A stretch of DNA of 64,000 nucleotides from a virus. Lineage: Duplodnaviria > Caudoviricetes. The notes below the pieces were generated by a model that was given only the letters and a program-made list of their open reading frames with translations, had not been told where the DNA came from and made no database searches. Position 1 is the stretch's first letter; every line of letters begins with the position of its first letter. The stretch is taken from positions 3,628 through 67,627 of the IMG/VR virus record IMGVR_UViG_3300038412_000035, one strand, 5' to 3'. Both the position numbers and the translations under genes were made by a program. Positions 1 through 64,000 of the stretch are shown piece after piece.

Positions 1-308
1 AATCAAGCTCAGCCTGCGCTAGCTTCTTGTATTCATTCTTTGTCTCTTCACAATCATCACACTTCCACTCAGACAGAGCATCCCGAACCATGTACCATGG
101 CGTTCTGTAGCAATTTGATTCCCCAGTTCGCTCAGAAACGGGGCATCCTTTGCACATGAGCATCTCACCAGTTATGTTTTCGACAAACATCTCGCAAAGA
201 GCGCAATCTTCTCCTTTTATTTTTGCATCATATGGCGTCTCAGCTGCCAAATTTTCCTCCCATTGTTTGATGCTTGTTTTGAGAGCAGTAAGCGTTTTTT
301 TCGTCCAT
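1..308 (-). pseudogene. Cys-rich early protein, paralogue of 383..709; frameshifted at a T7 run and truncated by the window edge
   Basis: ATG at 308 with AGGAGAGG SD. Removing one T from the run at 295-301 gives MDEKTLTALKTSIKQWEENLAAE..CALC..CKGCPV..C..TPWY..ELD, collinear with 383..709. The extra base may be a sequencing error rather than a real lesion. Confidence 0.7.
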
Positions 309-321
309 GGCAGCCTCTCCT

Positions 322-380
322 GGCCTCATCAGCATCCGCCTAACGGATGGACGGCGCACTCTCGCGCGCCGTTTCGGCCT
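322..380 (-). ncRNA. Type II hammerhead ribozyme HH1
   Basis: Minus strand: A-GGCC-GAAA-CGGCGCGC(GAGA)GUGCGCCG-UC / CAUCCG(UUAGG)CGGAUG-CUGAUGA-GGCC; predicted cleavage between 350 and 349. Confidence 0.93.
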
Positions 381-382
381 GC

Positions 383-709
383 TTAGGAAGGGAGAAGAGA
401 CTTGAGGAAATCAAGTTCCTGCTCTGCCCTCTTCTTATACTGCTTCTTTGTTTCATCATTCTTGTAATATTGCCAATTGCCAAGAGCCTTCCACACCTCA
501 TACCATGGTGTCCCGCTACAACTTGACATCCCAGTCTTTTTACTGACCGGGCAACCAACACAGTAGTCATCAATTGGGGAATCATAAAACAAAGTGCAAA
601 GAGGGCAAACATCACCTGATATGTTTGGTTGATCTGGGCTCTCAGCAGCGACATTCGCTTCCCAGTGCTGGATGCTCATCTTAAGAGCAATCAATGTCCT
701 TTCGTCCAT
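383..709 (-). CDS. Cys-rich (CPLC..CVGCP..C) early phage protein, probably Zn-binding
   Basis: Start refined to ATG 709 (SD AGGAGAGG just after HH2); 108 aa. Confidence 0.75.
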   Translation of the reverse strand: MDERTLIALKMSIQHWEANVAAESPDQPNISGDVCPLCTLFYDSPIDDYCVGCPVSKKTGMSSCSGTPWYEVWKALGNWQYYKNDETKKQYKKRAEQELDFLKSLLPS

Positions 710-722
710 GGCAGCCTCTCCT

Positions 723-778
723 GGCCTCATCAGTGCCCGCCTAACGGACAGACGGCGCTTAGCGCGCCGTTTCGGCCT
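723..778 (-). ncRNA. Type II hammerhead ribozyme HH2
   Basis: A-GGCC-GAAA-CGGCGC(GCUAA)GCGCCG-UC / UGUCCG(UUAGG)CGGGCA-CUGAUGA-GGCC; cleavage 751|750. Confidence 0.93.
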
Positions 779-965
779 TTTGTCTGTTGAATAGTTGGAT
801 TTCAATTTTCTCACCGCGCTTATCATGGATTTCAAATGCATCATTCAGAACTTGTTTGATCTTGTGATAGTTATCACTCTCAAATATCTCGCAGATGCTT
901 TTGGCGCCGTTCTCATCAAACAACCACACCACAAGAAGATAATTGAAGATTGGTTCTCTTGGCAT
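759..965 (-). CDS. Hypothetical early protein; C-terminus (KAETAR) encoded by HH2
   Basis: ORF track; GAGG SD; stop TAA lies in the loop of HH2 stem III. Confidence 0.65.
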   Translation of the reverse strand: MPREPIFNYLLVVWLFDENGAKSICEIFESDNYHKIKQVLNDAFEIHDKRGEKIEIQLFNRQKAETAR

Positions 966-974
966 AGCATAACC

Positions 975-1259
975 TCACTGTTTGATCTTGCTCTTGATAA
1001 ATTCCGCTACCTCATCGATCCTTCTGAAGTGAGTGATTGTTCCATTTAACATCCAATCACTGTCAGTTCGGCAAACGCACCATCCACAGTCAGGAGATTC
1101 AGAAGCGACGATGATCGCGAAGAAAGGCTTGCCGTCCTTTTGGACCCACATAGCCTCTGACTCTGCTCTTGGAGCTGTGAGTATGTTTGAAGTGACTCCA
1201 TCACAATCATTGAGATGGTGGCGGAGAATATCGAGGGCATAAATGTAGTTGAACGCCAT
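975..1259 (-). CDS. Hypothetical early protein
   Basis: Start refined to ATG 1259 (AGGAGA SD), MAFNYIY.. Confidence 0.7.
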   Translation of the reverse strand: MAFNYIYALDILRHHLNDCDGVTSNILTAPRAESEAMWVQKDGKPFFAIIVASESPDCGWCVCRTDSDWMLNGTITHFRRIDEVAEFIKSKIKQ

Positions 1260-1273
1260 TGTCTTTCTCCTGT

Positions 1274-1340
1274 TTGAGCCAATCAATCAGCTCAGATACA
1301 GGGCCGCATTCGTGCGGCCCTGCGCTCAACTGACTGAGCT
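1274..1340. other. Intergenic structured element (10-bp hairpin plus two flanking complementary pairs)
   Basis: CAGGGCCGCA-TTCG-TGCGGCCCTG at 1298-1322; AGCTCAG/CTGAGCT (1289-1295/1334-1340); TTGAGC/GCTCAA (1274-1279/1324-1329). Confidence 0.5.
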
Positions 1341-1552
1341 TAGTGGTTGGTTACTCTCTTCACCACCACCCTTTTCCTCATAACCTCCCAGTGGAGGTCT
1401 TTGTTTCTTCCACCTTTGCTGAGGAATTCAGCATACGTGATGCCAGGGTTACGAAGAATGATCTTCATCGAATTGAACCCTAGTGTACCTTCACGTCGTG
1501 GGTTGTGGTCGATACGAGGGAACAGAGCCTTCCCTTCAAAGCTACTCGTCAT
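1340..1552 (-). CDS. Small basic early protein (NPRREGT..GG..DL.W motif)
   Basis: Start refined to ATG 1552 (AGGAGA SD); the longer ORF-track call runs through HH3. Confidence 0.65.
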   Translation of the reverse strand: MTSSFEGKALFPRIDHNPRREGTLGFNSMKIILRNPGITYAEFLSKGGRNKDLHWEVMRKRVVVKRVTNH

Positions 1553-1633
1553 GGTACTCTCCTGTTTCTCTTCAGACAACCCCCACATTCGCCAGGTTGA
1601 TAGCCTGGGCTTTCCCACAGAATCAGCCACCAT

Positions 1634-1692
1634 GGCCTCATCAGCATCCGCATAACGGATGGACGGCGCACTCTCGCGCGCCGTTTCGGCCT
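1634..1692 (-). ncRNA. Type II hammerhead ribozyme HH3
   Basis: 59/60 nt identical to HH1; loop I is UUAUG; cleavage 1662|1661. Confidence 0.93.
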
Positions 1693-1700
1693 TCAATCAT

Positions 1701-2132
1701 TCAATCATTCAATGTTTCTGTGATCTTCTCCGCTTCCTCCGCGATACGCTTTAGGTCGCTGATGCGCTTCTTTATAGCATCAGCATTCCATTGCACCCCA
1801 ACGTGATCATGGTTCACTGCTTCATTGAGCTTTCGAGCGAGCAGCACCCGCTTCTCTTTTTCGCGCTTCATCCTCTTGATTCCATCAATATCGAAGTCCA
1901 GCCACGAGCGGCGATATTTGCTTGGTGATGAGCTGGTATCTTCTCCGTTGATGAATGTTAGCTCGTGGCCGGAAATATCCTGTTTGATCACGATGCTACG
2001 GCAAGTTGGCGAAACAGACTTGACTGTTGCGGCGTAATAGCTGTTATCCCAGCTACCAGGTCTGACCACGAAGACTTCTTGCCCGACGATGGGCCTTTCG
2101 CCCTTCTTCAGGATATCAGAGAGCGTCGTCAT
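1701..2132 (-). CDS. Hypothetical early protein
   Basis: Start ATG 2132 with GGAGG SD. Confidence 0.75.
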   Translation of the reverse strand: MTTLSDILKKGERPIVGQEVFVVRPGSWDNSYYAATVKSVSPTCRSIVIKQDISGHELTFINGEDTSSSPSKYRRSWLDFDIDGIKRMKREKEKRVLLARKLNEAVNHDHVGVQWNADAIKKRISDLKRIAEEAEKITETLND

Positions 2133-2158
2133 ATCTTCCTCCAATCAATCAGCAATCT

Positions 2159-2219
2159 GGCCTCATCAGTGTCCGCCTAACGGACAGACGACGCGCGCGA
2201 GCGCGCGCCGTTTCGGCCT
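2159..2219 (-). ncRNA. Type II hammerhead ribozyme HH4
   Basis: A-GGCC-GAAA-CGGCGCGC(GCUC)GCGCGUCG-UC / UGUCCG(UUAGG)CGGACA-CUGAUGA-GGCC; cleavage 2187|2186. Confidence 0.93.
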
Positions 2220-2704
2220 CAACTATACGCTCCAGGGAACTCAATTCCATCTGCCTCATCTCGCAATTGAGAGACATCTTCTATGAATTGCTGAATGTCG
2301 TCTATTTGGTTCTGTTTCTCTTCATTTTCGTCTTCGGTGGATCCATTGTCTTCGCTTGGTTGGTTGTTCTCGATCCACTCATTGGCAGTGTCGATCACGA
2401 TCTGGAGTGCTTCGACAGCATTGCTTCGCCGATCCGCGCGGGAAAGATTTTTGCGCTGGTTTTCTCGGAATGCTGCCTTTATGCTCTTGATTGCTTCTGG
2501 AACTTCAGGTTTATCCATACAATCAATGGTATTGGCGATCTCACTCAGAGTTTGCATACGCTGAGTGTGTTCGCGCAGCGTACCTTCGGCATTCTCAACC
2601 ACTTCTCTGATCTTATCACCCATATCAGTCATGGTTGAGAAAGCGTAATTAGTCATCTCTTCCAGCGTCATTTCCACAGGCACATTGGACTTTTTCGTCG
2701 CCAT
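2219..2704 (-). CDS. Acidic coiled-coil early protein
   Basis: Start ATG 2704 with AAGGAGA SD; stop TGA abuts HH4. Confidence 0.8.
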   Translation of the reverse strand: MATKKSNVPVEMTLEEMTNYAFSTMTDMGDKIREVVENAEGTLREHTQRMQTLSEIANTIDCMDKPEVPEAIKSIKAAFRENQRKNLSRADRRSNAVEALQIVIDTANEWIENNQPSEDNGSTEDENEEKQNQIDDIQQFIEDVSQLRDEADGIEFPGAYS

Positions 2705-2720
2705 TGTCTTTCTCCTTCTC

Positions 2721-2785
2721 GGCCTCATCAGCGCTCGCCTAACGAGCGGACGGAGCGCAGCGATTGCCGCGCGCCGTTTCGGCCT
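2721..2785 (-). ncRNA. Type II hammerhead ribozyme HH5
   Basis: A-GGCC-GAAA-CGG..extended stem III..CCG-UC / CGCUCG(UUAGG)CGAGCG-CUGAUGA-GGCC; cleavage 2749|2748. Confidence 0.92.
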
Positions 2786-3501
2786 CAGTTGAGCAACCCA
2801 GATACCTTTTGCCCCTCCGCTTCGCGGCGAAGCTTGACGTGATCGCCAGCCTTATGGCCGGCCGCCGATCCGTCTGTCCACTTCCCAATCCCGCCAACTT
2901 TCACAGCCTTCGTTTTGGGATAGGCTTCCATCGCAGCAGCCTCATTTTCGGCTGCTAGTTGTTTGAAGTATCCAACAGGAACCAGCGCCGCGCCTTTAGC
3001 GGATGGCGTCGTGATCTCTCTGATTGATTCCTGAGCTCGATGAAGAACGCGAACAGCACAGGCGACGCGGAATTTATCAACCCAAGCAGACCGATAGTTG
3101 CCTTTCAGGTGAGAGGGAACCAGTGGTTTGTAGAGAAGATTAATCTGCGCCATTATCCAAGCGAAGGTCTCTTCAGTGGCATCCAAATTGTCTGGACGGC
3201 CAATGAATTGGATGCCCTTCAGTCCTTTGCTGTGAAGAATAACCTGACAACCATACAACGCAGCCGCCGCCATAGCGGAATATATCTTCCACTGTATCAT
3301 GCGGTCTGTATTCATGTTGCCGACTTTCGCCTTTGGGCCTGACCCTGTGCCGATCTCATCTTGGTTGATCCCGTGGCGAGCCATCATAACAGCCGCCATC
3401 TGGAGCGCTGTATCGCGCTCGCTCTCTGTCGCTCCTGAGTCCTTGGACCCAACAGCCAGAAGTTTGCGGATCTTGTCATTGATTGTTTCTTGTTTGGTCA
3501 T
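2785..3501 (-). CDS. DUF2786-family protein
   Basis: N-terminal KIRKLLA...ERDTALQMAAVMMARHGI pattern typical of DUF2786; start ATG 3501 with GGAG SD. Confidence 0.75.
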   Translation of the reverse strand: MTKQETINDKIRKLLAVGSKDSGATESERDTALQMAAVMMARHGINQDEIGTGSGPKAKVGNMNTDRMIQWKIYSAMAAAALYGCQVILHSKGLKGIQFIGRPDNLDATEETFAWIMAQINLLYKPLVPSHLKGNYRSAWVDKFRVACAVRVLHRAQESIREITTPSAKGAALVPVGYFKQLAAENEAAAMEAYPKTKAVKVGGIGKWTDGSAAGHKAGDHVKLRREAEGQKVSGLLN

Positions 3502-3513
3502 CACTATCTCCAC

Positions 3514-3569
3514 AGCCTCATCAGTGCCCGCATAACGGACAGACGGCGCGCAGCGCGCCGTTTCGGCTT
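3514..3569 (-). ncRNA. Type II hammerhead ribozyme HH6
   Basis: A-AGCC-GAAA-CGGCGCG(CUG)CGCGCCG-UC / UGUCCG(UUAUG)CGGGCA-CUGAUGA-GGCU; compensatory AGCC/GGCU in stem II; cleavage 3542|3541. Confidence 0.93.
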
Positions 3570-3857
3570 TCAATCAAAGTAAGCGCACAGCGCACGGTCG
3601 TTGCCGTAGCTGATGTTGAAGTAATTCCCTTCCTGCTCAACTGAGGTTGTGTCCTCAGCCTTGAAGTTTAACATTTCCTTCATACGCATCCTGAATGGAA
3701 CGGTGTTTGGTTTAGCGTAGTCGCCACGGCATCCGCAGCGGCAAACACGATCCTTGCCGCGATAAACGGATTTGACCGAATTTGGATCGGCCTTCACTTG
3801 AGCTGCGAAGCGCTCAATGAAGGTGGTGATCTCTTCCTTGTTGGTTATTTCGGTCAT
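3570..3857 (-). CDS. Hypothetical early protein (CRCGC motif)
   Basis: ORF track, GAGGG SD. Confidence 0.75.
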   Translation of the reverse strand: MTEITNKEEITTFIERFAAQVKADPNSVKSVYRGKDRVCRCGCRGDYAKPNTVPFRMRMKEMLNFKAEDTTSVEQEGNYFNISYGNDRALCAYFD

Positions 3858-3876
3858 CTTTCCCTCGCTGGTTGGT

Positions 3877-3932
3877 GGCCTCTTCAGTGCTCGCCTAACG
3901 AGCAGACGGCGCTTAGCGCGCCGTTTCGGCCT
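3877..3932 (-). ncRNA. Type II hammerhead ribozyme HH7
   Basis: A-GGCC-GAAA-CGGCGC(GCUAA)GCGCCG-UC / UGCUCG(UUAGG)CGAGCA-CUGAAGA-GGCC; only the variable N7 position differs; cleavage 3905|3904. Confidence 0.92.
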
Positions 3933-4158
3933 TCAACCAGTGGCGATGATTCAGAGATTGGATGTTCTGTTTCCATCCGTAAGTGCTTTTGTCGTAAAAG
4001 ATACCGTGTGAAACAGTGTCGTAATAAACCGGCTCAACCACATCATCCATCAGGCGCGTAACGTTTGCGCCTGTCTTGTTAGCGCAGTCTTTGATCTTTC
4101 GGACAAGATCAATCAAATCCTGCTCACTAAGAAGCGGTGTGCTTATCTTTTTGGCCAT
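3913..4158 (-). CDS. First gene of the early operon; C-terminus (KAETAR) encoded by HH7
   Basis: Start ATG 4158 (GGAG SD), alternative start 4170. Confidence 0.65.
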   Translation of the reverse strand: MAKKISTPLLSEQDLIDLVRKIKDCANKTGANVTRLMDDVVEPVYYDTVSHGIFYDKSTYGWKQNIQSLNHRHWLKAETAR

Positions 4159-4209
4159 TTCACTCTCCATCGTTTCAACCAAGCGCCAAGTTTGATTGGA
4201 GTTTGGTTG

Positions 4210-4258
4210 AAACAACGAAAGCACCGCCTCGCTTTCGCGAGACGGCGCTTCGTTGTTT
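4210..4258 (-). promoter_or_regulatory. 22-bp RNA hairpin with GAAA tetraloop upstream of the early operon
   Basis: Arms AAACAACGAAGCGCCGUCUCGC / GCGAGGCGGUGCUUUCGUUGUUU; G-U wobbles pair only on the minus strand. Confidence 0.6.
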
Positions 4259-4259
4259 A

Positions 4260-4289
4260 TTTGGAGAAAGTTGCCCTTTTCGTCTGTAC
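4260..4289. repeat. 30-bp element, inverted copy of 63763..63792
   Basis: 27/30 identical to the reverse complement of 63763-63792. Confidence 0.8.
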
Positions 4290-4826
4290 GTGAGAGGTTC
4301 CGAACGTGTTTGCGTCGCCGCCTAGCGAGCGATCTAGCCTTTGGACGGCATCGAAAGCCTGCTTAGGGGTGGCGCCCCGTCGGGTTAGGTCTCGTTTTCA
4401 AACAGCGGGCGGGGATGAACCCCTAGGTGTGTCCTACTCCGAGGGAGCGCGATAACTCACCTGTACCCAGTGTAGCCTCGCGCGTGCGGAAAAGAAATTA
4501 AGCGAAAAAAGGGCGAAAAAACGAATAAAATCAACAGCCCAAATTTCGGCATCGGGCAAAAAAACGGCCCAGTTGCGCCAGTAAAATGCTTATTTTTCAA
4601 CGACTTATGGCACAAGATATTGGCTAATTGACCGATAACTATCAAGCATTTTCGCCCCAAAAAAAGGCGGTTTTTGGCCAATGCTGTTTCCCGGCCCTAG
4701 GACGGCCAAGGACGGCATTCTTGCCCTCTGTGGTATAAACCCTCACAGCGGTCCAAAACCTGCCGCCCTTGGCCGTCCCTGCATTTTACCACACATTTTC
4801 CGCAGGTCTGCCAGGACGCTTTCGGC

Positions 4827-5087
4827 GCTCGCCCTGCCTGGCTCGCCCTGCCCTGCCCTTGGAAAGTTTTTTGCGCCCCGCCCGCCCCGCCCCGCCCGCC
4901 CCGCCCCGCCCCGCCCCGCCCCGCCCCGCCCCGCCCGGCTCGCCCCGCCCCGCCCGCCCCGCCCCGCCCGGCTCGCCCCGCCCGGCCCCGCCCGCCCCGC
5001 CCGGCTCGCCCCGCCCCGCCCGGCTCGCCCCGCCCCGCCCCGCCCCGCCCGCCCCGCCCGGCTCGCCCCGCCCCGCCCGGCTCGCCC
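4827..5087. repeat. C-rich/G-rich degenerate tandem repeat (CGCCC, CCCGGCTCGCCC units)
   Basis: Directly visible; minus strand is G3/G4-run rich; related to 63798..63984. Confidence 0.9.
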
Positions 5088-5348
5088 ACTCATCCGTTAG
5101 TCGCGGCGTATATAGACGCGGCGCGATAAGCTCTAAACAATGAATGAGTGTCGATATTTCGGCCTTTTTCCGAAGATCCAACCTCACTTATCGATTTCAT
5201 TGCCGATGTTTCAATCAATTCACCAGCCAACCAAAGAAAAGAAAAAAGGAACCACAGTCGATAAAACACTTTCCTTTTTTATAATCTCGGAAGATTATCC
5301 GAAAGCTGGTTCCTCCCGGCTTCAACCAAGAGGATGGAGAAAACAAAT

Positions 5349-6170
5349 ATGGCAAAGAATGTTCCGGCGCAACAGGATACACCGAAGGGTGGTCCTGTTG
5401 TTTCATTTGACAATGAGTTCGAGGGTGTGGCTGGTGCTGGTTTCGAGAATGTCGGCGCAAATGACGTTCTTGTTCCTCGTCTAACCATACTTCAGGCTCT
5501 GTCCCCTCAACTGAAGCGAAACAAGCCAGAGTTCATCCCTGAAGCGAAGGCTGGCGACATGTGCGATGTCGCGTCAGGCAAACTCTTCCCTGATGGCCTT
5601 CTCTTCCTGCCTGTCAGCTACAACAAAGTGTATCTCGAATGGGCACCTCGCGAATCAAACAAGGGTTTGGTCGCGATCCACCAGACTGCCGAAATCCTCG
5701 AACAGTGCAAGCGCGACGACAAAAACCGCCCCTACACCAAGGAAGGTAATTTGGTGCAGGAGACAGCCCAATTCTTTGGGTTCAATCTCAGTGACAATGC
5801 CCAGCGGTGTTTCATCGCGATGGCAGCTACTCAACTGAAGCGCGCTCGCAAGTGGATGCATCTCGCGACCAGCGAGAAGCTCAGGCGCGCGGATGGTTCC
5901 ACATTCACTCCGCCATTCTTCTATCGCTCATACAAGCTGACTGCTGGGGAGGAATCAAACAACCAAGGCGACTGGTTCACCTGGCTGATCGAGCGCTCTC
6001 ATTCGCTGCCTGAAGTTCCGGCTGCTCTTGGTTGGAAGATTGATTGGCATTCGATCAAGAATGATGCAATCGAGTTTTCGAAGTCCATTGCTGCTGGGAC
6101 TGTCCGTGCTGACGTCGAAACTGGCAATGCTGGCCCAGAGGGCGGCCACGATACTGGGGAAGAGATGTAA
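5349..6170 (+). CDS. Conserved phage replication-module protein, putative ssDNA-binding protein
   Basis: PRLTILQALSPQ..GD..W motif and acidic C-tail, heading the replication operon; function inferred. Confidence 0.55.
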   Translation: MAKNVPAQQDTPKGGPVVSFDNEFEGVAGAGFENVGANDVLVPRLTILQALSPQLKRNKPEFIPEAKAGDMCDVASGKLFPDGLLFLPVSYNKVYLEWAPRESNKGLVAIHQTAEILEQCKRDDKNRPYTKEGNLVQETAQFFGFNLSDNAQRCFIAMAATQLKRARKWMHLATSEKLRRADGSTFTPPFFYRSYKLTAGEESNNQGDWFTWLIERSHSLPEVPAALGWKIDWHSIKNDAIEFSKSIAAGTVRADVETGNAGPEGGHDTGEEM

Positions 6171-6180
6171 CCAACCGATG

Positions 6181-6217
6181 GCGCTGCCGGTGGAAAATCC
6201 GGCAGTGCTCTTTCTTC
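6181..6217 (+). terminator. Intrinsic terminator candidate
   Basis: 10-bp stem GCGCTGCCGG/CCGGCAGTGC followed by TCTTTTCTT. Confidence 0.6.
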
Positions 6218-6230
6218 AGGAGATGGCGAG

Positions 6231-6827
6231 ATGAGCGAGCAGATTTCAGACGAATTTGATATCTCAGAAAACAAGGAGCAGATGGCTCCGCAGGACAAGC
6301 TGAAGACACTCCACTCGATGGCTGGTGATTGTCTCAGCATGAGCGACGCAATCGAGCAAATGGAAGCTCAGCTTTCAGCAGCGAAGGCCGCTCTTCAATC
6401 ACTCAGGACGGAAAAGATGCCTGAGTTGATGGCTGAGTTGTCGATGCCTGATTTCACATTCAACGGTCTTGAGTTCAAGCTGGATGACTTCGTCAGCGGC
6501 TCATTCCCGAAAGATCCAGACAAGCGCAAGGTCGCTGTCGGCCTTCTCAAGGATTATGAAGCTGAAGGGATGATCAAGACTGAGATCACAGTTGAATTCG
6601 GCAAGTCTCAGCACAATGAGGCTCTTGACCTTTTCAACTCTTTGGTTGAGAAAGGTTACACTGCCTCTATTGATGAAAACATCCATGCCCAAACTTATCA
6701 GGCATTCGCTCGCCGGCGATTGGAGGATGGTGAACCGATTGATGCTGTTGGCCTTGGGTTGTTCACAGGGAAGGTCGTCAAGTTCAAGCCTGTCAAAGAG
6801 AAGAAGAGCAAGGCAAAGAAATCCTGA
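6231..6827 (+). CDS. Conserved phage protein (coiled coil + IH.QT..AF motif)
   Basis: ORF track; family usually paired with the upstream gene. Confidence 0.75.
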   Translation: MSEQISDEFDISENKEQMAPQDKLKTLHSMAGDCLSMSDAIEQMEAQLSAAKAALQSLRTEKMPELMAELSMPDFTFNGLEFKLDDFVSGSFPKDPDKRKVAVGLLKDYEAEGMIKTEITVEFGKSQHNEALDLFNSLVEKGYTASIDENIHAQTYQAFARRRLEDGEPIDAVGLGLFTGKVVKFKPVKEKKSKAKKS

Positions 6828-6839
6828 TTGGAGGGTGAT

Positions 6840-7031
6840 ATGTTTGTTCTGTGGACGCATGACTTTGCACATCGCACCTCGATCTCAAAGAAGCATTACA
6901 AAGAGATGACTGAGATGGAGAGGCGCACCAAGTTATGCGAGCCAATCAAGATTGCTCCAGAGCATGAGAATGAGACGCTGGAGAGGCTGGCTGAGCTTTA
7001 TCCTCTGCCCAACCAAGTGAAGGAAAAGTGA
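6840..7031 (+). CDS. Small hypothetical protein
   Basis: ATG 6840 with GAGG SD. Confidence 0.55.
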   Translation: MFVLWTHDFAHRTSISKKHYKEMTEMERRTKLCEPIKIAPEHENETLERLAELYPLPNQVKEK

Positions 7032-7032
7032 C

Positions 7033-7971
7033 ATGACGAAGTTCGTTGTTGCTGGGGCGGGGATGGCCGGCCTTCTTGCTGGTAACCTATTGGGAAAGAG
7101 CCTCAGCCGCATTGCTGAGGCTGCGCCGAACCTTCCAAACAATCATTCCGCAGTTCTGCGTTTCCGATCAACTGTTGTTGCGGATAGCCTCGGCATTCCG
7201 TTCAAGAAGGTCCAGATGATGAAGGCGGTTGCGCCTTGGAGAAATCCTGTGGCTGATGCCATGGCGTATTCGAGGAAGACAAGCGGCATTGCCTCGCTCC
7301 GGTCATCAATCAGTGCTTCTGGGTTGGTTGAGACGAGATACATCGCGCCGCCTGACCTCATAAACCAGATGTTTGAGCCAATCCTCAGCAAAGTGTCTTT
7401 CGATGATCCGCTAAATATGAATTCGATAGACAATGTTCTGGTTGCTGGGTTCAAGATCATATCAACCATCCCGATGCCGACGCTGATTAAGATACTTGGG
7501 TATCAAACAAGGAAGGAAATGTCATTCACATACCACAACGGCTACAACATCATCGCTAAGTTGGATTATGTCGATGCCTATTGCACTCTGTACATTCCAA
7601 ATCCTTCATTCAAAGGGTCTCGCATATCAATCACAGGTGATGAGATGGTGATTGAATGCTATGAGGCTATCAGCGATGCCAAAGAGGCATTCGATATAAC
7701 AATTGAGGCTCTATCATATATTGGTCTCAGGCGATCTAATCTGCTGACATCTGATGTCGAGATCAAGACCCAGAAATACGGGAAGATCACGCCGATTGAT
7801 GATGATGAGCGAAAGCGCTTCATCATGTGGGCTTCAGACAAGTTTGACATATACTCGTTTGGCCGTTTCGCTACATGGCGACCTGGCTTGCTGTTGGATG
7901 ATCTGGTGAGTGATTACCGTGTCATCTCGCGTCTGGTCATTGGAATGACCAGTTATGATCATAGGAAGTGA
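7033..7971 (+). CDS. FAD/NAD-binding oxidoreductase (Rossmann fold; Glf/UGM-like C-terminal GRFATW)
   Basis: N-terminal VVAGAGMAGLLAG (GxGxxG) dinucleotide-binding motif. Confidence 0.75.
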   Translation: MTKFVVAGAGMAGLLAGNLLGKSLSRIAEAAPNLPNNHSAVLRFRSTVVADSLGIPFKKVQMMKAVAPWRNPVADAMAYSRKTSGIASLRSSISASGLVETRYIAPPDLINQMFEPILSKVSFDDPLNMNSIDNVLVAGFKIISTIPMPTLIKILGYQTRKEMSFTYHNGYNIIAKLDYVDAYCTLYIPNPSFKGSRISITGDEMVIECYEAISDAKEAFDITIEALSYIGLRRSNLLTSDVEIKTQKYGKITPIDDDERKRFIMWASDKFDIYSFGRFATWRPGLLLDDLVSDYRVISRLVIGMTSYDHRK

Positions 7972-7982
7972 GGAGATAACCA

Positions 7983-8348
7983 ATGCCTATGCCGAAAGGA
8001 CACAGATTTCACTGGGATAAAGACAAGCTGAAGAACCATGTGAATTCTGAGTATTTCGGTCTATGTAGAAGGTCTCTTCAGAATTTCAAATGCTGCCATA
8101 ACAGGGTTAGAGATGGCAAGTGCCCATCAATTGAATGGGATAGGAACAGAGAAGGATACATAGCATTCATGAATGAGATTGGCGAAAAGCCAAATGATGG
8201 AATGAAGTGGAGCGTAGGAAGGATTAATCACGATCTTGGTTATCAAACAGGAAACATAAGATGGGAGCTTCACATACACAATTCAGTTAAGAGAAAAGGA
8301 ACCAAATATCAAAATTGCATTGATGCTATCCAAACCACAGGAGGATGA
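7983..8348 (+). CDS. Free-standing HNH-like homing endonuclease
   Basis: IAFMNEIGEKP..WSVGRINHDLGY..GNIRW pattern; AT-rich insertion overlapping the thyX start. Confidence 0.65.
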   Translation: MPMPKGHRFHWDKDKLKNHVNSEYFGLCRRSLQNFKCCHNRVRDGKCPSIEWDRNREGYIAFMNEIGEKPNDGMKWSVGRINHDLGYQTGNIRWELHIHNSVKRKGTKYQNCIDAIQTTGG

Positions 8349-9103
8349 TGATGAATGTAAGGCTGATTGATTATACCGGGTGCGGGCATCACGATATGCT
8401 GTATGCGGCGAAGTTGCTCGCCTATACGAAGAACACAAGGTTGGAACAGAACGCCGATACACTCGACAAGTTCATGAATATGACTTGGGAAGAGTTGGAG
8501 CCTGAGTTGAACTACATCTCCAAAACAATCAGGAGCAGTTGGGAGATGGTGGACTTCACGTTTCAGATCACAGACGTGACGCGTGCATTCACTCACCAAT
8601 TCGTCCGCACTCGAACAGCGAGCTACGCCCAGCAGGCTCAGCGCGTGGTCGATATGGGAGATTTCGAGGCGGAAATGCCTGATTCAGTCATCAGTCATCC
8701 ATCTGCTGCTTCATTGTGGAATAACTGCATAGCAAGCATCAAGCACACATACCGTGGAATGCAAAAACTCGGAATTCCCAACCAGGACTGCCGGGGGCTT
8801 CTGCCAACCAATGTTCATACAAACATCATCTCCAAGATGAATCTTCGCACTCTAGCGGACATCATCGCCAAGCGCAAAAACCTTCGCGCCCAAGGCGAGT
8901 ATGGCGCTATCGCGGCGGCGATGGAGAAGGTTGTGCTTGAGACTATGCCTTGGACGAAGCCTTTCTTGGATCCAGAGCGCACGCGAACACCGGCGCTCGA
9001 CAAGCTTCTTGTGACAATGCTTGGGTCTTCATCGCCAGTCGATAAGCCTGAGATCAATGCCGCATTGAAGGAACTGGACAATCTGAAAGCTGTTTGGGGT
9101 TGA
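8345..9103 (+). CDS. thyX: ThyX-like flavin-dependent thymidylate synthase, divergent motif
   Basis: F.I.DVTRAFTHQFVRTRTASYAQQAQR; CRGLLPTN..T. Confidence 0.8.
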   Translation: MMMNVRLIDYTGCGHHDMLYAAKLLAYTKNTRLEQNADTLDKFMNMTWEELEPELNYISKTIRSSWEMVDFTFQITDVTRAFTHQFVRTRTASYAQQAQRVVDMGDFEAEMPDSVISHPSAASLWNNCIASIKHTYRGMQKLGIPNQDCRGLLPTNVHTNIISKMNLRTLADIIAKRKNLRAQGEYGAIAAAMEKVVLETMPWTKPFLDPERTRTPALDKLLVTMLGSSSPVDKPEINAALKELDNLKAVWG

Positions 9104-9120
9104 AACAAACATGAGATGTA

Positions 9121-9194
9121 CTGCGCCTCTTGAGCCAAGGTGCAGGAAAGTGGGAGGCTCCTGGGGTCAATCCACTGTGATTGACCCCAGCCCA
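9121..9194 (+). other. Candidate structured RNA (pseudoknot + 12-bp hairpin)
   Basis: CTGCGCCT/AGGTGCAG stem; loop GAGCC pairs with GGCTC (9156-9160); perfect CTGGGGTCAATC/GATTGACCCCAG; TGGG/CCCA. Confidence 0.45.
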
Positions 9195-9224
9195 TGAATC
9201 AAAATTCAACTGAGGAATAAAACA

Positions 9225-9671
9225 ATGATCATCGAAATCAACGGCAACAAGATTGAAGTTGACGAGCGCTTCGCGCGCCGCATCGAGGAAATGCGCATCG
9301 GATCGCGCGTCAAAATCCTCAAGAAGGTCTATGACGGCCACAAGGTTCATCCTGGAGTTGTGGTTGGCTTTGAGCCTTTCGAGAAGCTCCCAACCATCGT
9401 CGTGGCCTATGTCGAGGAAGATTGGCAGAAGAGCGAGGTCAAATTCGCTCACTTCAATGCGAAGTTTGAAGGCGAGATGGTGGTTGCTGCCGACGAAGAC
9501 TTCCATGTGGACAAGGATCGCATCCTCAAGCAGTTTGATCGCCAGATAGCGGCGAAGCAGCGTGAGATCGATACCATCGAGGAACAGAAGCAGTATTTCC
9601 TCACCAACTTCCGCGCCTATTGGGAGAAGGTGATCAAGCCGGCGCCAGCGCCCGCGAACAGCGAAGACTGA
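9225..9671 (+). CDS. Conserved hypothetical phage protein
   Basis: ORF track, GAGG SD, phage-typical codon use. Confidence 0.8.
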   Translation: MIIEINGNKIEVDERFARRIEEMRIGSRVKILKKVYDGHKVHPGVVVGFEPFEKLPTIVVAYVEEDWQKSEVKFAHFNAKFEGEMVVAADEDFHVDKDRILKQFDRQIAAKQREIDTIEEQKQYFLTNFRAYWEKVIKPAPAPANSED

Positions 9672-9695
9672 TCAACCAACGTCAAAAGGTGCTGT

Positions 9696-9917
9696 ATGAA
9701 CCAGGCCAGCCTCAACTTCTCAACATTGATTCTGTCAAACAGCAAATTCAATGTTGGTGATTTGGTCCGCAAGAAGAGCGGTTCCAAATGGGAGGGGAAG
9801 GTTTGTGGTTTCTACAGCACCGATTTGACGCTGATAGGCTATTGCATCGAAAGCAATCATCATTCAGGAAGCGTTCAGATATACCCTGAGAGTGCTCTTG
9901 AGCTTGTCGAGCGCTGA
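9696..9917 (+). CDS. dfrB: Type II (R67/DfrB-like) dihydrofolate reductase homologue
   Basis: [31 protein letters not shown]; ungapped match to the R67 core with the VQIY active-site motif. Confidence 0.85.
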
Positions 9918-9918
9918 G

Positions 9919-10242
9919 ATGAAAGAACCAACCAACCATTTCGACACACTCCATCAGAAGCGATACCTTTCGGCCTTCGACAAGGACGCCAATGATTTGA
10001 GATGGAAGGCTGGCAAAGCCCTCAAGGCATCATCAGAGTTCACTCAGAGATACTGCAAGATGAGGGTTGGAGAAAACATCTGGACCATCATCAAGGCTGT
10101 CGTGCTTGATGATGAGGATATTAGAAGCTGTCGCAGGCATATCGGCCAAGCAGTGGCCACTCAAAGGGCAGACGCAATCATACATGATCGCCTTCGCAAT
10201 GGCCTCGATATCATCGGGACGGTGCTGAGGGTTGATATGTGA
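9919..10242 (+). CDS. Hypothetical protein
   Basis: ATG 9919 just after the dfrB-like stop. Confidence 0.6.
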   Translation: MKEPTNHFDTLHQKRYLSAFDKDANDLRWKAGKALKASSEFTQRYCKMRVGENIWTIIKAVVLDDEDIRSCRRHIGQAVATQRADAIIHDRLRNGLDIIGTVLRVDM

Positions 10243-10247
10243 AGTTC

Positions 10248-10323
10248 GCCGGCTTAGCTCAGTTGGTAGAGCAACTGATTTGTAATCAGTAGGTCGCGGG
10301 TTCGATCCCTGCAGCCGGCACCA
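10248..10323 (+). tRNA. tRNA-Thr(UGU)
   Basis: GCCGGCT/AGCCGGC acceptor, ACTGA-TT TGT AA-TCAGT anticodon arm, GGTTCGA T-loop, encoded CCA. Confidence 0.95.
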
Positions 10324-10328
10324 TAAAC

Positions 10329-10415
10329 GGAGGGTAGCACCACTGGTGGGTAAGCGGCCTTGAAAACCGTGCCAACCTTGATTGGTTGATGGTTCAATTC
10401 CATTACCCTCCGCCA
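10329..10415 (+). tRNA. tRNA-Ser(UGA)
   Basis: GGAGGGT/ACCCTCC acceptor, CT TGA AA loop, long variable arm, encoded CCA. Confidence 0.88.
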
Positions 10416-10420
10416 CTATA

Positions 10421-10493
10421 CTGCGCATAGCTCAATAGGTAGAGTGCATGGTTTGGGACCATGAGGTTGCAGGTTCAAGTCCCGCTGCGCAGA
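10421..10493 (+). tRNA. tRNA-Pro(UGG), no encoded CCA
   Basis: CTGCGCA/TGCGCAG acceptor, CATGG-TT TGG GA-CCATG anticodon arm, GGTTCAA T-loop. Confidence 0.9.
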
Positions 10494-10509
10494 CTTTTGG
10501 GAGGCATGA

Positions 10510-10731
10510 ATGTCAAACAGACACTTCAAACGTCGATCATTCGAGCAAGTAACCATCGAGCTGATCATTCTGTTTGATACATGCAGCGACATCCTCGTTG
10601 CTAAGTATGAGAGAAGTGATGGTGTTTGGTTGCCAAGGTCTCAAGTTGAGATTGAGATGATTGGTAATAGCAGGAAGCGCGCAAGGGTGTCGATGCCGTC
10701 CTGGCTCGCGCAAGAGGAAGGGTTGATCTGA
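10510..10731 (+). CDS. Small conserved phage protein (WLPRSQVE..MPSWLA)
   Basis: ORF track, GGAGG SD. Confidence 0.75.
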   Translation: MSNRHFKRRSFEQVTIELIILFDTCSDILVAKYERSDGVWLPRSQVEIEMIGNSRKRARVSMPSWLAQEEGLI

Positions 10732-11180
10732 TGAAGTGGATAGTATTCGACCTTGATGGCACACTCGCGGATTCATCCCACCGCGAACATCTCGCCCAAA
10801 GCAAGCAATGGGATGAGTTCCACTCAGCATCATATCAGGATCCACTGAATGATGATGTGGCGTTTTTACTCCGCAGCGCGCCGCTGAATGGTTGCTGCGG
10901 CATGGTATTGACCGGACGGAATAAGAAATATTGGTCAACCACCCTCACCTGGTTTTCGCACAAAGGCATTCTGGGGTTGGTTGATGAACTTCTTATGAGG
11001 CCTGATGATGACTTCTCATCAGACGCAGTCGTCAAGCCGCGTCTTCTCGCTGAGTATTTCGGCTCCATCGAGCGGGCGCGCGAGGATGTGGTTGTGATCC
11101 TTGAGGATCGCGAGAAGATGGTTGAGTGCTGGCGCAACCTTGAATTCAAATGCTGGCAAGTGCGCACTGGCGCGTATTGA
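10731..11180 (+). CDS. HAD-family phosphatase (PNK 3'-phosphatase-like)
   Basis: FDLDGTLAD, LTGR, LLMRP.DD..D..VK, EDRE motifs. Confidence 0.85.
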   Translation: MKWIVFDLDGTLADSSHREHLAQSKQWDEFHSASYQDPLNDDVAFLLRSAPLNGCCGMVLTGRNKKYWSTTLTWFSHKGILGLVDELLMRPDDDFSSDAVVKPRLLAEYFGSIERAREDVVVILEDREKMVECWRNLEFKCWQVRTGAY

Positions 11181-11204
11181 TACAAATCAAATGGGGGGGG
11201 GGAA

Positions 11205-11576
11205 GTGGCTGACAAACCTAACGCATCTCAATATCTCAATGAAGGTGCGGAAATCTACAAGAAGCAAGGTGCCTTATATGGCAACAACTATCAAACATTC
11301 GGCAGCGTGTTCATGGCTTTGTTTCCTGAAGGAATCAAAGTTGACAATGCTGCTGATGCTTCGCGTTTGGGCGTCCTGATTCAGATTACAAACAAGCTCA
11401 CGCGTTATGCGAAAAATTTCAATCGGGGCGGTCACCATGATTCTCTGATTGATATGTCAGTGTACTCAGCAATGCTGGCAGAGATTGATGAGCTTGCTAG
11501 GCAGGAATCATCTGCTCGTCCTCCTACAACCAGGCCGCCATTCACAAGAACAACTACATCAGCAAACGGAGGGTAA
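11205..11576 (+). CDS. DUF6378-like conserved phage protein
   Basis: YG.NY..KLTRY..H.DSLID..VY..ML; GTG start after a G10 run. Confidence 0.6.
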   Translation: MADKPNASQYLNEGAEIYKKQGALYGNNYQTFGSVFMALFPEGIKVDNAADASRLGVLIQITNKLTRYAKNFNRGGHHDSLIDMSVYSAMLAEIDELARQESSARPPTTRPPFTRTTTSANGG

Positions 11577-11578
11577 CA

Positions 11579-12127
11579 TTGGGAGAGCTAGTGTATGTGC
11601 TGTTTGATACTGAGACGACAGCGCTCATATCAAACACACTCATGTCCGAGAAGTACCAACCAGAGATCATTGAATTCTACTCGTGCAAGATCGATGAGGA
11701 TTACAATGATCTTGGGGAGCTTGAGTTCCTTTGCAAGCCTCGTCGGCCTTTGACTGATGAGATAACGAGGATAACAGGCATAACCAACAACGATCTGGAG
11801 TATGCTAAGCCATTCTCGCATTACGCTGACGAAGTCGCGAAGTGGTTCAGTGACGGCGATGCGGTCGTGGCTCACAACCTGTCTTATGACAAGGACGTTC
11901 TGAAGACTGAATACTGGAGGCTCCACCAACCAGAGAAACTGAAACTGCCGCGTCACGAAATATGCACCGTGGAAGCGACTGAATGGTTTAAAGGCTATCG
12001 CCTTTCGCTATCTGCGCTTCATGAGCATCTCTTCAATGAACCTTTCTCTGGCGCTCATCGAGCGAAGGCCGACGTTCAGGCTTTGAAGCGATGCTTCATT
12101 CAACTTCTGAAGAATGGGGATGTGTGA
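11579..12127 (+). CDS. dnaQ: DEDDh 3'-5' exonuclease (Pol III epsilon-like)
   Basis: FDTETT, VAHNLSYD, HRAKADV motifs. Confidence 0.9.
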   Translation: MGELVYVLFDTETTALISNTLMSEKYQPEIIEFYSCKIDEDYNDLGELEFLCKPRRPLTDEITRITGITNNDLEYAKPFSHYADEVAKWFSDGDAVVAHNLSYDKDVLKTEYWRLHQPEKLKLPRHEICTVEATEWFKGYRLSLSALHEHLFNEPFSGAHRAKADVQALKRCFIQLLKNGDV

Positions 12128-12327
12128 TGAATCACCAATTCATATATTCTGGATACAGATCAAACATGAAACCGGATATTTGCTTCACAAGCAAAGAGAA
12201 GGCAACTGAATACGATCTGAGTCATGCCCTATCATGGCTTAACATGACGCAGCTACCAGAGTGAGAAGCGAAAACGGGAATGCTACAAGATGACTGTCGT
12301 TTCAGTTGATATAAGCGAGGCAGGTTG

Positions 12328-15300
12328 ATGATCAGGATAAGGACAGGATACTCATTCCGAACAGCATCTGGTCATCTGGATGATGTGATAAATAAGATCA
12401 AAGCGATTGGTTGGTCGCATGCGCCAATCACAGACCGTGGGTCCACCTTCGGATGGGTCCGGTGGAACAAGAGCGCGAAGAAAGCTGGCCTTAAGCCGAT
12501 CTTCGGCGTTGAGCTTGCGGTCTCAGATTCAATCAACGCCAAGAAGCCATCTGTTGATTACTGGACGTTCATCGCCAAGGATTCAGTCCAACCAATCAAT
12601 GAGCTTATCTCGACAGCCACCAATCAGTTCCGTTATCAGCCGCTCTTGAACTATGAGCAGGCGCTGGCCGTCGATGCTTTCAAGATCATCGGCCACCGAT
12701 CAATCATCAATCGCCTTCCTGTCGATAATCGAGATGGCCTGTTCTGGGCGCTTGGGCCGGCTGTGGCGAAAGGCTACGCCAACAAGCTCATCTCATCAGG
12801 CATCCCTCCAATCATGGCCGGTGATAATCGCTACACCAACCCAGAGGGCAAGGGGTTGTGGGAGATTATCTGCGGCCGCAACGCTGAGCGTCAGTCATAT
12901 CCTCAGCACATTCTCGATGAAAGCGAGTGGCGAAGGTCCATCGAGTTCATCGTCAGTGACAAATCAATCATCGATCAGGCGATTGCGAATGCTAGATCGG
13001 TCATAGATGGATCGACAGCAGCCCTCGTTACAGGGAACCTCCTGAAGCCGGAACACCCAAAGCCGCTGTATGATATGTGCGTCGATGGGGCAGCTGAGCT
13101 TAAGGTTGACCTGACTGACCCTGTGTACAAAGAGCGTCTGGACCGTGAGATCAAGCTCATCTATGAGAAGAAGTTTGAGGATTACTTCTACATCGTCTCA
13201 GACATCTGCTGTTTCGCTCGCAAGAACATGCTGGTTGGGCCGGCGCGCGGCTCCAGCTGCGGCAGCCTAGTGTGCTACCTTCTTGGCATAACTCTGGTTG
13301 ATCCGATACCGCACGGACTGATATTTGAGCGCTTCATCGACATCAATCGAAATGACTTGCCTGATATCGACATCGACTTCAGCGATGTTCGTCGCCATCT
13401 GGTGTTTGACTATGTGACAAAGAAGTACGGGGCGGAGCACGTTGCGCGTCTAGGCACAGTCGCGATGTTCAAGCCGAAGTCGGCGCTCCAAGAAGCATCC
13501 GGCGCACTCAATATTCCGAAGTGGAAGTGCGACAACCTCTCTGATACTATGATTGAGAGAAGCTCAGGCGACGCTCGCGCGCTCAATACCCTGGAGGATT
13601 CACTCAAAGAGTTGGCTGCTGGTAAGAAGCTACTAGAAGATCATCCAGAGATCATCAACATCATTCACATGGAAGGCCACCCAAGGCACAGCAGTCAGCA
13701 CGCAGCAGGCATCATCATATCAGACAAACCAGTATCTGAATTCGTCGCTCTCGATCTTCGCACAGGATCAACCATGTGCGATAAGAAAGACGCAGAGGAT
13801 TTGAACCTTCTGAAGATTGATGCCCTCGGCCTCAAGCAGCTTTCGGTGTTTGAAGATACGCTGGAGATGGCCAGCCTTCCGCAGAATACGCTTGAGCATA
13901 TTCCGCTCGATGATCAAGAGGCTTTCGACGTTCTCAACCAGCAGAAGTTCTCAGGCATATTTCAGTTCAATGGGCAAGCGCTTCAATCAATCTCAACTCA
14001 GTTCAAGATTGATCGCTTTGATGACATCGTATCAATCACTGCCCTCGCGCGTCCTGGCCCGCTGGCGTCTGGCGGAGCGATGGAGTGGGTTAAGCGCCGC
14101 AACGGCATGAACCCCATAACCTACGCCCATCCAGTCTTCAAGCCTCATCTTCAAGACACTCTCGGCATCGTATTGTACCAAGAGCAGGTGATGGAGATTG
14201 GTAGGAAGGTTGGCGACCTTGATTGGTCGCAGGTCACTGCCCTGCGAAAGGCAATGAGCAAGAGCCTCGGCAAAGAGTATTTCGACCAGTTCGGCGATCC
14301 ATGGAAGGCCGGCGCCATCGCCAAGGGTGTCGATCCCGAAAAAGCAGAGAAGGTGTGGGATGATCTTTGCGCTTATGGGTCTTGGTGCCTTTCCGGTCAA
14401 ACAAGATTGCGAAATCTATTTACCAACCAGCACAGCAAGGAAGAATTTTTCACAATCAAACAGTTGTATGAAGCAAAAGGCTTTTCCCCATTCAGAACTC
14501 AACCCACAACCAAAAGGCAAAGGATATTGTGCTGGGATGGGAGAGGTCTGAAGCCTGCCGAGACAGTTGATGTTGTGTATTCTGGCAGGAAGGAAACTTG
14601 GTTGGTTGAGGCTTCCAATGGCAATTCAATTCGCGCAACCCTGGATCACAGGTTTCTATGCATTGATGGCGAATATAGAAGCCTGAGAGATATCAAGGTT
14701 GGTGATGATGTAGCTGTTATTGGAGATAGGCAGATAACATCAAGAAAAGCTAAAACAGGAACAGGAAGTGGGAGGCATAACTGGCGTCGTGAGGAATTGG
14801 AAGGAAAGGCATTTTTTAACGGAGTGAGAGGAACAAGGAAGAGAGTCAAGGAAGCGAGCCCAATATGTACAGAATGCGGCTCTTGGCCGACAGAAGAAAT
14901 ACACCACATAGATGGGAATCACAGGGATCACAACCTACACAACCTTCAAGCAGTTTGTCGAAAGTGCCACAAGAAGCTCCATAGAGATTTGTTTGGCCAA
15001 AATCCGAAGCCATATGACAAAGGCCGTGGCATTGAATTTGCTCAAGTAGTGTCAATAAGCAATCCGTTGGTTGAAGACACATATGATATTTCAATGCCTT
15101 GCCCAAACAACAACTTCCTCGCAGAAGATTTCGTCGTTCACAATAGCTTCAATAAGAGCCACGCAGTCGCTTATGGTTACATCTCATATCAATGTTGCTG
15201 GTTGAAGGCGCACTATCCGTTTGAGTTCGCCGCTGCGACGCTCAGCCATGAAGATGATCCCATGAAGCAGATTATGATGCTTCGTGAGATGGCGCTTGAA

Positions 15301-15945
15301 GGATTTGATTACATCCCTGTTGACGCCACAATATCAGAAGACAGGTGGAAGGTTGGTTCCAAGAACGGGCAGCGTGTTCTGGTTGGTCCGCTAAGCAACG
15401 TCAAGGGCATCGGCCCAAAGATGGTGAGCGCGATTATAGGCGCGCGCCGTCGTGGCGAAGCAATCCCTGATCGAGCGGCGAAGCTTCTCTCCAATCCGAA
15501 GACGGACATTGATGCTCTCTTCCCAATCGAAGCCGCAATCAACAAGATCATGCCTGATCCGGCTGAGCGCAATATCTTCACTCCACCAACGATCATCAAG
15601 AACATCGTGCCTGAACTGAAAAAGAAGACATATCTCATATACTGCACACCAACCCGCATCCAGCCTCGCGATGAGAATGAGGCAGTTCTGGTGGCGAAAC
15701 GAGGATATGAGGTGAAAGGCCAGACAGCTTATCTCAATCTTCGATTGACTGATGATACAGATACCGTCTTCGGAAAGGTCAGTCGCTTTGACTTCGACAG
15801 GATTGGAAGAGAGATTGTGGACCGTGGCCGGCCGGGGAAGGCGCTGTATGCGATGAAAGGGACGGTTCAGCTATTCCCAGGGTCAACCTTTCGCGCTTTC
15901 AATGTCTCTTCGATCCGCTACATAGGCGATATGGACAACGCTTGA
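12328..15945 (+). CDS. dnaE: DNA polymerase III alpha subunit, intein-containing
   Basis: PHP domain (ITD..KPIFGVE), GPARGSSCGSLV, PDIDIDF, LLKIDALGL, SFNKSHAVAY. Confidence 0.95.
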   Translation: MIRIRTGYSFRTASGHLDDVINKIKAIGWSHAPITDRGSTFGWVRWNKSAKKAGLKPIFGVELAVSDSINAKKPSVDYWTFIAKDSVQPINELISTATNQFRYQPLLNYEQALAVDAFKIIGHRSIINRLPVDNRDGLFWALGPAVAKGYANKLISSGIPPIMAGDNRYTNPEGKGLWEIICGRNAERQSYPQHILDESEWRRSIEFIVSDKSIIDQAIANARSVIDGSTAALVTGNLLKPEHPKPLYDMCVDGAAELKVDLTDPVYKERLDREIKLIYEKKFEDYFYIVSDICCFARKNMLVGPARGSSCGSLVCYLLGITLVDPIPHGLIFERFIDINRNDLPDIDIDFSDVRRHLVFDYVTKKYGAEHVARLGTVAMFKPKSALQEASGALNIPKWKCDNLSDTMIERSSGDARALNTLEDSLKELAAGKKLLEDHPEIINIIHMEGHPRHSSQHAAGIIISDKPVSEFVALDLRTGSTMCDKKDAEDLNLLKIDALGLKQLSVFEDTLEMASLPQNTLEHIPLDDQEAFDVLNQQKFSGIFQFNGQALQSISTQFKIDRFDDIVSITALARPGPLASGGAMEWVKRRNGMNPITYAHPVFKPHLQDTLGIVLYQEQVMEIGRKVGDLDWSQVTALRKAMSKSLGKEYFDQFGDPWKAGAIAKGVDPEKAEKVWDDLCAYGSWCLSGQTRLRNLFTNQHSKEEFFTIKQLYEAKGFSPFRTQPTTKRQRILCWDGRGLKPAETVDVVYSGRKETWLVEASNGNSIRATLDHRFLCIDGEYRSLRDIKVGDDVAVIGDRQITSRKAKTGTGSGRHNWRREELEGKAFFNGVRGTRKRVKEASPICTECGSWPTEEIHHIDGNHRDHNLHNLQAVCRKCHKKLHRDLFGQNPKPYDKGRGIEFAQVVSISNPLVEDTYDISMPCPNNNFLAEDFVVHNSFNKSHAVAYGYISYQCCWLKAHYPFEFAAATLSHEDDPMKQIMMLREMALEGFDYIPVDATISEDRWKVGSKNGQRVLVGPLSNVKGIGPKMVSAIIGARRRGEAIPDRAAKLLSNPKTDIDALFPIEAAINKIMPDPAERNIFTPPTIIKNIVPELKKKTYLIYCTPTRIQPRDENEAVLVAKRGYEVKGQTAYLNLRLTDDTDTVFGKVSRFDFDRIGREIVDRGRPGKALYAMKGTVQLFPGSTFRAFNVSSIRYIGDMDNA
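14386..15144 (+). mobile_element. 253-aa intein with HNH homing endonuclease
   Basis: W|CLSGQT N-junction; IRATLDH block B; DTYDI..NFLAEDFVVHN|S C-junction; CTECG..EIHHIDGNHRDHNLHNLQAVCRKCH. Confidence 0.93.
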
Positions 15946-15951
15946 TAGGAG

Positions 15952-16155
15952 ATGGTGATGCTTCATCTGATGTATGACGTTACGCACCAAGTATGGGTGT
16001 CTGTTTATGCTTTGATTAATGGGTATTGTCTTTATCCGAGCGATGAAGCGCCAGGCTGGGTTGGTCGAGCGGCGATAAGGCATCCCACTCTTTCGCCGGA
16101 ACAACTAGAAGCTGAATTCCAGAAGCAAGGGATAATCGGCCGGATATGGACCTAG
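15952..16155 (+). CDS. Small hypothetical protein
   Basis: ORF track, AGGAG SD. Confidence 0.5.
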   Translation: MVMLHLMYDVTHQVWVSVYALINGYCLYPSDEAPGWVGRAAIRHPTLSPEQLEAEFQKQGIIGRIWT

Positions 16156-16206
16156 CCTCCCTCCCTTTCGCGACGCGCGAACGCCCTAGAAGCGCGCGCG
16201 AGCGGC

Positions 16207-16307
16207 GGCGATTATCGGGGCGGCCGGTACTACCCTAGCGGCGGAAATCTTGGGGCGTAGGCGGCCCGCGCTAGGGCGGCGCGAGGCTATCGGGAAAAGG
16301 GCGAAAA
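16207..16307 (+). promoter_or_regulatory. 101-bp conserved upstream element, copy A
   Basis: 83/101 ungapped identity to 37031..37131; ends 3 nt before the primase ATG. Confidence 0.7.
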
Positions 16308-16310
16308 CGT

Positions 16311-18530
16311 ATGAGACAGAAGATAAGCAGCCTCAATGACCTTCCAACAGTCGCCGCCTACCTATCGCGGATCGGCGCTGAGCCTAGGGGATTACGAAGT
16401 GCGATCATTCGCGAGCAGTCCGGCAAATACTGGAAAGACATCGAGAAGATCCACTTCGCCAAGGACGGAACTGTAACAGCCGAAAACCAATCCAACAGCC
16501 CAACTGATCAGGAAGCAGCCCTGATCAAGTCGGAATTTGCCGGTGTGACGTGGCCGGAACCCAAGCGTCTGTTCTCGCTGATTGATGTTCCAGACATGAT
16601 AAAGAACGCTTCACCAGAAGACATCTATGAGTTTCGCGACGAAGAAAATATGATTGTGATGGTCCAGGTCCGCATCCAGATAAAGGACGGAAAGCGATAT
16701 GTGCCGTGGACCTATTGGAGCGACGATGAGTGGAGGGCAGCTGAACCTGAAGGGAAGTTGCCGCTCTTCAATGCCAACAAGCTCAATTCAAGCACAACCG
16801 TCTTTGTTCATGAAGGGGCGAAGGCCGCTCGTTCGATGCAGACTATGATTGAAGAGGCGACGCCCAACGACAGAGAGAGGATGAAGGCTCATCCTTGGGG
16901 GATTGAGTTGAGCGGCGCGGTCCATGTCGGATGGATAGGCGGCGCACTCTCGCCCTATCGCACGGACTGGTCGATGCTGGCAAAGTCAGGCATCAAGCGT
17001 GTCTACATCGTAGCAGACAACGATCCACCAGGTGTCAAGGCAGTTCCAGCCATCGCCCAACAGCTTCAAATCCCGACGTTCACCATTCAGTTCACTGATG
17101 AGTTTCCTGTTAGCTTCGATCTGGCTGATGAGTTCCCAGAGAAGATGTTCTCAAGCATGGACGGCCACCGCTATTACACCGGCCCAGCCTTCCGCGATTG
17201 CCTTCATCCGGCCACATGGGCAACAAACCTCATCCCAAACCAAAGAGGCAAGCCGACACCGATCTTGCGTGACTCATTTTCAAACATGTGGGCGTATGTG
17301 GAAGAGGCGGATGTGTTCGTTTGTAAGGAGATGCCAACCATCGTCCGCGCCGAGCCAATCCTCAACAAGATGGTCGCCGCATTCTCTCATACATTCGACA
17401 CAGGGCGCCTCATCGTCAAGAGCTACCATGGCCGCTCGCCAAAGCTATGCTACAGGCCTGATGAAAAGGGTCTGGTTGTAACACACAAAGATACCAGCGC
17501 CATCAACCTTCATGTGCCGAGTGTGATACGCGCGGCCTCTGGCGACATTGAGCCTTGGATTGAGTTTCTGCGCTATATGTTTCCGCGTGAAGGCGAGCGC
17601 AAAGAGATTGAGCGGTGGTGTGCGACGCTCATAGCGCGGCCGGATATACGCATGGGGTATGGGTTGCTGCTCGTCAGCGAGCACCAAGGAATTGGTAAGA
17701 CAACCCTAGGCGCAAACATCCTCGCGCCGCTGGTCGGATATCACAATGTCGGCTTCCCAAGCGAATCAGACATCCTTGGGGCATTCAATGACTGGATGTC
17801 AAACAAACGTCTCGTGGTGATTGGTGAGATATACTCAGGCTCAAGCTGGAAGGCTTATCACTCTCTCAAATCAGTCATCACAGACCGCGAGATCACCGTC
17901 AACCAGAAGTATATCAGGCCATACTTGATTGAGAACTGGTGCCATGTGATTGCTAGCTCCAACTCGATGCGCGCGCTGAAGATGGAGAATGATGACCGGA
18001 GATGGTTCTATCCTGAGATCACTGAGGTGCCTTGGCCGCAGGAGAAGTTTGTCTATTTGCGAGCGTGGTTGGAGCGTGGCGGGTTGTCGATCATCAAGCG
18101 CTGGGCTGATGAATATGGGAACTATGTGCGCAGCGCCGAACGCGCGCCTATGACGCGGAGGAAAGAGGAACTGATTGATGGAAGCCGCTCCGAAGCCCAG
18201 CGCGAAGTCGCCGGCCTCGCTGAAGCTGTGGTGAATGAAGAGAAGCCTGTAGCGCTCTTGATGAAAGAGGTTATTGCATGGGTTAGGAACCAAGTTCAAG
18301 GCCGTGTGTTTGACTCGGATTATGAGTTGCGAAAGACGATGGTTGAAGTTGGCCTGAAGGTGTTCCCAGAGCGAGTCAAGATCCACGGTATGATGCACTA
18401 CGTGATCATGAATGATCTTCTTTTTGATCTCGTAATGCGCATTGAGGATGAGAATGAGAAGCGAAGCCGGCTGAATGTGATTCGCGAGCATGTGATCAAG
18501 GTAACGGACATCATCACTCCAGAGATGTAG
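16311..18530 (+). CDS. Primase-helicase (TOPRIM-like + D5/DUF5906 P-loop NTPase)
   Basis: VFVHEGAKAA, YIVADND, QGIGKTT Walker A, ENDDRRW. Confidence 0.85.
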   Translation: MRQKISSLNDLPTVAAYLSRIGAEPRGLRSAIIREQSGKYWKDIEKIHFAKDGTVTAENQSNSPTDQEAALIKSEFAGVTWPEPKRLFSLIDVPDMIKNASPEDIYEFRDEENMIVMVQVRIQIKDGKRYVPWTYWSDDEWRAAEPEGKLPLFNANKLNSSTTVFVHEGAKAARSMQTMIEEATPNDRERMKAHPWGIELSGAVHVGWIGGALSPYRTDWSMLAKSGIKRVYIVADNDPPGVKAVPAIAQQLQIPTFTIQFTDEFPVSFDLADEFPEKMFSSMDGHRYYTGPAFRDCLHPATWATNLIPNQRGKPTPILRDSFSNMWAYVEEADVFVCKEMPTIVRAEPILNKMVAAFSHTFDTGRLIVKSYHGRSPKLCYRPDEKGLVVTHKDTSAINLHVPSVIRAASGDIEPWIEFLRYMFPREGERKEIERWCATLIARPDIRMGYGLLLVSEHQGIGKTTLGANILAPLVGYHNVGFPSESDILGAFNDWMSNKRLVVIGEIYSGSSWKAYHSLKSVITDREITVNQKYIRPYLIENWCHVIASSNSMRALKMENDDRRWFYPEITEVPWPQEKFVYLRAWLERGGLSIIKRWADEYGNYVRSAERAPMTRRKEELIDGSRSEAQREVAGLAEAVVNEEKPVALLMKEVIAWVRNQVQGRVFDSDYELRKTMVEVGLKVFPERVKIHGMMHYVIMNDLLFDLVMRIEDENEKRSRLNVIREHVIKVTDIITPEM

Positions 18531-18539
18531 GAGGGTGCT

Positions 18540-18956
18540 ATGAGGGAGAAATCAACCAAGGTATTCCGCACTGAGAGCGACGTTGGTGATTGGATGAATT
18601 CCAACTGGAAGTTGGGGAAGGGTCACTACAAGGTTGAGCCCAAGACTGGTGCGACGTATGGGTTCCCTGATCGATTGCTGGCTGTCGATGGTGTGCTGGT
18701 GCCGATTGAACTGAAGCGTGGCATCTTTCAGGTGAAGACAGGCAACATCAAGATCGAAATTGCGCGCCAGCGTCGCATCATCCGCGACCTACACGAGAAT
18801 GGCATCGCTTCATTCGTGTTGGTTGGTGTGATTGGGACAAACGTCCTGATGATTGGTAGCGGCATTAATGTCGTGAACTGTGGACCGATCGGAATGATGC
18901 GCGTGAGTTCAAAAGAAATAATGCTCCACTTCATCAGAGTTAACTTGCGCGATTGA
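18540..18956 (+). CDS. PD-(D/E)xK / VRR-NUC-like nuclease
   Basis: GFPDRLL..IELKRG. Confidence 0.75.
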   Translation: MREKSTKVFRTESDVGDWMNSNWKLGKGHYKVEPKTGATYGFPDRLLAVDGVLVPIELKRGIFQVKTGNIKIEIARQRRIIRDLHENGIASFVLVGVIGTNVLMIGSGINVVNCGPIGMMRVSSKEIMLHFIRVNLRD

Positions 18957-18963
18957 GGAAGCC

Positions 18964-19131
18964 ATGACCAAACAAACAGGAAAGCGCAAGCGCAAAAAGC
19001 TGACGAAAGAGCAGAAGAAAGCCATCTGGGAGCCAAGCAAAGCCAATGCTGGCGCTGGTTGGGATCCAAGATGGGATTCAAACAGTCACGATCCAATCCA
19101 ATACGAAACAGGCAAGCCACGCAACAGTTAA
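18964..19131 (+). CDS. Small basic protein (55 aa, below the ORF-track cutoff)
   Basis: GAGG SD, open frame MTKQTGKRKRKK.. Confidence 0.5.
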   Translation: MTKQTGKRKRKKLTKEQKKAIWEPSKANAGAGWDPRWDSNSHDPIQYETGKPRNS

Positions 19132-19134
19132 CCG

Positions 19135-19401
19135 ATGAGAATGAGAATGAGAATGAACACGTCCAATGAGAGAATAATTGAAATCGCTCGCCCTCGCTGC
19201 GAGTGGAGCATGAAGCGCTGGCGGTTCATCAAGTATGGTGGACCAATCATCAAGCATGTGGTGAAGGTGAAGAAGAGGAAGATGAGCAAGCCGGTGCCGA
19301 GCCATCGCTTGGTGCCGATTGATCGCTCCAGATACGAAGGCGAGCGCTTGAGAGTGATAAGAAACACGAGCCACAACTGGAAGGGTGAACTGCGGCGATG
19401 A
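19135..19401 (+). CDS. Basic hypothetical protein
   Basis: ORF track. Confidence 0.45.
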   Translation: MRMRMRMNTSNERIIEIARPRCEWSMKRWRFIKYGGPIIKHVVKVKKRKMSKPVPSHRLVPIDRSRYEGERLRVIRNTSHNWKGELRR

Positions 19402-19583
19402 ACATAGGCCAGGCTCTCAACGACATTCACACTCGCGTATCGTCTGTGATGGGGGCGCTGTGCATTGCTATCGTGCTGAGGCGAGCGCGTGTGGAAGATG
19501 CTGAGAGATGGTCTGAGGTTCTGAGGAAGGCAGCTGATGACCTATCAGAAGTCAGCAAGGCGATGAGAGAAGTGAAGGGATGA
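19398..19583 (+). CDS. Hypothetical protein
   Basis: ATGA coupling with the upstream gene. Confidence 0.55.
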   Translation: MNIGQALNDIHTRVSSVMGALCIAIVLRRARVEDAERWSEVLRKAADDLSEVSKAMREVKG

Positions 19584-19587
19584 TGAG

Positions 19588-19731
19588 ATGTGGCTCTTTC
19601 TTGACATAGCGAAGATCGCGGCTTGCTTCGGCATCGCTGTGTTTGGTTGTGGGGTGGGATTTTTCTTCTTCACACTCGCACTGGACATCTCTAATGATTG
19701 GGAACTTGAGTTGACGAAGAAGGGAGGGTGA
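19588..19731 (+). CDS. Small membrane peptide (47 aa)
   Basis: Hydrophobic stretch IAACFGIAVFGCGVGFFFFTLAL; fills the gap between coupled genes. Confidence 0.45.
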   Translation: MWLFLDIAKIAACFGIAVFGCGVGFFFFTLALDISNDWELELTKKGG

Positions 19732-19732
19732 G

Positions 19733-20083
19733 ATGTACCTGAATGACTACGCAAAGGACTGCCACGCTGCGAATGACAAGTGGTGGCGTGATCCGAATAC
19801 CAACCAAAGGATCGAGCGCAACAAGGGTGAGCTGTTGATGCTGATTGTTTCAGAGTTGGCTGAAGCAATGGAAGGCGAGCGCAAAGACAACATGGATGAT
19901 AAGCTGCCTCACAGGAGGATGGCTGAGGTGGAGTTGGTTGATGCGCTTATCCGCATCTTCGATTATGCTGGCGCATTCGGATATGATCTGGACGGAGCAT
20001 ATGCGGAGAAGATGAAGTTCAACGCAACCCGCAAGGATCATTCCCATGAAGCGCGCTTGGCTCCTGGGGGAAAGAAGTTCTGA
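19733..20083 (+). CDS. mazG: MazG-like NTP pyrophosphohydrolase
   Basis: SELAEAME..EVELVDALIRIFD..EKMKFN. Confidence 0.8.
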   Translation: MYLNDYAKDCHAANDKWWRDPNTNQRIERNKGELLMLIVSELAEAMEGERKDNMDDKLPHRRMAEVELVDALIRIFDYAGAFGYDLDGAYAEKMKFNATRKDHSHEARLAPGGKKF

Positions 20084-20144
20084 TGAAACAACCATGATTA
20101 AGTCAAAGTTCAGATATAAACAGACATGGATGAAGGGGAAGACG

Positions 20145-21488
20145 ATGAAGATGTTTGATGATCTCAGGGCTGCCAACATCGCGCGAGACTATGAGTGGGA
20201 CCCCAACAAGAAGATCACTCTCTCGTTTCGAGGCAATGAGTTGGCTGGGGAGACAGGCGAAGCCTGTAACATCATCAAGAAGCTTGAAAGGGAGAGGATC
20301 GGCCTTCGCGGATCGAAGGCCACCGCCCGCCAACTCGCTGAAGAGCTAGCAGACGTTGTGATATGCGCCGATCTTGCGGCGATGAGCGCTGGCATTGATT
20401 TGGCGATTGCCGTCGTGAACAAGTTCAACCGAACCAGTGACGAGAATGGCTTGGGCGTCCACCTCACAACCAAGCATGATTATGTTGATGTGAAACAAGA
20501 TGCGGTCCTTCGCCACACCAATCTAAGGCTTGAAAGAGCGAATGTGCTTCTGAGTGAGTTGGTGAATGTGCTTAAGCCTTTCGCCTTGTTCAGGCTTGAT
20601 GGACATGACAACAGTAAGGTTGTTTTCTACAGTCCATGTGATATCGGCATGAAGTTGAAGCTGGGCGACTTCCGCTATGCTGAGCAGGCAAGAGCAAATG
20701 TGCTTGATTATTTTGCTGAGATGCTGAACGCACAGCACAATGTGAATTTGATTGATAGTGAGGGAATCAAAGGCAAAATCAAGTGGACTTATGATCTTCT
20801 CGCTGCCAACATTAGGATTGATGAGTTGGAAAAGAAGCTGGTTGATGCTGAGCTTGAGCGCGATGATCTCAATACAGCACACAAGGCATGCGAGTTTGTC
20901 ATCAAAGAGAAGAAGGCAGATCTGACTGCGTTCTTTGATGAGATTGTTTCACTCAAAGCGCAGCTGGCTGACAAGGAAAGCAACTTGGCTGGTCTGCGTA
21001 ATTCGATCAAATTGATTGAAACGAAGCTGGCTGATAAGGAAAATGACTTGCGTGATCTCCAGGCTGAGAACAAATTGCTCCAGGGTAAGTTGTCTGATGC
21101 ATATGTTGAGCGAGACACAGCAATAACAAACATGAATGATGATTTCGCCGATCTTCAAGCAGAAAATGAAGCGCTAGAAAAGCTGAACAAGGAATACAAG
21201 GCAGTCATCAATCGCCAGGCCACAGAGTTGACTGAGGCGAAGGTCAAGTTGGATCAAGCGCAGGAGAAGGCGAAGGCTGAGCTGAAGCTGGCTGATGGCG
21301 CGGCGAAGATGTGGGCGGCGAAGCACGATGAGATAGCCAACAAGGTGCTTGAGTTACAGAAGCTGACTGGCCTTCCTGAGCTGATTAAGCATCAATGCGG
21401 GTATTGCGATGGCAAAGGAACAAACAACAAAGGCGAGAAGTGCCGTGGTTGTAATGGCAAGGGGATTGTCGGTGTGTATCAGAAGTGA
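20145..21488 (+). CDS. MazG-like domain + long coiled coil + C-terminal CxxCxGxG zinc finger
   Basis: ELAGETGEACN..EELADVVI..KFN; CGYCDGKG..CRGCNGKG. Confidence 0.75.
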   Translation: MKMFDDLRAANIARDYEWDPNKKITLSFRGNELAGETGEACNIIKKLERERIGLRGSKATARQLAEELADVVICADLAAMSAGIDLAIAVVNKFNRTSDENGLGVHLTTKHDYVDVKQDAVLRHTNLRLERANVLLSELVNVLKPFALFRLDGHDNSKVVFYSPCDIGMKLKLGDFRYAEQARANVLDYFAEMLNAQHNVNLIDSEGIKGKIKWTYDLLAANIRIDELEKKLVDAELERDDLNTAHKACEFVIKEKKADLTAFFDEIVSLKAQLADKESNLAGLRNSIKLIETKLADKENDLRDLQAENKLLQGKLSDAYVERDTAITNMNDDFADLQAENEALEKLNKEYKAVINRQATELTEAKVKLDQAQEKAKAELKLADGAAKMWAAKHDEIANKVLELQKLTGLPELIKHQCGYCDGKGTNNKGEKCRGCNGKGIVGVYQK

Positions 21489-21504
21489 TTGATTGGAGGA
21501 TAAG

Positions 21505-21756
21505 ATGGGCGAGATGAAGTGGACTAACAATGAAGAAATAGAGAAGGCATCTGTTGAGTTGGCTGTCCGCTTCAATGAGGCAGTCACTGAACAGTTCCGT
21601 GGCGATCCGAGGGGTGTCAGTGGCCTGGTTTTGATTATCGCCAGCATATCACTTCTCAGCAAATATGTTTCTCGTGTGAGTGATAGAAAGTGGAAGAGGC
21701 GAATGCTGGATAGTATCTGGGATCAGTTGATGGAAGAGTGGGACTTGATTGGTTGA
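21505..21756 (+). CDS. Hypothetical protein
   Basis: GGAGG SD. Confidence 0.6.
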   Translation: MGEMKWTNNEEIEKASVELAVRFNEAVTEQFRGDPRGVSGLVLIIASISLLSKYVSRVSDRKWKRRMLDSIWDQLMEEWDLIG

Positions 21757-21765
21757 GGTCTGACG

Positions 21766-22539
21766 ATGAGCGATGAAGGCGAAGACTTGAGTGGTGGCGT
21801 GAAGCCTCTGTGGACGCATGATAGAATAATGAAGATGATTGAACTGCGAAACTCAGGCTTGACTCTTCACCAGATTGCTAATGAGCTTGGTGATGTATCA
21901 AGGAACGGCGTTATCAGCAAGCTGACAAGATTGCCTGCTGAATACCTACCATTGCTGAAAGTTCCAGTGAGCAATGAGAGGAAGCCGAAGATTGTTGGCG
22001 AGACAGATGAACAAAGGATCGCAAGACAGAAGGAACAAAGGAAACAGCTGAGAATACGCCATGCGGAGAAAATGAAGAAACGACGCGCGGATGAACGCGC
22101 GGCGCGAGCGGTGGCTGGTGTTGTTGGTGTTGCTGGGGGTAGGCGTAGGAGAGTGAAAGATGGTGAAAGCGGCAGTGCTAGTGGTGTTGGTTGTGCTGGC
22201 AGTAAGGCTGATCGTGTGGATGATGGGCAACTGAGCGGTGCTGAGATTGCGAATTGGATGGAATGTTGGTTGAATGATGGCGGTGGGGTGACGCTGCTTG
22301 ATTTGACGATTGATAAGTGCCCGTGGCCGATGTGGGATAGCAGCGTTGTGACTGCTGATGAGAGGAAATATTGCGGGCGGCGTGTGGTTCCTGTGCTGGC
22401 GAAAAACGGGCGGCGGATGACGAGTGACGGTGCTTACTGCGACCACCACACGAAGTTGAAGAAGAGGAAGGCGAATGAGAGGGCAGTTGGTTGGGTTGAT
22501 AGGAAGAGAAAGAACACGATGGTTGTAAGACGGCGCTGA
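21766..22539 (+). CDS. gcrA: GcrA-like transcription/cell-cycle regulator
   Basis: WT.DR..L..G.T..QIA.ELG.VSRNGVISKL.RL HTH and TLLDLT..KCPWP..YCG..YC.HH domain. Confidence 0.85.
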   Translation: MSDEGEDLSGGVKPLWTHDRIMKMIELRNSGLTLHQIANELGDVSRNGVISKLTRLPAEYLPLLKVPVSNERKPKIVGETDEQRIARQKEQRKQLRIRHAEKMKKRRADERAARAVAGVVGVAGGRRRRVKDGESGSASGVGCAGSKADRVDDGQLSGAEIANWMECWLNDGGGVTLLDLTIDKCPWPMWDSSVVTADERKYCGRRVVPVLAKNGRRMTSDGAYCDHHTKLKKRKANERAVGWVDRKRKNTMVVRRR

Positions 22540-22869
22540 ATAGAAAGCGCTCCAGCGATTAATTAGGAGATGTTTGATAGAAGACCAACGAGGAAGAAAC
22601 TATCACCGATGAATGGCGTTCGGGAATTCAGAAACGTATGAAAAAAAAGGAAATTTGGGTGATTCCTTATTCCAACCAAGGGGATAGCTTATAAGAGTTA
22701 ACCCAGTACGCGAGGATCGGAGCGCGGATTTTTCATTAATTCTTACTAGAGGGGTAAAATTAAGAAAAGAGAAGAGAAGAAGGAGAGTTTAGGAAAGTAA
22801 GGGTAAAAGTCGCGCCCCGATCCTTGGGGCGATCTTGGGGCGTATCTCGAAATTAGATGGAGGCTGAAG

Positions 22870-23382
22870 ATGAGATACCTGGTGGTTGTAAGCAAGGGAA
22901 ATGAGGAGTTCAAGTGCGAGGATGAGTTGAGAGAGACATTCCGTGATCTTGTTTCATGGAATACTGTTGATGTTGTGGTTCCGACTTACACACAGCGCAT
23001 AAAGGCGCGCAATGCGAAGAAGTTTGCTGATGTGAGACGGTCCTTGTTTGGGAGGTATCTGTTTGTTGGGTTTGAGACTTGGGGTGATATGCATTGGTAT
23101 GATATCATGGAGTGTAAGCACGTTCATGAGATATTGGGTGAGGATGGAGTGCCGTTTTGGTTGACTGCCATAGAGGCTGAGAGAATCAAACAACCTATCA
23201 CTATGATGGTTGATACAACTGCTGTGGGCGATTCGTTTGCTGTTGGGGAAATTGCTCGAATAGTTGCTGGGCCATTCACCAACTACAAGGTGAAGGTGTT
23301 GAAAGGTGGGTATGTTGAAACGACTTTGTTTGGTAGATCAATCAAGCTGAAGTTCCCACACCACCTACTAAAGAAAATATAG
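22870..23382 (+). CDS. nusG: NusG/RfaH-family antitermination factor
   Basis: NGN domain (VVVPT..LFGRYLFV) and KOW motif (FAVGE.ARIVAGPF). Confidence 0.8.
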   Translation: MRYLVVVSKGNEEFKCEDELRETFRDLVSWNTVDVVVPTYTQRIKARNAKKFADVRRSLFGRYLFVGFETWGDMHWYDIMECKHVHEILGEDGVPFWLTAIEAERIKQPITMMVDTTAVGDSFAVGEIARIVAGPFTNYKVKVLKGGYVETTLFGRSIKLKFPHHLLKKI

Positions 23383-23592
23383 GGGGTAGGCACGAAACCC
23401 TATTTACGAGGGCGGAATTTTGGAGTTAACGTGTATAGGGGAAGGCGGTTTCGTTTTCGTTGGGGCGTCTCGTCGCGCGATCCTGGTTGGTCTTCGATCC
23501 TTGGTTGAAGATGATGGCCGGTGCGACTGAGGCTTGCGAGCCTCAAAGGCGAAGCCTTGCTGAATGCTAATCAAATTGGGGATTCAGATTAA

Positions 23593-23958
23593 ATGGCTGG
23601 TGGTGCGCGTCCTGGTGCCGGCAGGCCAAAGGGTTCGACCCCAGTCAATATCGAGCGCGAAGAGGCAATCAACGCTTCAGGGTTGACTCCGCTCGAATAC
23701 ATGCTGCGCACTCTGCGTGATTCAAAGAACCCAGCAACTGTAAGGATGGAAGCGGCGAAGGCCGCCGCGCCTTACGTTCATCCGAAGCTGGCGCAGGTCC
23801 AGCACAAGGGATTCATCGGCAACTATGATTTGACGAAGTTGTCTGATGCCGATCTGCTGAGGCTTGAGACAATCTTGCGTGATGCGGCCGCCACAAACAC
23901 AGCCGCTCTTTCAGCACCAATCATTGATGGTGTACTGGATGATGATGGCGAAGATTGA
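23593..23958 (+). CDS. terS: Terminase small subunit
   Basis: GGARPGAGRPKG..TPLEYML..AAPYVHPKL; position before terL. Confidence 0.8.
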   Translation: MAGGARPGAGRPKGSTPVNIEREEAINASGLTPLEYMLRTLRDSKNPATVRMEAAKAAAPYVHPKLAQVQHKGFIGNYDLTKLSDADLLRLETILRDAAATNTAALSAPIIDGVLDDDGED

Positions 23959-23968
23959 GAGTTGATTG

Positions 23969-25483
23969 ATGGACTTCGGTGTTGGGCTCCCATCTCTTGA
24001 CCTTATCATCGAAGAGCGCAACAAGCGCTTCGTCACTCGCCAGCAGGGAAGAGAGATAGCAACCAACGCAAGAGCAGCCTCATCACTTGAGGCATTCATT
24101 CAGGCAACGCTGCCTGGATACAAGTTTGGTTGGTTCAACATCGACATATGCCAGAGGCTTGATCGCTTCTATGAAGCTGTATTGCGCGGCGAAAGGCCGC
24201 GCATGATGCTCTTCGCCCCGCCTCGGCATGGCAAGACTGAGATTGTATCAAGGAAGTTCCCTGCATTCGTCCTTGGCAAGTCGCCAGACACTACCATCAT
24301 ATCAACCAGCTACAGCGCTGCTCTCGCTGATTCAATCAATCGCGACATACAGCGAACAATCGACTCAGATGAGTACAGGCGCATCTTTCCTGAGACGACA
24401 CTTGCGAAGCCTGGTGCTGTTAGTCGATGGGCGCGGCGCGGCGATCTGTTTGAGATTGTCAACCATCGCGGATCGTACAGAAGTGCTGGCGTTGGTGGTG
24501 GTATCACCGGCATGGGCGGCCATATCTTGATTGTTGACGATCCAATAAAGGACGCAGCCGAAGCACAGAGTGAAGTCATCCGCGAGTCAATTTGGGATTG
24601 GTACAGGACCACCTTCTATTCCCGTCAAGCGCCGGGTGCTGGCATCCTACTGATCATGACTCGTTGGCACACTGATGACTTGGCTGGTCGTTTGATTGAA
24701 GCCCAATCATCAGGCGGCGACAAGTGGGACATTGTAAGTTATCCCGCAATCGCCGAAGAGGATGAGCTGTACCGGCTGGAAGGCGAAGCGCTCCACCCAG
24801 AGCGCTATGACCTTGATGCTCTGAAGCAGATTGAATCGACGCTTGGCAGTCATGCCTGGTCGGCTTTGTATCAGCAGCACCCAGTCTCGCGCGATGGCGC
24901 GATGTTCAAGCGTGGTTGGTTTGACATTGTACCAGCTGCGCCTGCTGACGCGGATCGTGCTAGGGCGTGGGACTTGGCTGCTACCGCTGGCGGCGGTGAT
25001 TGGACTGCTGGAGTCAAGATGGCGCGTGATCGCCATGGCGTTTACTACATTGAGCATGTTGAGAGGTTCCGGGGCTCCGCGCTCGATGTTCGCCGCTCCA
25101 TTCAATCATACGCTGAGCAAGACGGAAGGCGCGTCCAGATAAGGCTTCCCCAAGATCCAGGCCAAGCCGGCAAGGATCAGGCTGAAGGGATGGTTCGCGA
25201 CCTAGCAGGTTACGTTGTGCACACGATCAGAGAGACAGGCTCCAAAGAGGTTCGTGCGATGCCGTTCGCGGCCCAGTGCGAAGCGAGGAATGTCAAGCTG
25301 GTTGCTGGCCATTGGAATGAGGCTTTCTTGTCTGAGCTGGAGACATTCCCATCAGGCAAGCATGACGATCAGGTTGATGCAGCAGCAGCGGCATTTGAGC
25401 GTCTATCATCCTCAGTCTACAATGTGCGTGTGAGTGATGAGGCTGTGCGAAGGTTGGAGATGTTCGGAATGTATGGTAGATGA
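23969..25483 (+). CDS. terL: Terminase large subunit
   Basis: PPRHGKT, LIVDDPIKD, MTRWH.DDL, RAWDLA, HDDQVDA. Confidence 0.95.
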   Translation: MDFGVGLPSLDLIIEERNKRFVTRQQGREIATNARAASSLEAFIQATLPGYKFGWFNIDICQRLDRFYEAVLRGERPRMMLFAPPRHGKTEIVSRKFPAFVLGKSPDTTIISTSYSAALADSINRDIQRTIDSDEYRRIFPETTLAKPGAVSRWARRGDLFEIVNHRGSYRSAGVGGGITGMGGHILIVDDPIKDAAEAQSEVIRESIWDWYRTTFYSRQAPGAGILLIMTRWHTDDLAGRLIEAQSSGGDKWDIVSYPAIAEEDELYRLEGEALHPERYDLDALKQIESTLGSHAWSALYQQHPVSRDGAMFKRGWFDIVPAAPADADRARAWDLAATAGGGDWTAGVKMARDRHGVYYIEHVERFRGSALDVRRSIQSYAEQDGRRVQIRLPQDPGQAGKDQAEGMVRDLAGYVVHTIRETGSKEVRAMPFAAQCEARNVKLVAGHWNEAFLSELETFPSGKHDDQVDAAAAAFERLSSSVYNVRVSDEAVRRLEMFGMYGR

Positions 25484-27249
25484 GCGCTCGCCGGAAGCAC
25501 AAGAGCAAGAGCAAGTTGAGGTTGGTGGTTGATCAGCAGACAGCTGCCCAACCAATCAAGCTTGATGTTCACGTGTCTGATGCTGCTGTACGAACAATCA
25601 ATCAAGTAAAGCCTCAACCAACTCCACAATGGTTCAAGCCTGCTCAGCCGCTGCCTGGTGTGATTCCGTCCGGTTCCAAGAGCATGGCGATGGACGATGT
25701 TACAACATCGTCATCATTCAATACATGGGCATTCGCTGCTTGGGCTGGAGCAGAGGAAGGCCAGCAGTTCCTTGGTTTCCCGCTCCTGTCGATCCTCGCT
25801 CAGCGCGGCGAATATCGGCTGATGGCTGAGACATTGGCCACTGAAGCAACCAGGAACTGGATCAAATTTGAAGTCGCTGATGGCGATGACCGCGCGACAC
25901 GGATCAAGGAGATTGAGGCTGAGATCATCCGCATTGATCTCAAGAACAAGAGCAGAAAGGCTATCGAGCATGATTGTTTGTTCGGCCGCGCTCATTGGTT
26001 CGTCTTCTTGGGTGATGATGATGGTACAGAGCTATCAAGCAGTATAGGCGATGGCACATCAGACCTATCAAAGAGGAAGGTGACGAAAGGCTCGCAACTC
26101 GATGTTCGATTGGTTGAGCCTGTTTGGTGCTATCCTCAATCATACAATTCAACCAATGTCCTCGCAGCGGACTTCTACAAGCCACAGTCGTGGTTCGCTC
26201 TTGGTGTTCCGGTTCACGGCACTCGCCTTCTGACGTTCGTCGCTCGCGAGGTTCCAGACATCCTCAAGGCAGCATACGCATTCGCCGGCCTGAGCCTGAC
26301 GCAGATGTCTCGGCCATACGTTGATAATTGGTTGGACACCAGACAAGCAGTCACGAACATCATCAAAGCATTCACCACCTTCGTGCTGAAGACTGGCATG
26401 AGAGATGTGCTGGCAAGCGGCAATGGTGATAGCTTGGCCAATCGTCTTCGCGTCTTCAATACAACCAGGACCAATGTTGGTGTGCTGGCGATTGATAAAG
26501 ACTTGGAGGATTTCCTCAGCGTTTCCGCGCCAATCGCTGGTCTGGAAGGGATCGAGGCGAAGGCTCAAGAGCAGATGGCTTCCATCTCTCAAATCCCACT
26601 CGTCAAGCTCACTGGTATTTCGCCATCAGGACTCAATGCCTCAGGCGAAACGGAGATGGAGTGCTGGGAAGACAGAGTGCTTGCGTTTCAGGAAGCCTTC
26701 CTGCGGCCCAACCTTGAGAGGGTAATCCGCTTCATCCAGCTATCAAAGTTTGGTGATGCGGATCCATCAATCAGGTTTAGCTTCGTGCCTCTGTCTGAGA
26801 TGACTGAGCTTGAGAAGGCTGAGCTCAGGAAGATCGATGCAGAGACAGGCGAAGTCCTTGTGCGGTCCAAGGCCATTTCCTCTCAGGAAGAGCGTGAGCG
26901 CATCTCGCGCGACCACACTGGCCCTTATTCATCAATCAAGGAAGGCGCTGACGTCGAATATCCGATGACTGAAGTTGAGAAGGCTCAAGTCACCCAATCA
27001 ATCTCGGCCGCGATTTCGTCTTTGTTTGGTGACGGGATCATCGACGCCGCTTCGGCGCTTCGCGAGATCAAAGCCTATTCAGTCAGCACCGGCTTCGGAA
27101 CAACCATCACTGAAGAGGACATCAAGAAGGCTGCGCTTGAGCCTCCTATGCCTGGTGAGGAAGATGGTTCTGAGGATGATACAAAGATGGTCGGCGAAGA
27201 GCGCTCAGCAGCGCCATCAACCACAAAGGGAGTGAGGGCTGAGGCTTGA
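25480..27249 (+). CDS. Portal protein (DUF1073 type)
   Basis: Position after terL; IPLVKLTGISPSGLNASGE motif. Confidence 0.9.
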   Translation: MSARRKHKSKSKLRLVVDQQTAAQPIKLDVHVSDAAVRTINQVKPQPTPQWFKPAQPLPGVIPSGSKSMAMDDVTTSSSFNTWAFAAWAGAEEGQQFLGFPLLSILAQRGEYRLMAETLATEATRNWIKFEVADGDDRATRIKEIEAEIIRIDLKNKSRKAIEHDCLFGRAHWFVFLGDDDGTELSSSIGDGTSDLSKRKVTKGSQLDVRLVEPVWCYPQSYNSTNVLAADFYKPQSWFALGVPVHGTRLLTFVAREVPDILKAAYAFAGLSLTQMSRPYVDNWLDTRQAVTNIIKAFTTFVLKTGMRDVLASGNGDSLANRLRVFNTTRTNVGVLAIDKDLEDFLSVSAPIAGLEGIEAKAQEQMASISQIPLVKLTGISPSGLNASGETEMECWEDRVLAFQEAFLRPNLERVIRFIQLSKFGDADPSIRFSFVPLSEMTELEKAELRKIDAETGEVLVRSKAISSQEERERISRDHTGPYSSIKEGADVEYPMTEVEKAQVTQSISAAISSLFGDGIIDAASALREIKAYSVSTGFGTTITEEDIKKAALEPPMPGEEDGSEDDTKMVGEERSAAPSTTKGVRAEA

Positions 27250-28025
27250 GCGCGCTCGCTCGCCTTGACCTAGCATTTGATCGGAATATCAAGACGCCTG
27301 CGGGCAATGCCTGGAAGAGGGCGAAGGCGACTGAGCACAGATACGCTCGACAGTTGAGGAAGATCGCTCAGCATGTCAGCGATCTGATCTCAGCCTTCGA
27401 TCCATCTCAACCAGGCGTCACAGAGCAGATCGAAATGCAGCTTGAGCAGTACGCTCAGTTGATTGATCCATGGGCAAAGGCAGTCTCTCAGCGGATGATT
27501 GCTGAGGTGAACTCTCGTGATCGCCAAGCGTGGCGCGAGACTGGTGAGAAGATTGGTCGCAATCTTCGTCGCGAGATTGAAGATGCTCCTGTTGGGAGAG
27601 TGATGCGTGAGTTGCTTGATGAGCAAACATCGCTCATCACCAGCATCCCGCGAAAGGCCGCTGAGCGAGTGCGGGCTGTTACTCTCAAGGGGATCAGCGA
27701 AGGTCTGCGGCCGGCTGCGTATGTCGATGACATCATGCGCACAGGCCATGTAACGAAGTCGCGAGCGACTTTGATTGCTCGCACAGAAGTCGCTCGCACA
27801 GCGTCGATGCTCACTCAAGTGAGAGCAGAAAGCGTTGGTGCTACTCACTATATTTGGACAACGGCTGGCGACAGCAATGTTCGTCCATCGCACAAGAAGC
27901 TCAATGGCAAGGTGTTTGCGTTTGCCGATCCGCCTGTTTGTGATCCGCCTGACCACCGCGCAAACCCAGGCCAGATATGGAACTGCCGATGCATCGCTCG
28001 CCCAATCATTCCAGAGATTGATTGA
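27246..28025 (+). CDS. Head morphogenesis protein (SPP1 gp7/MuF)
   Basis: RATLIARTE..YIW.TAGD..VRPSH..PGQIWNCRC. Confidence 0.9.
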   Translation: MSALARLDLAFDRNIKTPAGNAWKRAKATEHRYARQLRKIAQHVSDLISAFDPSQPGVTEQIEMQLEQYAQLIDPWAKAVSQRMIAEVNSRDRQAWRETGEKIGRNLRREIEDAPVGRVMRELLDEQTSLITSIPRKAAERVRAVTLKGISEGLRPAAYVDDIMRTGHVTKSRATLIARTEVARTASMLTQVRAESVGATHYIWTTAGDSNVRPSHKKLNGKVFAFADPPVCDPPDHRANPGQIWNCRCIARPIIPEID

Positions 28026-29926
28026 TGCCTCTGAAGAGCGGCTCATCTCATGAAGCCATATCAGCGAACATCGCTGAGTTGATTCGCGCTGGCCACCCGC
28101 AGAAGCAGGCTGAGGCTATCGCCTTCGCTCACGCGCGCGGCGACGCTTACAAGGAACCAAAGACAGCGGCCGGCATCGTCTTTCAGAATGATGATGGTGA
28201 AGTTCTGCTTCTGAAGCGTTCAACCAAAGAGAAGAATTACGCCAAACATTGGTCACTTCCTGGCGGAGGAAGCGACGATGGTGAGTCACCAGAAGAGACG
28301 GCGCGGCGCGAGACGCGCGAGGAAACAGGATACAACCCCACAGGCAGCCTTGAGCCTTTGTCGAGGCGAGTGTCGCCGACAGGCATTCAGTATCACACAT
28401 TCCGTGCTCGTGTATCAGACAAGTTCCAACCAGAGTTGAATGAAGAGCACGATGACTTTGGTTGGTTCTCACCTGATGATCTGCCTTCGCCGATGCACCC
28501 ATCAGTGAAAGCTGTTTTGGATGAGCACATGAAGAAGGCGATGGACAATCAAACAGATGCGATGGACAGCATCGCGCTTGATGTGTCTGTTCGGTCATTT
28601 GATACAGATGGCCACCTTCACATTGAGACAGCAAACATCAGCCGCGCTGCGGTCAATGGTTACTATGGGCGCGAAATCCCTGGCGGAGCGGCGCGCGGCC
28701 TAGAGCCAGACAGGCTGTACAAGCTGTTCCGCGATCCGAATGAGTTGGAGAAGGCTGCGCCATCCTTCGCCGGCAAGCCGATCCTCATCACTCATACACC
28801 AGCAGACGCTGACGCTCATCCATTCAACAAGGTTGTTGGTTCCATAGGAAATGACGTCAGATTTGAGACGCCATTTCTGAAGGCATCTCTCTCAATCTGG
28901 CCTCGCGAGGCGATTGATGGGATTGAGAGCGGCGCGCGCCGCGCGCTGTCTTGTGGATACCGCTATGTTCCTGTGTGGGAGCCTGGCGTGTTTGAAGGCG
29001 AGCCATATGACGCTCGCATGACTGAGATCGAGGGCAACCACCTTGCCCTTGTGGCGGAGGGCCGCGCTGGGCCTGATGTGATAATCGGCGACCATCAACC
29101 AAAGGAAGGCAACTGCCCTCCCCAAATGGAGATGAATATGTCTGCAATTGTTCTTTCTCGCAAGGCCAATCTCGTTCACGGCGCGGTGATTGGTTATGTC
29201 AAGCCACTGCTCGCCGGTGATTCGCTGCTTGATCTGACGAGTGCGTTCACAGGCATCAATCACTCAAACTTCGTCTCTTCTCGGCCAACCATTGCTGGCG
29301 CAATCGCTGAGAAGCTCAACGGCAAGCTCGCCTCTGGCAAGGCGCTCGATGGCCTTCCTGCCTTCCTCGCGGCATTCGACGCCATGAACCCGGCTGAGGA
29401 TGAAGAGGAAAATGACGACGACAAGCGCAAGCGCGAAGAGGAAGAGAAGAAGGCCAAGGACAAGCGCGCGAAGGACGCCGAAGAGGAAGAGAAGCGCGAA
29501 GAGGAAGAGAAGAAGGCCAAGGACAAGCGCGCGAAGGACGCTGAGGAAGAAGAAGAGAAGCGCAAGGAAAAGGCCATGGACGCGGCGATTCAGAAGTCAA
29601 CTGAGGCCGCTGCGAAGGCAGCTGAGGATCATGTGATTGCTCGCTTCAAAGAGCGCGACGCGGCGCGTGAGTTGGTTGAATCGGCGTTCGGCAAGTTCCA
29701 GGCATTCGACAGCGCTGAGGAATACTATCGCGCTGGCCTGAAGGCTTTGAATGTGGCCGGCACTGATGAGCTTCCTGTCGCAGCTCTCAAGACAACCTTC
29801 GCCGCTGTCGCGAAGATCGCCAAGGAAAGCGCGCCGCGCGTCAATCCCGTCAACCAGGCGATGGACGCTTCGGCCAATAAGGCTTACAATGAGCGCTTCC
29901 CTCATGCCAATCGGCTGATGAAGTAA
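28025..29926 (+). CDS. NUDIX hydrolase-DUF2213 head maturation protease/scaffold fusion
   Basis: NUDIX box GGGSDDGESPEETARRETREETG; DUF2213 LSCGY..GNHLALV..GRAG; KE-rich scaffold tail. Confidence 0.85.
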   Translation: MPLKSGSSHEAISANIAELIRAGHPQKQAEAIAFAHARGDAYKEPKTAAGIVFQNDDGEVLLLKRSTKEKNYAKHWSLPGGGSDDGESPEETARRETREETGYNPTGSLEPLSRRVSPTGIQYHTFRARVSDKFQPELNEEHDDFGWFSPDDLPSPMHPSVKAVLDEHMKKAMDNQTDAMDSIALDVSVRSFDTDGHLHIETANISRAAVNGYYGREIPGGAARGLEPDRLYKLFRDPNELEKAAPSFAGKPILITHTPADADAHPFNKVVGSIGNDVRFETPFLKASLSIWPREAIDGIESGARRALSCGYRYVPVWEPGVFEGEPYDARMTEIEGNHLALVAEGRAGPDVIIGDHQPKEGNCPPQMEMNMSAIVLSRKANLVHGAVIGYVKPLLAGDSLLDLTSAFTGINHSNFVSSRPTIAGAIAEKLNGKLASGKALDGLPAFLAAFDAMNPAEDEEENDDDKRKREEEEKKAKDKRAKDAEEEEKREEEEKKAKDKRAKDAEEEEEKRKEKAMDAAIQKSTEAAAKAAEDHVIARFKERDAARELVESAFGKFQAFDSAEEYYRAGLKALNVAGTDELPVAALKTTFAAVAKIAKESAPRVNPVNQAMDASANKAYNERFPHANRLMK

Positions 29927-29965
29927 TCATCAGTCAACCTCAATCCTTCTCTCGGAGAAACAAAC

Positions 29966-30487
29966 ATGCCTTTCCCCACTTCAGTCAATATCACTCAGGC
30001 TCCTGCCGTTGCCGGTGACTTCGCGTCATCCAACCCGCGCAATGCCGTCACAAGCAACGTCAGTGGTTGGACTGCCGGCTCTGGCGGCGTCGCTGTTGGA
30101 ACATTCGCTTGGGGCGATCTCACCTCAACTGATTCAGTCCTCTCTCAGGGCGGCACTGGCGTTCCTACAGGCTTTGTCGCTCGCGAGTTGGGTGATGCGC
30201 TCATCACGACGTATCTGTCTGAAACAGGCAACGTCATCCCGCAGGGCTTCCCTGTTCCGCTCTTCAATGCGGGCGACTTCTGGGTGAACAACAGCGGCTC
30301 TGGCGCTGCCGCAATCGGCATGAAGGCTTATGCCAACCTCACGACTGGTGTCGTGTTGTTTGATGCGACAGGCCAGGTCGGATCGCACTCTGGCTATGTC
30401 GAAACCAAATTCTATTGCGTTGGTTGGGGTGGTGGTACCGGCGCGCAGAATGAACTCGTGATCATCAGCGACAAGTCGCTTGATTGA
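29966..30487 (+). CDS. Capsid decoration/cement protein
   Basis: Position between scaffold and capsid; PAVAGDFAS.NP motif. Confidence 0.7.
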   Translation: MPFPTSVNITQAPAVAGDFASSNPRNAVTSNVSGWTAGSGGVAVGTFAWGDLTSTDSVLSQGGTGVPTGFVARELGDALITTYLSETGNVIPQGFPVPLFNAGDFWVNNSGSGAAAIGMKAYANLTTGVVLFDATGQVGSHSGYVETKFYCVGWGGGTGAQNELVIISDKSLD

Positions 30488-30526
30488 TAGTCAACCATCC
30501 ACCTCAGCCACAGCAAGGAATTGAAC

Positions 30527-31576
30527 ATGTTCACAGTAAATCGCAACCCTGATTTTGCTCGCCTTGAGTCTGATTGGGGCATCCATCTTATGGCAACTGA
30601 TTGGTTGCCTGAGGATCGCGCTGCCGCTATTCAGGCTATGGACGCTCAGCCAGGCCTCGTCACAGTCGGCAGTGCTGGCATTCCGGCGATGATGACAACG
30701 TATGTGGACCCTGAAGTGGTCCGCGTCCTTCAGGCTCCAAACCAGGGCGCTGATATCCTTGGCGAGCAGAAGACTGGTGATTGGACGACAACCACCGCGA
30801 TGTTCCCGGTGGTTGAGAACACCGGCACTGTGTCGGCGTACAGTGATCGGAATGTCAATGGCCGTTCTGATGCCAACGCCACCTTCCCCCAGCGCCAGAG
30901 CTTCCACTTCCAGACAATGATCGGCGTTGGTGATCGCGAGGCGGCGATGGCCGGTGCTGCTCGTCTCAACTGGATCCAGGAGAAGCAGGTCAGTGCCGCG
31001 AAGACGCTTGACAAGTTCATGGACTACATCTATCACAATGGCGTGAGTGGTCTTCAGAACTACGGGCTGCTGAATGATCCGGCTCTGCCGGCCGCTCTCA
31101 CTCCATCAACCAAGGTCGCTGGCGGCGTGACATGGAACACAGCCACTGGCGCTCCGAATGCGCAGGCGATGGAAATCTACAACGACATCCAGACGCTTGC
31201 CACCAATCTCTTCATCAACTCAAAGGGCATCATCACCGCGAAAACCCGCATGACGCTCGCGATGGCTCCGCAGAGCGAAGGCGCGCTTCTCGCGACCAAC
31301 CAGTTTGGTTATTCGGTGTATGACCTGATCAAGAAGGCATATCCGAATATGACCACCAAGACATCAGCGCGCTATGCGACTGCTGGTGGCAATCTCGTTC
31401 AGCTGATTGCTGACGAGTTTGATGGCGCGAAGACTGGCTACTGCGCCTTCACTGAGAAGCTGCGCGACCACCCGGTGGTTCGTCAGGCTTCCTCATGGGA
31501 GCAGAAGAAGACAAGCGGTGCTTGGGGAGCAATCATCCGCTATCCGATTGCGATTGCTCAAATGCTGGGGGTGTAA
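30527..31576 (+). CDS. Major capsid protein (DUF2184 type)
   Basis: GDW.T..F..E..G..Y.D; GL..YGLLNDP; G.IIRYP. Confidence 0.9.
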   Translation: MFTVNRNPDFARLESDWGIHLMATDWLPEDRAAAIQAMDAQPGLVTVGSAGIPAMMTTYVDPEVVRVLQAPNQGADILGEQKTGDWTTTTAMFPVVENTGTVSAYSDRNVNGRSDANATFPQRQSFHFQTMIGVGDREAAMAGAARLNWIQEKQVSAAKTLDKFMDYIYHNGVSGLQNYGLLNDPALPAALTPSTKVAGGVTWNTATGAPNAQAMEIYNDIQTLATNLFINSKGIITAKTRMTLAMAPQSEGALLATNQFGYSVYDLIKKAYPNMTTKTSARYATAGGNLVQLIADEFDGAKTGYCAFTEKLRDHPVVRQASSWEQKKTSGAWGAIIRYPIAIAQMLGV

Positions 31577-31577
31577 C

Positions 31578-32000
31578 ATGGGTGGAACAGTCACTGTCGC
31601 TTCAAAACTTCCGATGACCCTGGTGATCTCTCTTGAAGAGAAGAGAGATCACCAGGAAGCAACGCCGATGGGTCAAATCACAGTGACTCGTTACCACCGT
31701 CTTCCAAAGACGGTATCAATCAAGGGCATTGCGCGTCCATTCGGTGAACCAGGCAGCCCATTGTCAAATGGTTTCGCCCTCACTCACGGAGTGGACGCCG
31801 ACTTCTGGAAGGCTTGGTTGGAGGCTCACGAGGATTATGAGCCTGTCGCCAAAGGCCTGATCTTCGCTGTCGAGAAGCCGGCTGATGCCATTTCCGAGAC
31901 AAAGAACTATGCTCGGAATTTGTCTGGCTTTGAGCCTCTCGATCCAAACAGCATCCCTGCCGAGTTCAATCAAGGCGGCCTTGAAATCAAGGCTGCCTGA
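31578..32000 (+). CDS. Virion-associated protein
   Basis: VTVASKLP..G.ALT.GVD.DFW..W pattern following the capsid gene. Confidence 0.7.
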   Translation: MGGTVTVASKLPMTLVISLEEKRDHQEATPMGQITVTRYHRLPKTVSIKGIARPFGEPGSPLSNGFALTHGVDADFWKAWLEAHEDYEPVAKGLIFAVEKPADAISETKNYARNLSGFEPLDPNSIPAEFNQGGLEIKAA

Positions 32001-32022
32001 TCTGGCCTGAGGAGACACCACA

Positions 32023-32631
32023 TTGGCCTTCAACATCTTCGCAAACGTGGGAGACATCCCATCAAACGAGCTTCCTTCAGACACCGCAGTTCAGACAGGC
32101 GGCGCTGGACCGAAGGCAGCTTCAGTCAAATGCTCAGGCAATCTCTGGAGCCAAGTGTTCGCTGGCGGCTCACCGCCTGCAGGGATCAACGCAGACTATG
32201 TCGTGGCAGTGGCTTCGATCCCTGCAGCCGCATTCGATGCTGCCGGAAGGACCATCGACATCACCGCGTTCGGCTCATTCGCCGCCAATGCTGATTCAAA
32301 GACGGCCAAGCTGATTGTCAATCCGACGACAGCGAACATTGGCTCTGCGGTGGTTGGTGGTACAACCATCGCCTCAACTGGCGCCGTTACAACCAATGGC
32401 GGCGGATGGAAGCTTGGAGCTTCAATCACAAAGACAGGCGCCAAGGGATCGAACACCCAGAACTCCTATCAGACAGAGGCTCAGACAGGCGCTGCTGTCG
32501 ATGCGCTCCAGGCGCCTTCTGCTCTCACGCTCAATGAGAGCAACACAATCACAGTCGCTCTCACAATCGACGCGGTCACGACTGCGACTGATTGTGAGGT
32601 CTGGTCATTCAAAGGCCGCTGGTCGAACTGA
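32023..32631 (+). CDS. Putative virion structural protein
   Basis: TTG start with AGGAG SD; Gly/Ala/Thr-rich. Confidence 0.6.
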   Translation: MAFNIFANVGDIPSNELPSDTAVQTGGAGPKAASVKCSGNLWSQVFAGGSPPAGINADYVVAVASIPAAAFDAAGRTIDITAFGSFAANADSKTAKLIVNPTTANIGSAVVGGTTIASTGAVTTNGGGWKLGASITKTGAKGSNTQNSYQTEAQTGAAVDALQAPSALTLNESNTITVALTIDAVTTATDCEVWSFKGRWSN

Positions 32632-33065
32632 TGGCTGACCTCGCCACATTCACGAGCATATTCCCAGAGTTCAATTCTTGGGTTTCAACCAACGGTGGCG
32701 GCGCGACCTTTTGGTTGACTCAGGCTCAAGCATCTCTGGCGCTTGGCGCTCTTGGATCCAATGCTGATCTTGCAGTTTATCTGTTCATGGCGCACAACAT
32801 CGTCCTTGGGCAGCAAGACTTGCAAGATCAGCAGGCAGGCGACTTGCCTGGTGGCACTCTTGGGCCTATCTCTTCAAAGTCAGTTGGCCCTGTGAGTGTC
32901 TCATATGATACATCCGGCCTCGCTGATCCGAAGGCTAGAGCGTACAATGCCACGAGCTACGGTCAGCGCCTGTGGGCGCTTCTGACTGCGGCGGCGATGG
33001 GCGGCGTGTATGCGGCGAAGCCAAATCGCCCTCACGTCTATAACGTCATCAGGACTTGGCCTTGA
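32631..33065 (+). CDS. Head-tail connector (DUF4054)
   Basis: F..FPEF..L.MAH..SKSVG.VSVSYD..T.YGQ. Confidence 0.8.
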   Translation: MADLATFTSIFPEFNSWVSTNGGGATFWLTQAQASLALGALGSNADLAVYLFMAHNIVLGQQDLQDQQAGDLPGGTLGPISSKSVGPVSVSYDTSGLADPKARAYNATSYGQRLWALLTAAAMGGVYAAKPNRPHVYNVIRTWP

Positions 33066-33622
33066 CTGTTAAGGTCACAAAGGACAATGTCAACCTATTC
33101 GTTGATGCTGTTAGAAAGCTGACTGCGAAAGAGGTTCTTGTTGGTATTCCGAAGGCGAACGTAGACCGCCAACCAACGCCTGATGATCCAAATCCATCAG
33201 TCAACAACGCTGAACTCGGATACATTCACGAGTTTGGTGCGCCTGAGGCGAACATTCCTCCACGCCCTTTCCTGATCCCTGGCGTGAAGAGCATCCAGCC
33301 TCAATCGGTCAAGCGATTGAAGGCTGCTGCAAAGTTTGCTCTTGAAGGCAACCTGACTAAGGCTATGTCGCAGATGGATGCGCTTGGCCTCATCGCTCAG
33401 GAAGCAGTTCAGGTAAGGATCAAAGACGGCATTCCTCCGCCAATCAAAGAAGCGACGAAGATGGGTCGGCTGAGGCGGAAGACTTCATACAAGAACGCAA
33501 CCCCTGCTCGTAAGCGTAAGATGATGGAGAAGTGGCTCGCAGGCGACTTCACGCCGCTGATTGATACTGGCTCTCTCTATCAATCAATCACATACGTTGT
33601 AGCTGATAAGGGGAAGAAGTAA
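33056..33622 (+). CDS. Neck/tail completion protein
   Basis: HEFG..IPPRPFL..PLIDTG.L..SITY. Confidence 0.8.
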   Translation: MALTVKVTKDNVNLFVDAVRKLTAKEVLVGIPKANVDRQPTPDDPNPSVNNAELGYIHEFGAPEANIPPRPFLIPGVKSIQPQSVKRLKAAAKFALEGNLTKAMSQMDALGLIAQEAVQVRIKDGIPPPIKEATKMGRLRRKTSYKNATPARKRKMMEKWLAGDFTPLIDTGSLYQSITYVVADKGKK

Positions 33623-34005
33623 TGCCGAGGATCAATGTTGGATCTTTGGTGACTGATCCAGACTTCAGCGAAACATTTCAGGTCACGGTCCAGTACAACA
33701 CAATCACATCCGCTGGCGTTCAAACATCATTGTCAACCACAACGAGCAACGCTACAGGCGTTGTGACGCCAGGCAAGCAGGATTTGCGGCGTCTCGATGA
33801 TGGGACAAGAGTGAACGCTTACATAGATGTTTTCACCCAGTTCCCTCTTTCGACAGGAGGAAGGGTGAGTGATTCCGAGGAAAGAGTTGCTGATATTGTG
33901 ACGTGGAAGGGCAACAAATACGTTGTCGCGTCAATCAGAAATTTCAGCAACTACGGTTTCATTCAAGCATCTTGCGACCTCATCCAGATCAACCCTGGCG
34001 CCTAA
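33622..34005 (+). CDS. Head closure protein
   Basis: Position; D..F..V.W.G..Y.V. Confidence 0.65.
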   Translation: MPRINVGSLVTDPDFSETFQVTVQYNTITSAGVQTSLSTTTSNATGVVTPGKQDLRRLDDGTRVNAYIDVFTQFPLSTGGRVSDSEERVADIVTWKGNKYVVASIRNFSNYGFIQASCDLIQINPGA

Positions 34006-34019
34006 GATAGGAACCAAAC

Positions 34020-34331
34020 ATGCTCTCAATCGAAGACATCCACAACGCCTATCCACATTCAACCAACTTCGACAGCGAAAAAATTCAGCACTGGATCGAA
34101 GTTGCTGAGCATGCTCTTCCAGCAGAGCGGGTTGGCGATCCTCGATCGCACAACGCGGCGAAGATGCTGTTTGTTATGCACCACATGGAGAAGGGAGCGC
34201 GCGACCTTTCTGCGCCGCATGTTGTCGCGAGGATGTCGCTGCCTGGGCGACGCGCCGCGACTGTTCGTGCGCCTCACCCTTGGTCAGGCACGATCTATGG
34301 TGAGGCTCTCATCAAGTCAGTGCGCTTCTGA
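34020..34331 (+). CDS. Second, divergent DUF4054-like protein
   Basis: YP..F..I..W...A..L....ML..MHH..W..T.YG. Confidence 0.5.
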   Translation: MLSIEDIHNAYPHSTNFDSEKIQHWIEVAEHALPAERVGDPRSHNAAKMLFVMHHMEKGARDLSAPHVVARMSLPGRRAATVRAPHPWSGTIYGEALIKSVRF

Positions 34332-34334
34332 TCT

Positions 34335-34940
34335 ATGGTTGATAGCTCGACAGGCGGCTTTCTCGCCCCAACAACCACACTACCAATTGAAGATGCCACT
34401 CTTGATAGCGCGCTTCAGGCTTTGGTCGTTGGGGTTGTTGGGCTTGCGGGGAACCTTGTGCGCCCGCGATGGCAGCTTGTTCCTGTCGTTATGCCTGAAG
34501 CGACAACTGATTGGTGCGCAATCGGCGTCGTTGATGAAGATCCAGAACCAAACATCTCGATGGTTCATGTCGCTGCCGGAAATGGATCTTCAACATCAAT
34601 CGACAACGATATCATCTCAGTGCTCGCCAGCTTCTATGGGCCGAATGCGAGAGGCAACGCGAAACTTCTGCGCACTGGCCTTATGATTGCTCAGAACAGA
34701 GAGACCCTGCTACATCAGGGATTGGCTCTGATGGAAATCCCTGGCAAGTCTTTGTTTGTGCCGGTGATTGTGAATGAACAAACATATCGTCGTGTTGATC
34801 TGCCTTTGCGTTTCCGTCGCCGCACTCAGATTGGTTGGGCCATCCTCAATCTGCTTTCTTTGGATGGTACGCTTTCAACTGACACTGCGGGCGATGATCA
34901 GCTTCTGACGCCACACTCAACCAACCCACTCATCCCATGA
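34335..34940 (+). CDS. Tail terminator / neck protein
   Basis: VRPRWQ..FYGP; position before the sheath. Confidence 0.7.
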   Translation: MVDSSTGGFLAPTTTLPIEDATLDSALQALVVGVVGLAGNLVRPRWQLVPVVMPEATTDWCAIGVVDEDPEPNISMVHVAAGNGSSTSIDNDIISVLASFYGPNARGNAKLLRTGLMIAQNRETLLHQGLALMEIPGKSLFVPVIVNEQTYRRVDLPLRFRRRTQIGWAILNLLSLDGTLSTDTAGDDQLLTPHSTNPLIP

Positions 34941-34950
34941 GGAACTGATC

Positions 34951-36465
34951 ATGTCCGCTATCACAGTCGATGTCAGTGATTTCGTCAATGTTGGAGTGGC
35001 CTTCACTCCACTCGCTGTTCCGTTTGAGAATTTCGGAACACTGATGATCATGGGTGACTCGAATGTCATCGACGTCACTCAGAGGTATCGTCAGTATTCA
35101 AACATCCTTCAGGTTGGCTCTGACTTCTCCAATGGCTCGCCGGAATATCTCGCGGCTGAGCTGTTCTTCTCTCAGTCGCCTCAACCATCAATCGTCTACA
35201 TCGGTCGCTGGGCGAGCAGCGCGACAGCCGGCCTGCTTCATGGCGCTCAGCTGACCGCGACGCAGCAGACACTCACGAATTTCACCGCCATCACAAGCGG
35301 CTCATTCCACATCTCGATTGATGGTGTTGCGAAAGATATCACAGGTCTGAACTTCTCTGCTTCGCTCAATCTCAATGGTGTCGCTTCAATCATTCAGAGC
35401 GCTCTGGTCGCTGCTTTCAATCCTGGGGTGACTTGCACCTGGGATGCGAACTACGGGCGGTTCAACATCACATCAAGCACCACCGGCGCCACATCGAGCG
35501 TCAGCTATGGTTCGACAATCAGCATCCTCGGAACAAACACTGATTCATCAACGCTGCTCGGCCTGACGTCAGCTTCTGGCGCTTCTGCGCCTGTGCCTGG
35601 CATGGCCGCTGAGACGGCGCTTTCTGGTGTTGAGGCTCTTGCTAATGCCTCTTCGGCGTGGTATGGTTTGATGGATGCGACAACTGTCGCTCTTCAGACA
35701 GCAGACTACACCGCCATCGCCGCCTACATCCTCGCTTCCTCGCGCACGCGCATCTTTGGGACAACCATCCAGAATACAGCCTGCCTCGATCCGACACAGA
35801 CAAATGATCTGGCGAGCACGCTTCAGGCGCTGAACAACAAGCGTGTCTTCTGGATCTACTCTGGGTCAAACAAGTACGCTGTGGCGACGATGTTTGGTCG
35901 TGGATTCACAGTGGACTTCACCGCAAACAATTCAGCCATCACTCTCGCCTACAAGCAGGCTCCTGGTTTGGTTGGTGAGAACCTCAATGAGACTCAGTTC
36001 GCCACGCTCATCGCGAAGGGCGGCAGCGTCAACATCAAGGTCAACAACGGTGCGGTGATGCTGTGGAATGGTCAGATGTCGAATGGTTATTGGTTTGATG
36101 AGGTTCAGGGCGTCGATTGGTTGCAAAACCAGATCCAGACAGATGTCTTCAACCTTCTCTACACAATCACAACCAAGGTTCCTCAGACAGATCAGGGATC
36201 GGACCTGATTGCGAACGCCATCGCTCAGGCATGCGAAGCCGGCATCCACAATGGTCTTGGTGCTCCTGGCGTTTGGAATGCTGCTGGCTTCGGAATGCTC
36301 GCTCAGGGCGGCACTCTGTCGAAAGGATACTACATATATTATCCGCCAGTCGCGACGCAGGCTGAGGCGGACAGGATGGCGAGAAAGTCAGTGCCGTTCC
36401 AAGTCGCATTCAAACTCGCCGGTGCGGTTCAGACAGCGAACATCACGCTGAACGTCAATCCCTGA
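34951..36465 (+). CDS. Contractile tail sheath (DUF3383)
   Basis: PEY.AA..FFSQSPQP..IGRW; DEVQG.DWL. Confidence 0.9.
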   Translation: MSAITVDVSDFVNVGVAFTPLAVPFENFGTLMIMGDSNVIDVTQRYRQYSNILQVGSDFSNGSPEYLAAELFFSQSPQPSIVYIGRWASSATAGLLHGAQLTATQQTLTNFTAITSGSFHISIDGVAKDITGLNFSASLNLNGVASIIQSALVAAFNPGVTCTWDANYGRFNITSSTTGATSSVSYGSTISILGTNTDSSTLLGLTSASGASAPVPGMAAETALSGVEALANASSAWYGLMDATTVALQTADYTAIAAYILASSRTRIFGTTIQNTACLDPTQTNDLASTLQALNNKRVFWIYSGSNKYAVATMFGRGFTVDFTANNSAITLAYKQAPGLVGENLNETQFATLIAKGGSVNIKVNNGAVMLWNGQMSNGYWFDEVQGVDWLQNQIQTDVFNLLYTITTKVPQTDQGSDLIANAIAQACEAGIHNGLGAPGVWNAAGFGMLAQGGTLSKGYYIYYPPVATQAEADRMARKSVPFQVAFKLAGAVQTANITLNVNP

Positions 36466-36501
36466 TCCGTCTAATCGCATCACCCTTTAGGAGATCAACC
36501 A

Positions 36502-36972
36502 ATGTCCGTCCAGTTCGGAACATACTCTTTCCTTGATGTGAATGCGTCAATCTCTGGTCCTGGAGGCACATTCAGCCTCTCTGGTGCCGGATTGTCTGAT
36601 GAAGGCATCACAGTCGCTCCAGCAACAGACAAGAACGTGATGAGCATCGGCGCCAATGGCGATGGGATGCACTCGCTGAGAGCGACAACTGCTGTTCGGT
36701 TGACTGTGTCGCTCTTGAAGACTGGGAATGGAAATGCCCAGCTCAATGCGTTGTACCGCAGTCAGTCAATGTCGTCAGCGTACTGGGGCCAGAATACAAT
36801 CACAGTCACAAACCCGGTTACGGGTGATGTTATCATCTGCACTGGATGCGCTTTCGTCAAACAAACAGACCTTGGCTACAGAAGTGAAGGCGGATCGAAC
36901 GTTTGGGCTTTCGACTGTATCGCCAGTGAGCAAATCCTGGGCGATAGCTACCAGACGCAGGGCGGCGTCTAA
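36502..36972 (+). CDS. Tail tube protein (DUF3277)
   Basis: YSF.DV..G..EGI..M.IGA.G.GMHSL. Confidence 0.85.
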   Translation: MSVQFGTYSFLDVNASISGPGGTFSLSGAGLSDEGITVAPATDKNVMSIGANGDGMHSLRATTAVRLTVSLLKTGNGNAQLNALYRSQSMSSAYWGQNTITVTNPVTGDVIICTGCAFVKQTDLGYRSEGGSNVWAFDCIASEQILGDSYQTQGGV

Positions 36973-37030
36973 GCCTTCGGCCTATAGGCTTTTCGGCTTG
37001 TGGAATGCCGTGGGAGCGCTTGCGCCGCCC

Positions 37031-37131
37031 GGCGATTATAGGGTGGGCCGGTACTACCCTAGCGGCGAAAAAGATGGGGCGTAGGCGGCCGTTTCTAGGG
37101 CCGCGCGAGGCTATCTGAAATAGGGGTGAAA
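37031..37131 (+). promoter_or_regulatory. 101-bp conserved upstream element, copy B
   Basis: 83/101 identity to 16207..16307; abuts ATG 37132. Confidence 0.7.
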
Positions 37132-37605
37132 ATGGGGTCATTCTCTCTCAATGGGTCCACATACAGGACTACAGAGAAGGGCAAGTTGAATGGTTTCGTT
37201 CAACTCGCAATCTTCACGAAGTTGATGCCGCTGCTCGCAGCTGGCGCTGGTGAGTTGGCTCCGCTTATCACTGAGCTAAGGGCGAAGGGCTTTTCAGGCA
37301 TGGCATCCATGCCTCTTGAACATCTCGGCCAGATCATCACACCAGTCGCTCGCGAGTTTGCGAAGATGACTGAAGAAGATCGGCGCTTCATTGTTGGATC
37401 TTGCCTCGCTGCAGTTGAGCGGAAACAGGACGGAAAGGAAGGCTGGCACACAGTTTGGAATAAAGAGGCCCAGCGAGCGATGTTTGATGACATCAATGAT
37501 GATCTATCAGTCATGCTCCGCATAACACTCTTCGTCCTTAGTGAGACATTCGCCCCTTTTTTGCCCGCAAGCCTCTCCAATTTGCTAGGAGAGGTTCTTC
37601 ACTAG
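37132..37605 (+). CDS. Tail assembly chaperone (lambda G-like position)
   Basis: Between tube and tape measure genes. Confidence 0.8.
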   Translation: MGSFSLNGSTYRTTEKGKLNGFVQLAIFTKLMPLLAAGAGELAPLITELRAKGFSGMASMPLEHLGQIITPVAREFAKMTEEDRRFIVGSCLAAVERKQDGKEGWHTVWNKEAQRAMFDDINDDLSVMLRITLFVLSETFAPFLPASLSNLLGEVLH

Positions 37606-37802
37606 CCTTTGATGCTGTCAGGTTCCCAAATAATGAGGATTGGCTGCTCAGGCCTGTCCTTGAGGGGATGTGTAAGTATGAGAGTTTGAAGGACGGCACG
37701 CTTGATTTATCAGACATCGCGTTGATGAATGATGCTCTTGACGCGAGGAATGAGAACAACGAGCGTGCTAGATTAGCCTCTCAAGCTCAGAGCGGCAGGT
37801 GA
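37554..37802 (+). CDS. -1 frameshift extension of the tail chaperone (GT-like product)
   Basis: Slippery C CCT TTT / T TTT TTG at 37554-37563; -1 frame open 82 codons encoding EDWLLRPVLEGMCKYESLKDGTLDL.DIALMNDAL. Confidence 0.75.
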   Translation, partial: PFFARKPLQFARRGSSLAFDAVRFPNNEDWLLRPVLEGMCKYESLKDGTLDLSDIALMNDALDARNENNERARLASQAQSGR

Positions 37803-37819
37803 TGGGGTTGTGATCGCTC

Positions 37820-40048
37820 ATGGCTGAAACAATCAAAGAGTTTCTTGTCTCACTTGGTTGGGACTTCTCTCAAGAGAGGCATCGCCGCTTTGTAGAGGCA
37901 ATGCGCACTGCGCAGCTTCAGGCGATACTTTTGGCTGATGCACTTGAGGCTCTTGCCCGCAAAGCCTGGGAGTCAGTTGAAGATATTGCTTCTGCCTTTG
38001 ATAGGCTTTATTTCTCATCACAGCGTACAGGCGCCACAGCTTCAACAATCAGAGATTTTGGCTATGCGGTCAAACAACTCGGCGGATCAGCCGAGGCAGC
38101 CCAAGCCTCTCTGGAAGCGATGGGGCAGAAGCTCCGTGAAAATCCTGCAAACATCGGATATTTGAACAAGCTTGGCTTTGGTCTAAACAAGATCACAGGC
38201 CATCTTGAAGTTCAGAAAGACCTTCTGGAACACTTCCAGAAAATGCCGATGGCAGTCGCAGAACAGTATCGCTCGCTCGCTGGCGAGGATGAGCGAACGT
38301 TCCTTGCGATGCGCAATCCAAATCTCCTCACTTACATGAATCAAAGTGAGGATATGCGCAAGCGTCTCGGCTTCGATCCTGATCAGGCAGCGCGAGACGC
38401 AAACAAGTTCATGACTGTTTGGCGCGGCGTTCACGCGCGCCTCAGCACTATTGCTGATGACCTTCTCACAAAATTGATGGCGGCTCTGACTGGTCCTTTC
38501 GAGGAATTCCAGAAGTTCATTGACGCCAATGGGAAGGAAATCAGTGACGACATCAACACCATCGCTGATTCTCTCGGCAAGATGGCTGATGGTTGGGTTA
38601 AGTCATTTGAAGCGATGCTTAAGGATCCAAATTCATTCAAAGACTTCCAGAACACTATGCATGATATCGCCAATACAATCAAGCGTATGGCTGATCACTT
38701 CCACAACTTCATTGAGGATTTGAAGTGGTTCAATGATCCAAGCACAGGCTTGGGTCTTGGGCGCACACTGAATCGCCTCACAGGCCAAGAACCATCAACT
38801 GGTTGGTTTGGGAAAGGCGGCGTGTTTGAGCATGGGACTGGCTTTGATGAGCAAGGAACAGTCAAGGCTCTGAATGAAGAGAAGTCAGGCGGCGGAATAG
38901 GCGGCAAGATCAGCGGCTGGTGGAAGCGAACAGCGCCGACTTGGTTGGGTGGAGGCTCAGCTGAGAATGGAAGCGGAATTGGAACTTCAAATGGTAATGT
39001 CGGTTCTTGGTGGACGCCTGATAGAATGAACCACGCAATAGAAAGATTGCAGAAAGAGGCAGGGCTTTCACAGATCGGCGCTGCTGGCTTGGTTGCTCGA
39101 TGGGCAGGGATTGAATCAAGGTCTGGCCCTACAGCAGTCAATCCAAGAAGCGGCGCTTTCGGTATAGGACAGTGGCTTGGTTCTAGGCTACCTGGTATCA
39201 ATGGCAATACTGATTATGATGATCAGTTGACTTATGCTATCAATGAGCTCAACACATCTGAGAAGAAGGCTAGAGACAGACTGCGATCTGCTACAACGAA
39301 AGGCGACGCAGCTATTGGCGCTTCAATGTTTGAAAGAGCAGAAGGCTTTAATGGGGAAACAGACAATTTTACAGAAAGAACCCCTGTAGGGTCAGTCTTG
39401 AATGCAATTGGAGTTAAGGGAGTTGGTGATGGAGATTTCGTCATAGGTGATAGCATAGGCGTCGGCCTAGAAGGTGCTGGTAAGGCATCTGGAGCGGCGC
39501 GCGTCGGCGCAAATCCTAAATCTGTCTATGATTTTATTGGCGCCCTTACAAAGAACAGACTTGCTGGTCGCAGAATAATTCTATCAACTGGATCATCAAA
39601 TGATCCATCTCAAGTTGCATTCGTCGCCAAGCAACTTCAGCGCCTTAAGGATATGGGCGTTGATATGAAGAACGTCAGAGTTATTGGTGTTGGTGATCGA
39701 GGCGACTTTGCTGGCCTGAATGATCAGATAATGAAGTATGCATCTGATGCCGGTGCTACATTCGTCCCTCTTGGTCCTACAGGTTCAGATCACATTCACC
39801 CAACTGGCAAAGGCTATTATGATTTGTGGAATAGAATTCCAGCCATGTCTGTTGGAAGTATTCCATCAAGTTCGCCTCTTGGCGGAAACACATCTGATTC
39901 AAGTGGCAACAATGTCACCGTCCATCAGACAAACACATTCAACGTCGATGGAGCAAATGATCCTTCAATCGTCGCTCACATGGTCGCATCCAACCAGAAT
40001 AGAACCAATCAGGACATGACGCGCTATATGATTGGTGCCTTGCCTTGA
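37820..40048 (+). CDS. Tape measure protein with tail-lysozyme-like and SGNH hydrolase domains
   Basis: IKEFLVSLG N-terminus; AG..A....ES..P..N..GAFGIGQW; GDS..G..GSSND..DHIH. Confidence 0.85.
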   Translation: MAETIKEFLVSLGWDFSQERHRRFVEAMRTAQLQAILLADALEALARKAWESVEDIASAFDRLYFSSQRTGATASTIRDFGYAVKQLGGSAEAAQASLEAMGQKLRENPANIGYLNKLGFGLNKITGHLEVQKDLLEHFQKMPMAVAEQYRSLAGEDERTFLAMRNPNLLTYMNQSEDMRKRLGFDPDQAARDANKFMTVWRGVHARLSTIADDLLTKLMAALTGPFEEFQKFIDANGKEISDDINTIADSLGKMADGWVKSFEAMLKDPNSFKDFQNTMHDIANTIKRMADHFHNFIEDLKWFNDPSTGLGLGRTLNRLTGQEPSTGWFGKGGVFEHGTGFDEQGTVKALNEEKSGGGIGGKISGWWKRTAPTWLGGGSAENGSGIGTSNGNVGSWWTPDRMNHAIERLQKEAGLSQIGAAGLVARWAGIESRSGPTAVNPRSGAFGIGQWLGSRLPGINGNTDYDDQLTYAINELNTSEKKARDRLRSATTKGDAAIGASMFERAEGFNGETDNFTERTPVGSVLNAIGVKGVGDGDFVIGDSIGVGLEGAGKASGAARVGANPKSVYDFIGALTKNRLAGRRIILSTGSSNDPSQVAFVAKQLQRLKDMGVDMKNVRVIGVGDRGDFAGLNDQIMKYASDAGATFVPLGPTGSDHIHPTGKGYYDLWNRIPAMSVGSIPSSSPLGGNTSDSSGNNVTVHQTNTFNVDGANDPSIVAHMVASNQNRTNQDMTRYMIGALP

Positions 40049-40770
40049 CAGCCCAGCTAACAGCAGCAACAACCTTCGGATCGCTCATCGGCGATGTGAT
40101 AGGGAATGTTGCGCTTGCGATGACTGGCGATAGGGTGATTGGTGATCTTTATCCTCACATCGTGATGGAAGAGGTTCACGAAGACAGGCTTCAGATCACA
40201 GTCCATCCAATTGAGACTGGAACGCCAGTCACAGATCACGCTTTCCCGATGCCCTACACTGTCGAGATTAGGTGTGGTTGGTCGAATAGCACCGCTGCGA
40301 CGGAAGGCTTTGTCCAGGCAGTCTATCAGCAACTGCTTCAGCTTCAGGCATCTCGCGTTCCATTTTCAATCAGGACAGGCAAGCGCCCTTACACATCGAT
40401 GTTGATGGCTTCATTGGGTGTCAAGACTGATTCTGACAGCGAATTTTCTCTGATGGTTATTATCTTCGCTCAGCAGATTGTAATCACAAATACCCAAACA
40501 ACCAGCGCTTCATCGTCGCCTATGACTGGAGGCTCTTCCCAGATAGGCTCTGCGCCCGTAGGAACGGGCGGCGTAGGGAAGCCGGGTGAGCTTGGTACGC
40601 CGATTGACGGAGGGGCAAGCCCTGCCCCGGCAGGCTCTGTTACGCCTGATAGCACAGGCGCGATCACATGGCCGAATGATCCGGCACTGACTGGTACTCT
40701 TCTTCTCACACCATCAACCAGTGCTCCGAGTTGGACTGATGTGAACAATTCAGTTGGAGCGCTGCCGTGA
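40045..40770 (+). CDS. Dit-like baseplate/tail initiator
   Basis: E.H.D.L.IT.HPIE.G..VTDHA. Confidence 0.75.
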   Translation: MTAQLTAATTFGSLIGDVIGNVALAMTGDRVIGDLYPHIVMEEVHEDRLQITVHPIETGTPVTDHAFPMPYTVEIRCGWSNSTAATEGFVQAVYQQLLQLQASRVPFSIRTGKRPYTSMLMASLGVKTDSDSEFSLMVIIFAQQIVITNTQTTSASSSPMTGGSSQIGSAPVGTGGVGKPGELGTPIDGGASPAPAGSVTPDSTGAITWPNDPALTGTLLLTPSTSAPSWTDVNNSVGALP

Positions 40771-41078
40771 GCGTATATGAGATAAAGCTCACGCCTGATC
40801 CGCAGGTGATTGTTGTCCAATTCCCAAGCGGCACATTCTATGAGCTGCGCTTTCTCTATCAGTTCACGCCTGATGATTGCTGGACGGTTGATATAAATGA
40901 CATATCAGGCAACCCGATTGTTTGTGGCATCCCGCTTGTGACTGGCGCTGATCTGCTAGCACAATATGAATATCTTGGTTTTGGTTGCTCGTTGTATTGT
41001 ACGACAGATGGTGATGTGACTGCTGTGCCGAAGTTCTACAACCTTGGCGACACCGCTCATCTTTGGATGAGTGTGTAA
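40767..41078 (+). CDS. Baseplate protein
   Basis: W..DI.D..G..IV.GIPLVTG.DLLAQY. Confidence 0.75.
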   Translation: MSVYEIKLTPDPQVIVVQFPSGTFYELRFLYQFTPDDCWTVDINDISGNPIVCGIPLVTGADLLAQYEYLGFGCSLYCTTDGDVTAVPKFYNLGDTAHLWMSV

Positions 41079-42055
41079 TGTCTCAGAACTATCTCAGGGC
41101 TTGCCACATATTCATCGCCGCTCTCGGCAAGACGTACACTTGCGACTTTGATAGCATTCGCCTTCGCTTCTCAATCAAACAAGCGACAGTCGCAGTTCCA
41201 AATACAGCGACAATTCGCCTAACAAACATGAACAGGAAGTCTGCCGAACAGCTGTGCAAAAACCCTAGCAGCGAAGGGACGTTTGTATCAATCTCCGCAG
41301 GCTATCAAGGCAATGAGGGGATGATCTTTCAAGGCCACATTGTCCGCCCGATCTATGGCCGCGAAAATCCAACAGACACTCTTTGTCAAATACTCTGCAC
41401 AGATGGCAATCAGGCAATGAGTCATGCGACGGTAAACAAGGCGCTTCCTCCTGGCTCTACACCAAAGGATCATCTGAACGTCGCAATACAGGCAATGAAG
41501 AAATACGGAGTCAACCTTGGGTTTGTTGGTCCTAATGTCGATCTATCAACGCCAACTTATCCTCGCTCTGTGTCTCTCTTCGGAATGGCGCGGCAGTTGA
41601 TTGATGACATTGCCCATTCCAAAGGCGCGACATGGGGGATTCAGAACCTAGCAGTCAATATGCTGAAGCCATCTGATTCGATACCTGGTGGAGCATTTGA
41701 ACTCAACTCACAAACAGGCTTGATTGGTATGCCGACGCTTACTCCTGATGGGGTGTATGTTAGGACGCTGATCAATCCGCAGATGAAGATTGATAGCCTA
41801 GTTCACATAGATCAATCACTGATCCAAGGCTATCTTCCCTCGCTTGGTCCAACAGGTGAAATCAATCCTCAGTTTGGGAGCGGCGCTCCAATAGCGTCAA
41901 TTGCGGCTGACGGCATCTATCGCATCGTCAAGATCGATGTCGAAGGCGATACAAGAGGTCAGCCATGGTACATGGACATGCTTGTTTTGAAGCCTGGTGA
42001 GACGACGCCTGTGTCTATTGACGCCGCTGGCGGCCAAGCAAGGTACACTCAATAA
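41078..42055 (+). CDS. Baseplate hub protein
   Basis: PN.A.I...N; ISAGY; GLIG.P; G.Y. Confidence 0.8.
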   Translation: MSQNYLRACHIFIAALGKTYTCDFDSIRLRFSIKQATVAVPNTATIRLTNMNRKSAEQLCKNPSSEGTFVSISAGYQGNEGMIFQGHIVRPIYGRENPTDTLCQILCTDGNQAMSHATVNKALPPGSTPKDHLNVAIQAMKKYGVNLGFVGPNVDLSTPTYPRSVSLFGMARQLIDDIAHSKGATWGIQNLAVNMLKPSDSIPGGAFELNSQTGLIGMPTLTPDGVYVRTLINPQMKIDSLVHIDQSLIQGYLPSLGPTGEINPQFGSGAPIASIAADGIYRIVKIDVEGDTRGQPWYMDMLVLKPGETTPVSIDAAGGQARYTQ

Positions 42056-43509
42056 TGGATCTGATCCGCCTTAAAGGTCTGGCTGCTCGCGATAACAGCG
42101 CCTTGCGTGAGGCTGTTCTTGGCATCATCAAGCATGTTTGGACGTCTGTCCCAGCAATCATCACCAAGGACAGTGATGGTCATATAGCCACAGCGCAGAG
42201 CGCAATCAAGGCAGCAATCATACTCACAGACGGCACTAAACAGACTGTTGAGATGCCTTTGCTTGATACATCTCCTGTTCACTTCCCTGGCGGTGGCGGA
42301 GTCACTCACACCCATCCAGTCAAAAAGGGTGATGAAGGTCTGGTTCTGTTTTCGACGCTTCCTCAAGATCAGTGGCACAAGGAAGGCGGCGTTCAAGACC
42401 CAATTGATATGCGGCGCAACCATCTCTCTGATTCGCGTTGGTTGCCTGGTGGGCGTTCTGATCCGAGAAAGCTCAACCCTCCACCATCTACAACCAGCCA
42501 GCAGAACAGGGCTGATGATGGAACTCACGTCTGGGATTTGCATCCAACCAATGGCTTGACTGCTGCTTCAAAGTCAAAGCACCTTGTGATTGTTGGCGGA
42601 TCAAGCGGCTCAGGCACGCTCCATACCCCAGGGCAAATACTCAAGAACGCTGCTCAAGTCTTGATCAACTGCGTTCAGCAATCACCGCTTCCTCCACCAG
42701 GCAATAGCTTCGCCAATCGCAAGTTGATTGCTCTGAAGCCAATTGGGGCGACTTCTTCGATTGGATCGACAATCGCAAGCGCGATGAGTAGTGTCCTTTC
42801 AGGAGGGCAAGGCGCGATCTTCTCCAACCCGATTGCGTCTCAATCATCTTCTCTTCAAACAGCAATCACAAACGCAGTCTCTAGCCTCACAGGCGTCGCA
42901 GGCTCAAGCTCACTCGTAACGGCGCTGACCGGAACTGGTCAACTGTCTGCTGCTGTTACAAGCAACAACAACGCATCGTCGTTTATGTCTGGATCAGCAA
43001 CAACAGGCGGCACATACGGATTGCAGGATTTGATCAATCATGCTCAGAACCTCTCTCAGTTTTGGGGATCAATCACACCGCCTGCTTCTGTTGCGTTGAA
43101 CACTGCTATGGGCCCGCTCCTGAGCGGAGCGGCGCTCAGCAGCATAACGACGCAGCTGAATGCGTTGATTGCTTCCGTTGTTGCTACAACCACTACAGTC
43201 GCTTCTGCGACGACAACAGTCAATGGTTGGACGACGCAGATAGCAAGCATTCTCTCATCCGCGAATACAGCAATCTCAACTCTCGCAAGCAGTGCTACAG
43301 CAATGAGCCTGGTTCTTCAGGCAGCGAGCCTCGGCGCAAGCCTTGATCCGAATGAGGCTGCGGTCGGCAATGCCATCGCCGGTGCAAACCTTACACCTTT
43401 GATTGCGGCAGTTCAAAGCCTATTCTCTTTGTCTGGATCTGGTCTGGCATCAGCTCAATCATTCCCTGATTCATCTGCCACATCCAGCGGCGCGACAGGA
43501 GGGATGTGA
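42055..43509 (+). CDS. Baseplate spike (Gp138/GpV-like) with long Ala/Ser/Thr-rich extension
   Basis: PV.FP.GGG..T.PVKKGDEG..F..R.HLSD. Confidence 0.75.
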   Translation: MDLIRLKGLAARDNSALREAVLGIIKHVWTSVPAIITKDSDGHIATAQSAIKAAIILTDGTKQTVEMPLLDTSPVHFPGGGGVTHTHPVKKGDEGLVLFSTLPQDQWHKEGGVQDPIDMRRNHLSDSRWLPGGRSDPRKLNPPPSTTSQQNRADDGTHVWDLHPTNGLTAASKSKHLVIVGGSSGSGTLHTPGQILKNAAQVLINCVQQSPLPPPGNSFANRKLIALKPIGATSSIGSTIASAMSSVLSGGQGAIFSNPIASQSSSLQTAITNAVSSLTGVAGSSSLVTALTGTGQLSAAVTSNNNASSFMSGSATTGGTYGLQDLINHAQNLSQFWGSITPPASVALNTAMGPLLSGAALSSITTQLNALIASVVATTTTVASATTTVNGWTTQIASILSSANTAISTLASSATAMSLVLQAASLGASLDPNEAAVGNAIAGANLTPLIAAVQSLFSLSGSGLASAQSFPDSSATSSGATGGM

Positions 43510-43510
43510 G

Positions 43511-43864
43511 ATGAGGGTGCGTATCCTCGACAGCAATGGTGATATGAGCTTCGGCCACTCGCTTGCGGATTACTACATCAATGATCCGAAGGGCGTTGGC
43601 CAGACTGTATCAACCAGGCTAAGGTTGTGGAAGGGGCAGTGGTTCCTGAACACTCAAGATGGCACGCCATGGATGACTGAGGTGCTTGGGAAGTACACAG
43701 GCAATCTTCGCGATGCGGCGATTCAAGATCGCATCTATGGAACACCAGGCGTCCTTGGCATCGCGGCGTATGATTCATCGCTCGCTCGCCAGCAAAGGGC
43801 GTGGGATGTTCATGCTACAATCAATACCACATACGGGCAATTCCAGCTTGCAGGTCCGATCTGA
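43511..43864 (+). CDS. Baseplate wedge subunit
   Basis: R.LD..GD..FG..RL.LW.G.WFL..GTPW. Confidence 0.8.
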   Translation: MRVRILDSNGDMSFGHSLADYYINDPKGVGQTVSTRLRLWKGQWFLNTQDGTPWMTEVLGKYTGNLRDAAIQDRIYGTPGVLGIAAYDSSLARQQRAWDVHATINTTYGQFQLAGPI

Positions 43865-45039
43865 TGGGTACAACTCCTGTTTGTACGATTGATTCGACAG
43901 GCATCCATCGCCCTTCCCTGGCGACAATCCTTGCTTGGTTCGTATCTCAGTTCCAATCAATCTATGGTGCAGATGCTTATCTCGGAAGCGATAGCATTGA
44001 TGGCGAGTGGATCGGCCTTCTTGCTTCGGCGGTTGATGATGCGAATGCGATGTGCGTTAGCACATACAATGCTTTCTCGCCATCCACATCACAAGGCACA
44101 GGTCTATCATCTGTCGTCAAGATCAATGGGTTGGCGCGCCTTGTTCCATCATACTCTACAGCGCCAATGTTGGCTGTTGGCGTCGCCGGAACTGTGATAA
44201 CGAGCGGCGTCGTGACTGATGAAAACAGCAATAGTTGGTCGCTGCCTGCCAGTGTTGTTATCCCGAACGCGGGGCAGATTGCTGTGACGGCAACTTGCCA
44301 AACAGCCGGAGCAATCACAGCCCAATCAGGAACAATCAATACCATATCAAATCCTCAGCCAGGATGGCAGAGTGCTACAAACACCGCCGCTGCAACTCCT
44401 GGCAATCCAGTTGAGACTGATGCTGGACTTCGTGTCAGGCAATCAAACTCAACAATGAATAGCTCAACAGCTATCCTCGATGGGATTGTTGGGGCTATCG
44501 AGGCTCTTCCTGGCGTCGCTCGCGCGAAAGGATATCAGAATACAGGCAATGTCCAAGACTCAAACGGCATCCCAGGGAACAGCATCGCTATTGTGGTTGA
44601 TGGTGGTGACGCAGCATCAATCGCCAACATCATCTGGGAAAAGAAGGGCGGCTGTGGGACATATGGATCAACCATAGAGACAATCACAGATGCCTATGGC
44701 GTTCCTCTGACTATCGCCTATTTCCCTGTCAAAGAAGTCACGACCACAGTCGCGATTACAATCAAGCAACTTCAATCATTCAGCACAAACGTCGTGGCTC
44801 AAATCCAGTCAGCCATCGCCGCTTACAACAATGCGGTTGGCATCGGCAACGGCCTTCAATACAACAGGCTGTTTGCTGCTGCTTATCTGAACGGTGCGGC
44901 GAATGGATCGACTTATGAGATTGTCTCGTTGGCTGTCGCTCGCGACGGTTTGACACCAACAGCAAGTGATGTATCAATCGCATTCAACGAGGCTGTATTC
45001 TCTGATACAACAGACATAGTTGTGACGGTTCAGCCATGA
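43864..45039 (+). CDS. Baseplate J-like protein
   Basis: G..G...ETD..LR.R; V.GGD. Confidence 0.85.
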   Translation: MGTTPVCTIDSTGIHRPSLATILAWFVSQFQSIYGADAYLGSDSIDGEWIGLLASAVDDANAMCVSTYNAFSPSTSQGTGLSSVVKINGLARLVPSYSTAPMLAVGVAGTVITSGVVTDENSNSWSLPASVVIPNAGQIAVTATCQTAGAITAQSGTINTISNPQPGWQSATNTAAATPGNPVETDAGLRVRQSNSTMNSSTAILDGIVGAIEALPGVARAKGYQNTGNVQDSNGIPGNSIAIVVDGGDAASIANIIWEKKGGCGTYGSTIETITDAYGVPLTIAYFPVKEVTTTVAITIKQLQSFSTNVVAQIQSAIAAYNNAVGIGNGLQYNRLFAAAYLNGAANGSTYEIVSLAVARDGLTPTASDVSIAFNEAVFSDTTDIVVTVQP

Positions 45040-45770
45040 GATCGACTAGCGATTATGTCGCCAAAATCCCGCCTCTCTATGCAGGCAAGCCGAAGTTTGT
45101 GGCGACCATTCAGGCATCAGTGTCTCCGCTTGCTGACATTCAGACATTCCTTCAATCACTGCCTGAGGCATTCGATCTTGATGCGGCAGTCGGCGTTCAA
45201 CTGGACGCCGTTGGGCAGTGGATTGGAAGGTCTCGCCTTATACCAATTCCAGTGTCTCAGCCTTGGTTTTCTTGGGGTGTGGCGAACAGAGGTTGGAGCC
45301 AAGCGTACTGGAAAGGTCAGGCAGTCCTCAGTGATTACCTTGACAGCCTTGATGATGATACATATCGCCGTCTTCTCCGCGCGAAGATCAAGGCCAACTA
45401 TCAAAATGGAACAATCGCTGACGCTCAGGCAGCGCTCGCTGAATTCTTCCTCGCGCCTACGCTCGTCTTCACGATGGATAGGACACAGGCAATTGGTTGG
45501 ATACCAAACACTCCAGCCATCCAGCAACGCACAGGCATGCAATGGCAGATCGGCGTAGCAAACAAAATCCCTGATCTTGTCTCGCTCGAAATCATCGCTC
45601 AGAACCTGATCCCTGTTCAACCAGCCGGTGTATATCTTGACATCAAGGTCATCACAGTCGATGGTACGCCATTGTTTGGTTGGGGGATAAGCAACGAATA
45701 CATCGGCGGCTGGGGACAAGGTTCCTGGGGTTCTGATCCCTCCTATGTAGCTCAAAACATCATCACGTAG
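45036..45770 (+). CDS. DUF2612 baseplate protein
   Basis: FDLD.AVG.QLD..G..IG.SR; LDD..YR..L.AKI. Confidence 0.85.
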   Translation: MRSTSDYVAKIPPLYAGKPKFVATIQASVSPLADIQTFLQSLPEAFDLDAAVGVQLDAVGQWIGRSRLIPIPVSQPWFSWGVANRGWSQAYWKGQAVLSDYLDSLDDDTYRRLLRAKIKANYQNGTIADAQAALAEFFLAPTLVFTMDRTQAIGWIPNTPAIQQRTGMQWQIGVANKIPDLVSLEIIAQNLIPVQPAGVYLDIKVITVDGTPLFGWGISNEYIGGWGQGSWGSDPSYVAQNIIT

Positions 45771-45778
45771 GATCAATC

Positions 45779-47338
45779 ATGGCAAACACAAACGATTTCG
45801 TCGCCTGGGCCATCGGCACAGGGGCCAACATCCTAACAGTGGCGAACTATCAGGCAGCCACAATCAGGCAGCAAGGCGCTCAGATCGGCATTGCTGATCC
45901 TCTCACATTCAACAATGCCATGCGTCAATCAACGTCCATTGCGGCGATGATTGCTCAGTTCACAGCCGATCATGGCCCAGGCAACGTTCAAGATAATGGC
46001 GATCTTGTCACCCTTGAATCGCAATTCGTCGCGGCGCTTACGCAGTTGATTGATTCAATTGTCACCCCATTGACTGGAACGTACTATCATTTTGGCGGAA
46101 CAGACACAGGCACTGCCAATCATTATGTTCTAGCCTCACCAAGCCCGGCCGTAGCGGCTCTGGTGATTGGTACAACGATCATCTTCAAGCCGGCGAACTC
46201 ATGCACAGGTGCGTCAGACCTAAATACCTCTGGTCTTGGCGCAGTCGCAATCGTTAGGCAGGATGGTTCTGCGCTTCAAATAGGCGACATCACCTCAACA
46301 GGCTTCCCTGTTGTTGCTTATGATGGAACGCATTGGGTGCTTATCGCTGTCCTTCAGACAGTCGCTGGCGTACCTGTAGCGACAACGACTGCTAACGGTA
46401 TCTCTCGCGAAGCAACCACGTCCGAGATGCAGGCCGGAGCGACATCAGGCTCTGTTCCGGCCTTCGCAACACCAGAAGGCCTGAAGCTGTTCGCGGATAA
46501 GCTGTGGACATATGTGGTTCGTGCTGGCGGCGCGACAGAGACAGCTTACAATGAGATGATCAACATCACAGCAGTGTCAACAGCTATCATTCAGCTGATG
46601 ACGCCTGTCGGTGTAAACTACGCTTACGAAATCAACAACTCATCGAGCGTCAATCAGACAATCACCACTCCTGCTGGCGTATTCAGCTTCTCATTCTGGC
46701 CTGGCTTCGGAACAAACACACTGACTGTTCCAGCAAACACCATGGTTCGTTTGCGTTCTGATGGAACGAACTGGGTTGTTCAGTGGATCGATGGCGCGGC
46801 GACTACCGCAGATTTTGGTTACGCTCGCCTCGCAAACGACGCCGAAGGAACGTCAGGCGTTACGAATGGCGCCAATGGCCCTTCGCCGGCTGTTATGACG
46901 CCTGAGCGTGTCGCTCTGTTCTTCTTTGCGAATGTCGCGAATACAACCACACGCGGCATCGCTCGCGAAGCGACGACAGCGGAGATGACTGCTGGTGCTA
47001 CGTCTGGATCTTCGCCGGCCTTCGTCACTCCTGAAGGTCTGGCTCTGTACAACCCATTCACCAGCACAGGCGTGGGTGCCATCGTCGCCGCTATCGCCTA
47101 CAGTGGCTTTTCTAACTTGGCAATCATCGGCGACACAGGGACGTTGTCTGGAGCCACATTAGGTGGACACATCCTCATAACATGGTCAGACGGCACAAAC
47201 CCTGTGCTTACGTTCTATGACACGCGATGGCTAACAGCTGGTGCCATCGCTGGAACGTGGAAGTTGATTAACCTATCTAGCGGCGACACTCTCAACAGCG
47301 ACACCACAGAACACTTCGTGCTTCAGCGCATCGCTTGA
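45779..47338 (+). CDS. Tail fiber protein
   Basis: MANTNDF..A...GAN..N...RQ....A N-terminus; internal AT..G..R.AT..TPE repeats. Confidence 0.8.
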   Translation: MANTNDFVAWAIGTGANILTVANYQAATIRQQGAQIGIADPLTFNNAMRQSTSIAAMIAQFTADHGPGNVQDNGDLVTLESQFVAALTQLIDSIVTPLTGTYYHFGGTDTGTANHYVLASPSPAVAALVIGTTIIFKPANSCTGASDLNTSGLGAVAIVRQDGSALQIGDITSTGFPVVAYDGTHWVLIAVLQTVAGVPVATTTANGISREATTSEMQAGATSGSVPAFATPEGLKLFADKLWTYVVRAGGATETAYNEMINITAVSTAIIQLMTPVGVNYAYEINNSSSVNQTITTPAGVFSFSFWPGFGTNTLTVPANTMVRLRSDGTNWVVQWIDGAATTADFGYARLANDAEGTSGVTNGANGPSPAVMTPERVALFFFANVANTTTRGIAREATTAEMTAGATSGSSPAFVTPEGLALYNPFTSTGVGAIVAAIAYSGFSNLAIIGDTGTLSGATLGGHILITWSDGTNPVLTFYDTRWLTAGAIAGTWKLINLSSGDTLNSDTTEHFVLQRIA

Positions 47339-47348
47339 GGAAATCAAG

Positions 47349-47984
47349 ATGACCATATCACTCATCACCAACTTACAATACGCCGACGCAGCAAACACAG
47401 CAATCATGTGTCAGGCTACCATCTCCGGCGAGCCTGGAACACATCCTTGTGTTCTGTCTAGTGAAGACAATGATACAAGGACAATGTTTGTTGCTGCCAT
47501 CTCAGGTAAGTATGGTCCAATTGCTTCATATGTGGCGCCAATCACGCCTCTTTCGACGTACGCTGCATTGGCTGCGAAGGCAGTATCTGATGCCGCAACA
47601 AGCATCGTCTCTCAGATAATGCCAGACCCTGCTCATCAAGCAGCATTCCAGAACGCAGCGGCGATCTTGAATGGTAATGGCGGAAATCCTCCGGCTTCTG
47701 GGCCTCTCTATTCGGCCTTCAATGCCCTCGCTGGCGCTTACGGCATGACAGCAGCGTCCTTCGCCAGCACAGTTATTGGCGCTCAGGCAGCAAGCATGTC
47801 ATTGGCTGCTCATGTCGCCGACTTCAATTCAGCGAACGGGAAAGCGGCGAATACAGCAGACATTGCTGCAGCAATCAATCAGTTTGAGACGGAAATCGGC
47901 CTTCTCGTGACCAGTCTCAATTCATCTCTTCCTGTTCCAATCACAGCACCAACAGCCATCGCCATAACAGGCATCAACAAGTGA
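47349..47984 (+). CDS. Putative tail fiber assembly chaperone
   Basis: Follows the fiber; N..Y.D.....I.C motif. Confidence 0.55.
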   Translation: MTISLITNLQYADAANTAIMCQATISGEPGTHPCVLSSEDNDTRTMFVAAISGKYGPIASYVAPITPLSTYAALAAKAVSDAATSIVSQIMPDPAHQAAFQNAAAILNGNGGNPPASGPLYSAFNALAGAYGMTAASFASTVIGAQAASMSLAAHVADFNSANGKAANTADIAAAINQFETEIGLLVTSLNSSLPVPITAPTAIAITGINK

Positions 47985-47988
47985 GGTT

Positions 47989-49728
47989 GTGGAAGTGACA
48001 CAGAGCCTCACAGCATATCTCAATCAAAGGTTCCAGTGGACATTCGGTGTGGCTTCATATGCTGCACTGTATCCATCAACCATAGCTGCTGCTGTGTGGC
48101 GTCTTCAGATAAGGCCATTTGAAGGATCGCCTGTTGTCCTGATGGACTTTATGACTGGCGGCTCTTCGCAGAACGCCAACCTAACAGCGACGTATTCTGC
48201 TGGGAATACATCTGTTGTATTCCGCGCGCCGACTTCTGTCATATCAGCGCTCGCTGCCGGCACGTACTATTTTGACTTTGGGTTTGTTCTTGCTGGGGCA
48301 GACTTTGAGAGGATTGATGGTGGAACAATCCAGTTCTTGCCTGGTGTTACTCTCGCTGGTGTGACTGGATCGCCTGCTGCGCCAATTGGCGCTGATGATA
48401 CGGCCATCAATCAAGCGCCGACATTCTCTCTATCAGCCACATTCACCTTCCCAATGACAATCTCGGAAGGCGGAACAGGAGCAATTACAGCAGCCGGCGC
48501 TCGCTCTGCCTTAGGTGCAGCAGGAAGCGGCGCGAATAGCGACATTACATCAATAACAGGCCTTACAACGCCGCTCGCCATCTCTCAAGGCGGAACAGCA
48601 GGGAATACAGCCGCAGCCGCTCGCGCCAGCTTAGGCGCAGCGGGAAGCGGCGCGAACAGTGATATAACCTCGATCACAGGCCTTACAACGCCGCTCGCAG
48701 TAGCTCAGGGCGGCACAGGTTCGAACACGCTGGCTGGTGTTAGGTCTGCTATTGGTGCTGCGGCAAGCGGCGCGAATAGCGACATTACATCACTCAGCGG
48801 ACTTTCAACTCCGCTCAGCCCAAGCCAAGGTGGCACAGGGTTGGCTCTTGGTGGCTTCAGCCGAAATGGAAATACAACCAAGTTCCAGACTGTAAGCGGA
48901 ACATTCACTGCTGGTCACGCAGCTTCATTCGATGCTAATAGCAATCTGGTTGATTCTGGATACAATGCTGCGCCGATCCCGACATGGTCTATCAGTGGCG
49001 GCCTTCCGTCAGCGATGGCTGGAACAAGCACAACAGCATCTATGACAATCAGCGGATGGCAAGCTGCTGATCAAACAGACACCGTCATGCTTTCAAACGG
49101 CAGCGTCTCGTGGGCCGTTGCCAATGGCAATGCTATCAATGGTTATGCTGGAGGAACCACTCTTCCTATCAATTCAACCATACACGTCTATGCCGTCAAT
49201 GGAACATCAGGCAATGGTGTCTATGCGACAGCAACAGCACCTGGTACGTTCGTTCCAGCAAGCGCTCCTGTTGGTTATCAATCATACTGCAGGAGGCTTT
49301 TCTCATTCTTGACTGATGGCGCTGGCGCTCCGCTTCCATTCACTGCTGAAGAAGCAGAAGGCGGATCATATCTCGCATATCTTACAGCCCCACAAACAGA
49401 TGCGAGCGCTGTTTCACCAGGGACAACCAGCCGAACTCTTTATTCACTCAGTGTCCCAACAGGTCTGAAGGTCGAGTGGCAAGGCCGCGCAATTTATTAT
49501 GCGAGCTACTCTGTTCTGTTTACATCTCCTGATGAAGCAGACATCGCTCCAGCAGCATACAACATAAACCCAGGCAATGACAATACATGGGCATCAGGCA
49601 CAGTTACTTGGATGAACAAGCGTAAGCTGATAACAAACACATCAGGCCAGCTTGGCATTAGAGTTGCTACTGCATCAGCTAACCTTTTCATATACACAAC
49701 AGGATGGGTTGACTTCCGACGCGCTTAA
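47989..49728 (+). CDS. Second tail fiber/spike-like protein with 40-aa tandem repeats
   Basis: GGTG..T...AR..LGAA.SGANSDITS repeats. Confidence 0.7.
   Translation: MEVTQSLTAYLNQRFQWTFGVASYAALYPSTIAAAVWRLQIRPFEGSPVVLMDFMTGGSSQNANLTATYSAGNTSVVFRAPTSVISALAAGTYYFDFGFVLAGADFERIDGGTIQFLPGVTLAGVTGSPAAPIGADDTAINQAPTFSLSATFTFPMTISEGGTGAITAAGARSALGAAGSGANSDITSITGLTTPLAISQGGTAGNTAAAARASLGAAGSGANSDITSITGLTTPLAVAQGGTGSNTLAGVRSAIGAAASGANSDITSLSGLSTPLSPSQGGTGLALGGFSRNGNTTKFQTVSGTFTAGHAASFDANSNLVDSGYNAAPIPTWSISGGLPSAMAGTSTTASMTISGWQAADQTDTVMLSNGSVSWAVANGNAINGYAGGTTLPINSTIHVYAVNGTSGNGVYATATAPGTFVPASAPVGYQSYCRRLFSFLTDGAGAPLPFTAEEAEGGSYLAYLTAPQTDASAVSPGTTSRTLYSLSVPTGLKVEWQGRAIYYASYSVLFTSPDEADIAPAAYNINPGNDNTWASGTVTWMNKRKLITNTSGQLGIRVATASANLFIYTTGWVDFRRA
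48457..48840 (+). repeat. 120-nt coding tandem repeat (3 units plus partial)
   Basis: Units start at 48457, 48577, 48697 and 48817. Confidence 0.85.
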
Positions 49729-49737
49729 CACGAAGGG

Positions 49738-50001
49738 GTGTATGATATGACAACGACAATCAAAGTCCAGTCTCACAACTATCCGGTTTTGGTTCGCACG
49801 ATTGATCGCTCGCGAACTGAGTTCCCGAATGCCACATCAGGAGGCAGCAAAATCAGTCTGTATACAGACAATGTAACAGTCGCAGAACAAGTCTTGTGGC
49901 CAGAGGATGGTGAGTGCTTCTTTCACTGCACCACATCTCGCACAATCGAGTGCATTGATCTCGAATATGATGATCCACGAGCAATCAGAAAGACAAAGTG
50001 A
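49738..50001 (+). CDS. Hypothetical protein
   Basis: ORF track, GGGG SD. Confidence 0.6.
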   Translation: MYDMTTTIKVQSHNYPVLVRTIDRSRTEFPNATSGGSKISLYTDNVTVAEQVLWPEDGECFFHCTTSRTIECIDLEYDDPRAIRKTK

Positions 50002-50039
50002 TTGGCTGATCACCAATCAAGCGATGAAGAGGAAATGAG

Positions 50040-51881
50040 ATGATGCGCAAGATATTCGCCGCTCTGCTCATGGCTGTTCTTACAGCTACAGCGGCAATCG
50101 CAACAACCATATCTGTTCCAAACACAGCATATGTCGATCTTGGCGCCGGGCCAGAGACTGTGACAGTCTCTGGTTACTCGATAGAATACATCATCTCTCC
50201 ATATCAGCCAATCACATCAGCGCGCGGCGTCGCGCTCTTCCCTGGCGATCCGGCTGTTCCTGTCCCTACAGGATATCATATGTGGGGTAAGGCATCTGGC
50301 GATAACGCCAGCACAGCCACAGCTACAGCAGGCATCATCCCAGCTACAACATTCGCTCCACCAAACTCAATCGCGGTTCGATCTGTGATTGGTGCGGCAG
50401 CGAGCGGCGCTAATACAGACATAAGTTCGCTGTTGGCGCCGTTTGTGTTTGTTGGTGCTGACGGAACAACGCAGTTTGCTATCCTGTATTCTCCTGGTGC
50501 TCAGGAATACATGACGTTTCAGGGCTCACAGGCAGGCGGTGGAGGAAGCCTCAACTGCATCTCTTCAATCATCAGCGCGAACGTCAATTGTAACATCACT
50601 GCGCTGAATAATGGCGTCATAAACTTCAGCGATGGCTGGGGTACAAACCTGTCTGTCCAGTCAGCGCATACCAACCAAGTTACCGCAAAGGGCGTTATCA
50701 CTGGCGGAGCGGCCGGCGCTTCAGCAGACTTCTCTTCCTCTGCTTACGGTACGCTCCCAACCATTGGTGGCTCTGTTCCTGTCGTTGCATCGAATGCTAT
50801 GACGCTTTATCCTCTGAACGTCAATGGCGATTTCGCATACGATCAGGTAAAGCTTGGAGCAGTCAACAACACAACATTCGGCCTTGCGGTCGATGGTTGG
50901 AGAGCAACTGCCTCTCAAGCAAGCAAGATCCAGTTCCAGCGAGTAAGCGCCACTATCAACGGTCATGCGCCATACGCTGAGGCTGTAACGACCGTCACTG
51001 GTTCTTACACGCCGCTCGCAGCGGACAGCTTCAGCATAACAACAAATCTCACTGGCGCTGATGCTGGCAATCTGTATGAAGGAACATCAAGCGCTCTTCC
51101 TCTTACAATTGACCTTTGCCTTTCTGCTTCAGGCATAACAGCACCATACACAGTTCCAGTTTATCTGAACAACAATAATGCTGGTTCGGCATTTCAATCA
51201 TACGTCCACAAAGTCACAATGTCGTCGCTTGCCTTAACATGCACGACATTCACCGTTCCTGGAGACGCGAGTGGTTCTTGGTATGGTCAGAGTTATCCTG
51301 ATTATCCTGGTCTGAAGATTGGCATTGACTTTGGTTCAGGATCAAACTTCTCAACTGCAACATTAGACAGCTGGCAAGCAGGCCAATATCAAACAACTTC
51401 AGGCGCAACAACGCTGGTTGGTTCTGCTCCTGGTTCTTGGATCAAGGTCGCATCTTTCCACGTTCGTCAAGGAAGCTGGTCAGCGCCTTACATCCCTCTC
51501 CCAGCTGATCTTGAGTTTCAGAGAGTAAGGTCTCGCTATTACAGCACTTTCGCGCGGCGCACAGCCCCAGCTCAGAATGTCGGAATAAACACCGGCGAGT
51601 GGCAATGGGCTGCTAAGGTGGCTGGAACTGGAGCAAACATAGTGACTGTTCCTCTCCCAAACTTCACTCTCGATGGGCAGGCCGGAACATTTGGTGAGAC
51701 ATTCTACAATCCCGCAGCGGCGAACGGCAACTGCCGCGATGAGACGCTCAGCCTTGATGGTGGAGTGCCAACTGTGATTGCTTACACGAGCTATTCAATC
51801 ACATTCTCATGCACAGGAAACGCATCAACTGTCGTCGGCGATAGGATGGGCATACACTTCACAGCAGACAGCGGGCTCTGA
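50040..51881 (+). CDS. Fiber-like beta-rich protein with predicted Sec signal peptide
   Basis: MRKIFAALLMAVLTATAAIA N-terminus; NGDF..Q..DGW..F.RV.SRYY fiber-like C-terminus. Confidence 0.65.
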   Translation: MMRKIFAALLMAVLTATAAIATTISVPNTAYVDLGAGPETVTVSGYSIEYIISPYQPITSARGVALFPGDPAVPVPTGYHMWGKASGDNASTATATAGIIPATTFAPPNSIAVRSVIGAAASGANTDISSLLAPFVFVGADGTTQFAILYSPGAQEYMTFQGSQAGGGGSLNCISSIISANVNCNITALNNGVINFSDGWGTNLSVQSAHTNQVTAKGVITGGAAGASADFSSSAYGTLPTIGGSVPVVASNAMTLYPLNVNGDFAYDQVKLGAVNNTTFGLAVDGWRATASQASKIQFQRVSATINGHAPYAEAVTTVTGSYTPLAADSFSITTNLTGADAGNLYEGTSSALPLTIDLCLSASGITAPYTVPVYLNNNNAGSAFQSYVHKVTMSSLALTCTTFTVPGDASGSWYGQSYPDYPGLKIGIDFGSGSNFSTATLDSWQAGQYQTTSGATTLVGSAPGSWIKVASFHVRQGSWSAPYIPLPADLEFQRVRSRYYSTFARRTAPAQNVGINTGEWQWAAKVAGTGANIVTVPLPNFTLDGQAGTFGETFYNPAAANGNCRDETLSLDGGVPTVIAYTSYSITFSCTGNASTVVGDRMGIHFTADSGL

Positions 51882-51883
51882 TC

Positions 51884-53032
51884 ATGATGACGCGAAGAGG
51901 CTTCCTCAAGTCTGTGAGCGCAGCAGCGTTGATTGCTGCATCTCCAATCGGCATGACAAACCCAGCTTCAGCAGTCGCATCAGGAACAATCTTTGGTGCG
52001 ATCCGGTGGGATGCCTGGTACGGGGCAAACGGTACTACAGGCAATGTTGAGAAGTTCGTTGAGGGATCACTGTCACGAAATGATTGGCACTCGCGCGCTC
52101 CATGGTTCTCAACTGTAAATGGACCAAACAGCATAACAATCAACGGCAACGCTCAGGCGAACATGGACCTGGAGTTGCAGGCAGCGAACGCAGCCGGAAT
52201 TCAGTATTGGGCATATGATATATATCCGACTGCGAGCGGCGTTCTTGACAACACAAGCGGGATGAACAATGCTTGGTTGTTACATCAATCAAGCACATAC
52301 AAGAACCTAGTCAAGTGGGCCATCCTCCTTCAAACACCTGCCAGCGTCTCAGCGATGGAGGCGATGAACGCTCAGTTCATCGCCTACATGCAGCAGAGCA
52401 ACTATCTTACAGTGCTTGGTGGTCGGCCTGTTTTCTTCTGGTTGACGTCTGCTAATCTGACGTCGGCGTGGGCGGCTGCGGTCACAGACCTTCGCACAAA
52501 GGCGACTGCCGCCGGCCTCGGAAATCCATTCATCGTAATGATGGTGACTCAAGATCCAACCAATAGCGCCACTATGGCTAGCTTGGTTGGTGCTGATGCG
52601 ATCAGCAGCTATGCGTTCTTCTCATATGGAACAGCAGCTTCATACATCAGTCAACTTGAGTCTTTCTGGACAACATCTCTTGGTATCGCAAACGCCAACA
52701 GCCTCCAGTACGTTCCAACAGTTCAGACAGGCGATGATACAAGGCCAAGGATTGAAGTTCCAACAATCGGATCAACAGGCATCCCATGGGCGAGACATTC
52801 ATACTATGCCCAAACTCCAACCAATGTTCAGGTGGTTGGAGAGATCACTGATGCGATCAACTTCGTGAAGGCCAATCCTACTGCCTGTGCTTCAACACTA
52901 ATCCTCGGATATTCATGGGATGAGTGTGATGAGGGCGGCAATGTCCTGATGCCAACAATTGGCGATCCTCCATCAGTCAACTATCCATACAAGAACGGGA
53001 TTGAGACATCACTCAGCGCAATCCTGCCATAG
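51884..53032 (+). CDS. Tat-signal glycoside hydrolase (GH99/GH71-like TIM barrel)
   Basis: TRRGFLK twin-arginine motif; AIRWDAWY, YWAYDIY, GRPVFF, YSWDE..EGG. Confidence 0.65.
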   Translation: MMTRRGFLKSVSAAALIAASPIGMTNPASAVASGTIFGAIRWDAWYGANGTTGNVEKFVEGSLSRNDWHSRAPWFSTVNGPNSITINGNAQANMDLELQAANAAGIQYWAYDIYPTASGVLDNTSGMNNAWLLHQSSTYKNLVKWAILLQTPASVSAMEAMNAQFIAYMQQSNYLTVLGGRPVFFWLTSANLTSAWAAAVTDLRTKATAAGLGNPFIVMMVTQDPTNSATMASLVGADAISSYAFFSYGTAASYISQLESFWTTSLGIANANSLQYVPTVQTGDDTRPRIEVPTIGSTGIPWARHSYYAQTPTNVQVVGEITDAINFVKANPTACASTLILGYSWDECDEGGNVLMPTIGDPPSVNYPYKNGIETSLSAILP

Positions 53033-53041
53033 GGGAATGTC

Positions 53042-53410
53042 ATGATTGTTTATGCTGTCACAGACGCCAACGGAAATGCCACTTCTATATTTGCTCGCCA
53101 GCAATCATTCCCAACTGTGGCGATTGATGACTCAGATCCAAAAGTCATAGCATTCAAGGCATCCATCGCGCCGCCAGCGACTTGTTTGCTGTGGCAACTT
53201 CAGGCAGTCCTTACGTCGGCGCAATGGACGGCAGTTCAGAACTACATCAACAATTCAGGCAATGCTTCTCTCATCGCTTTCGCCCAGCATGGATCCAACC
53301 AGATACCAGCTAACTCCACTACGCTCGCGGCAATCGCTCAAGCAGTCGGCATCGATCCTGCGACGCTTCCAGCGCTAGTCGCTCAGGCTTCGGCAATCGT
53401 CATACCGTAG
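53042..53410 (+). CDS. Hypothetical protein
   Basis: ORF track. Confidence 0.65.
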   Translation: MIVYAVTDANGNATSIFARQQSFPTVAIDDSDPKVIAFKASIAPPATCLLWQLQAVLTSAQWTAVQNYINNSGNASLIAFAQHGSNQIPANSTTLAAIAQAVGIDPATLPALVAQASAIVIP

Positions 53411-53419
53411 GAGGATACT

Positions 53420-53713
53420 ATGCAGCAGCTACTTGGACTCATGGCTCGAAAGCTGTATGCTGATCTCTCAATGCTCAGCTTCGTCATGGACTTTCTGACT
53501 TGGAAGTTGGCTGCTGCTATGATTACTGTCGGCTTCGCGATGTTCGTGTTTGGCATATCAAACACCAATATTGAAGCGCCAAGTCCAGATGATTTCGGCA
53601 ATCGCTTTATCTGGCCGGCAGTTGGGTCGTTTGCTATCGGCATCACAATCCTCCTGCTTAACATCGTGGTTGGGTTGTATCACATATACATCTTCATCTC
53701 AACTCGCGTGTGA
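53420..53713 (+). CDS. Two-TM membrane protein
   Basis: Two hydrophobic segments. Confidence 0.5.
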   Translation: MQQLLGLMARKLYADLSMLSFVMDFLTWKLAAAMITVGFAMFVFGISNTNIEAPSPDDFGNRFIWPAVGSFAIGITILLLNIVVGLYHIYIFISTRV

Positions 53714-53746
53714 AAGCAAACACACCAACTTCTCAGGAGATAAACA

Positions 53747-54349
53747 ATGACAAATCGGTTCAGGAGATATGCTGATGCTGCTCTCAAGGCAGGCTTCTTT
53801 GTTGGCTCTCTGATTGCCTTCGGTCTGCTTCTTACAGCTGCGCCAACGCATGCGGACTATACAGCTTTGAACTTCGGTCCATATATCACAGCGCCATCAC
53901 AACTTACATTGTCGAATGCTACTACAGCATACGGTTCCAATCAGCTAATAGCAAATAGCTCTGTCGCTGGTTCTGTGGTTGTTCCGAGCTTCACCAACAA
54001 TGGCGGAGTAGCAATTCGCATTCGATTGAACATCAACGACTCAACATCGACAGCATGGGGCAATGTACCAATCAACGTTGATTGGTGGTCAGCTGCGCCT
54101 ACGTTCACCAATGGTGATAGGGGTGCGTTCGCTGTTGCTACAGGATCAACCAAACACATCGGAACATTCTCTTGTACGATGAGTGCTGAGAATGGCGATG
54201 GTGTTTATGCCGAGTGCGCGCCTTCCGTCGGCAACGCAGTTGATATGGGTGGTTATTCGACCATCTTCTGGACTGCTGAGACGATGGGAGTCAGCGGCGT
54301 AACTGCAGCAAGCAAGACAATGACTTTGGTTGTTGAGGCCATTCCATGA
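53747..54349 (+). CDS. Predicted exported beta-sandwich protein
   Basis: Hydrophobic leader ending PTHA-D. Confidence 0.65.
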   Translation: MTNRFRRYADAALKAGFFVGSLIAFGLLLTAAPTHADYTALNFGPYITAPSQLTLSNATTAYGSNQLIANSSVAGSVVVPSFTNNGGVAIRIRLNINDSTSTAWGNVPINVDWWSAAPTFTNGDRGAFAVATGSTKHIGTFSCTMSAENGDGVYAECAPSVGNAVDMGGYSTIFWTAETMGVSGVTAASKTMTLVVEAIP

Positions 54350-55671
54350 TATCTCACCGCAACATCTCTCTGCTTCGTCTGCTCATCGCGGTTTGGGCGC
54401 TGATTGGTATTGATCCAGCACTCGCAATGCAGTCTTCTATGTTCAATGCCTTGTTTGGCACTCCCGGCTGGGTGCTACCCGGCGCGGCGATCGACATGAA
54501 CTTCGCGGGTGGCCAGTATTGGGGCGCGCAGCCGGGGCAACTCATCGTCTCGCGTGGGTCGAGCGAGAGCGAGGTCTGCAACGGCGCCCTCTACGCCTTC
54601 GCGCCCAACGTTGCGCCGATCACGCCCTGCGGCATTTGGTCGTGGGAGAGCCGGACGAACCTTTTTCTGAACAGCACCGCGCCCGTTACGCAGAACATCA
54701 CGACAGTTGTTGGCTCCACGTACACCGTCAGCTTCTACGGTACGGGGACACTGACACTTTCCGGCGCGGCCACACAAACGATGACTGGGTCCGCGTTCCC
54801 TGCCAGGACGACCTATAGCTTCACGGCCAGCACAACGTCCCTCGGCGTGACGGTGACGTCTCTTCTGGCGATGAATTACGTCCAGGTCGAACTCAACCCC
54901 AACCTTTTCGCGAGCGTCGCCTCGGCCGCCACCGCCTCCAGCGGCTCGGGCGGCGTGAACGGGACCGCCGTCTACACGGTCACGGGGGGCACCTGCACGA
55001 CGCAGCCGACACTCAACGTGACGTGGACCTCGGGCGCGCTGACCGTCAACAGCGTCGCCAACGGCGGCTCCTGCTCGGTGTTGCCGCCTTCCCCGGCGAC
55101 GTTGACCTACGCCTCCGGCACCGCCACCGGCTGGACCGGCGCGACCGTCAACCTCACCCCGACCAACAACGCCGCTTCCGCCTTCGCCACCGGCCCGATC
55201 CTGACCAGTGGGAGTGCGGCGACGCGGGCGCAGTCGATTGTGAGCAAGGCGTTTCCGTGGTCGGGGCCGCTGTCTGAATATGTAATCGCCACTCCGCAAA
55301 CGCCCATACTGCCAAGCACAAATCAGTTCTTTGTTGACGTCAACGACGGCACAAACGCGAACAGACTGACCCTTTATCGTGCGCTGGTCAGCGGTCAACC
55401 GCAAACTGCCAGTGTTACAGGCGGTAACTCCTCTGTTATTTTCAATGTTGCCCCCTGGGCGCAATACACGCAAGGGCGATTTGCGTCCTACCTTGCAGGG
55501 ACGTCTTTGACTGGGAGCTTTAATGGCGCAGCAACAACCACAGGGTCGCAAGCGAATGGCGTGCCACAAATTAAGTATTTAGACATCGGTCAACAGTTCA
55601 ATACCCTATTCCCCTGCAACTGCGTTATAGCGCGTGTCGCTATTGGCCATCAATCATTTGTGGGGCGCTGA
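54346..55671 (+). CDS. Predicted exported lectin/ConA-like protein
   Basis: Leader ending PALA-M; ESRTNL..NS..QVE..A..TRA pattern; GC-rich core. Confidence 0.6.
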   Translation: MISHRNISLLRLLIAVWALIGIDPALAMQSSMFNALFGTPGWVLPGAAIDMNFAGGQYWGAQPGQLIVSRGSSESEVCNGALYAFAPNVAPITPCGIWSWESRTNLFLNSTAPVTQNITTVVGSTYTVSFYGTGTLTLSGAATQTMTGSAFPARTTYSFTASTTSLGVTVTSLLAMNYVQVELNPNLFASVASAATASSGSGGVNGTAVYTVTGGTCTTQPTLNVTWTSGALTVNSVANGGSCSVLPPSPATLTYASGTATGWTGATVNLTPTNNAASAFATGPILTSGSAATRAQSIVSKAFPWSGPLSEYVIATPQTPILPSTNQFFVDVNDGTNANRLTLYRALVSGQPQTASVTGGNSSVIFNVAPWAQYTQGRFASYLAGTSLTGSFNGAATTTGSQANGVPQIKYLDIGQQFNTLFPCNCVIARVAIGHQSFVGR

Positions 55672-55672
55672 T

Positions 55673-56113
55673 ATGCTCGACTATCTCCTCTGCGCCCCCG
55701 ACGAAGCCACCGCCATCGCTGACGCCACGCTCGGCGCGTTCCACCGCCCCGCATCGGCGGACGATCCGGGCGGCTGGCGCGAGGATGTCGTCAACATCGG
55801 CCCCGAAAGGACGGGCTTGAGCGTATGGGCCGACAGCGGCGACGTGACGCTCGGCACTGACCCAACGACCGGCCAGCCGATCATCCAGCACACCTATCTG
55901 CCCGGCTTCTGGCTCTCGATCAGCCAAACCTCGCGCAACGCGGCGCTTGAGGCGTCGCCGTATCTTGTGCTCGGCTCTGACCGTGACATGGCGAACGCAG
56001 GCGCGACGATGGCGCAATTCGTTATTGTGTTCGGGCCAAACCAGAACCTAACCAGATTCACAGGGATGCACGTCAGCCCGGTTGAGCAGGGTGCGAATTA
56101 TCCATTTCAGTAG
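55673..56113 (+). CDS. Hypothetical protein (GC-rich)
   Basis: ATG 55673 coupled to the upstream stop. Confidence 0.6.
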   Translation: MLDYLLCAPDEATAIADATLGAFHRPASADDPGGWREDVVNIGPERTGLSVWADSGDVTLGTDPTTGQPIIQHTYLPGFWLSISQTSRNAALEASPYLVLGSDRDMANAGATMAQFVIVFGPNQNLTRFTGMHVSPVEQGANYPFQ

Positions 56114-56136
56114 TCTCATGTGATGGGGAAACAAAC

Positions 56137-56976
56137 ATGCAAATGCCTCAAGTCGTTCAGCACCCAACGCCCAACTATACACCAGTCGCAATCTCTCATG
56201 ACTTGCTGATCCTCCACATGATGGAAGGCGGATATTTGGGATCAGTCTCTTGGTTGTGTATTCCGAAGGCTAGAGCATCGGCGCACCTTTGCATGAGTGA
56301 AGATGGATCCATAGTTTCTCAGTTGGTTCCTCTTCAGTACAAGGCTTGGGCTGAGTGCGAATTCAACAGCAAAGGCATCTCGCTCGAAATCCCTGGTCAT
56401 ACCGCTGATGGAATTCCTGATGATCGGTGGCGAGCAGCAGCAAAGATATTCGCTTGGTTGAGCCTCGCTTACAACATCCCTCCAGTTTGGGCGAAGGGCG
56501 GTCAGGGAAGAGGCATATGCCAGCATCACGATCTTGGCGCGGCGGGCGGCGGACACGTCGATTGCTCGTTGGTTGGTTCCAAAGAATGGTTGACGTTCAT
56601 CGACTATGTGGTTGATGCTCAGAAACTGTTTGATCCAAATGATCTTCCTCTGTTCGCTCTTCATGGATTGCCAAACCCACACACCGTGTCTCTTCCTCCT
56701 GACGTCATCCCGGTTCCGTCACACGGTGGTTCGCCGCGCGTCAATCCAAATGAAACGCCTGTACCCCATTTCACCGCGTCAGGTTATCCTCTTGGATCGA
56801 TGTTTGATTGGCAGTATCGTCTCATCCGCGTTGGTGCAAACCCTCAGCTGATGATTGATGGAAATGAGACAGCAGCAACCAAACGCGCAATCGGAGTTTT
56901 CCAGAAAGCAGTCGGAATCAAAGTGACGGATGACGTCAACCCTGAGACATGGTCCAAGCTGGTGGAGATGACCTGA
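56137..56976 (+). CDS. Endolysin: Amidase_2 N-acetylmuramoyl-L-alanine amidase + C-terminal PG-binding domain
   Basis: LILHMMEG, SAHL, AW..N..ISLE, HHDL..H.DC; C-terminal ..DG..T..AI..FQ..G. Confidence 0.85.
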   Translation: MQMPQVVQHPTPNYTPVAISHDLLILHMMEGGYLGSVSWLCIPKARASAHLCMSEDGSIVSQLVPLQYKAWAECEFNSKGISLEIPGHTADGIPDDRWRAAAKIFAWLSLAYNIPPVWAKGGQGRGICQHHDLGAAGGGHVDCSLVGSKEWLTFIDYVVDAQKLFDPNDLPLFALHGLPNPHTVSLPPDVIPVPSHGGSPRVNPNETPVPHFTASGYPLGSMFDWQYRLIRVGANPQLMIDGNETAATKRAIGVFQKAVGIKVTDDVNPETWSKLVEMT

Positions 56977-57785
56977 TGACTGTAGCAGAGATCAAACACC
57001 CATTCACTGGCGAAGTCTACAGGCTTGGCCGCTATCCGTCTCAGCCTCAGAGGCATTTGCATCTGGCTGATTTTATCAAGCCTGACGATCTTCCAAAGCC
57101 GCCAATTGTCTGCCATTATTCGCCGCTCGCTGAGCATGGTTTGGCGATGATTCTTGCGAATGACCGTCTGGGTGATTGTACATCGGCCGGCGCATCGCAC
57201 TTGATTGATCTTTGGCAAGGCAACTCACTACAGACAATGCCTGTCGTAAGCGACGCTGACGCCATCGCCTTCTACAGCAAGACATGCGGATATGTCGCAG
57301 GCGATGAATCAACCGATCGCGGCGGCAATCTCGTTGATGTGATGAAGGCTTGGAAGAGCAATGGCTTCTTCTCTGATGGTTCTTCAAAGATCAATGGTTG
57401 GGTGTCTGTTGACGCGACGAACAGGCATCAGATGATGACGGCGCTCTGGTTGTTTGAAGGCTTGTACATGGGTGTCGGTCTTCCTGATGAATGGATTGAT
57501 CCTCCGCCAAGCAGCAATGGCTTTGTGTGGGGCGTGAATGGGGAAGCTGATCAGAATAATGGCCATTGTATAGTTGCTGTTGGTTACAATGGTCAGGGCA
57601 TCCAGATCGACAGCTGGGGGAAGATTGGAACAATCACGTGGGATGCGATGGCCAAATACTTCAGTGCCGCAGCCCAAGGTGAAGTCTATGCGATCCTGAG
57701 CCCAGACGCAATCATCAGGGCAACCAAGAAAGCAACAAGCGGCTTCGACATTGATAGCCTGACAGCTATGATGGAGAAGTTCTGA
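56976..57785 (+). CDS. Papain-like (C1-type) cysteine peptidase
   Basis: NDRLGDCT.A, GHCIVAVGY, DSWG. Confidence 0.7.
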   Translation: MTVAEIKHPFTGEVYRLGRYPSQPQRHLHLADFIKPDDLPKPPIVCHYSPLAEHGLAMILANDRLGDCTSAGASHLIDLWQGNSLQTMPVVSDADAIAFYSKTCGYVAGDESTDRGGNLVDVMKAWKSNGFFSDGSSKINGWVSVDATNRHQMMTALWLFEGLYMGVGLPDEWIDPPPSSNGFVWGVNGEADQNNGHCIVAVGYNGQGIQIDSWGKIGTITWDAMAKYFSAAAQGEVYAILSPDAIIRATKKATSGFDIDSLTAMMEKF

Positions 57786-57787
57786 AT

Positions 57788-57855
57788 TCCCTGTGAGCGC
57801 CGCCCCTAGCGCTTCAGGGACGGCGCCAGCGCGACACCCCCTCCGCGCTGGCGCC
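57788..57855. other. Twin GC-rich hairpins in the intergenic gap
   Basis: TCCCTG..AGCGC/GCGCT..CAGGGA and perfect GGCGCCAGCGCG/CGCGCTGGCGCC. Confidence 0.5.
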
Positions 57856-57883
57856 ACCACCAGCAAAACAGAAGGATGAGACA

Positions 57884-58096
57884 ATGAATCCGAATACATC
57901 AGCAATCATCAATGGCGTGTTCGCTGTTGTTGGAGCTATCGCAGCAATGAAGCCTGATATGTTCCCTGCATACATCCCAGGTGATGTATCAGTCAGCATC
58001 ATTCAGACATGCGGAATGGCGATGGTGTTCTTTGGAGCAGTGAATGGTGCGCTCCATCTCACATCATCGTCGTCGCCGGGAGCACTCGGCAAATGA
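57884..58096 (+). CDS. Holin-like two-TM protein
   Basis: Two hydrophobic helices, small size, lysis-cassette position. Confidence 0.5.
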   Translation: MNPNTSAIINGVFAVVGAIAAMKPDMFPAYIPGDVSVSIIQTCGMAMVFFGAVNGALHLTSSSSPGALGK

Positions 58097-58106
58097 GGAG
58101 GGTGAA

Positions 58107-58481
58107 ATGATACTGAATAAAAAGACTGCCGTGATTCTTGGGTTGGTGACTGTTCCGTTCCTGCTCGGCGCTTCCGCGCCATCAGGTTGCACCCAGGATC
58201 AGGTTACGCTCGCAATCACTACAGCCGTCAACACCGGCTGCGAAGTGGTGGCAGAGATCAATACGTCAGGCATCACCCTGACGCAGGCCGAGAAGGCAAT
58301 GCTTGCCTCGTCAACAGGCTTCTGCCCGCCGAACCCAGCGCCGACGAATGTCACATCCGCTCTGACGGATTTCGTGGCAAGCGTACCTGCCATCCTGGCA
58401 ATCTATGCCCGCACCAACCCGGCCAAGGCGAAAGCGCTCCAAGGCGAGTACGTGCGCAAGATGCGCGCCTTGCGCGAATGA
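58107..58481 (+). CDS. Exported/lipoprotein-like protein (possible spanin component)
   Basis: Basic-hydrophobic leader, SGC. Confidence 0.45.
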   Translation: MILNKKTAVILGLVTVPFLLGASAPSGCTQDQVTLAITTAVNTGCEVVAEINTSGITLTQAEKAMLASSTGFCPPNPAPTNVTSALTDFVASVPAILAIYARTNPAKAKALQGEYVRKMRALRE

Positions 58482-58819
58482 GCGAAGAGCGCATCGCGAG
58501 CGCCGGGGCGATAACCCCGGCGCACATCTCAGAATTGGTTACAATCCTGACCAACCTTCCAATCGGACAGTTGGTTGCTCTGTTTGAAGGCGGCGTGACA
58601 GTTGATTCATTGTTGTCGCTTCTTGAACAGGCAGTTAGCGTTATTGGAACTGTCGATCCTTTGGTTGCTATTCCTGCTGAGGGAGTGGTTATGGGTCTTC
58701 AGGCTCTTCAGTTCCTGCTCGACGAGGCTGGGGTTGGAACCAACCCAATCACAGGCGGTGAACCTCCGTCTGTGATTGATGATCCTGGCCTTGGGCCGAC
58801 ACCAAACACGCCACGATAA
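58478..58819 (+). CDS. Hypothetical protein
   Basis: ATGA coupling. Confidence 0.55.
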   Translation: MSEERIASAGAITPAHISELVTILTNLPIGQLVALFEGGVTVDSLLSLLEQAVSVIGTVDPLVAIPAEGVVMGLQALQFLLDEAGVGTNPITGGEPPSVIDDPGLGPTPNTPR

Positions 58820-58829
58820 GGGGTGGATC

Positions 58830-59342
58830 TTGATCAGACTTCGCTTCGTTGGTAGCAATGGACCAATCTCTGTTGCCATTAAGATGGCAGAGCTAGGCAT
58901 CCCATACCAGCATGTGGAGGCTGTTACTCAAGATGGTTTCTATCTCGGATCGCACTTGTCTGGTGGCGTTCAACGCCGCCCGACCAACTATGACGCAGAG
59001 AATATCAGGGTTGAACTCTTCGCTGATATCTCTGCGTCTGATGAACAAACAAAAACATTCTATGACTTTCTATCAGAACATATTGGGAAGCCTTATGACT
59101 TGACCGCAATTCTATCACTAGCGGAAGGATTCACAACAGACCGCGCTCCATCTCTCCCTGAAACATATGATTGTTGGATCTGCTCAGCACTACAAATCGC
59201 CGCGCTTATGAAAGCTGGGCTTGTGAAGAGCGCCCCACAACAAGTTCGATTGACCACAACAAGAGATGTATTGGTGATCACTGGCGTTCTTGGTTCTGCG
59301 AACAGCATCAAAACACGGAGTGGTGGAAATGACATTGTTTGA
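58830..59342 (+). CDS. Permuted NlpC/P60 (YaeF/YiiX-like) papain-fold enzyme
   Basis: His-before-Cys order: HVEAV..GKPYD..WICSAL. Confidence 0.7.
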   Translation: MIRLRFVGSNGPISVAIKMAELGIPYQHVEAVTQDGFYLGSHLSGGVQRRPTNYDAENIRVELFADISASDEQTKTFYDFLSEHIGKPYDLTAILSLAEGFTTDRAPSLPETYDCWICSALQIAALMKAGLVKSAPQQVRLTTTRDVLVITGVLGSANSIKTRSGGNDIV

Positions 59343-59586
59343 TGAGGAAGGAAGATTGGGGGAAAAGGTCGTCAAGTGGCTTCCTCCACTCATATCGTTG
59401 TTGGTTGTGATTCTTGCCTTAGCTGCTGGCTTCGCGCGATTTGAGTCTGATATATCAGTTGAGGCGGAAGAGATCAAACAGTTGGAATCAAAGTCTGCCT
59501 CATCATCATCAGATCATGATCTTCTTATCAGGATGGATACACGCCTGATCAGAATTGAAGCTGCTGTATCGCGCCTGGAGAAGTGA
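59329..59586 (+). CDS. Single-TM coiled-coil protein (lysis-associated?)
   Basis: TM helix then LIRMDTRLIRIE coil. Confidence 0.55.
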   Translation: MTLFDEEGRLGEKVVKWLPPLISLLVVILALAAGFARFESDISVEAEEIKQLESKSASSSSDHDLLIRMDTRLIRIEAAVSRLEK

Positions 59587-59801
59587 CGACTATGTTTCGT
59601 GTGATAGCACTCATATGCTCAATCAGTCAAGGGCCGGAAGAGTGCACCACGAACACAGCGCGCGACTTATTGGTGATTGGTGAAGAACCAAATGAGCTTG
59701 CCTGCATCAGGCGCGGAACCATCGATGCAGGCAAGTTTGCCATCCTTGTCGGACCAGATGAGTGGGTCAAAACTTCATGTATTAAGATGAAGCATGATTG
59801 A
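59583..59801 (+). CDS. Small Cys-containing hypothetical protein
   Basis: ORF track. Confidence 0.55.
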   Translation: MTTMFRVIALICSISQGPEECTTNTARDLLVIGEEPNELACIRRGTIDAGKFAILVGPDEWVKTSCIKMKHD

Positions 59802-60335
59802 TTATATTTGATGCCAGCTGTGAATGTCTTCGATAGCGAACGTCTTCACAATCCCATCACCAACGTCTTTCGCCCTAAGCAACCATTGCTTATCATCGTG
59901 ATACTCATTTGATCCATGGAAAATGCTGAATGGCCTTATTCGATACATCTTGCGCTTTCCGCGCCAGTTTGTATAATCAATCAGAGCATCAAACTCTGAT
60001 TCTCCTATCTCATCGCTTGAAGGCGCGGCAGCAATCTGCGCTCCATAGTCGAGCATCCTTGCCATATCACCTTTCATCGAATGCAATGTTTGTTCCTGAA
60101 CACGGAGCTTGGCCAAAGCATCCTGCAAAAGTTGTAGATTGAGAGTTGATTCTTGCTTTGCTTCATGCAATTGTCTCGCATTGAAATTATCAGCGTCATA
60201 TGATTGGGCCATCTCTATGAGAGACATGACTGTTTGAGTTGGGAGCGCGATCCACATTTGCTTGGATGGCTGACCAGTAAACAACTCGCACTGAGTGCGA
60301 AGCTCATTGAGTTGCTCTTTTGATAGATGTGCCAT
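59802..60335 (-). CDS. Coiled coil + WYL-like domain protein
   Basis: DYTNWRG....RIRP..I......WLL.A.D......TFAIEDI. Confidence 0.6.
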   Translation of the reverse strand: MAHLSKEQLNELRTQCELFTGQPSKQMWIALPTQTVMSLIEMAQSYDADNFNARQLHEAKQESTLNLQLLQDALAKLRVQEQTLHSMKGDMARMLDYGAQIAAAPSSDEIGESEFDALIDYTNWRGKRKMYRIRPFSIFHGSNEYHDDKQWLLRAKDVGDGIVKTFAIEDIHSWHQI

Positions 60336-60551
60336 TTAGTTCATCCTCCATCTTGGTGGTGTATTTAACACAAACACTCTTGTGTCCTTAACTGAACTCC
60401 AATCAAAGACAAACCAGACGCAGTTGCAGTGGACACAAACAAACCTCTTCATCCTCTCTTGATACAAAGTAAGCAGCAGCCTCTTTTCAAAGCCGCAGAA
60501 GCACCTTGGTGGGATTGACTCTTCGTTACTCATCGCCAATCGCAAATCCAT
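60336..60551 (-). CDS. Small Zn-ribbon-like protein
   Basis: CFCG..CVHCNC. Confidence 0.45.
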   Translation of the reverse strand: MDLRLAMSNEESIPPRCFCGFEKRLLLTLYQERMKRFVCVHCNCVWFVFDWSSVKDTRVFVLNTPPRWRMN

Positions 60552-60786
60552 ATCTCTTCGCTGCCTCCCTCTCTTTATTGCAGATGTCGGTCCCGGATAT
60601 GACAGAACCGAAAGTCTTCAACATCTCCCTCTCGCCATCGACATATCCACAGGCATAACTATAAGCAATAGCCTTGTCGAGATCATATGTCAATGGTTTA
60701 TCGAGCGTAGTTGAAGCAGACAATCCCCAAACCATCCCAAACAAGCCGCAGAGCATTACTGCGATAGCAACCAACGGCACCCTCAT
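60526..60786 (-). CDS. Small membrane-anchored protein
   Basis: N-terminal hydrophobic helix; GGAGG SD. Confidence 0.6.
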   Translation of the reverse strand: MRVPLVAIAVMLCGLFGMVWGLSASTTLDKPLTYDLDKAIAYSYACGYVDGEREMLKTFGSVISGTDICNKEREAAKRYGFAIGDE

Positions 60787-60798
60787 GTCTTCCTCCCA

Positions 60799-61266
60799 TC
60801 ATGATATTGATGATTCATCAACATTGCTGATCTTCTGAATGAGCTTCGCAAGTTCATCTTTGAGTTTGGTGTTCTCTGTCGAAAGGTTGGCATAGTTTGT
60901 GATCCAATTGAGACGTCCTTCGCGCTCGCTCTTGGCGCTTTCTAGCGCCTGGTTTAGCTTCTTGTTTGTTTCAGACAGCTCACGGATTGCTGATGTCAAA
61001 GCCTCAGCCAGCGTTTCCGCGCTCGCTTGAGTATTCTTCAGCTGAGTCTCGATTGTTGTTTGTTCATCGCTCTTCGAACGCTCAGCATCTCGTTTGATCC
61101 TCTTCTCTGTTGCATCTAGATGCCTTGAGAGGATTTCATTTGAATTGACAGTCTCATGAGAGAGAAGTCCACCATGCCTCTCATCATCAATGCGTATGTT
61201 GTTCCTTACTCTTCGCGCGGCGGTGAAGAGGTTGTCTGCTGAGAAGAAGTCCTGTTCATTGCTCAT
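60799..61266 (-). CDS. Coiled-coil phage protein
   Basis: Start refined to ATG 61266 (coupled to the upstream stop). Confidence 0.65.
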   Translation of the reverse strand: MSNEQDFFSADNLFTAARRVRNNIRIDDERHGGLLSHETVNSNEILSRHLDATEKRIKRDAERSKSDEQTTIETQLKNTQASAETLAEALTSAIRELSETNKKLNQALESAKSEREGRLNWITNYANLSTENTKLKDELAKLIQKISNVDESSIS

Positions 61267-61771
61267 CTTCGCCATCCACCAGTTTTGAGTGTTCACCAAT
61301 TTTTCTTCTTGGACTGTATATCTTCTCTGTTTTGCCGTAGTAATATTTCTTGTTCTTCTCAAACCAATCAAGCAGCGTTTTCATCGCTTCTGCTAGCTTC
61401 CTATCACGTTCACTTTCAGATAGCATGAGCCTCGATATTTCATTTGATACGATATTGCGATGCTCAATTGGAACCTGTGCAGGAGCCAAAGCCCTTCTCA
61501 GGGTGTTGTGGTCTTCAGCCAAAGAGTTGAACTCAGAAAGCAAACAATGATAATGGCGCGGTCCCCATAGATGGCACTCAGTTGAATGGGTGCTGATGTA
61601 TTCGCTGTTTGCTAGTGTGACGCGAGCGATGTTGATTATCTCAACTGAGTTCTCAATCACCTGCTTCGCGAACTTGTTGTTCAAGTCACCAGTAGCAATC
61701 AACATCTTATGAGCGGCATCGGCTTGCAGCTCAAGCACATTCATCTGATCGATTGTGAGTTTGCAGCTCAT
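61256..61771 (-). CDS. Conserved phage protein (THS..C..WGP.HY.C motif)
   Basis: ORF track, ATGA coupling. Confidence 0.65.
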   Translation of the reverse strand: MSCKLTIDQMNVLELQADAAHKMLIATGDLNNKFAKQVIENSVEIINIARVTLANSEYISTHSTECHLWGPRHYHCLLSEFNSLAEDHNTLRRALAPAQVPIEHRNIVSNEISRLMLSESERDRKLAEAMKTLLDWFEKNKKYYYGKTEKIYSPRRKIGEHSKLVDGEDEQ

Positions 61772-62025
61772 CGCTCGCCCCTGCTGAACAAGGTGTACTC
61801 TGCGGTCTCGCCTCTCCCCAATGGTGATGTTCTGGCTATGTAATAGCTGCTGCTCTTCCCAATAGCAAATATCAGCGACCTTATGATGACGATGGTGCTG
61901 TTCCTCCAGTACGTTGGCCGCTCGCGGTCCTTGTAGTAAAGGTCAGCAACCTCTTCAACAGTCATCTTCCTCTTGACAACCAGAGCATCAAGAATCATCT
62001 GTTGGGTCTTGTTCAGCTTTCCCAT
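61768..62025 (-). CDS. Putative winged-helix DNA-binding protein
   Basis: LNKTQQMILDAL..MTVEEVA pattern. Confidence 0.5.
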   Translation of the reverse strand: MGKLNKTQQMILDALVVKRKMTVEEVADLYYKDRERPTYWRNSTIVIIRSLIFAIGKSSSYYIARTSPLGRGETAEYTLFSRGER

Positions 62026-63746
62026 GTCGTGGCATCCTGTATGATTGTATCGCTGCTCCTATCTGCCTCATCCAATATCTCGATGTCATCTCTATCATCA
62101 TTCAGAGTTGAGATAACATCCCCCAATGACATCTGACTGATCATCCGCTTTCGCTTGTGGCGAACTATGATCCGGCTGTCCATGCCGCCTTTCGCGACCA
62201 TGTAGAAATGCTCTGCGGCGCCAATCGATCCTATCCGATCGATGCGACCTTCGGCTTGCTCTTTGGTGATGAAGTTGTCATCCATCGAATAGAATATGTC
62301 TGTCTTACAGACAAGCTGCAATCCGTCTATGCCTGTTCCGCCAGCGGCCGGATTGGAGATGAAGACACGGGCCATCGTAGGATCGCAGAATTGCTGTATG
62401 GCGCTCTTGCGTGCTTCTGCCTTATCGCGACCGAGATACGTCACCCAACTTATGCCGAGAGACGTCAACCATTGTGATATCAAGTCAGCGTCATGGTTGA
62501 AGCGGACCCAAACAATGACTTTCTCATCAGGCCGTGAATCGAGAAATTCCCTAAGTGCAACTAACCTTGGGTTTTTCTTTGGCTCATCAAATAAGTCTTC
62601 AATTGATTTATCTTCCTTGATCACAAACCCATTCGATATTTGTTGACACTTCATGAACACCACAGCTGGATTTTCAATCTCAACATCGCCAGACGAAAGG
62701 GAAATCACAGCTTCTTTCTTCAGTGTCTTTATCATCGCCTTCTGCTCAGGCGTTATATCGAAGAACCATCTCTCATAGGTTGGTGGAAGCTGGCCGATGT
62801 CCAGTTTCGAGACGCGGAATGTGTAAGGCTCAACCATAGCCTTGAACCTTTCGACGTTCTTGTGCCCAACCACAACCCGGCCTTCAAAGCCTCCCATGAT
62901 ACAATACTCATTGCGAAATGACGTGATGTATTTGATTCCAACAATAGACGGATCCAGCCAAAGGAATTCAGCCCATTCATCAGTCAAGTCTTTTGCAATC
63001 GGCGTCCCTGTGAGCATGATCTTGTGGCTGACATATTTGCCATATGCGGATGCGGCCTTGTGGCGCTCTGATCGATAGTTCTTGATGTTGTGTGCCTCAT
63101 CAGCAATCATCAGCACCTTGCCGCTGTGGGCCTTTATGAACTTGTGGATGATCTCGATGCCCATGTCTGTTTTGATTCCGTCCCAATTGATACAAAGAAG
63201 TTTGAGACCTTCGCCTGGGTTCAAAGAATCATCGTATTTCTTCAATGGCCAGAAGAGGCCAGAGAATGGGACGCCGCTGTGGGCATGGAACTGCGAATCG
63301 ATCCACTGGCGATGAACGCCTAGCGGAGCGACGATGAGTGCGCCGGTTATTTTGTTGTCACAGAACAGTTGGCCAGCATAGTCGATTGCGACTTTGCTCT
63401 TGCCTGTTCCTGTGTCCATGAAGAGTGCGAAACGAGACTTGCTGCCGATCTTTCTGAGCGCTTCCTCTTGATAGTCGCGTGGTTTCGTCTTCGGTGTGTA
63501 TGATTTCTTTTTTGCCACAGAATCAAACTCTGTGAATGATGTCCGATTGTCAATGACGTCAAGAAGGCTTGGTTCAAACAAATGGTGAATCGCCGATATG
63601 TTGTCTGGTGTCGTTTCAAACTCCAAACCATTATCTGGCTTCAACCATGTCTTCTCGCCCTTGATCGATCTGAGTACAGCCCCAACAGTGGTTGAGAATG
63701 GCGAAATCTTCAAAACTGTCTTCGTCTCGTTAATCGTCATCCTCAT
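62013..63746 (-). CDS. SNF2-family DEAD/H helicase
   Basis: RDYQ, MDTGTGKS, DEAH.IK, LTGTP, GGTGIDGL, QAEGRIDRIG. Confidence 0.92.
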   Translation of the reverse strand: MRMTINETKTVLKISPFSTTVGAVLRSIKGEKTWLKPDNGLEFETTPDNISAIHHLFEPSLLDVIDNRTSFTEFDSVAKKKSYTPKTKPRDYQEEALRKIGSKSRFALFMDTGTGKSKVAIDYAGQLFCDNKITGALIVAPLGVHRQWIDSQFHAHSGVPFSGLFWPLKKYDDSLNPGEGLKLLCINWDGIKTDMGIEIIHKFIKAHSGKVLMIADEAHNIKNYRSERHKAASAYGKYVSHKIMLTGTPIAKDLTDEWAEFLWLDPSIVGIKYITSFRNEYCIMGGFEGRVVVGHKNVERFKAMVEPYTFRVSKLDIGQLPPTYERWFFDITPEQKAMIKTLKKEAVISLSSGDVEIENPAVVFMKCQQISNGFVIKEDKSIEDLFDEPKKNPRLVALREFLDSRPDEKVIVWVRFNHDADLISQWLTSLGISWVTYLGRDKAEARKSAIQQFCDPTMARVFISNPAAGGTGIDGLQLVCKTDIFYSMDDNFITKEQAEGRIDRIGSIGAAEHFYMVAKGGMDSRIIVRHKRKRMISQMSLGDVISTLNDDRDDIEILDEADRSSDTIIQDATTWES

Positions 63747-63762
63747 GGTCAGTCTCTCTCCT

Positions 63763-63792
63763 GTACAAACGAAAAGGGCAACTTCCCCCAAA
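63763..63792. repeat. 30-bp element, inverted copy of 4260..4289
   Basis: GTACAAACGAAAAGGGCAACTTCCCCCAAA; 27/30 identity. Confidence 0.8.
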
Positions 63793-63797
63793 ACCCG

Positions 63798-63984
63798 CCC
63801 GGCTCGCCCTGCCCGGCTCGCCCTGCCCGGCTCGCCCTGCCCGGCTCGCCCTGCCCGGCTCGCCCCGCCCGGCTCGCCCCGCCCGGCTCGCCCCGCCCGG
63901 CTCGCCCCGCCCGGCTCGCCCCGCCCGGCTCGCCCCGCCCGGCTCGCCCCGCCCGGCTCGCCCCGCCCGGCTCGCCCCGCCCGG
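63798..63984. repeat. 14-bp tandem repeat x13 (CCCGGCTCGCCCTG x4, CCCGGCTCGCCCCG x9)
   Basis: Counted directly; G-rich on the minus (helicase-coding) strand. Confidence 0.95.
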
Positions 63985-64000
63985 TTCCAGCCTTCTCGGC

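What the first reader, a model, noticed from the sequence alone, without database searches (positions are those of the whole stretch)
301..3933. Ribozyme copies are mosaics of one another: candidate recombination joints for gene-cassette shuffling
Seen: HH1 and HH3 are 59/60 identical. HH2 shares 33/34 nt with HH6 over its stem I half (725-758 vs 3516-3549) and 30/30 nt with HH7 over its stem III half (750-779 vs 3904-3933). HH1 and HH2 share an identical 32-nt SD/start leader (301-332 vs 702-733) in front of paralogous genes. Inference: the repeats also act at DNA level as homology joints, so that ribozyme+SD+gene units are duplicated, deleted or exchanged like integron cassettes. This would make a hyperplastic region in which every new gene arrives with its own transcript-processing signal.
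Basis: partly seen in the sequence, partly recalled or inferred. Interest (0 to 1): 0.7.

Follow-up and report, generated by a model that had tools for sequence, protein, structure and literature searches.

The report
Hammerhead ribozyme repeats as recombination joints
An uncultivated phage separates the small genes of one operon with 11 near-identical self-cutting RNA motifs, and evidence here and in similar phages suggests that these repeats also let DNA recombination duplicate, delete and swap the genes between them.

Summary
All four identity counts are exact: 59/60, 33/34, 30/30 and 32/32. The seven copies are type II hammerheads on the minus strand. Four more lie just upstream of the window, making 11 in one leftward operon of a 67.6-kb IMG/VR phage contig.

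The HH2/HH6/HH7 "mosaic" does not by itself show recombination. It fits a tree in which the short stem III is ancestral, and no pair of stem types occurs in all four combinations in this genome.

Other evidence does point to DNA-level exchange here:
- Paralogues P1 and P2 are 62% identical in the body, yet the 20 nt after the upstream hammerhead and the last 34 nt of the gene are identical.
- Three interleaved copies are identical or differ by 1 nt, with no flanking homology.

Sister arrays of the same hammerhead subfamily give stronger evidence:
- One [SD-gene-HH] unit is present or absent, with the junction inside the ribozyme. The predicted 83-aa read-through protein matches a database protein exactly.
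- A stem patch has been replaced between 99%-identical strains.
- Homologous ribozyme-bounded genes occur in permuted order.

No integrase, RecT or ERF was found, so this is not integron-like. The closest analogue is PeSL-mediated shuffling in T4-type phages. No close relative of this phage exists to test it directly. The scan has noted similar hammerhead arrays on other DNA before.

The parts
322..379 (-). HH1 (array copy C5), type II hammerhead between P2 and P1
   Evidence: Differs by 1 nt (loop I) from HH3 and from C3 (L001 3291-3348).
723..777 (-). HH2 (C6), type II hammerhead upstream of P2
   Evidence: (38.3 bits, above gathering).
1634..1691 (-). HH3 (C7), type II hammerhead
   Evidence: It shares a 61-nt exact match with C3 (L001 3291-3348), 1.97 kb away, with no flanking homology.
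2159..2218 (-). HH4 (C8), type II hammerhead
2721..2784 (-). HH5 (C9), type II hammerhead
   Evidence: Its stem I is identical to that of C4 (L001 3544-3598), while its stem III is wholly different.
3514..3568 (-). HH6 (C10), type II hammerhead
   Evidence: (39.3 bits).
3877..3931 (-). HH7 (C11), type II hammerhead with core CUGAAGA (U7A)
   Evidence: (37.3 bits).
383..709 (-). P2, a 108-aa Cys-rich protein gene bounded by HH2 and HH1; paralogue of P1
   Evidence: 53% aa identity to P1.
1..308 (-). P1, paralogue of P2 (runs on to L001 3602). Its ATG at 308 is out of frame with the body, owing to an A7 run at window 295-301.
299..332 (-). 34-nt tract (hammerhead core, stem II, SD, ATG and 3 codons), 100% identical to 700-733
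700..733 (-). Second copy of the identical 34-nt 5' tract
382..415 (-). Last 34 nt of P2 including the stop, 100% identical to the end of P1 (L001 3601-3634). The gene bodies are 62% identical.
   Evidence: permutation P about 1e-4 for a run of 34.
1254..1271 (-). 18-nt SD/start leader (AGGAGAAAGACAATGGCG) shared with 2699-2716, in front of an unrelated gene
   Evidence: family D7.
2699..2716 (-). Second copy of the 18-nt SD/start leader, directly after HH5

Best explanation
The region is a leftward operon of about 15 small genes in an uncultivated tailed phage. It is punctuated at 11 gene junctions by 55-64-nt type II hammerheads in direct orientation. Each follows a stop codon directly and is followed by an SD and start codon.

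At the RNA level the hammerheads most likely cut the polycistronic transcript into gene-sized mRNAs. This is inferred; it is the role proposed for such arrays by Perreault 2011.

At the DNA level the same repeats give dispersed homology. Host or phage homologous recombination, or replication slippage, uses that homology for unequal exchange and short-patch gene conversion.

In this genome that process has:
- duplicated one ribozyme-bounded unit (P1/P2);
- kept the unit ends identical while the gene bodies diverged;
- homogenised three non-adjacent copies (C3, HH1, HH3).

In sister arrays the same process removes or adds single [SD-gene-HH] units, swaps stem modules between copies and reorders genes.

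The outcome resembles cassette shuffling. The mechanism is general homologous recombination at a repeated regulatory module, not site-specific recombination.

Shown: the repeats, their identities, the duplication, and the unit indel, conversion and reordering in sister arrays. Inferred: that the same events occur in this phage, that ribozyme homology rather than mere location at a gene boundary is causal, and RNA cleavage itself.
For: Own genome:
- 11 hammerheads, all in one operon and nowhere else in the 67.6-kb contig.
- P1 and P2 are 62% identical over the middle 291 columns, with a longest run of 8. They are 100% identical over the 20 nt after the upstream hammerhead (34 nt counting the conserved ribozyme core and stem II) and over the last 34 nt of the gene. 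Permutation gives P(run>=34) about 1e-4, with none of 100,000 shuffles giving both runs.
- The P1 frameshift sits exactly at the edge of the identical 5' tract.
- C3 and HH3 share a 61-nt exact match and HH1 differs by 1 nt, at interleaved junctions with unrelated flanks.
- Similarity in stem I and in stem III is uncorrelated (Mantel r=0.09, p=0.21), and copies do not cluster strictly by position.
- An 18-nt SD/start leader is reused before unrelated genes.

Sister arrays of the same subfamily (up to 77 bits with model R1; 91% identical to C4):
- In L110/L102, two assemblies lack 202 nt, which equals the spacing of two hammerheads that share an identical 31-nt 3' part. An in-silico crossover there predicts an 83-aa ORF overlapping the upstream gene by 38 nt. 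Database protein P0026 from those assemblies is 100% identical to that prediction.
- L102 hammerheads show all four combinations of two stem I types with two stem III types.
- L113 and L114 are about 99% identical, but one orthologous hammerhead differs at about 9 positions, and its stem III matches another copy in the same array.
- Homologues of two ribozyme-bounded genes occur in opposite relative order in L113 and L110.
- In L078/L081/L082 a 79-nt hammerhead+SD island (95% identical) lies between unrelated genes on either side. The same pattern is seen in L072/L091.
Against: - No close relative or population variant of this phage was found, so no indel, circle or deletion junction is shown for this genome.
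- The 11 copies can be fitted to a tree defined by stem I, with lineage-specific insertions in stem III. No module-level four-gamete violation occurs here.
- Some homoplasies cannot come from one conversion tract and look like parallel mutation or selection: loop I G/U and the stem II closing base are shared by C3 and HH6 across a different stem I 3' strand.
- Mosaic joints in phages sit at gene boundaries anyway. In L079/L080/L087 the two indels next to a hammerhead have a ribozyme on one side only, and other indels have none nearby.
- The distant relative L094 has a complete turnover of small genes with a different junction element, so turnover does not need hammerheads.
- No DNA was available for the two deletion-variant contigs. 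That evidence rests on gene coordinates and an exact protein match.
Confidence: 0.6

Rival explanations
1. Descent and constraint only. The copies arose by old duplications and diverged. Shared segments reflect common ancestry, retention of an ancestral minimal stem III and strong structural constraint. The identical ends of P1 and P2 are kept by selection on RNA function (ribozyme folding, translation initiation), not by ongoing recombination.
For: - The HH2/HH6/HH7 pattern is tree-compatible, with no four-gamete violation between stem modules in this genome.
- The short stem III of HH2 and HH7 is also found in an unrelated phage (L110 2398-2452).
- Parallel changes exist that one tract cannot explain.
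- The P1/P2 tail contains CCUAA, complementary to loop I UUAGG (my reading), so some RNA-level constraint is possible.
Against: - All 11 synonymous positions in the 34-nt 3' tract are identical, while the body is 62% identical with a longest run of 8.
- Other junctions use quite different leaders and tails, so no general sequence constraint exists.
- Identical copies sit at interleaved junctions with no flanking homology.
- Sister arrays show conversion and unit indels actually occurring.
Confidence: 0.25
2. Integron-like site-specific cassette system. A dedicated recombinase recognises the folded repeats as attC-like sites and excises or inserts circular gene cassettes.
For: The layout (repeat, promoterless small gene, repeat) resembles a cassette array.
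Against: - No tyrosine integrase, RecT or ERF in the 95%-complete contig; the integrase control search found hits in all 14 control genomes.
- The repeats are canonical hammerheads with RNA-level covariation.
- The sister-array deletion is what a crossover within a 31-nt identical stretch would give.
Confidence: 0.03
3. Assembly artefact. Repeats of 55-61 nt led the metagenome assembler to mis-order or chimerise units, creating the interleaved pattern and the apparent variants.
For: Exact repeats of 58-61 nt could confuse small-k assembly graphs. The deletion variant is known only from assembled contigs.
Against: - An assembler cannot invent 11 covarying ribozymes or two diverged paralogues with identical ends.
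- Contigs from neighbouring ENA accessions carry the name prefix k141, which in my experience marks MEGAHIT contigs built at k=141, far longer than the 31-nt repeat. The variant contig's own name is not shown.
- The variant occurs in two assemblies, and the full form in at least five.
Confidence: 0.05

Closest known systems
Clustered hammerhead ribozymes flanking genes in prophages (Perreault et al. 2011, PMC3088659)
   Same: Type II hammerheads in close proximity flank single genes or short gene blocks of phage operons. [quoted passage not shown]
   Different: That work treats the arrays only at the RNA level. It does not analyse relationships among copies, duplicated units, indels with junctions inside the ribozyme, or conversion between copies. 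This array (11 copies in 5 kb) is denser than the arrays I recall from its Figure 3, which I could not inspect here.
PeSL regulatory cassettes of T4-type phages (Arbiol et al. 2010, PMC2839356; Comeau et al. 2014, PMC4122927)
   Same: A short repeated regulatory module lies between small non-essential genes of a hyperplastic region. Recombination between copies causes insertion, deletion and replacement of the genes between them, without a dedicated recombinase.
   Different: A PeSL is a sigma-70 early promoter plus a terminator stem-loop. Here the module is a self-cleaving ribozyme plus SD, and no promoter-like or terminator-like site falls at the junctions. DNA mini-circles were shown for PeSLs; nothing of the kind is shown here.
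Integron gene cassettes (attC/IntI)
   Same: An array of short promoterless genes, each with one repeat.
   Different: No integrase. The repeats are RNA-functional hammerheads, not attC sites. Exchange is consistent with homologous recombination within identical stretches.
Phage T7 early operon RNase III sites (from my own knowledge)
   Same: Intergenic structured elements cut an early polycistronic mRNA into monocistronic messages with hairpin ends. The distant relative L094 has a hairpin with an internal loop at the same junctions.
   Different: Cleavage here would be autocatalytic, not by a host enzyme. I know of no role for the T7 sites as recombination joints.

Membership tests
Hammerhead ribozyme type II (Rfam RF02276) | Catalytic core CUGANGA ... 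GAAA and a cleavage triplet GUH | tested here: met
   All 7 window copies have GAAA, GUC and CUGAUGA (HH7 has CUGAAGA, a change at the tolerant position 7). Two copies outside the window have CCGAUGA.
Hammerhead ribozyme type II (Rfam RF02276) | Three helices with closed stems I and III and an open stem II, supported by covariation | tested here: met
   RNAalifold gives the type II fold. 5 of 18 pairs show compensatory changes, all but one in stem I.
Hammerhead ribozyme type II (Rfam RF02276) | Score at or above the family's gathering threshold | tested here: inconclusive
   3 of 7 window copies score 37.3-39.3 bits against a threshold of 37. The other window copies score 28-32 bits with E<=3.5e-5 in the own-genome search.
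Hammerhead ribozyme type II (Rfam RF02276) | Self-cleavage activity | not testable with these tools
   Needs in vitro transcription or 5'-OH / 2',3'-cyclic-phosphate RNA-seq.
PeSL-type mobile regulatory cassette | The module is made of a sigma-70-like early promoter plus a terminator stem-loop | tested here: not met
   The promoter-like count is at shuffle level, and no promoter-like or terminator-like site falls at a hammerhead junction on the minus strand.
PeSL-type mobile regulatory cassette | Recombination between copies produces indels or replacements of the intervening genes between close relatives | tested here: inconclusive
   Met in sister arrays. Untestable in this phage because no close relative was found.
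Integron | Adjacent tyrosine recombinase IntI | tested here: not met
   PF00589 is absent from the 95%-complete contig, while the control search found it in all 14 control genomes.
Integron | attC sites recognised as folded single-stranded DNA | not tested
   The repeats are explained as RNA hammerheads; no attC model was run.

The most novel reading that the evidence does not exclude
Self-cleaving ribozyme arrays in phage operons act as two-level modules. The same roughly 60-nt unit (hammerhead plus SD) processes the transcript. As dispersed DNA homology, it also drives gain, loss, reordering and exchange of single ORFan genes. This would explain why such arrays hold ever-changing gene sets. 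It would amount to a general recombinase-free 'ribozyme cassette' mechanism of gene flux, in which each transferred unit is expression-ready.
Probability: 0.4. Interest if true: 0.75.

Novelty: new variant of a known kind. Interest (0 to 1): 0.6.

Why it matters
Hammerhead arrays in phages have been known since 2011, but their biology is still described as largely unexplained, and only an RNA-processing role has been discussed. Repeat-mediated modular shuffling is documented for promoter/terminator cassettes in T4-type phages.

Linking the two would explain the observation that the genes between clustered hammerheads are 'not constant'. It would also predict that ribozyme-punctuated operons are hot spots of ORFan gene turnover, where anti-defence and host-takeover genes tend to sit.

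The idea is directly testable, using split-read analysis or PCR ladders across any such array. For this particular window the claim remains an inference drawn from within-genome patterns and from sister arrays.

Tried and rejected
Searches for close relatives of this phage:
- blastn of window 1-8000 against GenBank phages: no match.
- TerL tblastn: best hit 48%.
- The search for related loci with g2: nothing.
- A 16-mer hammerhead pattern in IMG/VR gave mostly chance single hits.
- A degenerate hammerhead pattern in IMG/VR and in the metagenome collection found other phages with the same ribozyme subfamily, but none sharing the operon's genes.
- g2 homologues gave one true but distant relative, L094 (53-60% aa in the anchor genes). 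It has no hammerheads.
- A DUF932 alignment search gave relatives at <=51% identity, with 0-4 hammerheads and no shared small genes apart from g5-like domains.
- P2 homologues in other phages lie in tightly packed operons without hammerheads.

Analyses that did not settle the question:
- The site-compatibility matrix shows many incompatibilities, but loop III columns are not reliably homologous and some incompatibilities need parallel mutation. I did not treat it as proof of recombination.
- I looked for RNA pairing between the identical P1/P2 tail and the leader or stem II extension. I found only a 5-bp CCUAA/UUAGG complement, specific to these two junctions (my reading).

Rejected readings: integron, a PeSL proper and an assembly artefact as the main explanation.

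DNA of the two deletion-variant contigs could not be fetched ('sample's file is too large').


Full report
**What is there.** The window is bases 3628-67627 of a 67,627-bp IMG/VR virus record judged 95% complete. It is a tailed phage with TerL, portal, protease, major head and tape-measure genes and a DnaE-type polymerase. Its nearest GenBank phage TerL is only 48% identical.

The finding's range lies in a leftward (minus-strand) operon of about 15 small, mostly unannotatable genes. The annotatable ones carry DUF2786/DUF7168, DUF932, or a weak MarR-like HTH.

Rfam and a model built here (R1) find seven type II hammerheads in the window, on the minus strand:
- 322-379
- 723-777
- 1634-1691
- 2159-2218
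- 2721-2784
- 3514-3568
- 3877-3931

Four more lie just upstream of the window (L001 2576-2637, 2813-2874, 3291-3348, 3544-3598). There are none elsewhere in the contig.

Each hammerhead starts 0-3 nt after a stop codon, or overlaps the end of the upstream ORF, and is followed by an SD and a start codon. The fold is supported by compensatory changes in stem I.

**Check of the observation.** These are far from chance as repeats. However, most matched positions are invariant across all 11 copies. The 30/30 and 33/34 identities therefore rest on a handful of informative sites.

**Does the mosaic among copies show recombination in this genome? Not by itself.**

I coded each copy by its two variable modules.
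- Stem I falls into four types:
  - A: C1, C2, C3, HH1, HH3
  - B: C4, HH5
  - C: HH2, HH4, HH6
  - D: HH7
- Stem III is either a short form differing only in its loop (C4, HH2, HH6, HH7) or one of several long forms.

No two stem III types are each shared by two stem I types, so there is no module-level four-gamete violation.

HH2 groups with HH6 by stem I, and HH2 and HH7 may simply retain an ancestral short stem III. That same stem III occurs in an unrelated soil phage (L110 2398-2452).

Type D can be derived from type B by one compensatory pair change.

Some homoplasies cannot come from one conversion tract and point to parallel change. The loop I G/U and the stem II closing base are shared by C3 and HH6, on either side of a different stem I 3' strand.

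What does hold is this:
- Similarity in the two halves is uncorrelated (Mantel r=0.09, p=0.21).
- Similarity follows position only weakly (r=0.28, p=0.035).
- The types are interleaved along the operon. In 5'-to-3' order they run D, C, B, C, A, C, A, B, A, A, A.

**Better evidence in this genome.**

*(i) P1 and P2 are adjacent paralogues* (53% aa identity), each bounded by hammerheads. P2 lies at window 383-709. P1 runs from window 308 leftwards to L001 3602.
- Over the middle 291 aligned columns they are 62% identical, with a longest identical run of 8.
- The 20 nt after the upstream hammerhead (SD, ATG and three codons) are identical. Counting the conserved ribozyme core and stem II, the identical tract is 34 nt.
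- The last 34 nt of the gene (10 codons and the stop) are also identical, including every synonymous position.
- A run of 34 occurred in about 1 of 10,000 column shuffles. Both runs together occurred in none of 100,000.
- Other junctions have quite different leaders and tails, so there is no general sequence requirement.
- This is the expected signature of gene conversion or exchange confined to the unit ends.
- The P1 start codon is out of frame with the body by one A in an A7 run that lies exactly at the edge of the identical 5' tract. That would fit a recent recombination scar, a pseudogene or a homopolymer error.

*(ii) C3 and HH3 share a 61-nt exact match and HH1 differs by one base.* These three sit at alternate junctions, with unrelated genes and no homology beyond the ribozyme. 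That indicates homogenisation of the ribozyme itself rather than movement of gene-plus-ribozyme units.

*(iii) An 18-nt SD/start leader is reused before two unrelated genes*.

**Relatives of this phage.** No close relative exists in GenBank phages, IMG/VR, the JGI metagenome contigs or the protein collection.

The only syntenic relative found is L094, an ENA contig. Its shared proteins are:

| Protein | aa identity to this phage |
|---|---|
| g2 | 53% |
| DUF932 | 60% |
| helicase | 42% |
| Pam3_Gp34-like | 48% |

- It has the same layout: a divergent control region with tandem repeats, then a long operon of tiny genes.
- Every small gene between the conserved anchors is different.
- The junctions carry not hammerheads but at least 11 copies of another covarying hairpin with an internal loop, which is not in Rfam.
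- So punctuation of the operon is conserved, while both the punctuating element and the cargo turn over.

P2 homologues in other phages sit in tightly packed operons without hammerheads. Genes therefore do not generally travel with a ribozyme.

**Sister arrays of the same hammerhead subfamily.** Pattern searches found many phage contigs with arrays of closely similar type II hammerheads.

*(a) A one-unit indel in L102/L110* (eight hammerheads in 2.3 kb):
- Two adjacent copies (L110 2197-2250 and 2398-2452) share an identical 31-nt 3' part.
- Two other assemblies of the same phage carry one 83-aa ORF where L110 has a 52-aa gene, a hammerhead and a 51-aa gene. They are 202 nt shorter, exactly the spacing between the two ribozyme ends.
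- Deleting 2251-2452 in silico gives an 83-aa ORF that overlaps the upstream gene by 38 nt, as in those contigs. A crossover in the 5' shared part would not give this.
- The database protein P0026 from those assemblies is identical to the prediction, including the 21 residues read through the hybrid hammerhead.
- One [SD-gene-hammerhead] unit is therefore present or absent in nature, with the junction inside the ribozyme.

*(b) Reassortment of halves.* The L102 copies show all four combinations of two stem I types and two multi-nucleotide stem III types. This is a genuine reassortment of halves.

*(c) Patch replacement.* L113 and L114 are about 99% identical over 700 nt. One orthologous hammerhead differs at about 9 clustered positions, and its stem III equals that of another copy in the array.

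*(d) Gene order.* Homologues of two ribozyme-bounded genes are in opposite relative order in L113 and L110.

*(e) Islands at mosaic junctions.* In L078/L081/L082 a 79-nt hammerhead+SD island (95% identical) is flanked by unrelated genes. The upstream gene differs in one genome and the downstream gene in another. L072/L091 show a similar island.

*Counter-example.* In L079/L080/L087 two indels abut one hammerhead, but each has a ribozyme on one side only. Several other indels have none nearby. Gene-boundary location alone therefore explains part of the pattern.

**Mechanism.** The contig has no tyrosine integrase, RecT or ERF. The sister-array junction is what a crossover within an identical stretch would give. 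I therefore favour general homologous recombination, or slippage, between direct repeats, with short-patch conversion among copies.

This may be a side effect of a repeated RNA-processing module, or it may be exploited by the phage. It is not an integron. It is also not a PeSL in composition, since no promoter-like or terminator-like sites occur at the junctions. It does work like PeSL shuffling in T4-type phages.

Clustered hammerheads flanking changing genes were described in 2011, with only an RNA-level reading. A 2019 review still calls their biology unresolved. A search of the held library for papers combining hammerhead ribozymes with prophage, gene conversion or mosaicism listed none that mentions hammerheads.

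**Caveats.**
- All sequences are metagenome assemblies.
- The deletion variant is supported by gene coordinates and an exact protein match, not by its DNA.
- Deletion cannot be told from insertion.
- For the focal phage the DNA-level role is inferred.

Earlier notes of this scan record similar hammerhead arrays and repeat-bounded 'cassette' regions on other DNA. I treat them as leads only.

**Verdict.** This is a new variant of a known kind (repeat-mediated modular shuffling, with a ribozyme as the repeat). Interest 0.6.

Noticed in passing
L001 2576-2637, 2813-2874, 3291-3348, 3544-3598 (upstream of window base 1): Four more hammerheads of the same array lie outside the window. The two most downstream in the operon have core CCGAUGA (U4C), so they may be slow or inactive copies.
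   Followed up: partly
window 295-301: An A7 run (T7 on the + strand) puts the P1 ATG (window 308) out of frame with the P1 body. From the ATG the frame stops after 22 codons. This could be a pseudogene, a homopolymer error, slippage or a recombination scar at the edge of the identical tract.
   Followed up: partly
L094 3709-8308 (ENA ERZ28533575 NODE_4087): The syntenic operon of a distant relative carries at least 11 copies of a 43-52-nt element. It has an invariant outer helix (UUCGCU/AGCGAA), a conserved internal loop and a covarying distal stem, and is followed by a shared SD leader. It has no Rfam match. It may be an RNase III-type site or an undescribed processing RNA.
   Followed up: partly
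window 1340-1552 vs L001 623-1474: The 70-aa g5 is 53% identical to residues 218-268 of the 283-aa g14, the last gene of the operon. This is a second, dispersed paralogy. g5-like domains also occur near DUF932 genes in L116 and L127.
   Followed up: partly
window 1692-1714: Three tandem copies of an 8-nt unit (ATTGAATG in mRNA sense) lie directly upstream of HH3. Similar TGATTGAA stop contexts precede HH6 and HH7.
   Followed up: no
L001 1-110 and L094 2190-2375: GC-rich tandem repeats occur at the contig start in this phage (14-nt unit) and in the divergent control region of the relative (about 29-nt unit). They may mark an origin, a packaging site or a genome end.
   Followed up: no
L110 2614-2665 and 3418-3471 vs L102, L107-L112: Among 99.4-99.7%-identical strain contigs, 5 of the 15 differences between L102 and L110 fall in hammerheads, which make up 9% of the length. 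They include a compensatory pair in stem I.
   Followed up: partly
window 759-965 and 3913-4158: Two ORFs (g7 and g0) run into the following hammerhead and end with the same residues, because both read the ribozyme's 5' part. This shows up as a weak blastp match between them.
   Followed up: no
L001 847-1179: g14 contains a long Ala/Glu/Lys-rich region encoded by imperfect tandem repeats with spacings of 21-60 nt.
   Followed up: no

Follow-up and report, generated by a model that had tools for sequence, protein, structure and literature searches.

The IMG/VR record IMGVR_UViG_3300038412_000035 (67.6 kb; CheckV completeness 95%) comes from an uncultivated tailed phage and encodes a terminase, portal, head protease, tail sheath, tape measure, DNA polymerase and primase. 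We analysed a window of 64,000 nt, positions 3,628 to 67,627 of that record, which includes part of a leftward operon of small genes with a hammerhead motif recurring between them. A preliminary description of this DNA had reported an array of seven minus-strand motifs at the gene junctions. All seven are real and lie in the window where they had been placed, but the full record has 11 copies, spread over about 5 kb (genome 2574-7560) of the minus strand, the gene (sense) strand of the operon; the other four lie just left of the window edge. Of the 12 junctions between gA and gN, 10 carry a ribozyme; gF/gG and gG/gH are bare.

All features below are on the minus strand and are given from right to left, with hammerhead coordinates referring to the outer ends of stem II and bit scores to the Rfam Hammerhead_II model (RF02276) or to our own model R1. 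The operon opens with gA (3913..4158; 81 aa), which matches no Pfam or PHROG family, and upstream of it we found no convincing sigma-70 promoter site. HH01 (3877..3931, cut 3905/3904; RF02276 37.3 bits, R1 79 bits) contains the gA stop codon (3913-3915) in its stem III loop. It is followed by gB (3570..3857; 95 aa), with a weak match to phrog_5930, and by HH02 (3514..3568, cut 3542/3541; RF02276 39.3 bits), whose stem II has A-U in place of the G-C found in other copies. The next gene, gC (2785..3501; 238 aa), carries DUF2786 and DUF7168 (phrog_421) and ends at HH03 (2721..2784, cut 2749/2748; RF02276 29.7 bits, R1 77 bits), which has a long stem III with one mismatch. Then come gD (2219..2704; 161 aa), HH04 (2159..2218, cut 2187/2186; RF02276 28.2 bits, R1 81.4 bits), gE (1701..2132; 143 aa) and HH05 (1634..1691, cut 1662/1661; RF02276 30 bits, R1 87.8 bits); neither gD nor gE has a family match, as is true of most intervening genes searched against Pfam and PHROG. 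A ribozyme-free unit of three genes (759..1552) follows, comprising gF (1340-1552), gG (975-1259) and gH (759-965), and the gH stop codon (759-761) lies within the stem III loop of HH06 (723..777, cut 751/750; RF02276 38.3 bits). The Cys-rich gI (383..709; 108 aa) resembles phage proteins of unknown function, and beyond HH07 (322..379, cut 350/349; RF02276 32.4 bits, R1 87.2 bits) lies its paralogue gJ (1..308; 52% identity), which continues beyond the window; a single base, at an A7 run near 296-302, puts the gJ ATG out of frame. The gI and gJ leaders are identical, and stand behind two hammerheads whose stems I and III are unlike.

The covariance-model check that the preliminary description had suggested supports its assignment, in that RF02276 matches all seven window copies, three at or above the gathering score (37 bits) and four at 28.2-32.4 bits. 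Over all 11 copies, three score 37.3-39.3 bits, another 36.1 and the remaining seven 21.2-32.4, placing eight below the gathering cut-off; these low scores are due to non-consensus tails and loops and not to the core. A strict core-plus-spacing pattern found seven matches in the window versus 0.00 in 100 shuffles. The catalytic core (C3 U4 G5 A6 N7 G8 A9, G12 A13 A14, A15.1-U16.1, H17) is canonical in all seven window copies, as claimed, and in nine of the full set, and the GUC cleavage triplet is present in every copy. The two exceptions, the most distal copies left of the window, have U4C, a known natural hammerhead variant with considerably lowered activity in vitro; these two are probably slower than the canonical ones. 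We found no ribozymes of other classes (twister, pistol, hatchet and others) in the record at E values up to 1.

Each copy is ordered as stem II 5' strand, GAAA, stem III hairpin, GUC, stem I hairpin, CUGAUGA and stem II 3' strand, with stems I and III loop-capped and stem II open, which is the type II topology; the minimum-energy fold of each copy alone is the hammerhead three-way junction. When 60-nt native flanks were included, the 4-bp stem II was often lost at equilibrium, so co-transcriptional folding and ribosomes may govern how efficiently a copy cuts. For fast cleavage, most type II hammerheads rely on a pseudoknot between loop I and the 3' tail. We did not find one here, the best loop I/3'-tail complementarity being 3-5 nt and not conserved among copies, but this does not bar type II membership, since about 60% of hammerheads overall lack it as well (PMC3088659). 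The A-U contact between loops 1 and 2 that had been put forward is conjectural, because type II hammerheads have no loop II; the conserved A 5' of stem II that was to take part in it is, in 4 copies out of 11, simply the final A of an upstream TAA or TGA stop. With core, three helices and topology all in agreement, the motifs are confirmed as genuine type II hammerheads, which are predicted from these features to cleave themselves.

Pairing is maintained by compensatory change. Among the 11 copies, stem I has such changes at four of its six pairs, and in stem II a G-C pair changes once to A-U, with G-U as the intermediate, bearing out the covariation that had been noted for both stems. Stem III is variable and stays paired, as had also been noted, though there is no two-sided change in this genome because its 5' strand is invariant. 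In total 96.7% of alignment cells pair and five pairs show compensatory change. The copies share 81% identity; a block of 16 nt at their 5' end is invariant and one of 11 nt at their 3' end nearly so. The within-genome covariation therefore amounts to few independent events. An alignment of 43 copies from 23 viral contigs broadens this base: 96.6% of its cells pair, compensatory changes occur at 15 of 19 pairs, and its covariation score was reached by none of 500 shuffles. Within the array, stem I types and stem III types combine differently among copies, while the stem II strands of neighboring copies are nearly all one 4-nt palindrome.

Hammerheads and genes are joined in a module with the order stop codon, ribozyme, ribosome-binding site, start codon. 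The upstream stop ends 0-9 nt before stem II in nine copies (0-3 nt in eight) and falls inside loop III in the other two; a Shine-Dalgarno motif and then a start codon lie downstream. Recomputation reproduced the preliminary figures for the window, namely the cut sites of all seven copies, cut-to-ATG distances of 40-54 nt (109 nt in one copy) and fragments of 401, 911, 525, 562, 793 and 363 nt. Across the whole array the cut-to-start distance is 39-56 nt, the 109-nt case being HH05, and cleavage at every site would yield ten internal units of 237-911 nt, each with one gene except for one with three. The four units beyond those recomputed for the window would measure 405, 253, 478 and 237 nt, with RNA ends predicted at genome 3571, 3318, 2840 and 2603.

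A search of IMG/VR with a structured pattern found this hammerhead subfamily on viral contigs unrelated to the phage; the subfamily also occurs in prophage-like DNA from many phyla, and five other viral records hold 3-6 copies each. (The structured pattern replaced a 15-nt exact pattern, whose matches were mostly chance GC-rich sequence and were discarded.) The punctuation sought elsewhere at the suggestion of the preliminary description is indeed present: of 32 related hammerheads on other viral contigs, 28 have an open frame that ends a few nt away from stem II, versus 12% at random positions, and 22 are followed by a Shine-Dalgarno motif with start codon, versus 19% at random positions. The matches in bacterial genomes come from many scattered phyla and do not point to a phage host. 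The phage itself is isolated: window positions 1-4500 had no DNA match among GenBank phages, gC and a neighboring gp34-like gene had no protein relatives in IMG/VR, and the best match to the terminase is only 48% identical.

We consider it likely that the eleven hammerheads self-cleave the leftward polycistronic RNA into mRNAs of one gene or, in one case, three genes. The cutting of the transcript that the preliminary description had proposed fits the core, fold, covariation, strand and placement, and it is from these that we infer cleavage in vivo and its consequences; the sequence and fold, the covariation, the placement and the recurrence in further phages are themselves direct observations. 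The additional proposals of the preliminary description, that the operon is early, that host nucleases play no part and that the 5'-OH and cyclic-phosphate ends make the products more stable, are conjecture. Each ribozyme spans the gap from the upstream stop codon to the next ribosome-binding site. In the nascent RNA, each motif would fold into three helices around the core and cut itself after GUC, dividing the transcript into the ten predicted internal units. The upstream product would retain its stop codon and have the stem III hairpin and a 2',3'-cyclic phosphate at its 3' end; the downstream product would have the stem I hairpin and a 5'-OH at its 5' end, ahead of its start codon. A likely benefit would be to make the lifetime and translation of each gene's mRNA independent of its neighbors. 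In a mine-drainage metatranscriptome (X2), nine identical contigs map to genome 561-8060 and none crosses a cut, but DNA contigs of the probable source run also break at the repeats, and the metatranscriptome contigs, with a depth of 4-9, ends and strand that are not resolvable and possible DNA carry-over, are neutral on cleavage.

Cleavage might instead be conditional, with terminating ribosomes and flanking RNA setting when each ribozyme folds, so that cutting is tuned by translation and differs among copies, the U4C ones being slow. The stop codon within 3 nt of stem II in most copies and inside the stem III loop in two, the equal phasing in foreign copies, the ease with which flanks out-compete the short stem II in folding models and the very presence of U4C variants all suggest this, and regulated cleavage of phage hammerheads has been raised before (Perreault et al., PMC3088659). 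The tight packing may, however, be mere genome economy, and equilibrium folding disregards tertiary contacts and folding kinetics; we regard this version as unlikely, if a serious candidate. That the motifs are inactive relics, with the transcript shaped by host RNases or not processed at all, would be in keeping with the two core variants and with the want of a recognized tertiary contact, but nine perfect cores are unexpected in decaying sequence, the helices are maintained by compensatory change, and the placement is conserved across unrelated phages, so we give this account almost no credence.

Another role could lie in the DNA, where the conserved end blocks would serve as short homologies through which recombination duplicates, deletes and swaps gene cassettes; ribozyme activity would then be secondary, or would be the means by which the element survives as a selfish intergenic repeat. 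The high identity of the copies and their nearly invariant ends would suit such a role, as would the varying combinations of stem I and stem III types and the spread of the subfamily over unrelated viral contigs and prophage-like DNA of many phyla. The paralogues gI and gJ, with identical leaders behind dissimilar hammerheads, suggest a crossover within the motif. Against this, compensatory changes preserve pairing of an RNA helix, all copies are on the sense strand and fixed between stop codon and ribosome-binding site, and recombination sites need no conserved catalytic core, all of which makes a DNA-level role improbable as the explanation of the array. Exchange at the DNA level and self-cleavage of the RNA are not mutually exclusive. 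It has also to be asked whether the ends of a unit could rebuild a chimeric hammerhead through stem II and be ligated by the reverse reaction or by a host RtcB-type ligase, yielding spliced phage RNAs or closing hammerhead-flanked units into circular, translatable mRNAs. Ends with 2',3'-cyclic phosphate and 5'-OH, as predicted for these units, are substrates of such ligation, and the 4-nt palindrome shared by almost all neighboring stem II strands would make chimeric pairing possible. But the A-U pair of HH02 stem II keeps pairing within its own ribozyme and would mismatch in a chimera with HH01, a 4-bp helix is weak for closing a loop of 237-911 nt, and Perreault et al. saw neither circular nor spliced products when they looked for them in such arrays (PMC3088659). 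Circular mRNAs thus seem very improbable here, the evidence leaning against them.

Self-processing by hammerhead arrays has a precedent. The claim that a ribozyme-punctuated phage operon had not been described fails, because Perreault et al. (2011, PLoS Comput Biol; PMC3088659) described and tested prophage hammerhead clusters that flank single genes or short gene blocks. They proposed that the clusters process phage transcripts into single-gene mRNAs, and found triple arrays to be cut in vitro and one array, from Agrobacterium, to be cut in E. coli; the demonstration of a polycistronic RNA cleaved at every ribozyme covers three arrays of that paper (PMC3088659). The present array is a large, clean example of a layout known in prophages since 2011, not a new kind. 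Both have several gene-strand hammerheads around single genes or short blocks, variable and mostly uncharacterized enclosed genes, and the conversion of long phage transcripts into single-gene mRNAs as a proposed role. The tested clusters were triple arrays, whereas here there are eleven copies in about 5 kb, all type II and of one subfamily, with the stop codon fused to the ribozyme and without the common pseudoknot between loop I and the 3' tail. Relative to the RF02276 family, our copies share the core, three helices, capped stems I and III, open stem II, GUC cleavage site and conserved A 5' of stem II, but differ in having no conserved 3'-tail pseudoknot, in the eight scores below gathering and in the two U4C cores.

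Two systems outside the family also offer parallels. The early polycistronic RNA of phage T7 is reportedly processed by host RNase III (work of Dunn and Studier); there, as predicted for cutting here, cuts at intercistronic hairpins give single-gene mRNAs with structured ends. In T7 a host protein enzyme leaves 5'-phosphate and 3'-OH ends, whereas the predicted self-cutting would leave 5'-OH and 2',3'-cyclic phosphate. RiboJ and other synthetic ribozyme insulators, said to have been described by Lou et al. in 2012, likewise place a hammerhead directly upstream of the ribosome-binding site, so that the RNA context upstream is removed and a 5' hairpin remains; RiboJ itself, an engineered hammerhead of type III, comes from a plant satellite RNA and is used singly, whereas the present array is natural and type II.

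The role of many bacterial and phage hammerheads is still called elusive (2019 review, PMC6765202; 2026 paper, PMC13725137). Eleven near-identical ribozymes in one operon would make a convenient test bed, with a fixed module, two copies whose natural core variants are slow and one three-gene block that has no ribozyme. The operon could reveal whether punctuation sets mRNA stability, uncouples the translation of neighbors or responds to translation, and the stop-codon phasing, which 28 of the 32 related hammerheads in other phages share, is a concrete and testable design rule.

Direct reading of the minus strand of window 1-4500 bore out seven motifs of ~60 nt, at 322, 723, 1634, 2159, 2721, 3514 and 3877. 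Each runs in the order stem II 5' strand (GGCC, once AGCC), GAAA, a GC-rich stem III hairpin, GUC, a stem I hairpin of 6-7 bp, CUGAUGA (once CUGAAGA) and stem II 3' strand. All seven were assigned to the Rfam 15 model Hammerhead_II (RF02276), confirming the type II class proposed for them; three copies score 39.3, 38.3 and 37.3 bits, exceeding the gathering score of 37 bits, and the other four reach 28.2-32.4 bits (E = 0.011-0.14 over the whole 64-kb window). A strict core-and-spacing pattern matched seven times, only on the minus strand, versus 0.00 in 100 dinucleotide shuffles. Both the hammerheads and their array are genuine, and the standard interpretation applies to them.

Seven copies is the correct count for the window, but the whole IMG/VR virus record (67,627 bp, of which the window covers bases 3628-67627; CheckV completeness 95%) holds eleven hammerheads, every one of them on the minus strand. 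A record-wide search placed the other four at genome 3542-3600, 3289-3350, 2811-2876 and 2574-2639 (coordinates of the whole record, minus strand). Cleavage at every copy would yield internal units of 363, 793, 562, 525, 911, 401, 405, 253, 478 and 237 nt, listed from the promoter-proximal end; the cut positions, their distances to the next ATG and the fragment lengths given in the preliminary description were reproduced on recomputation.

The three-way junction is the minimum-energy structure of every copy folded alone, and 96.7% of cells are paired among the eleven copies. Compensatory changes occur at 4/6 pairs of stem I, the outer pair of stem II appears as G-C, G-U and A-U, and the 5' strand of stem III is invariant. 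A structured-pattern search recovered this subfamily from 22 IMG/VR contigs (23 stretches), in which a covariance model built from the eleven copies located 32 foreign copies; five other viral records carry 3-6 copies each. In the combined 43-sequence alignment, which was fitted to the model and includes some members chosen by a pattern fixing part of stems II and III, 96.6% of cells are paired and 15/19 pairs show two-sided change. These values were reached by 0/500 shuffles, and slid registers gave only 30-46% pairing. Nearly all 43 copies have an invariant core; one foreign copy carries GUA as its cleavage triplet and also has a variant 3' core. Once 60-nt native flanks are included in equilibrium folding, other pairings often out-compete the 4-bp stem II. 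Efficient cleavage may therefore depend on co-transcriptional folding and on clearance of the upstream flank by ribosomes.

The hammerheads and surrounding genes share one strand. The stop codon ends 0 nt before stem II in four of the eleven copies, 1 nt before it in two, 3 nt in two and 9 nt in one; in the remaining two it lies within the stem III loop, both of these ORFs ending in KAETAR. The predicted cut is 3' of the stop codon in all eleven, and the upstream message would therefore keep its stop. The conserved A before stem II, previously attributed to a tertiary contact, is the last base of a TAA or TGA stop in four copies. On the 3' side of stem II, a Shine-Dalgarno-like run and start codon follow within 10-30 nt, the exception being HH05 (window 1634-1691), whose start codon is 109 nt from the predicted cut. 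Among the foreign hammerheads, 28/32 have the end of an open frame (at least 40 codons) at -4 to +1 nt from stem II (12% near random positions, counted over a wider interval than -4 to +1 nt), and a Shine-Dalgarno motif and start codon lie at most 45 nt downstream in 22/32, versus 19% at random. On another viral contig (L056:10968-11001, plus strand), two hammerheads are 33 nt apart, with a Shine-Dalgarno site and then an ATG TAA start-stop mini-ORF between them.

One unit holds three genes, because the gF/gG and gG/gH junctions (genes spanning window 759-1552) have no ribozyme. Between gF and gG, a longer stem encloses a GC-rich hairpin (window 1297-1338, minus strand) that lacks a U-tract and may serve as a stabiliser or as an RNase site.

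The preliminary description held that no ribozyme-punctuated phage operon had been described; this is wrong, since Perreault et al. (PMC3088659) reported clustered hammerheads beside prophage genes and proposed that they process long phage transcripts to mRNAs of one gene each; a 2019 review (PMC6765202) repeats this processing hypothesis and calls the function unresolved. Three triple arrays cleaved completely in vitro and the Agrobacterium array did so in E. coli, and circular or spliced products were sought from such arrays and none found (Perreault et al., PMC3088659). What the present case adds is the very regular stop-ribozyme-RBS module, generalising to related phages, together with two natural U4C copies (CCGAUGA) at the distal end of the array (genome 2811-2876 and 2574-2639). 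This change considerably lowers activity in vitro and still supports viroid infectivity (Perreault et al., PMC3088659). The case further adds that the pseudoknot used by most type II hammerheads is not recognisable in the eleven copies, as judged by complementarity between loop I and the 3' tail.

The virus, a contractile-tailed phage, encodes terminase, portal, head protease, tail sheath, tape measure, DnaE-like polymerase, primase and helicase. No close cultured relative was found (best terminase match 48% identical), nor any DNA match of window 1-4500 to GenBank phages. Most of the ribozyme-punctuated genes have no family match; gC matches DUF2786 and DUF7168, and gN, after the last ribozyme, matches DUF932. 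DUF2786 and DUF932 are typical of accessory regions in phages and conjugative elements. From its layout the operon is plausibly early; no promoter was identified upstream of its first gene, gA (window 3913-4158). The single RNA data set with this DNA, from mine drainage, gave low-depth contigs that neither bridge nor define the predicted cut sites.

Two other genes of the operon, gI and gJ, encode Cys-rich paralogues (52% identical). At a run of seven A (window 296-308, minus strand), the gJ ATG is shifted by one base relative to the reading frame of the remaining gene; with six A, gJ would read like gI. The offset may reflect a pseudogene, homopolymer error or slippage, and no variant is seen at the A-run in the DNA contigs from run X1 (probable source sample).

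Some features outside the array deserve mention: (i) Upstream of gA is a strongly folding non-coding stretch (z = -5.4; window 4215-4440, minus strand), closed by a 22-bp hairpin and U-rich run (4262-4215, minus strand) that form a terminator-like site directly before gA. It has no Rfam match, one metatranscriptome contig covers 4301-4433, and it could be a leader, attenuator or small RNA. (ii) The ~1.2-kb non-coding region separating the leftward ribozyme operon from rightward genes contains ~210 bp of tandem CGCCC-type units (window 4874-5087; 43 copies, period 5, 82% matches), G-rich on the minus strand, which may be an origin, end signal or control element. (iii) Flanked by tRNA-Thr and tRNA-Pro is an 83-nt element (window 10329-10411, plus strand) that scores 41 bits as tRNA-Sec, below the cut-off, with no ARAGORN call; by eye it looks like a Ser-like tRNA with a long variable arm and UGA anticodon. 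(iv) Within the DNA polymerase ORF (1206 aa; window 12325-15945, plus strand), residues ~808-889 match HNH endonucleases, which suggests that a homing endonuclease or an intein-like segment has been inserted. (v) A NUDIX hydrolase domain (residues ~41-179) is fused ahead of the head maturation protease (window 28022-29926, plus strand).
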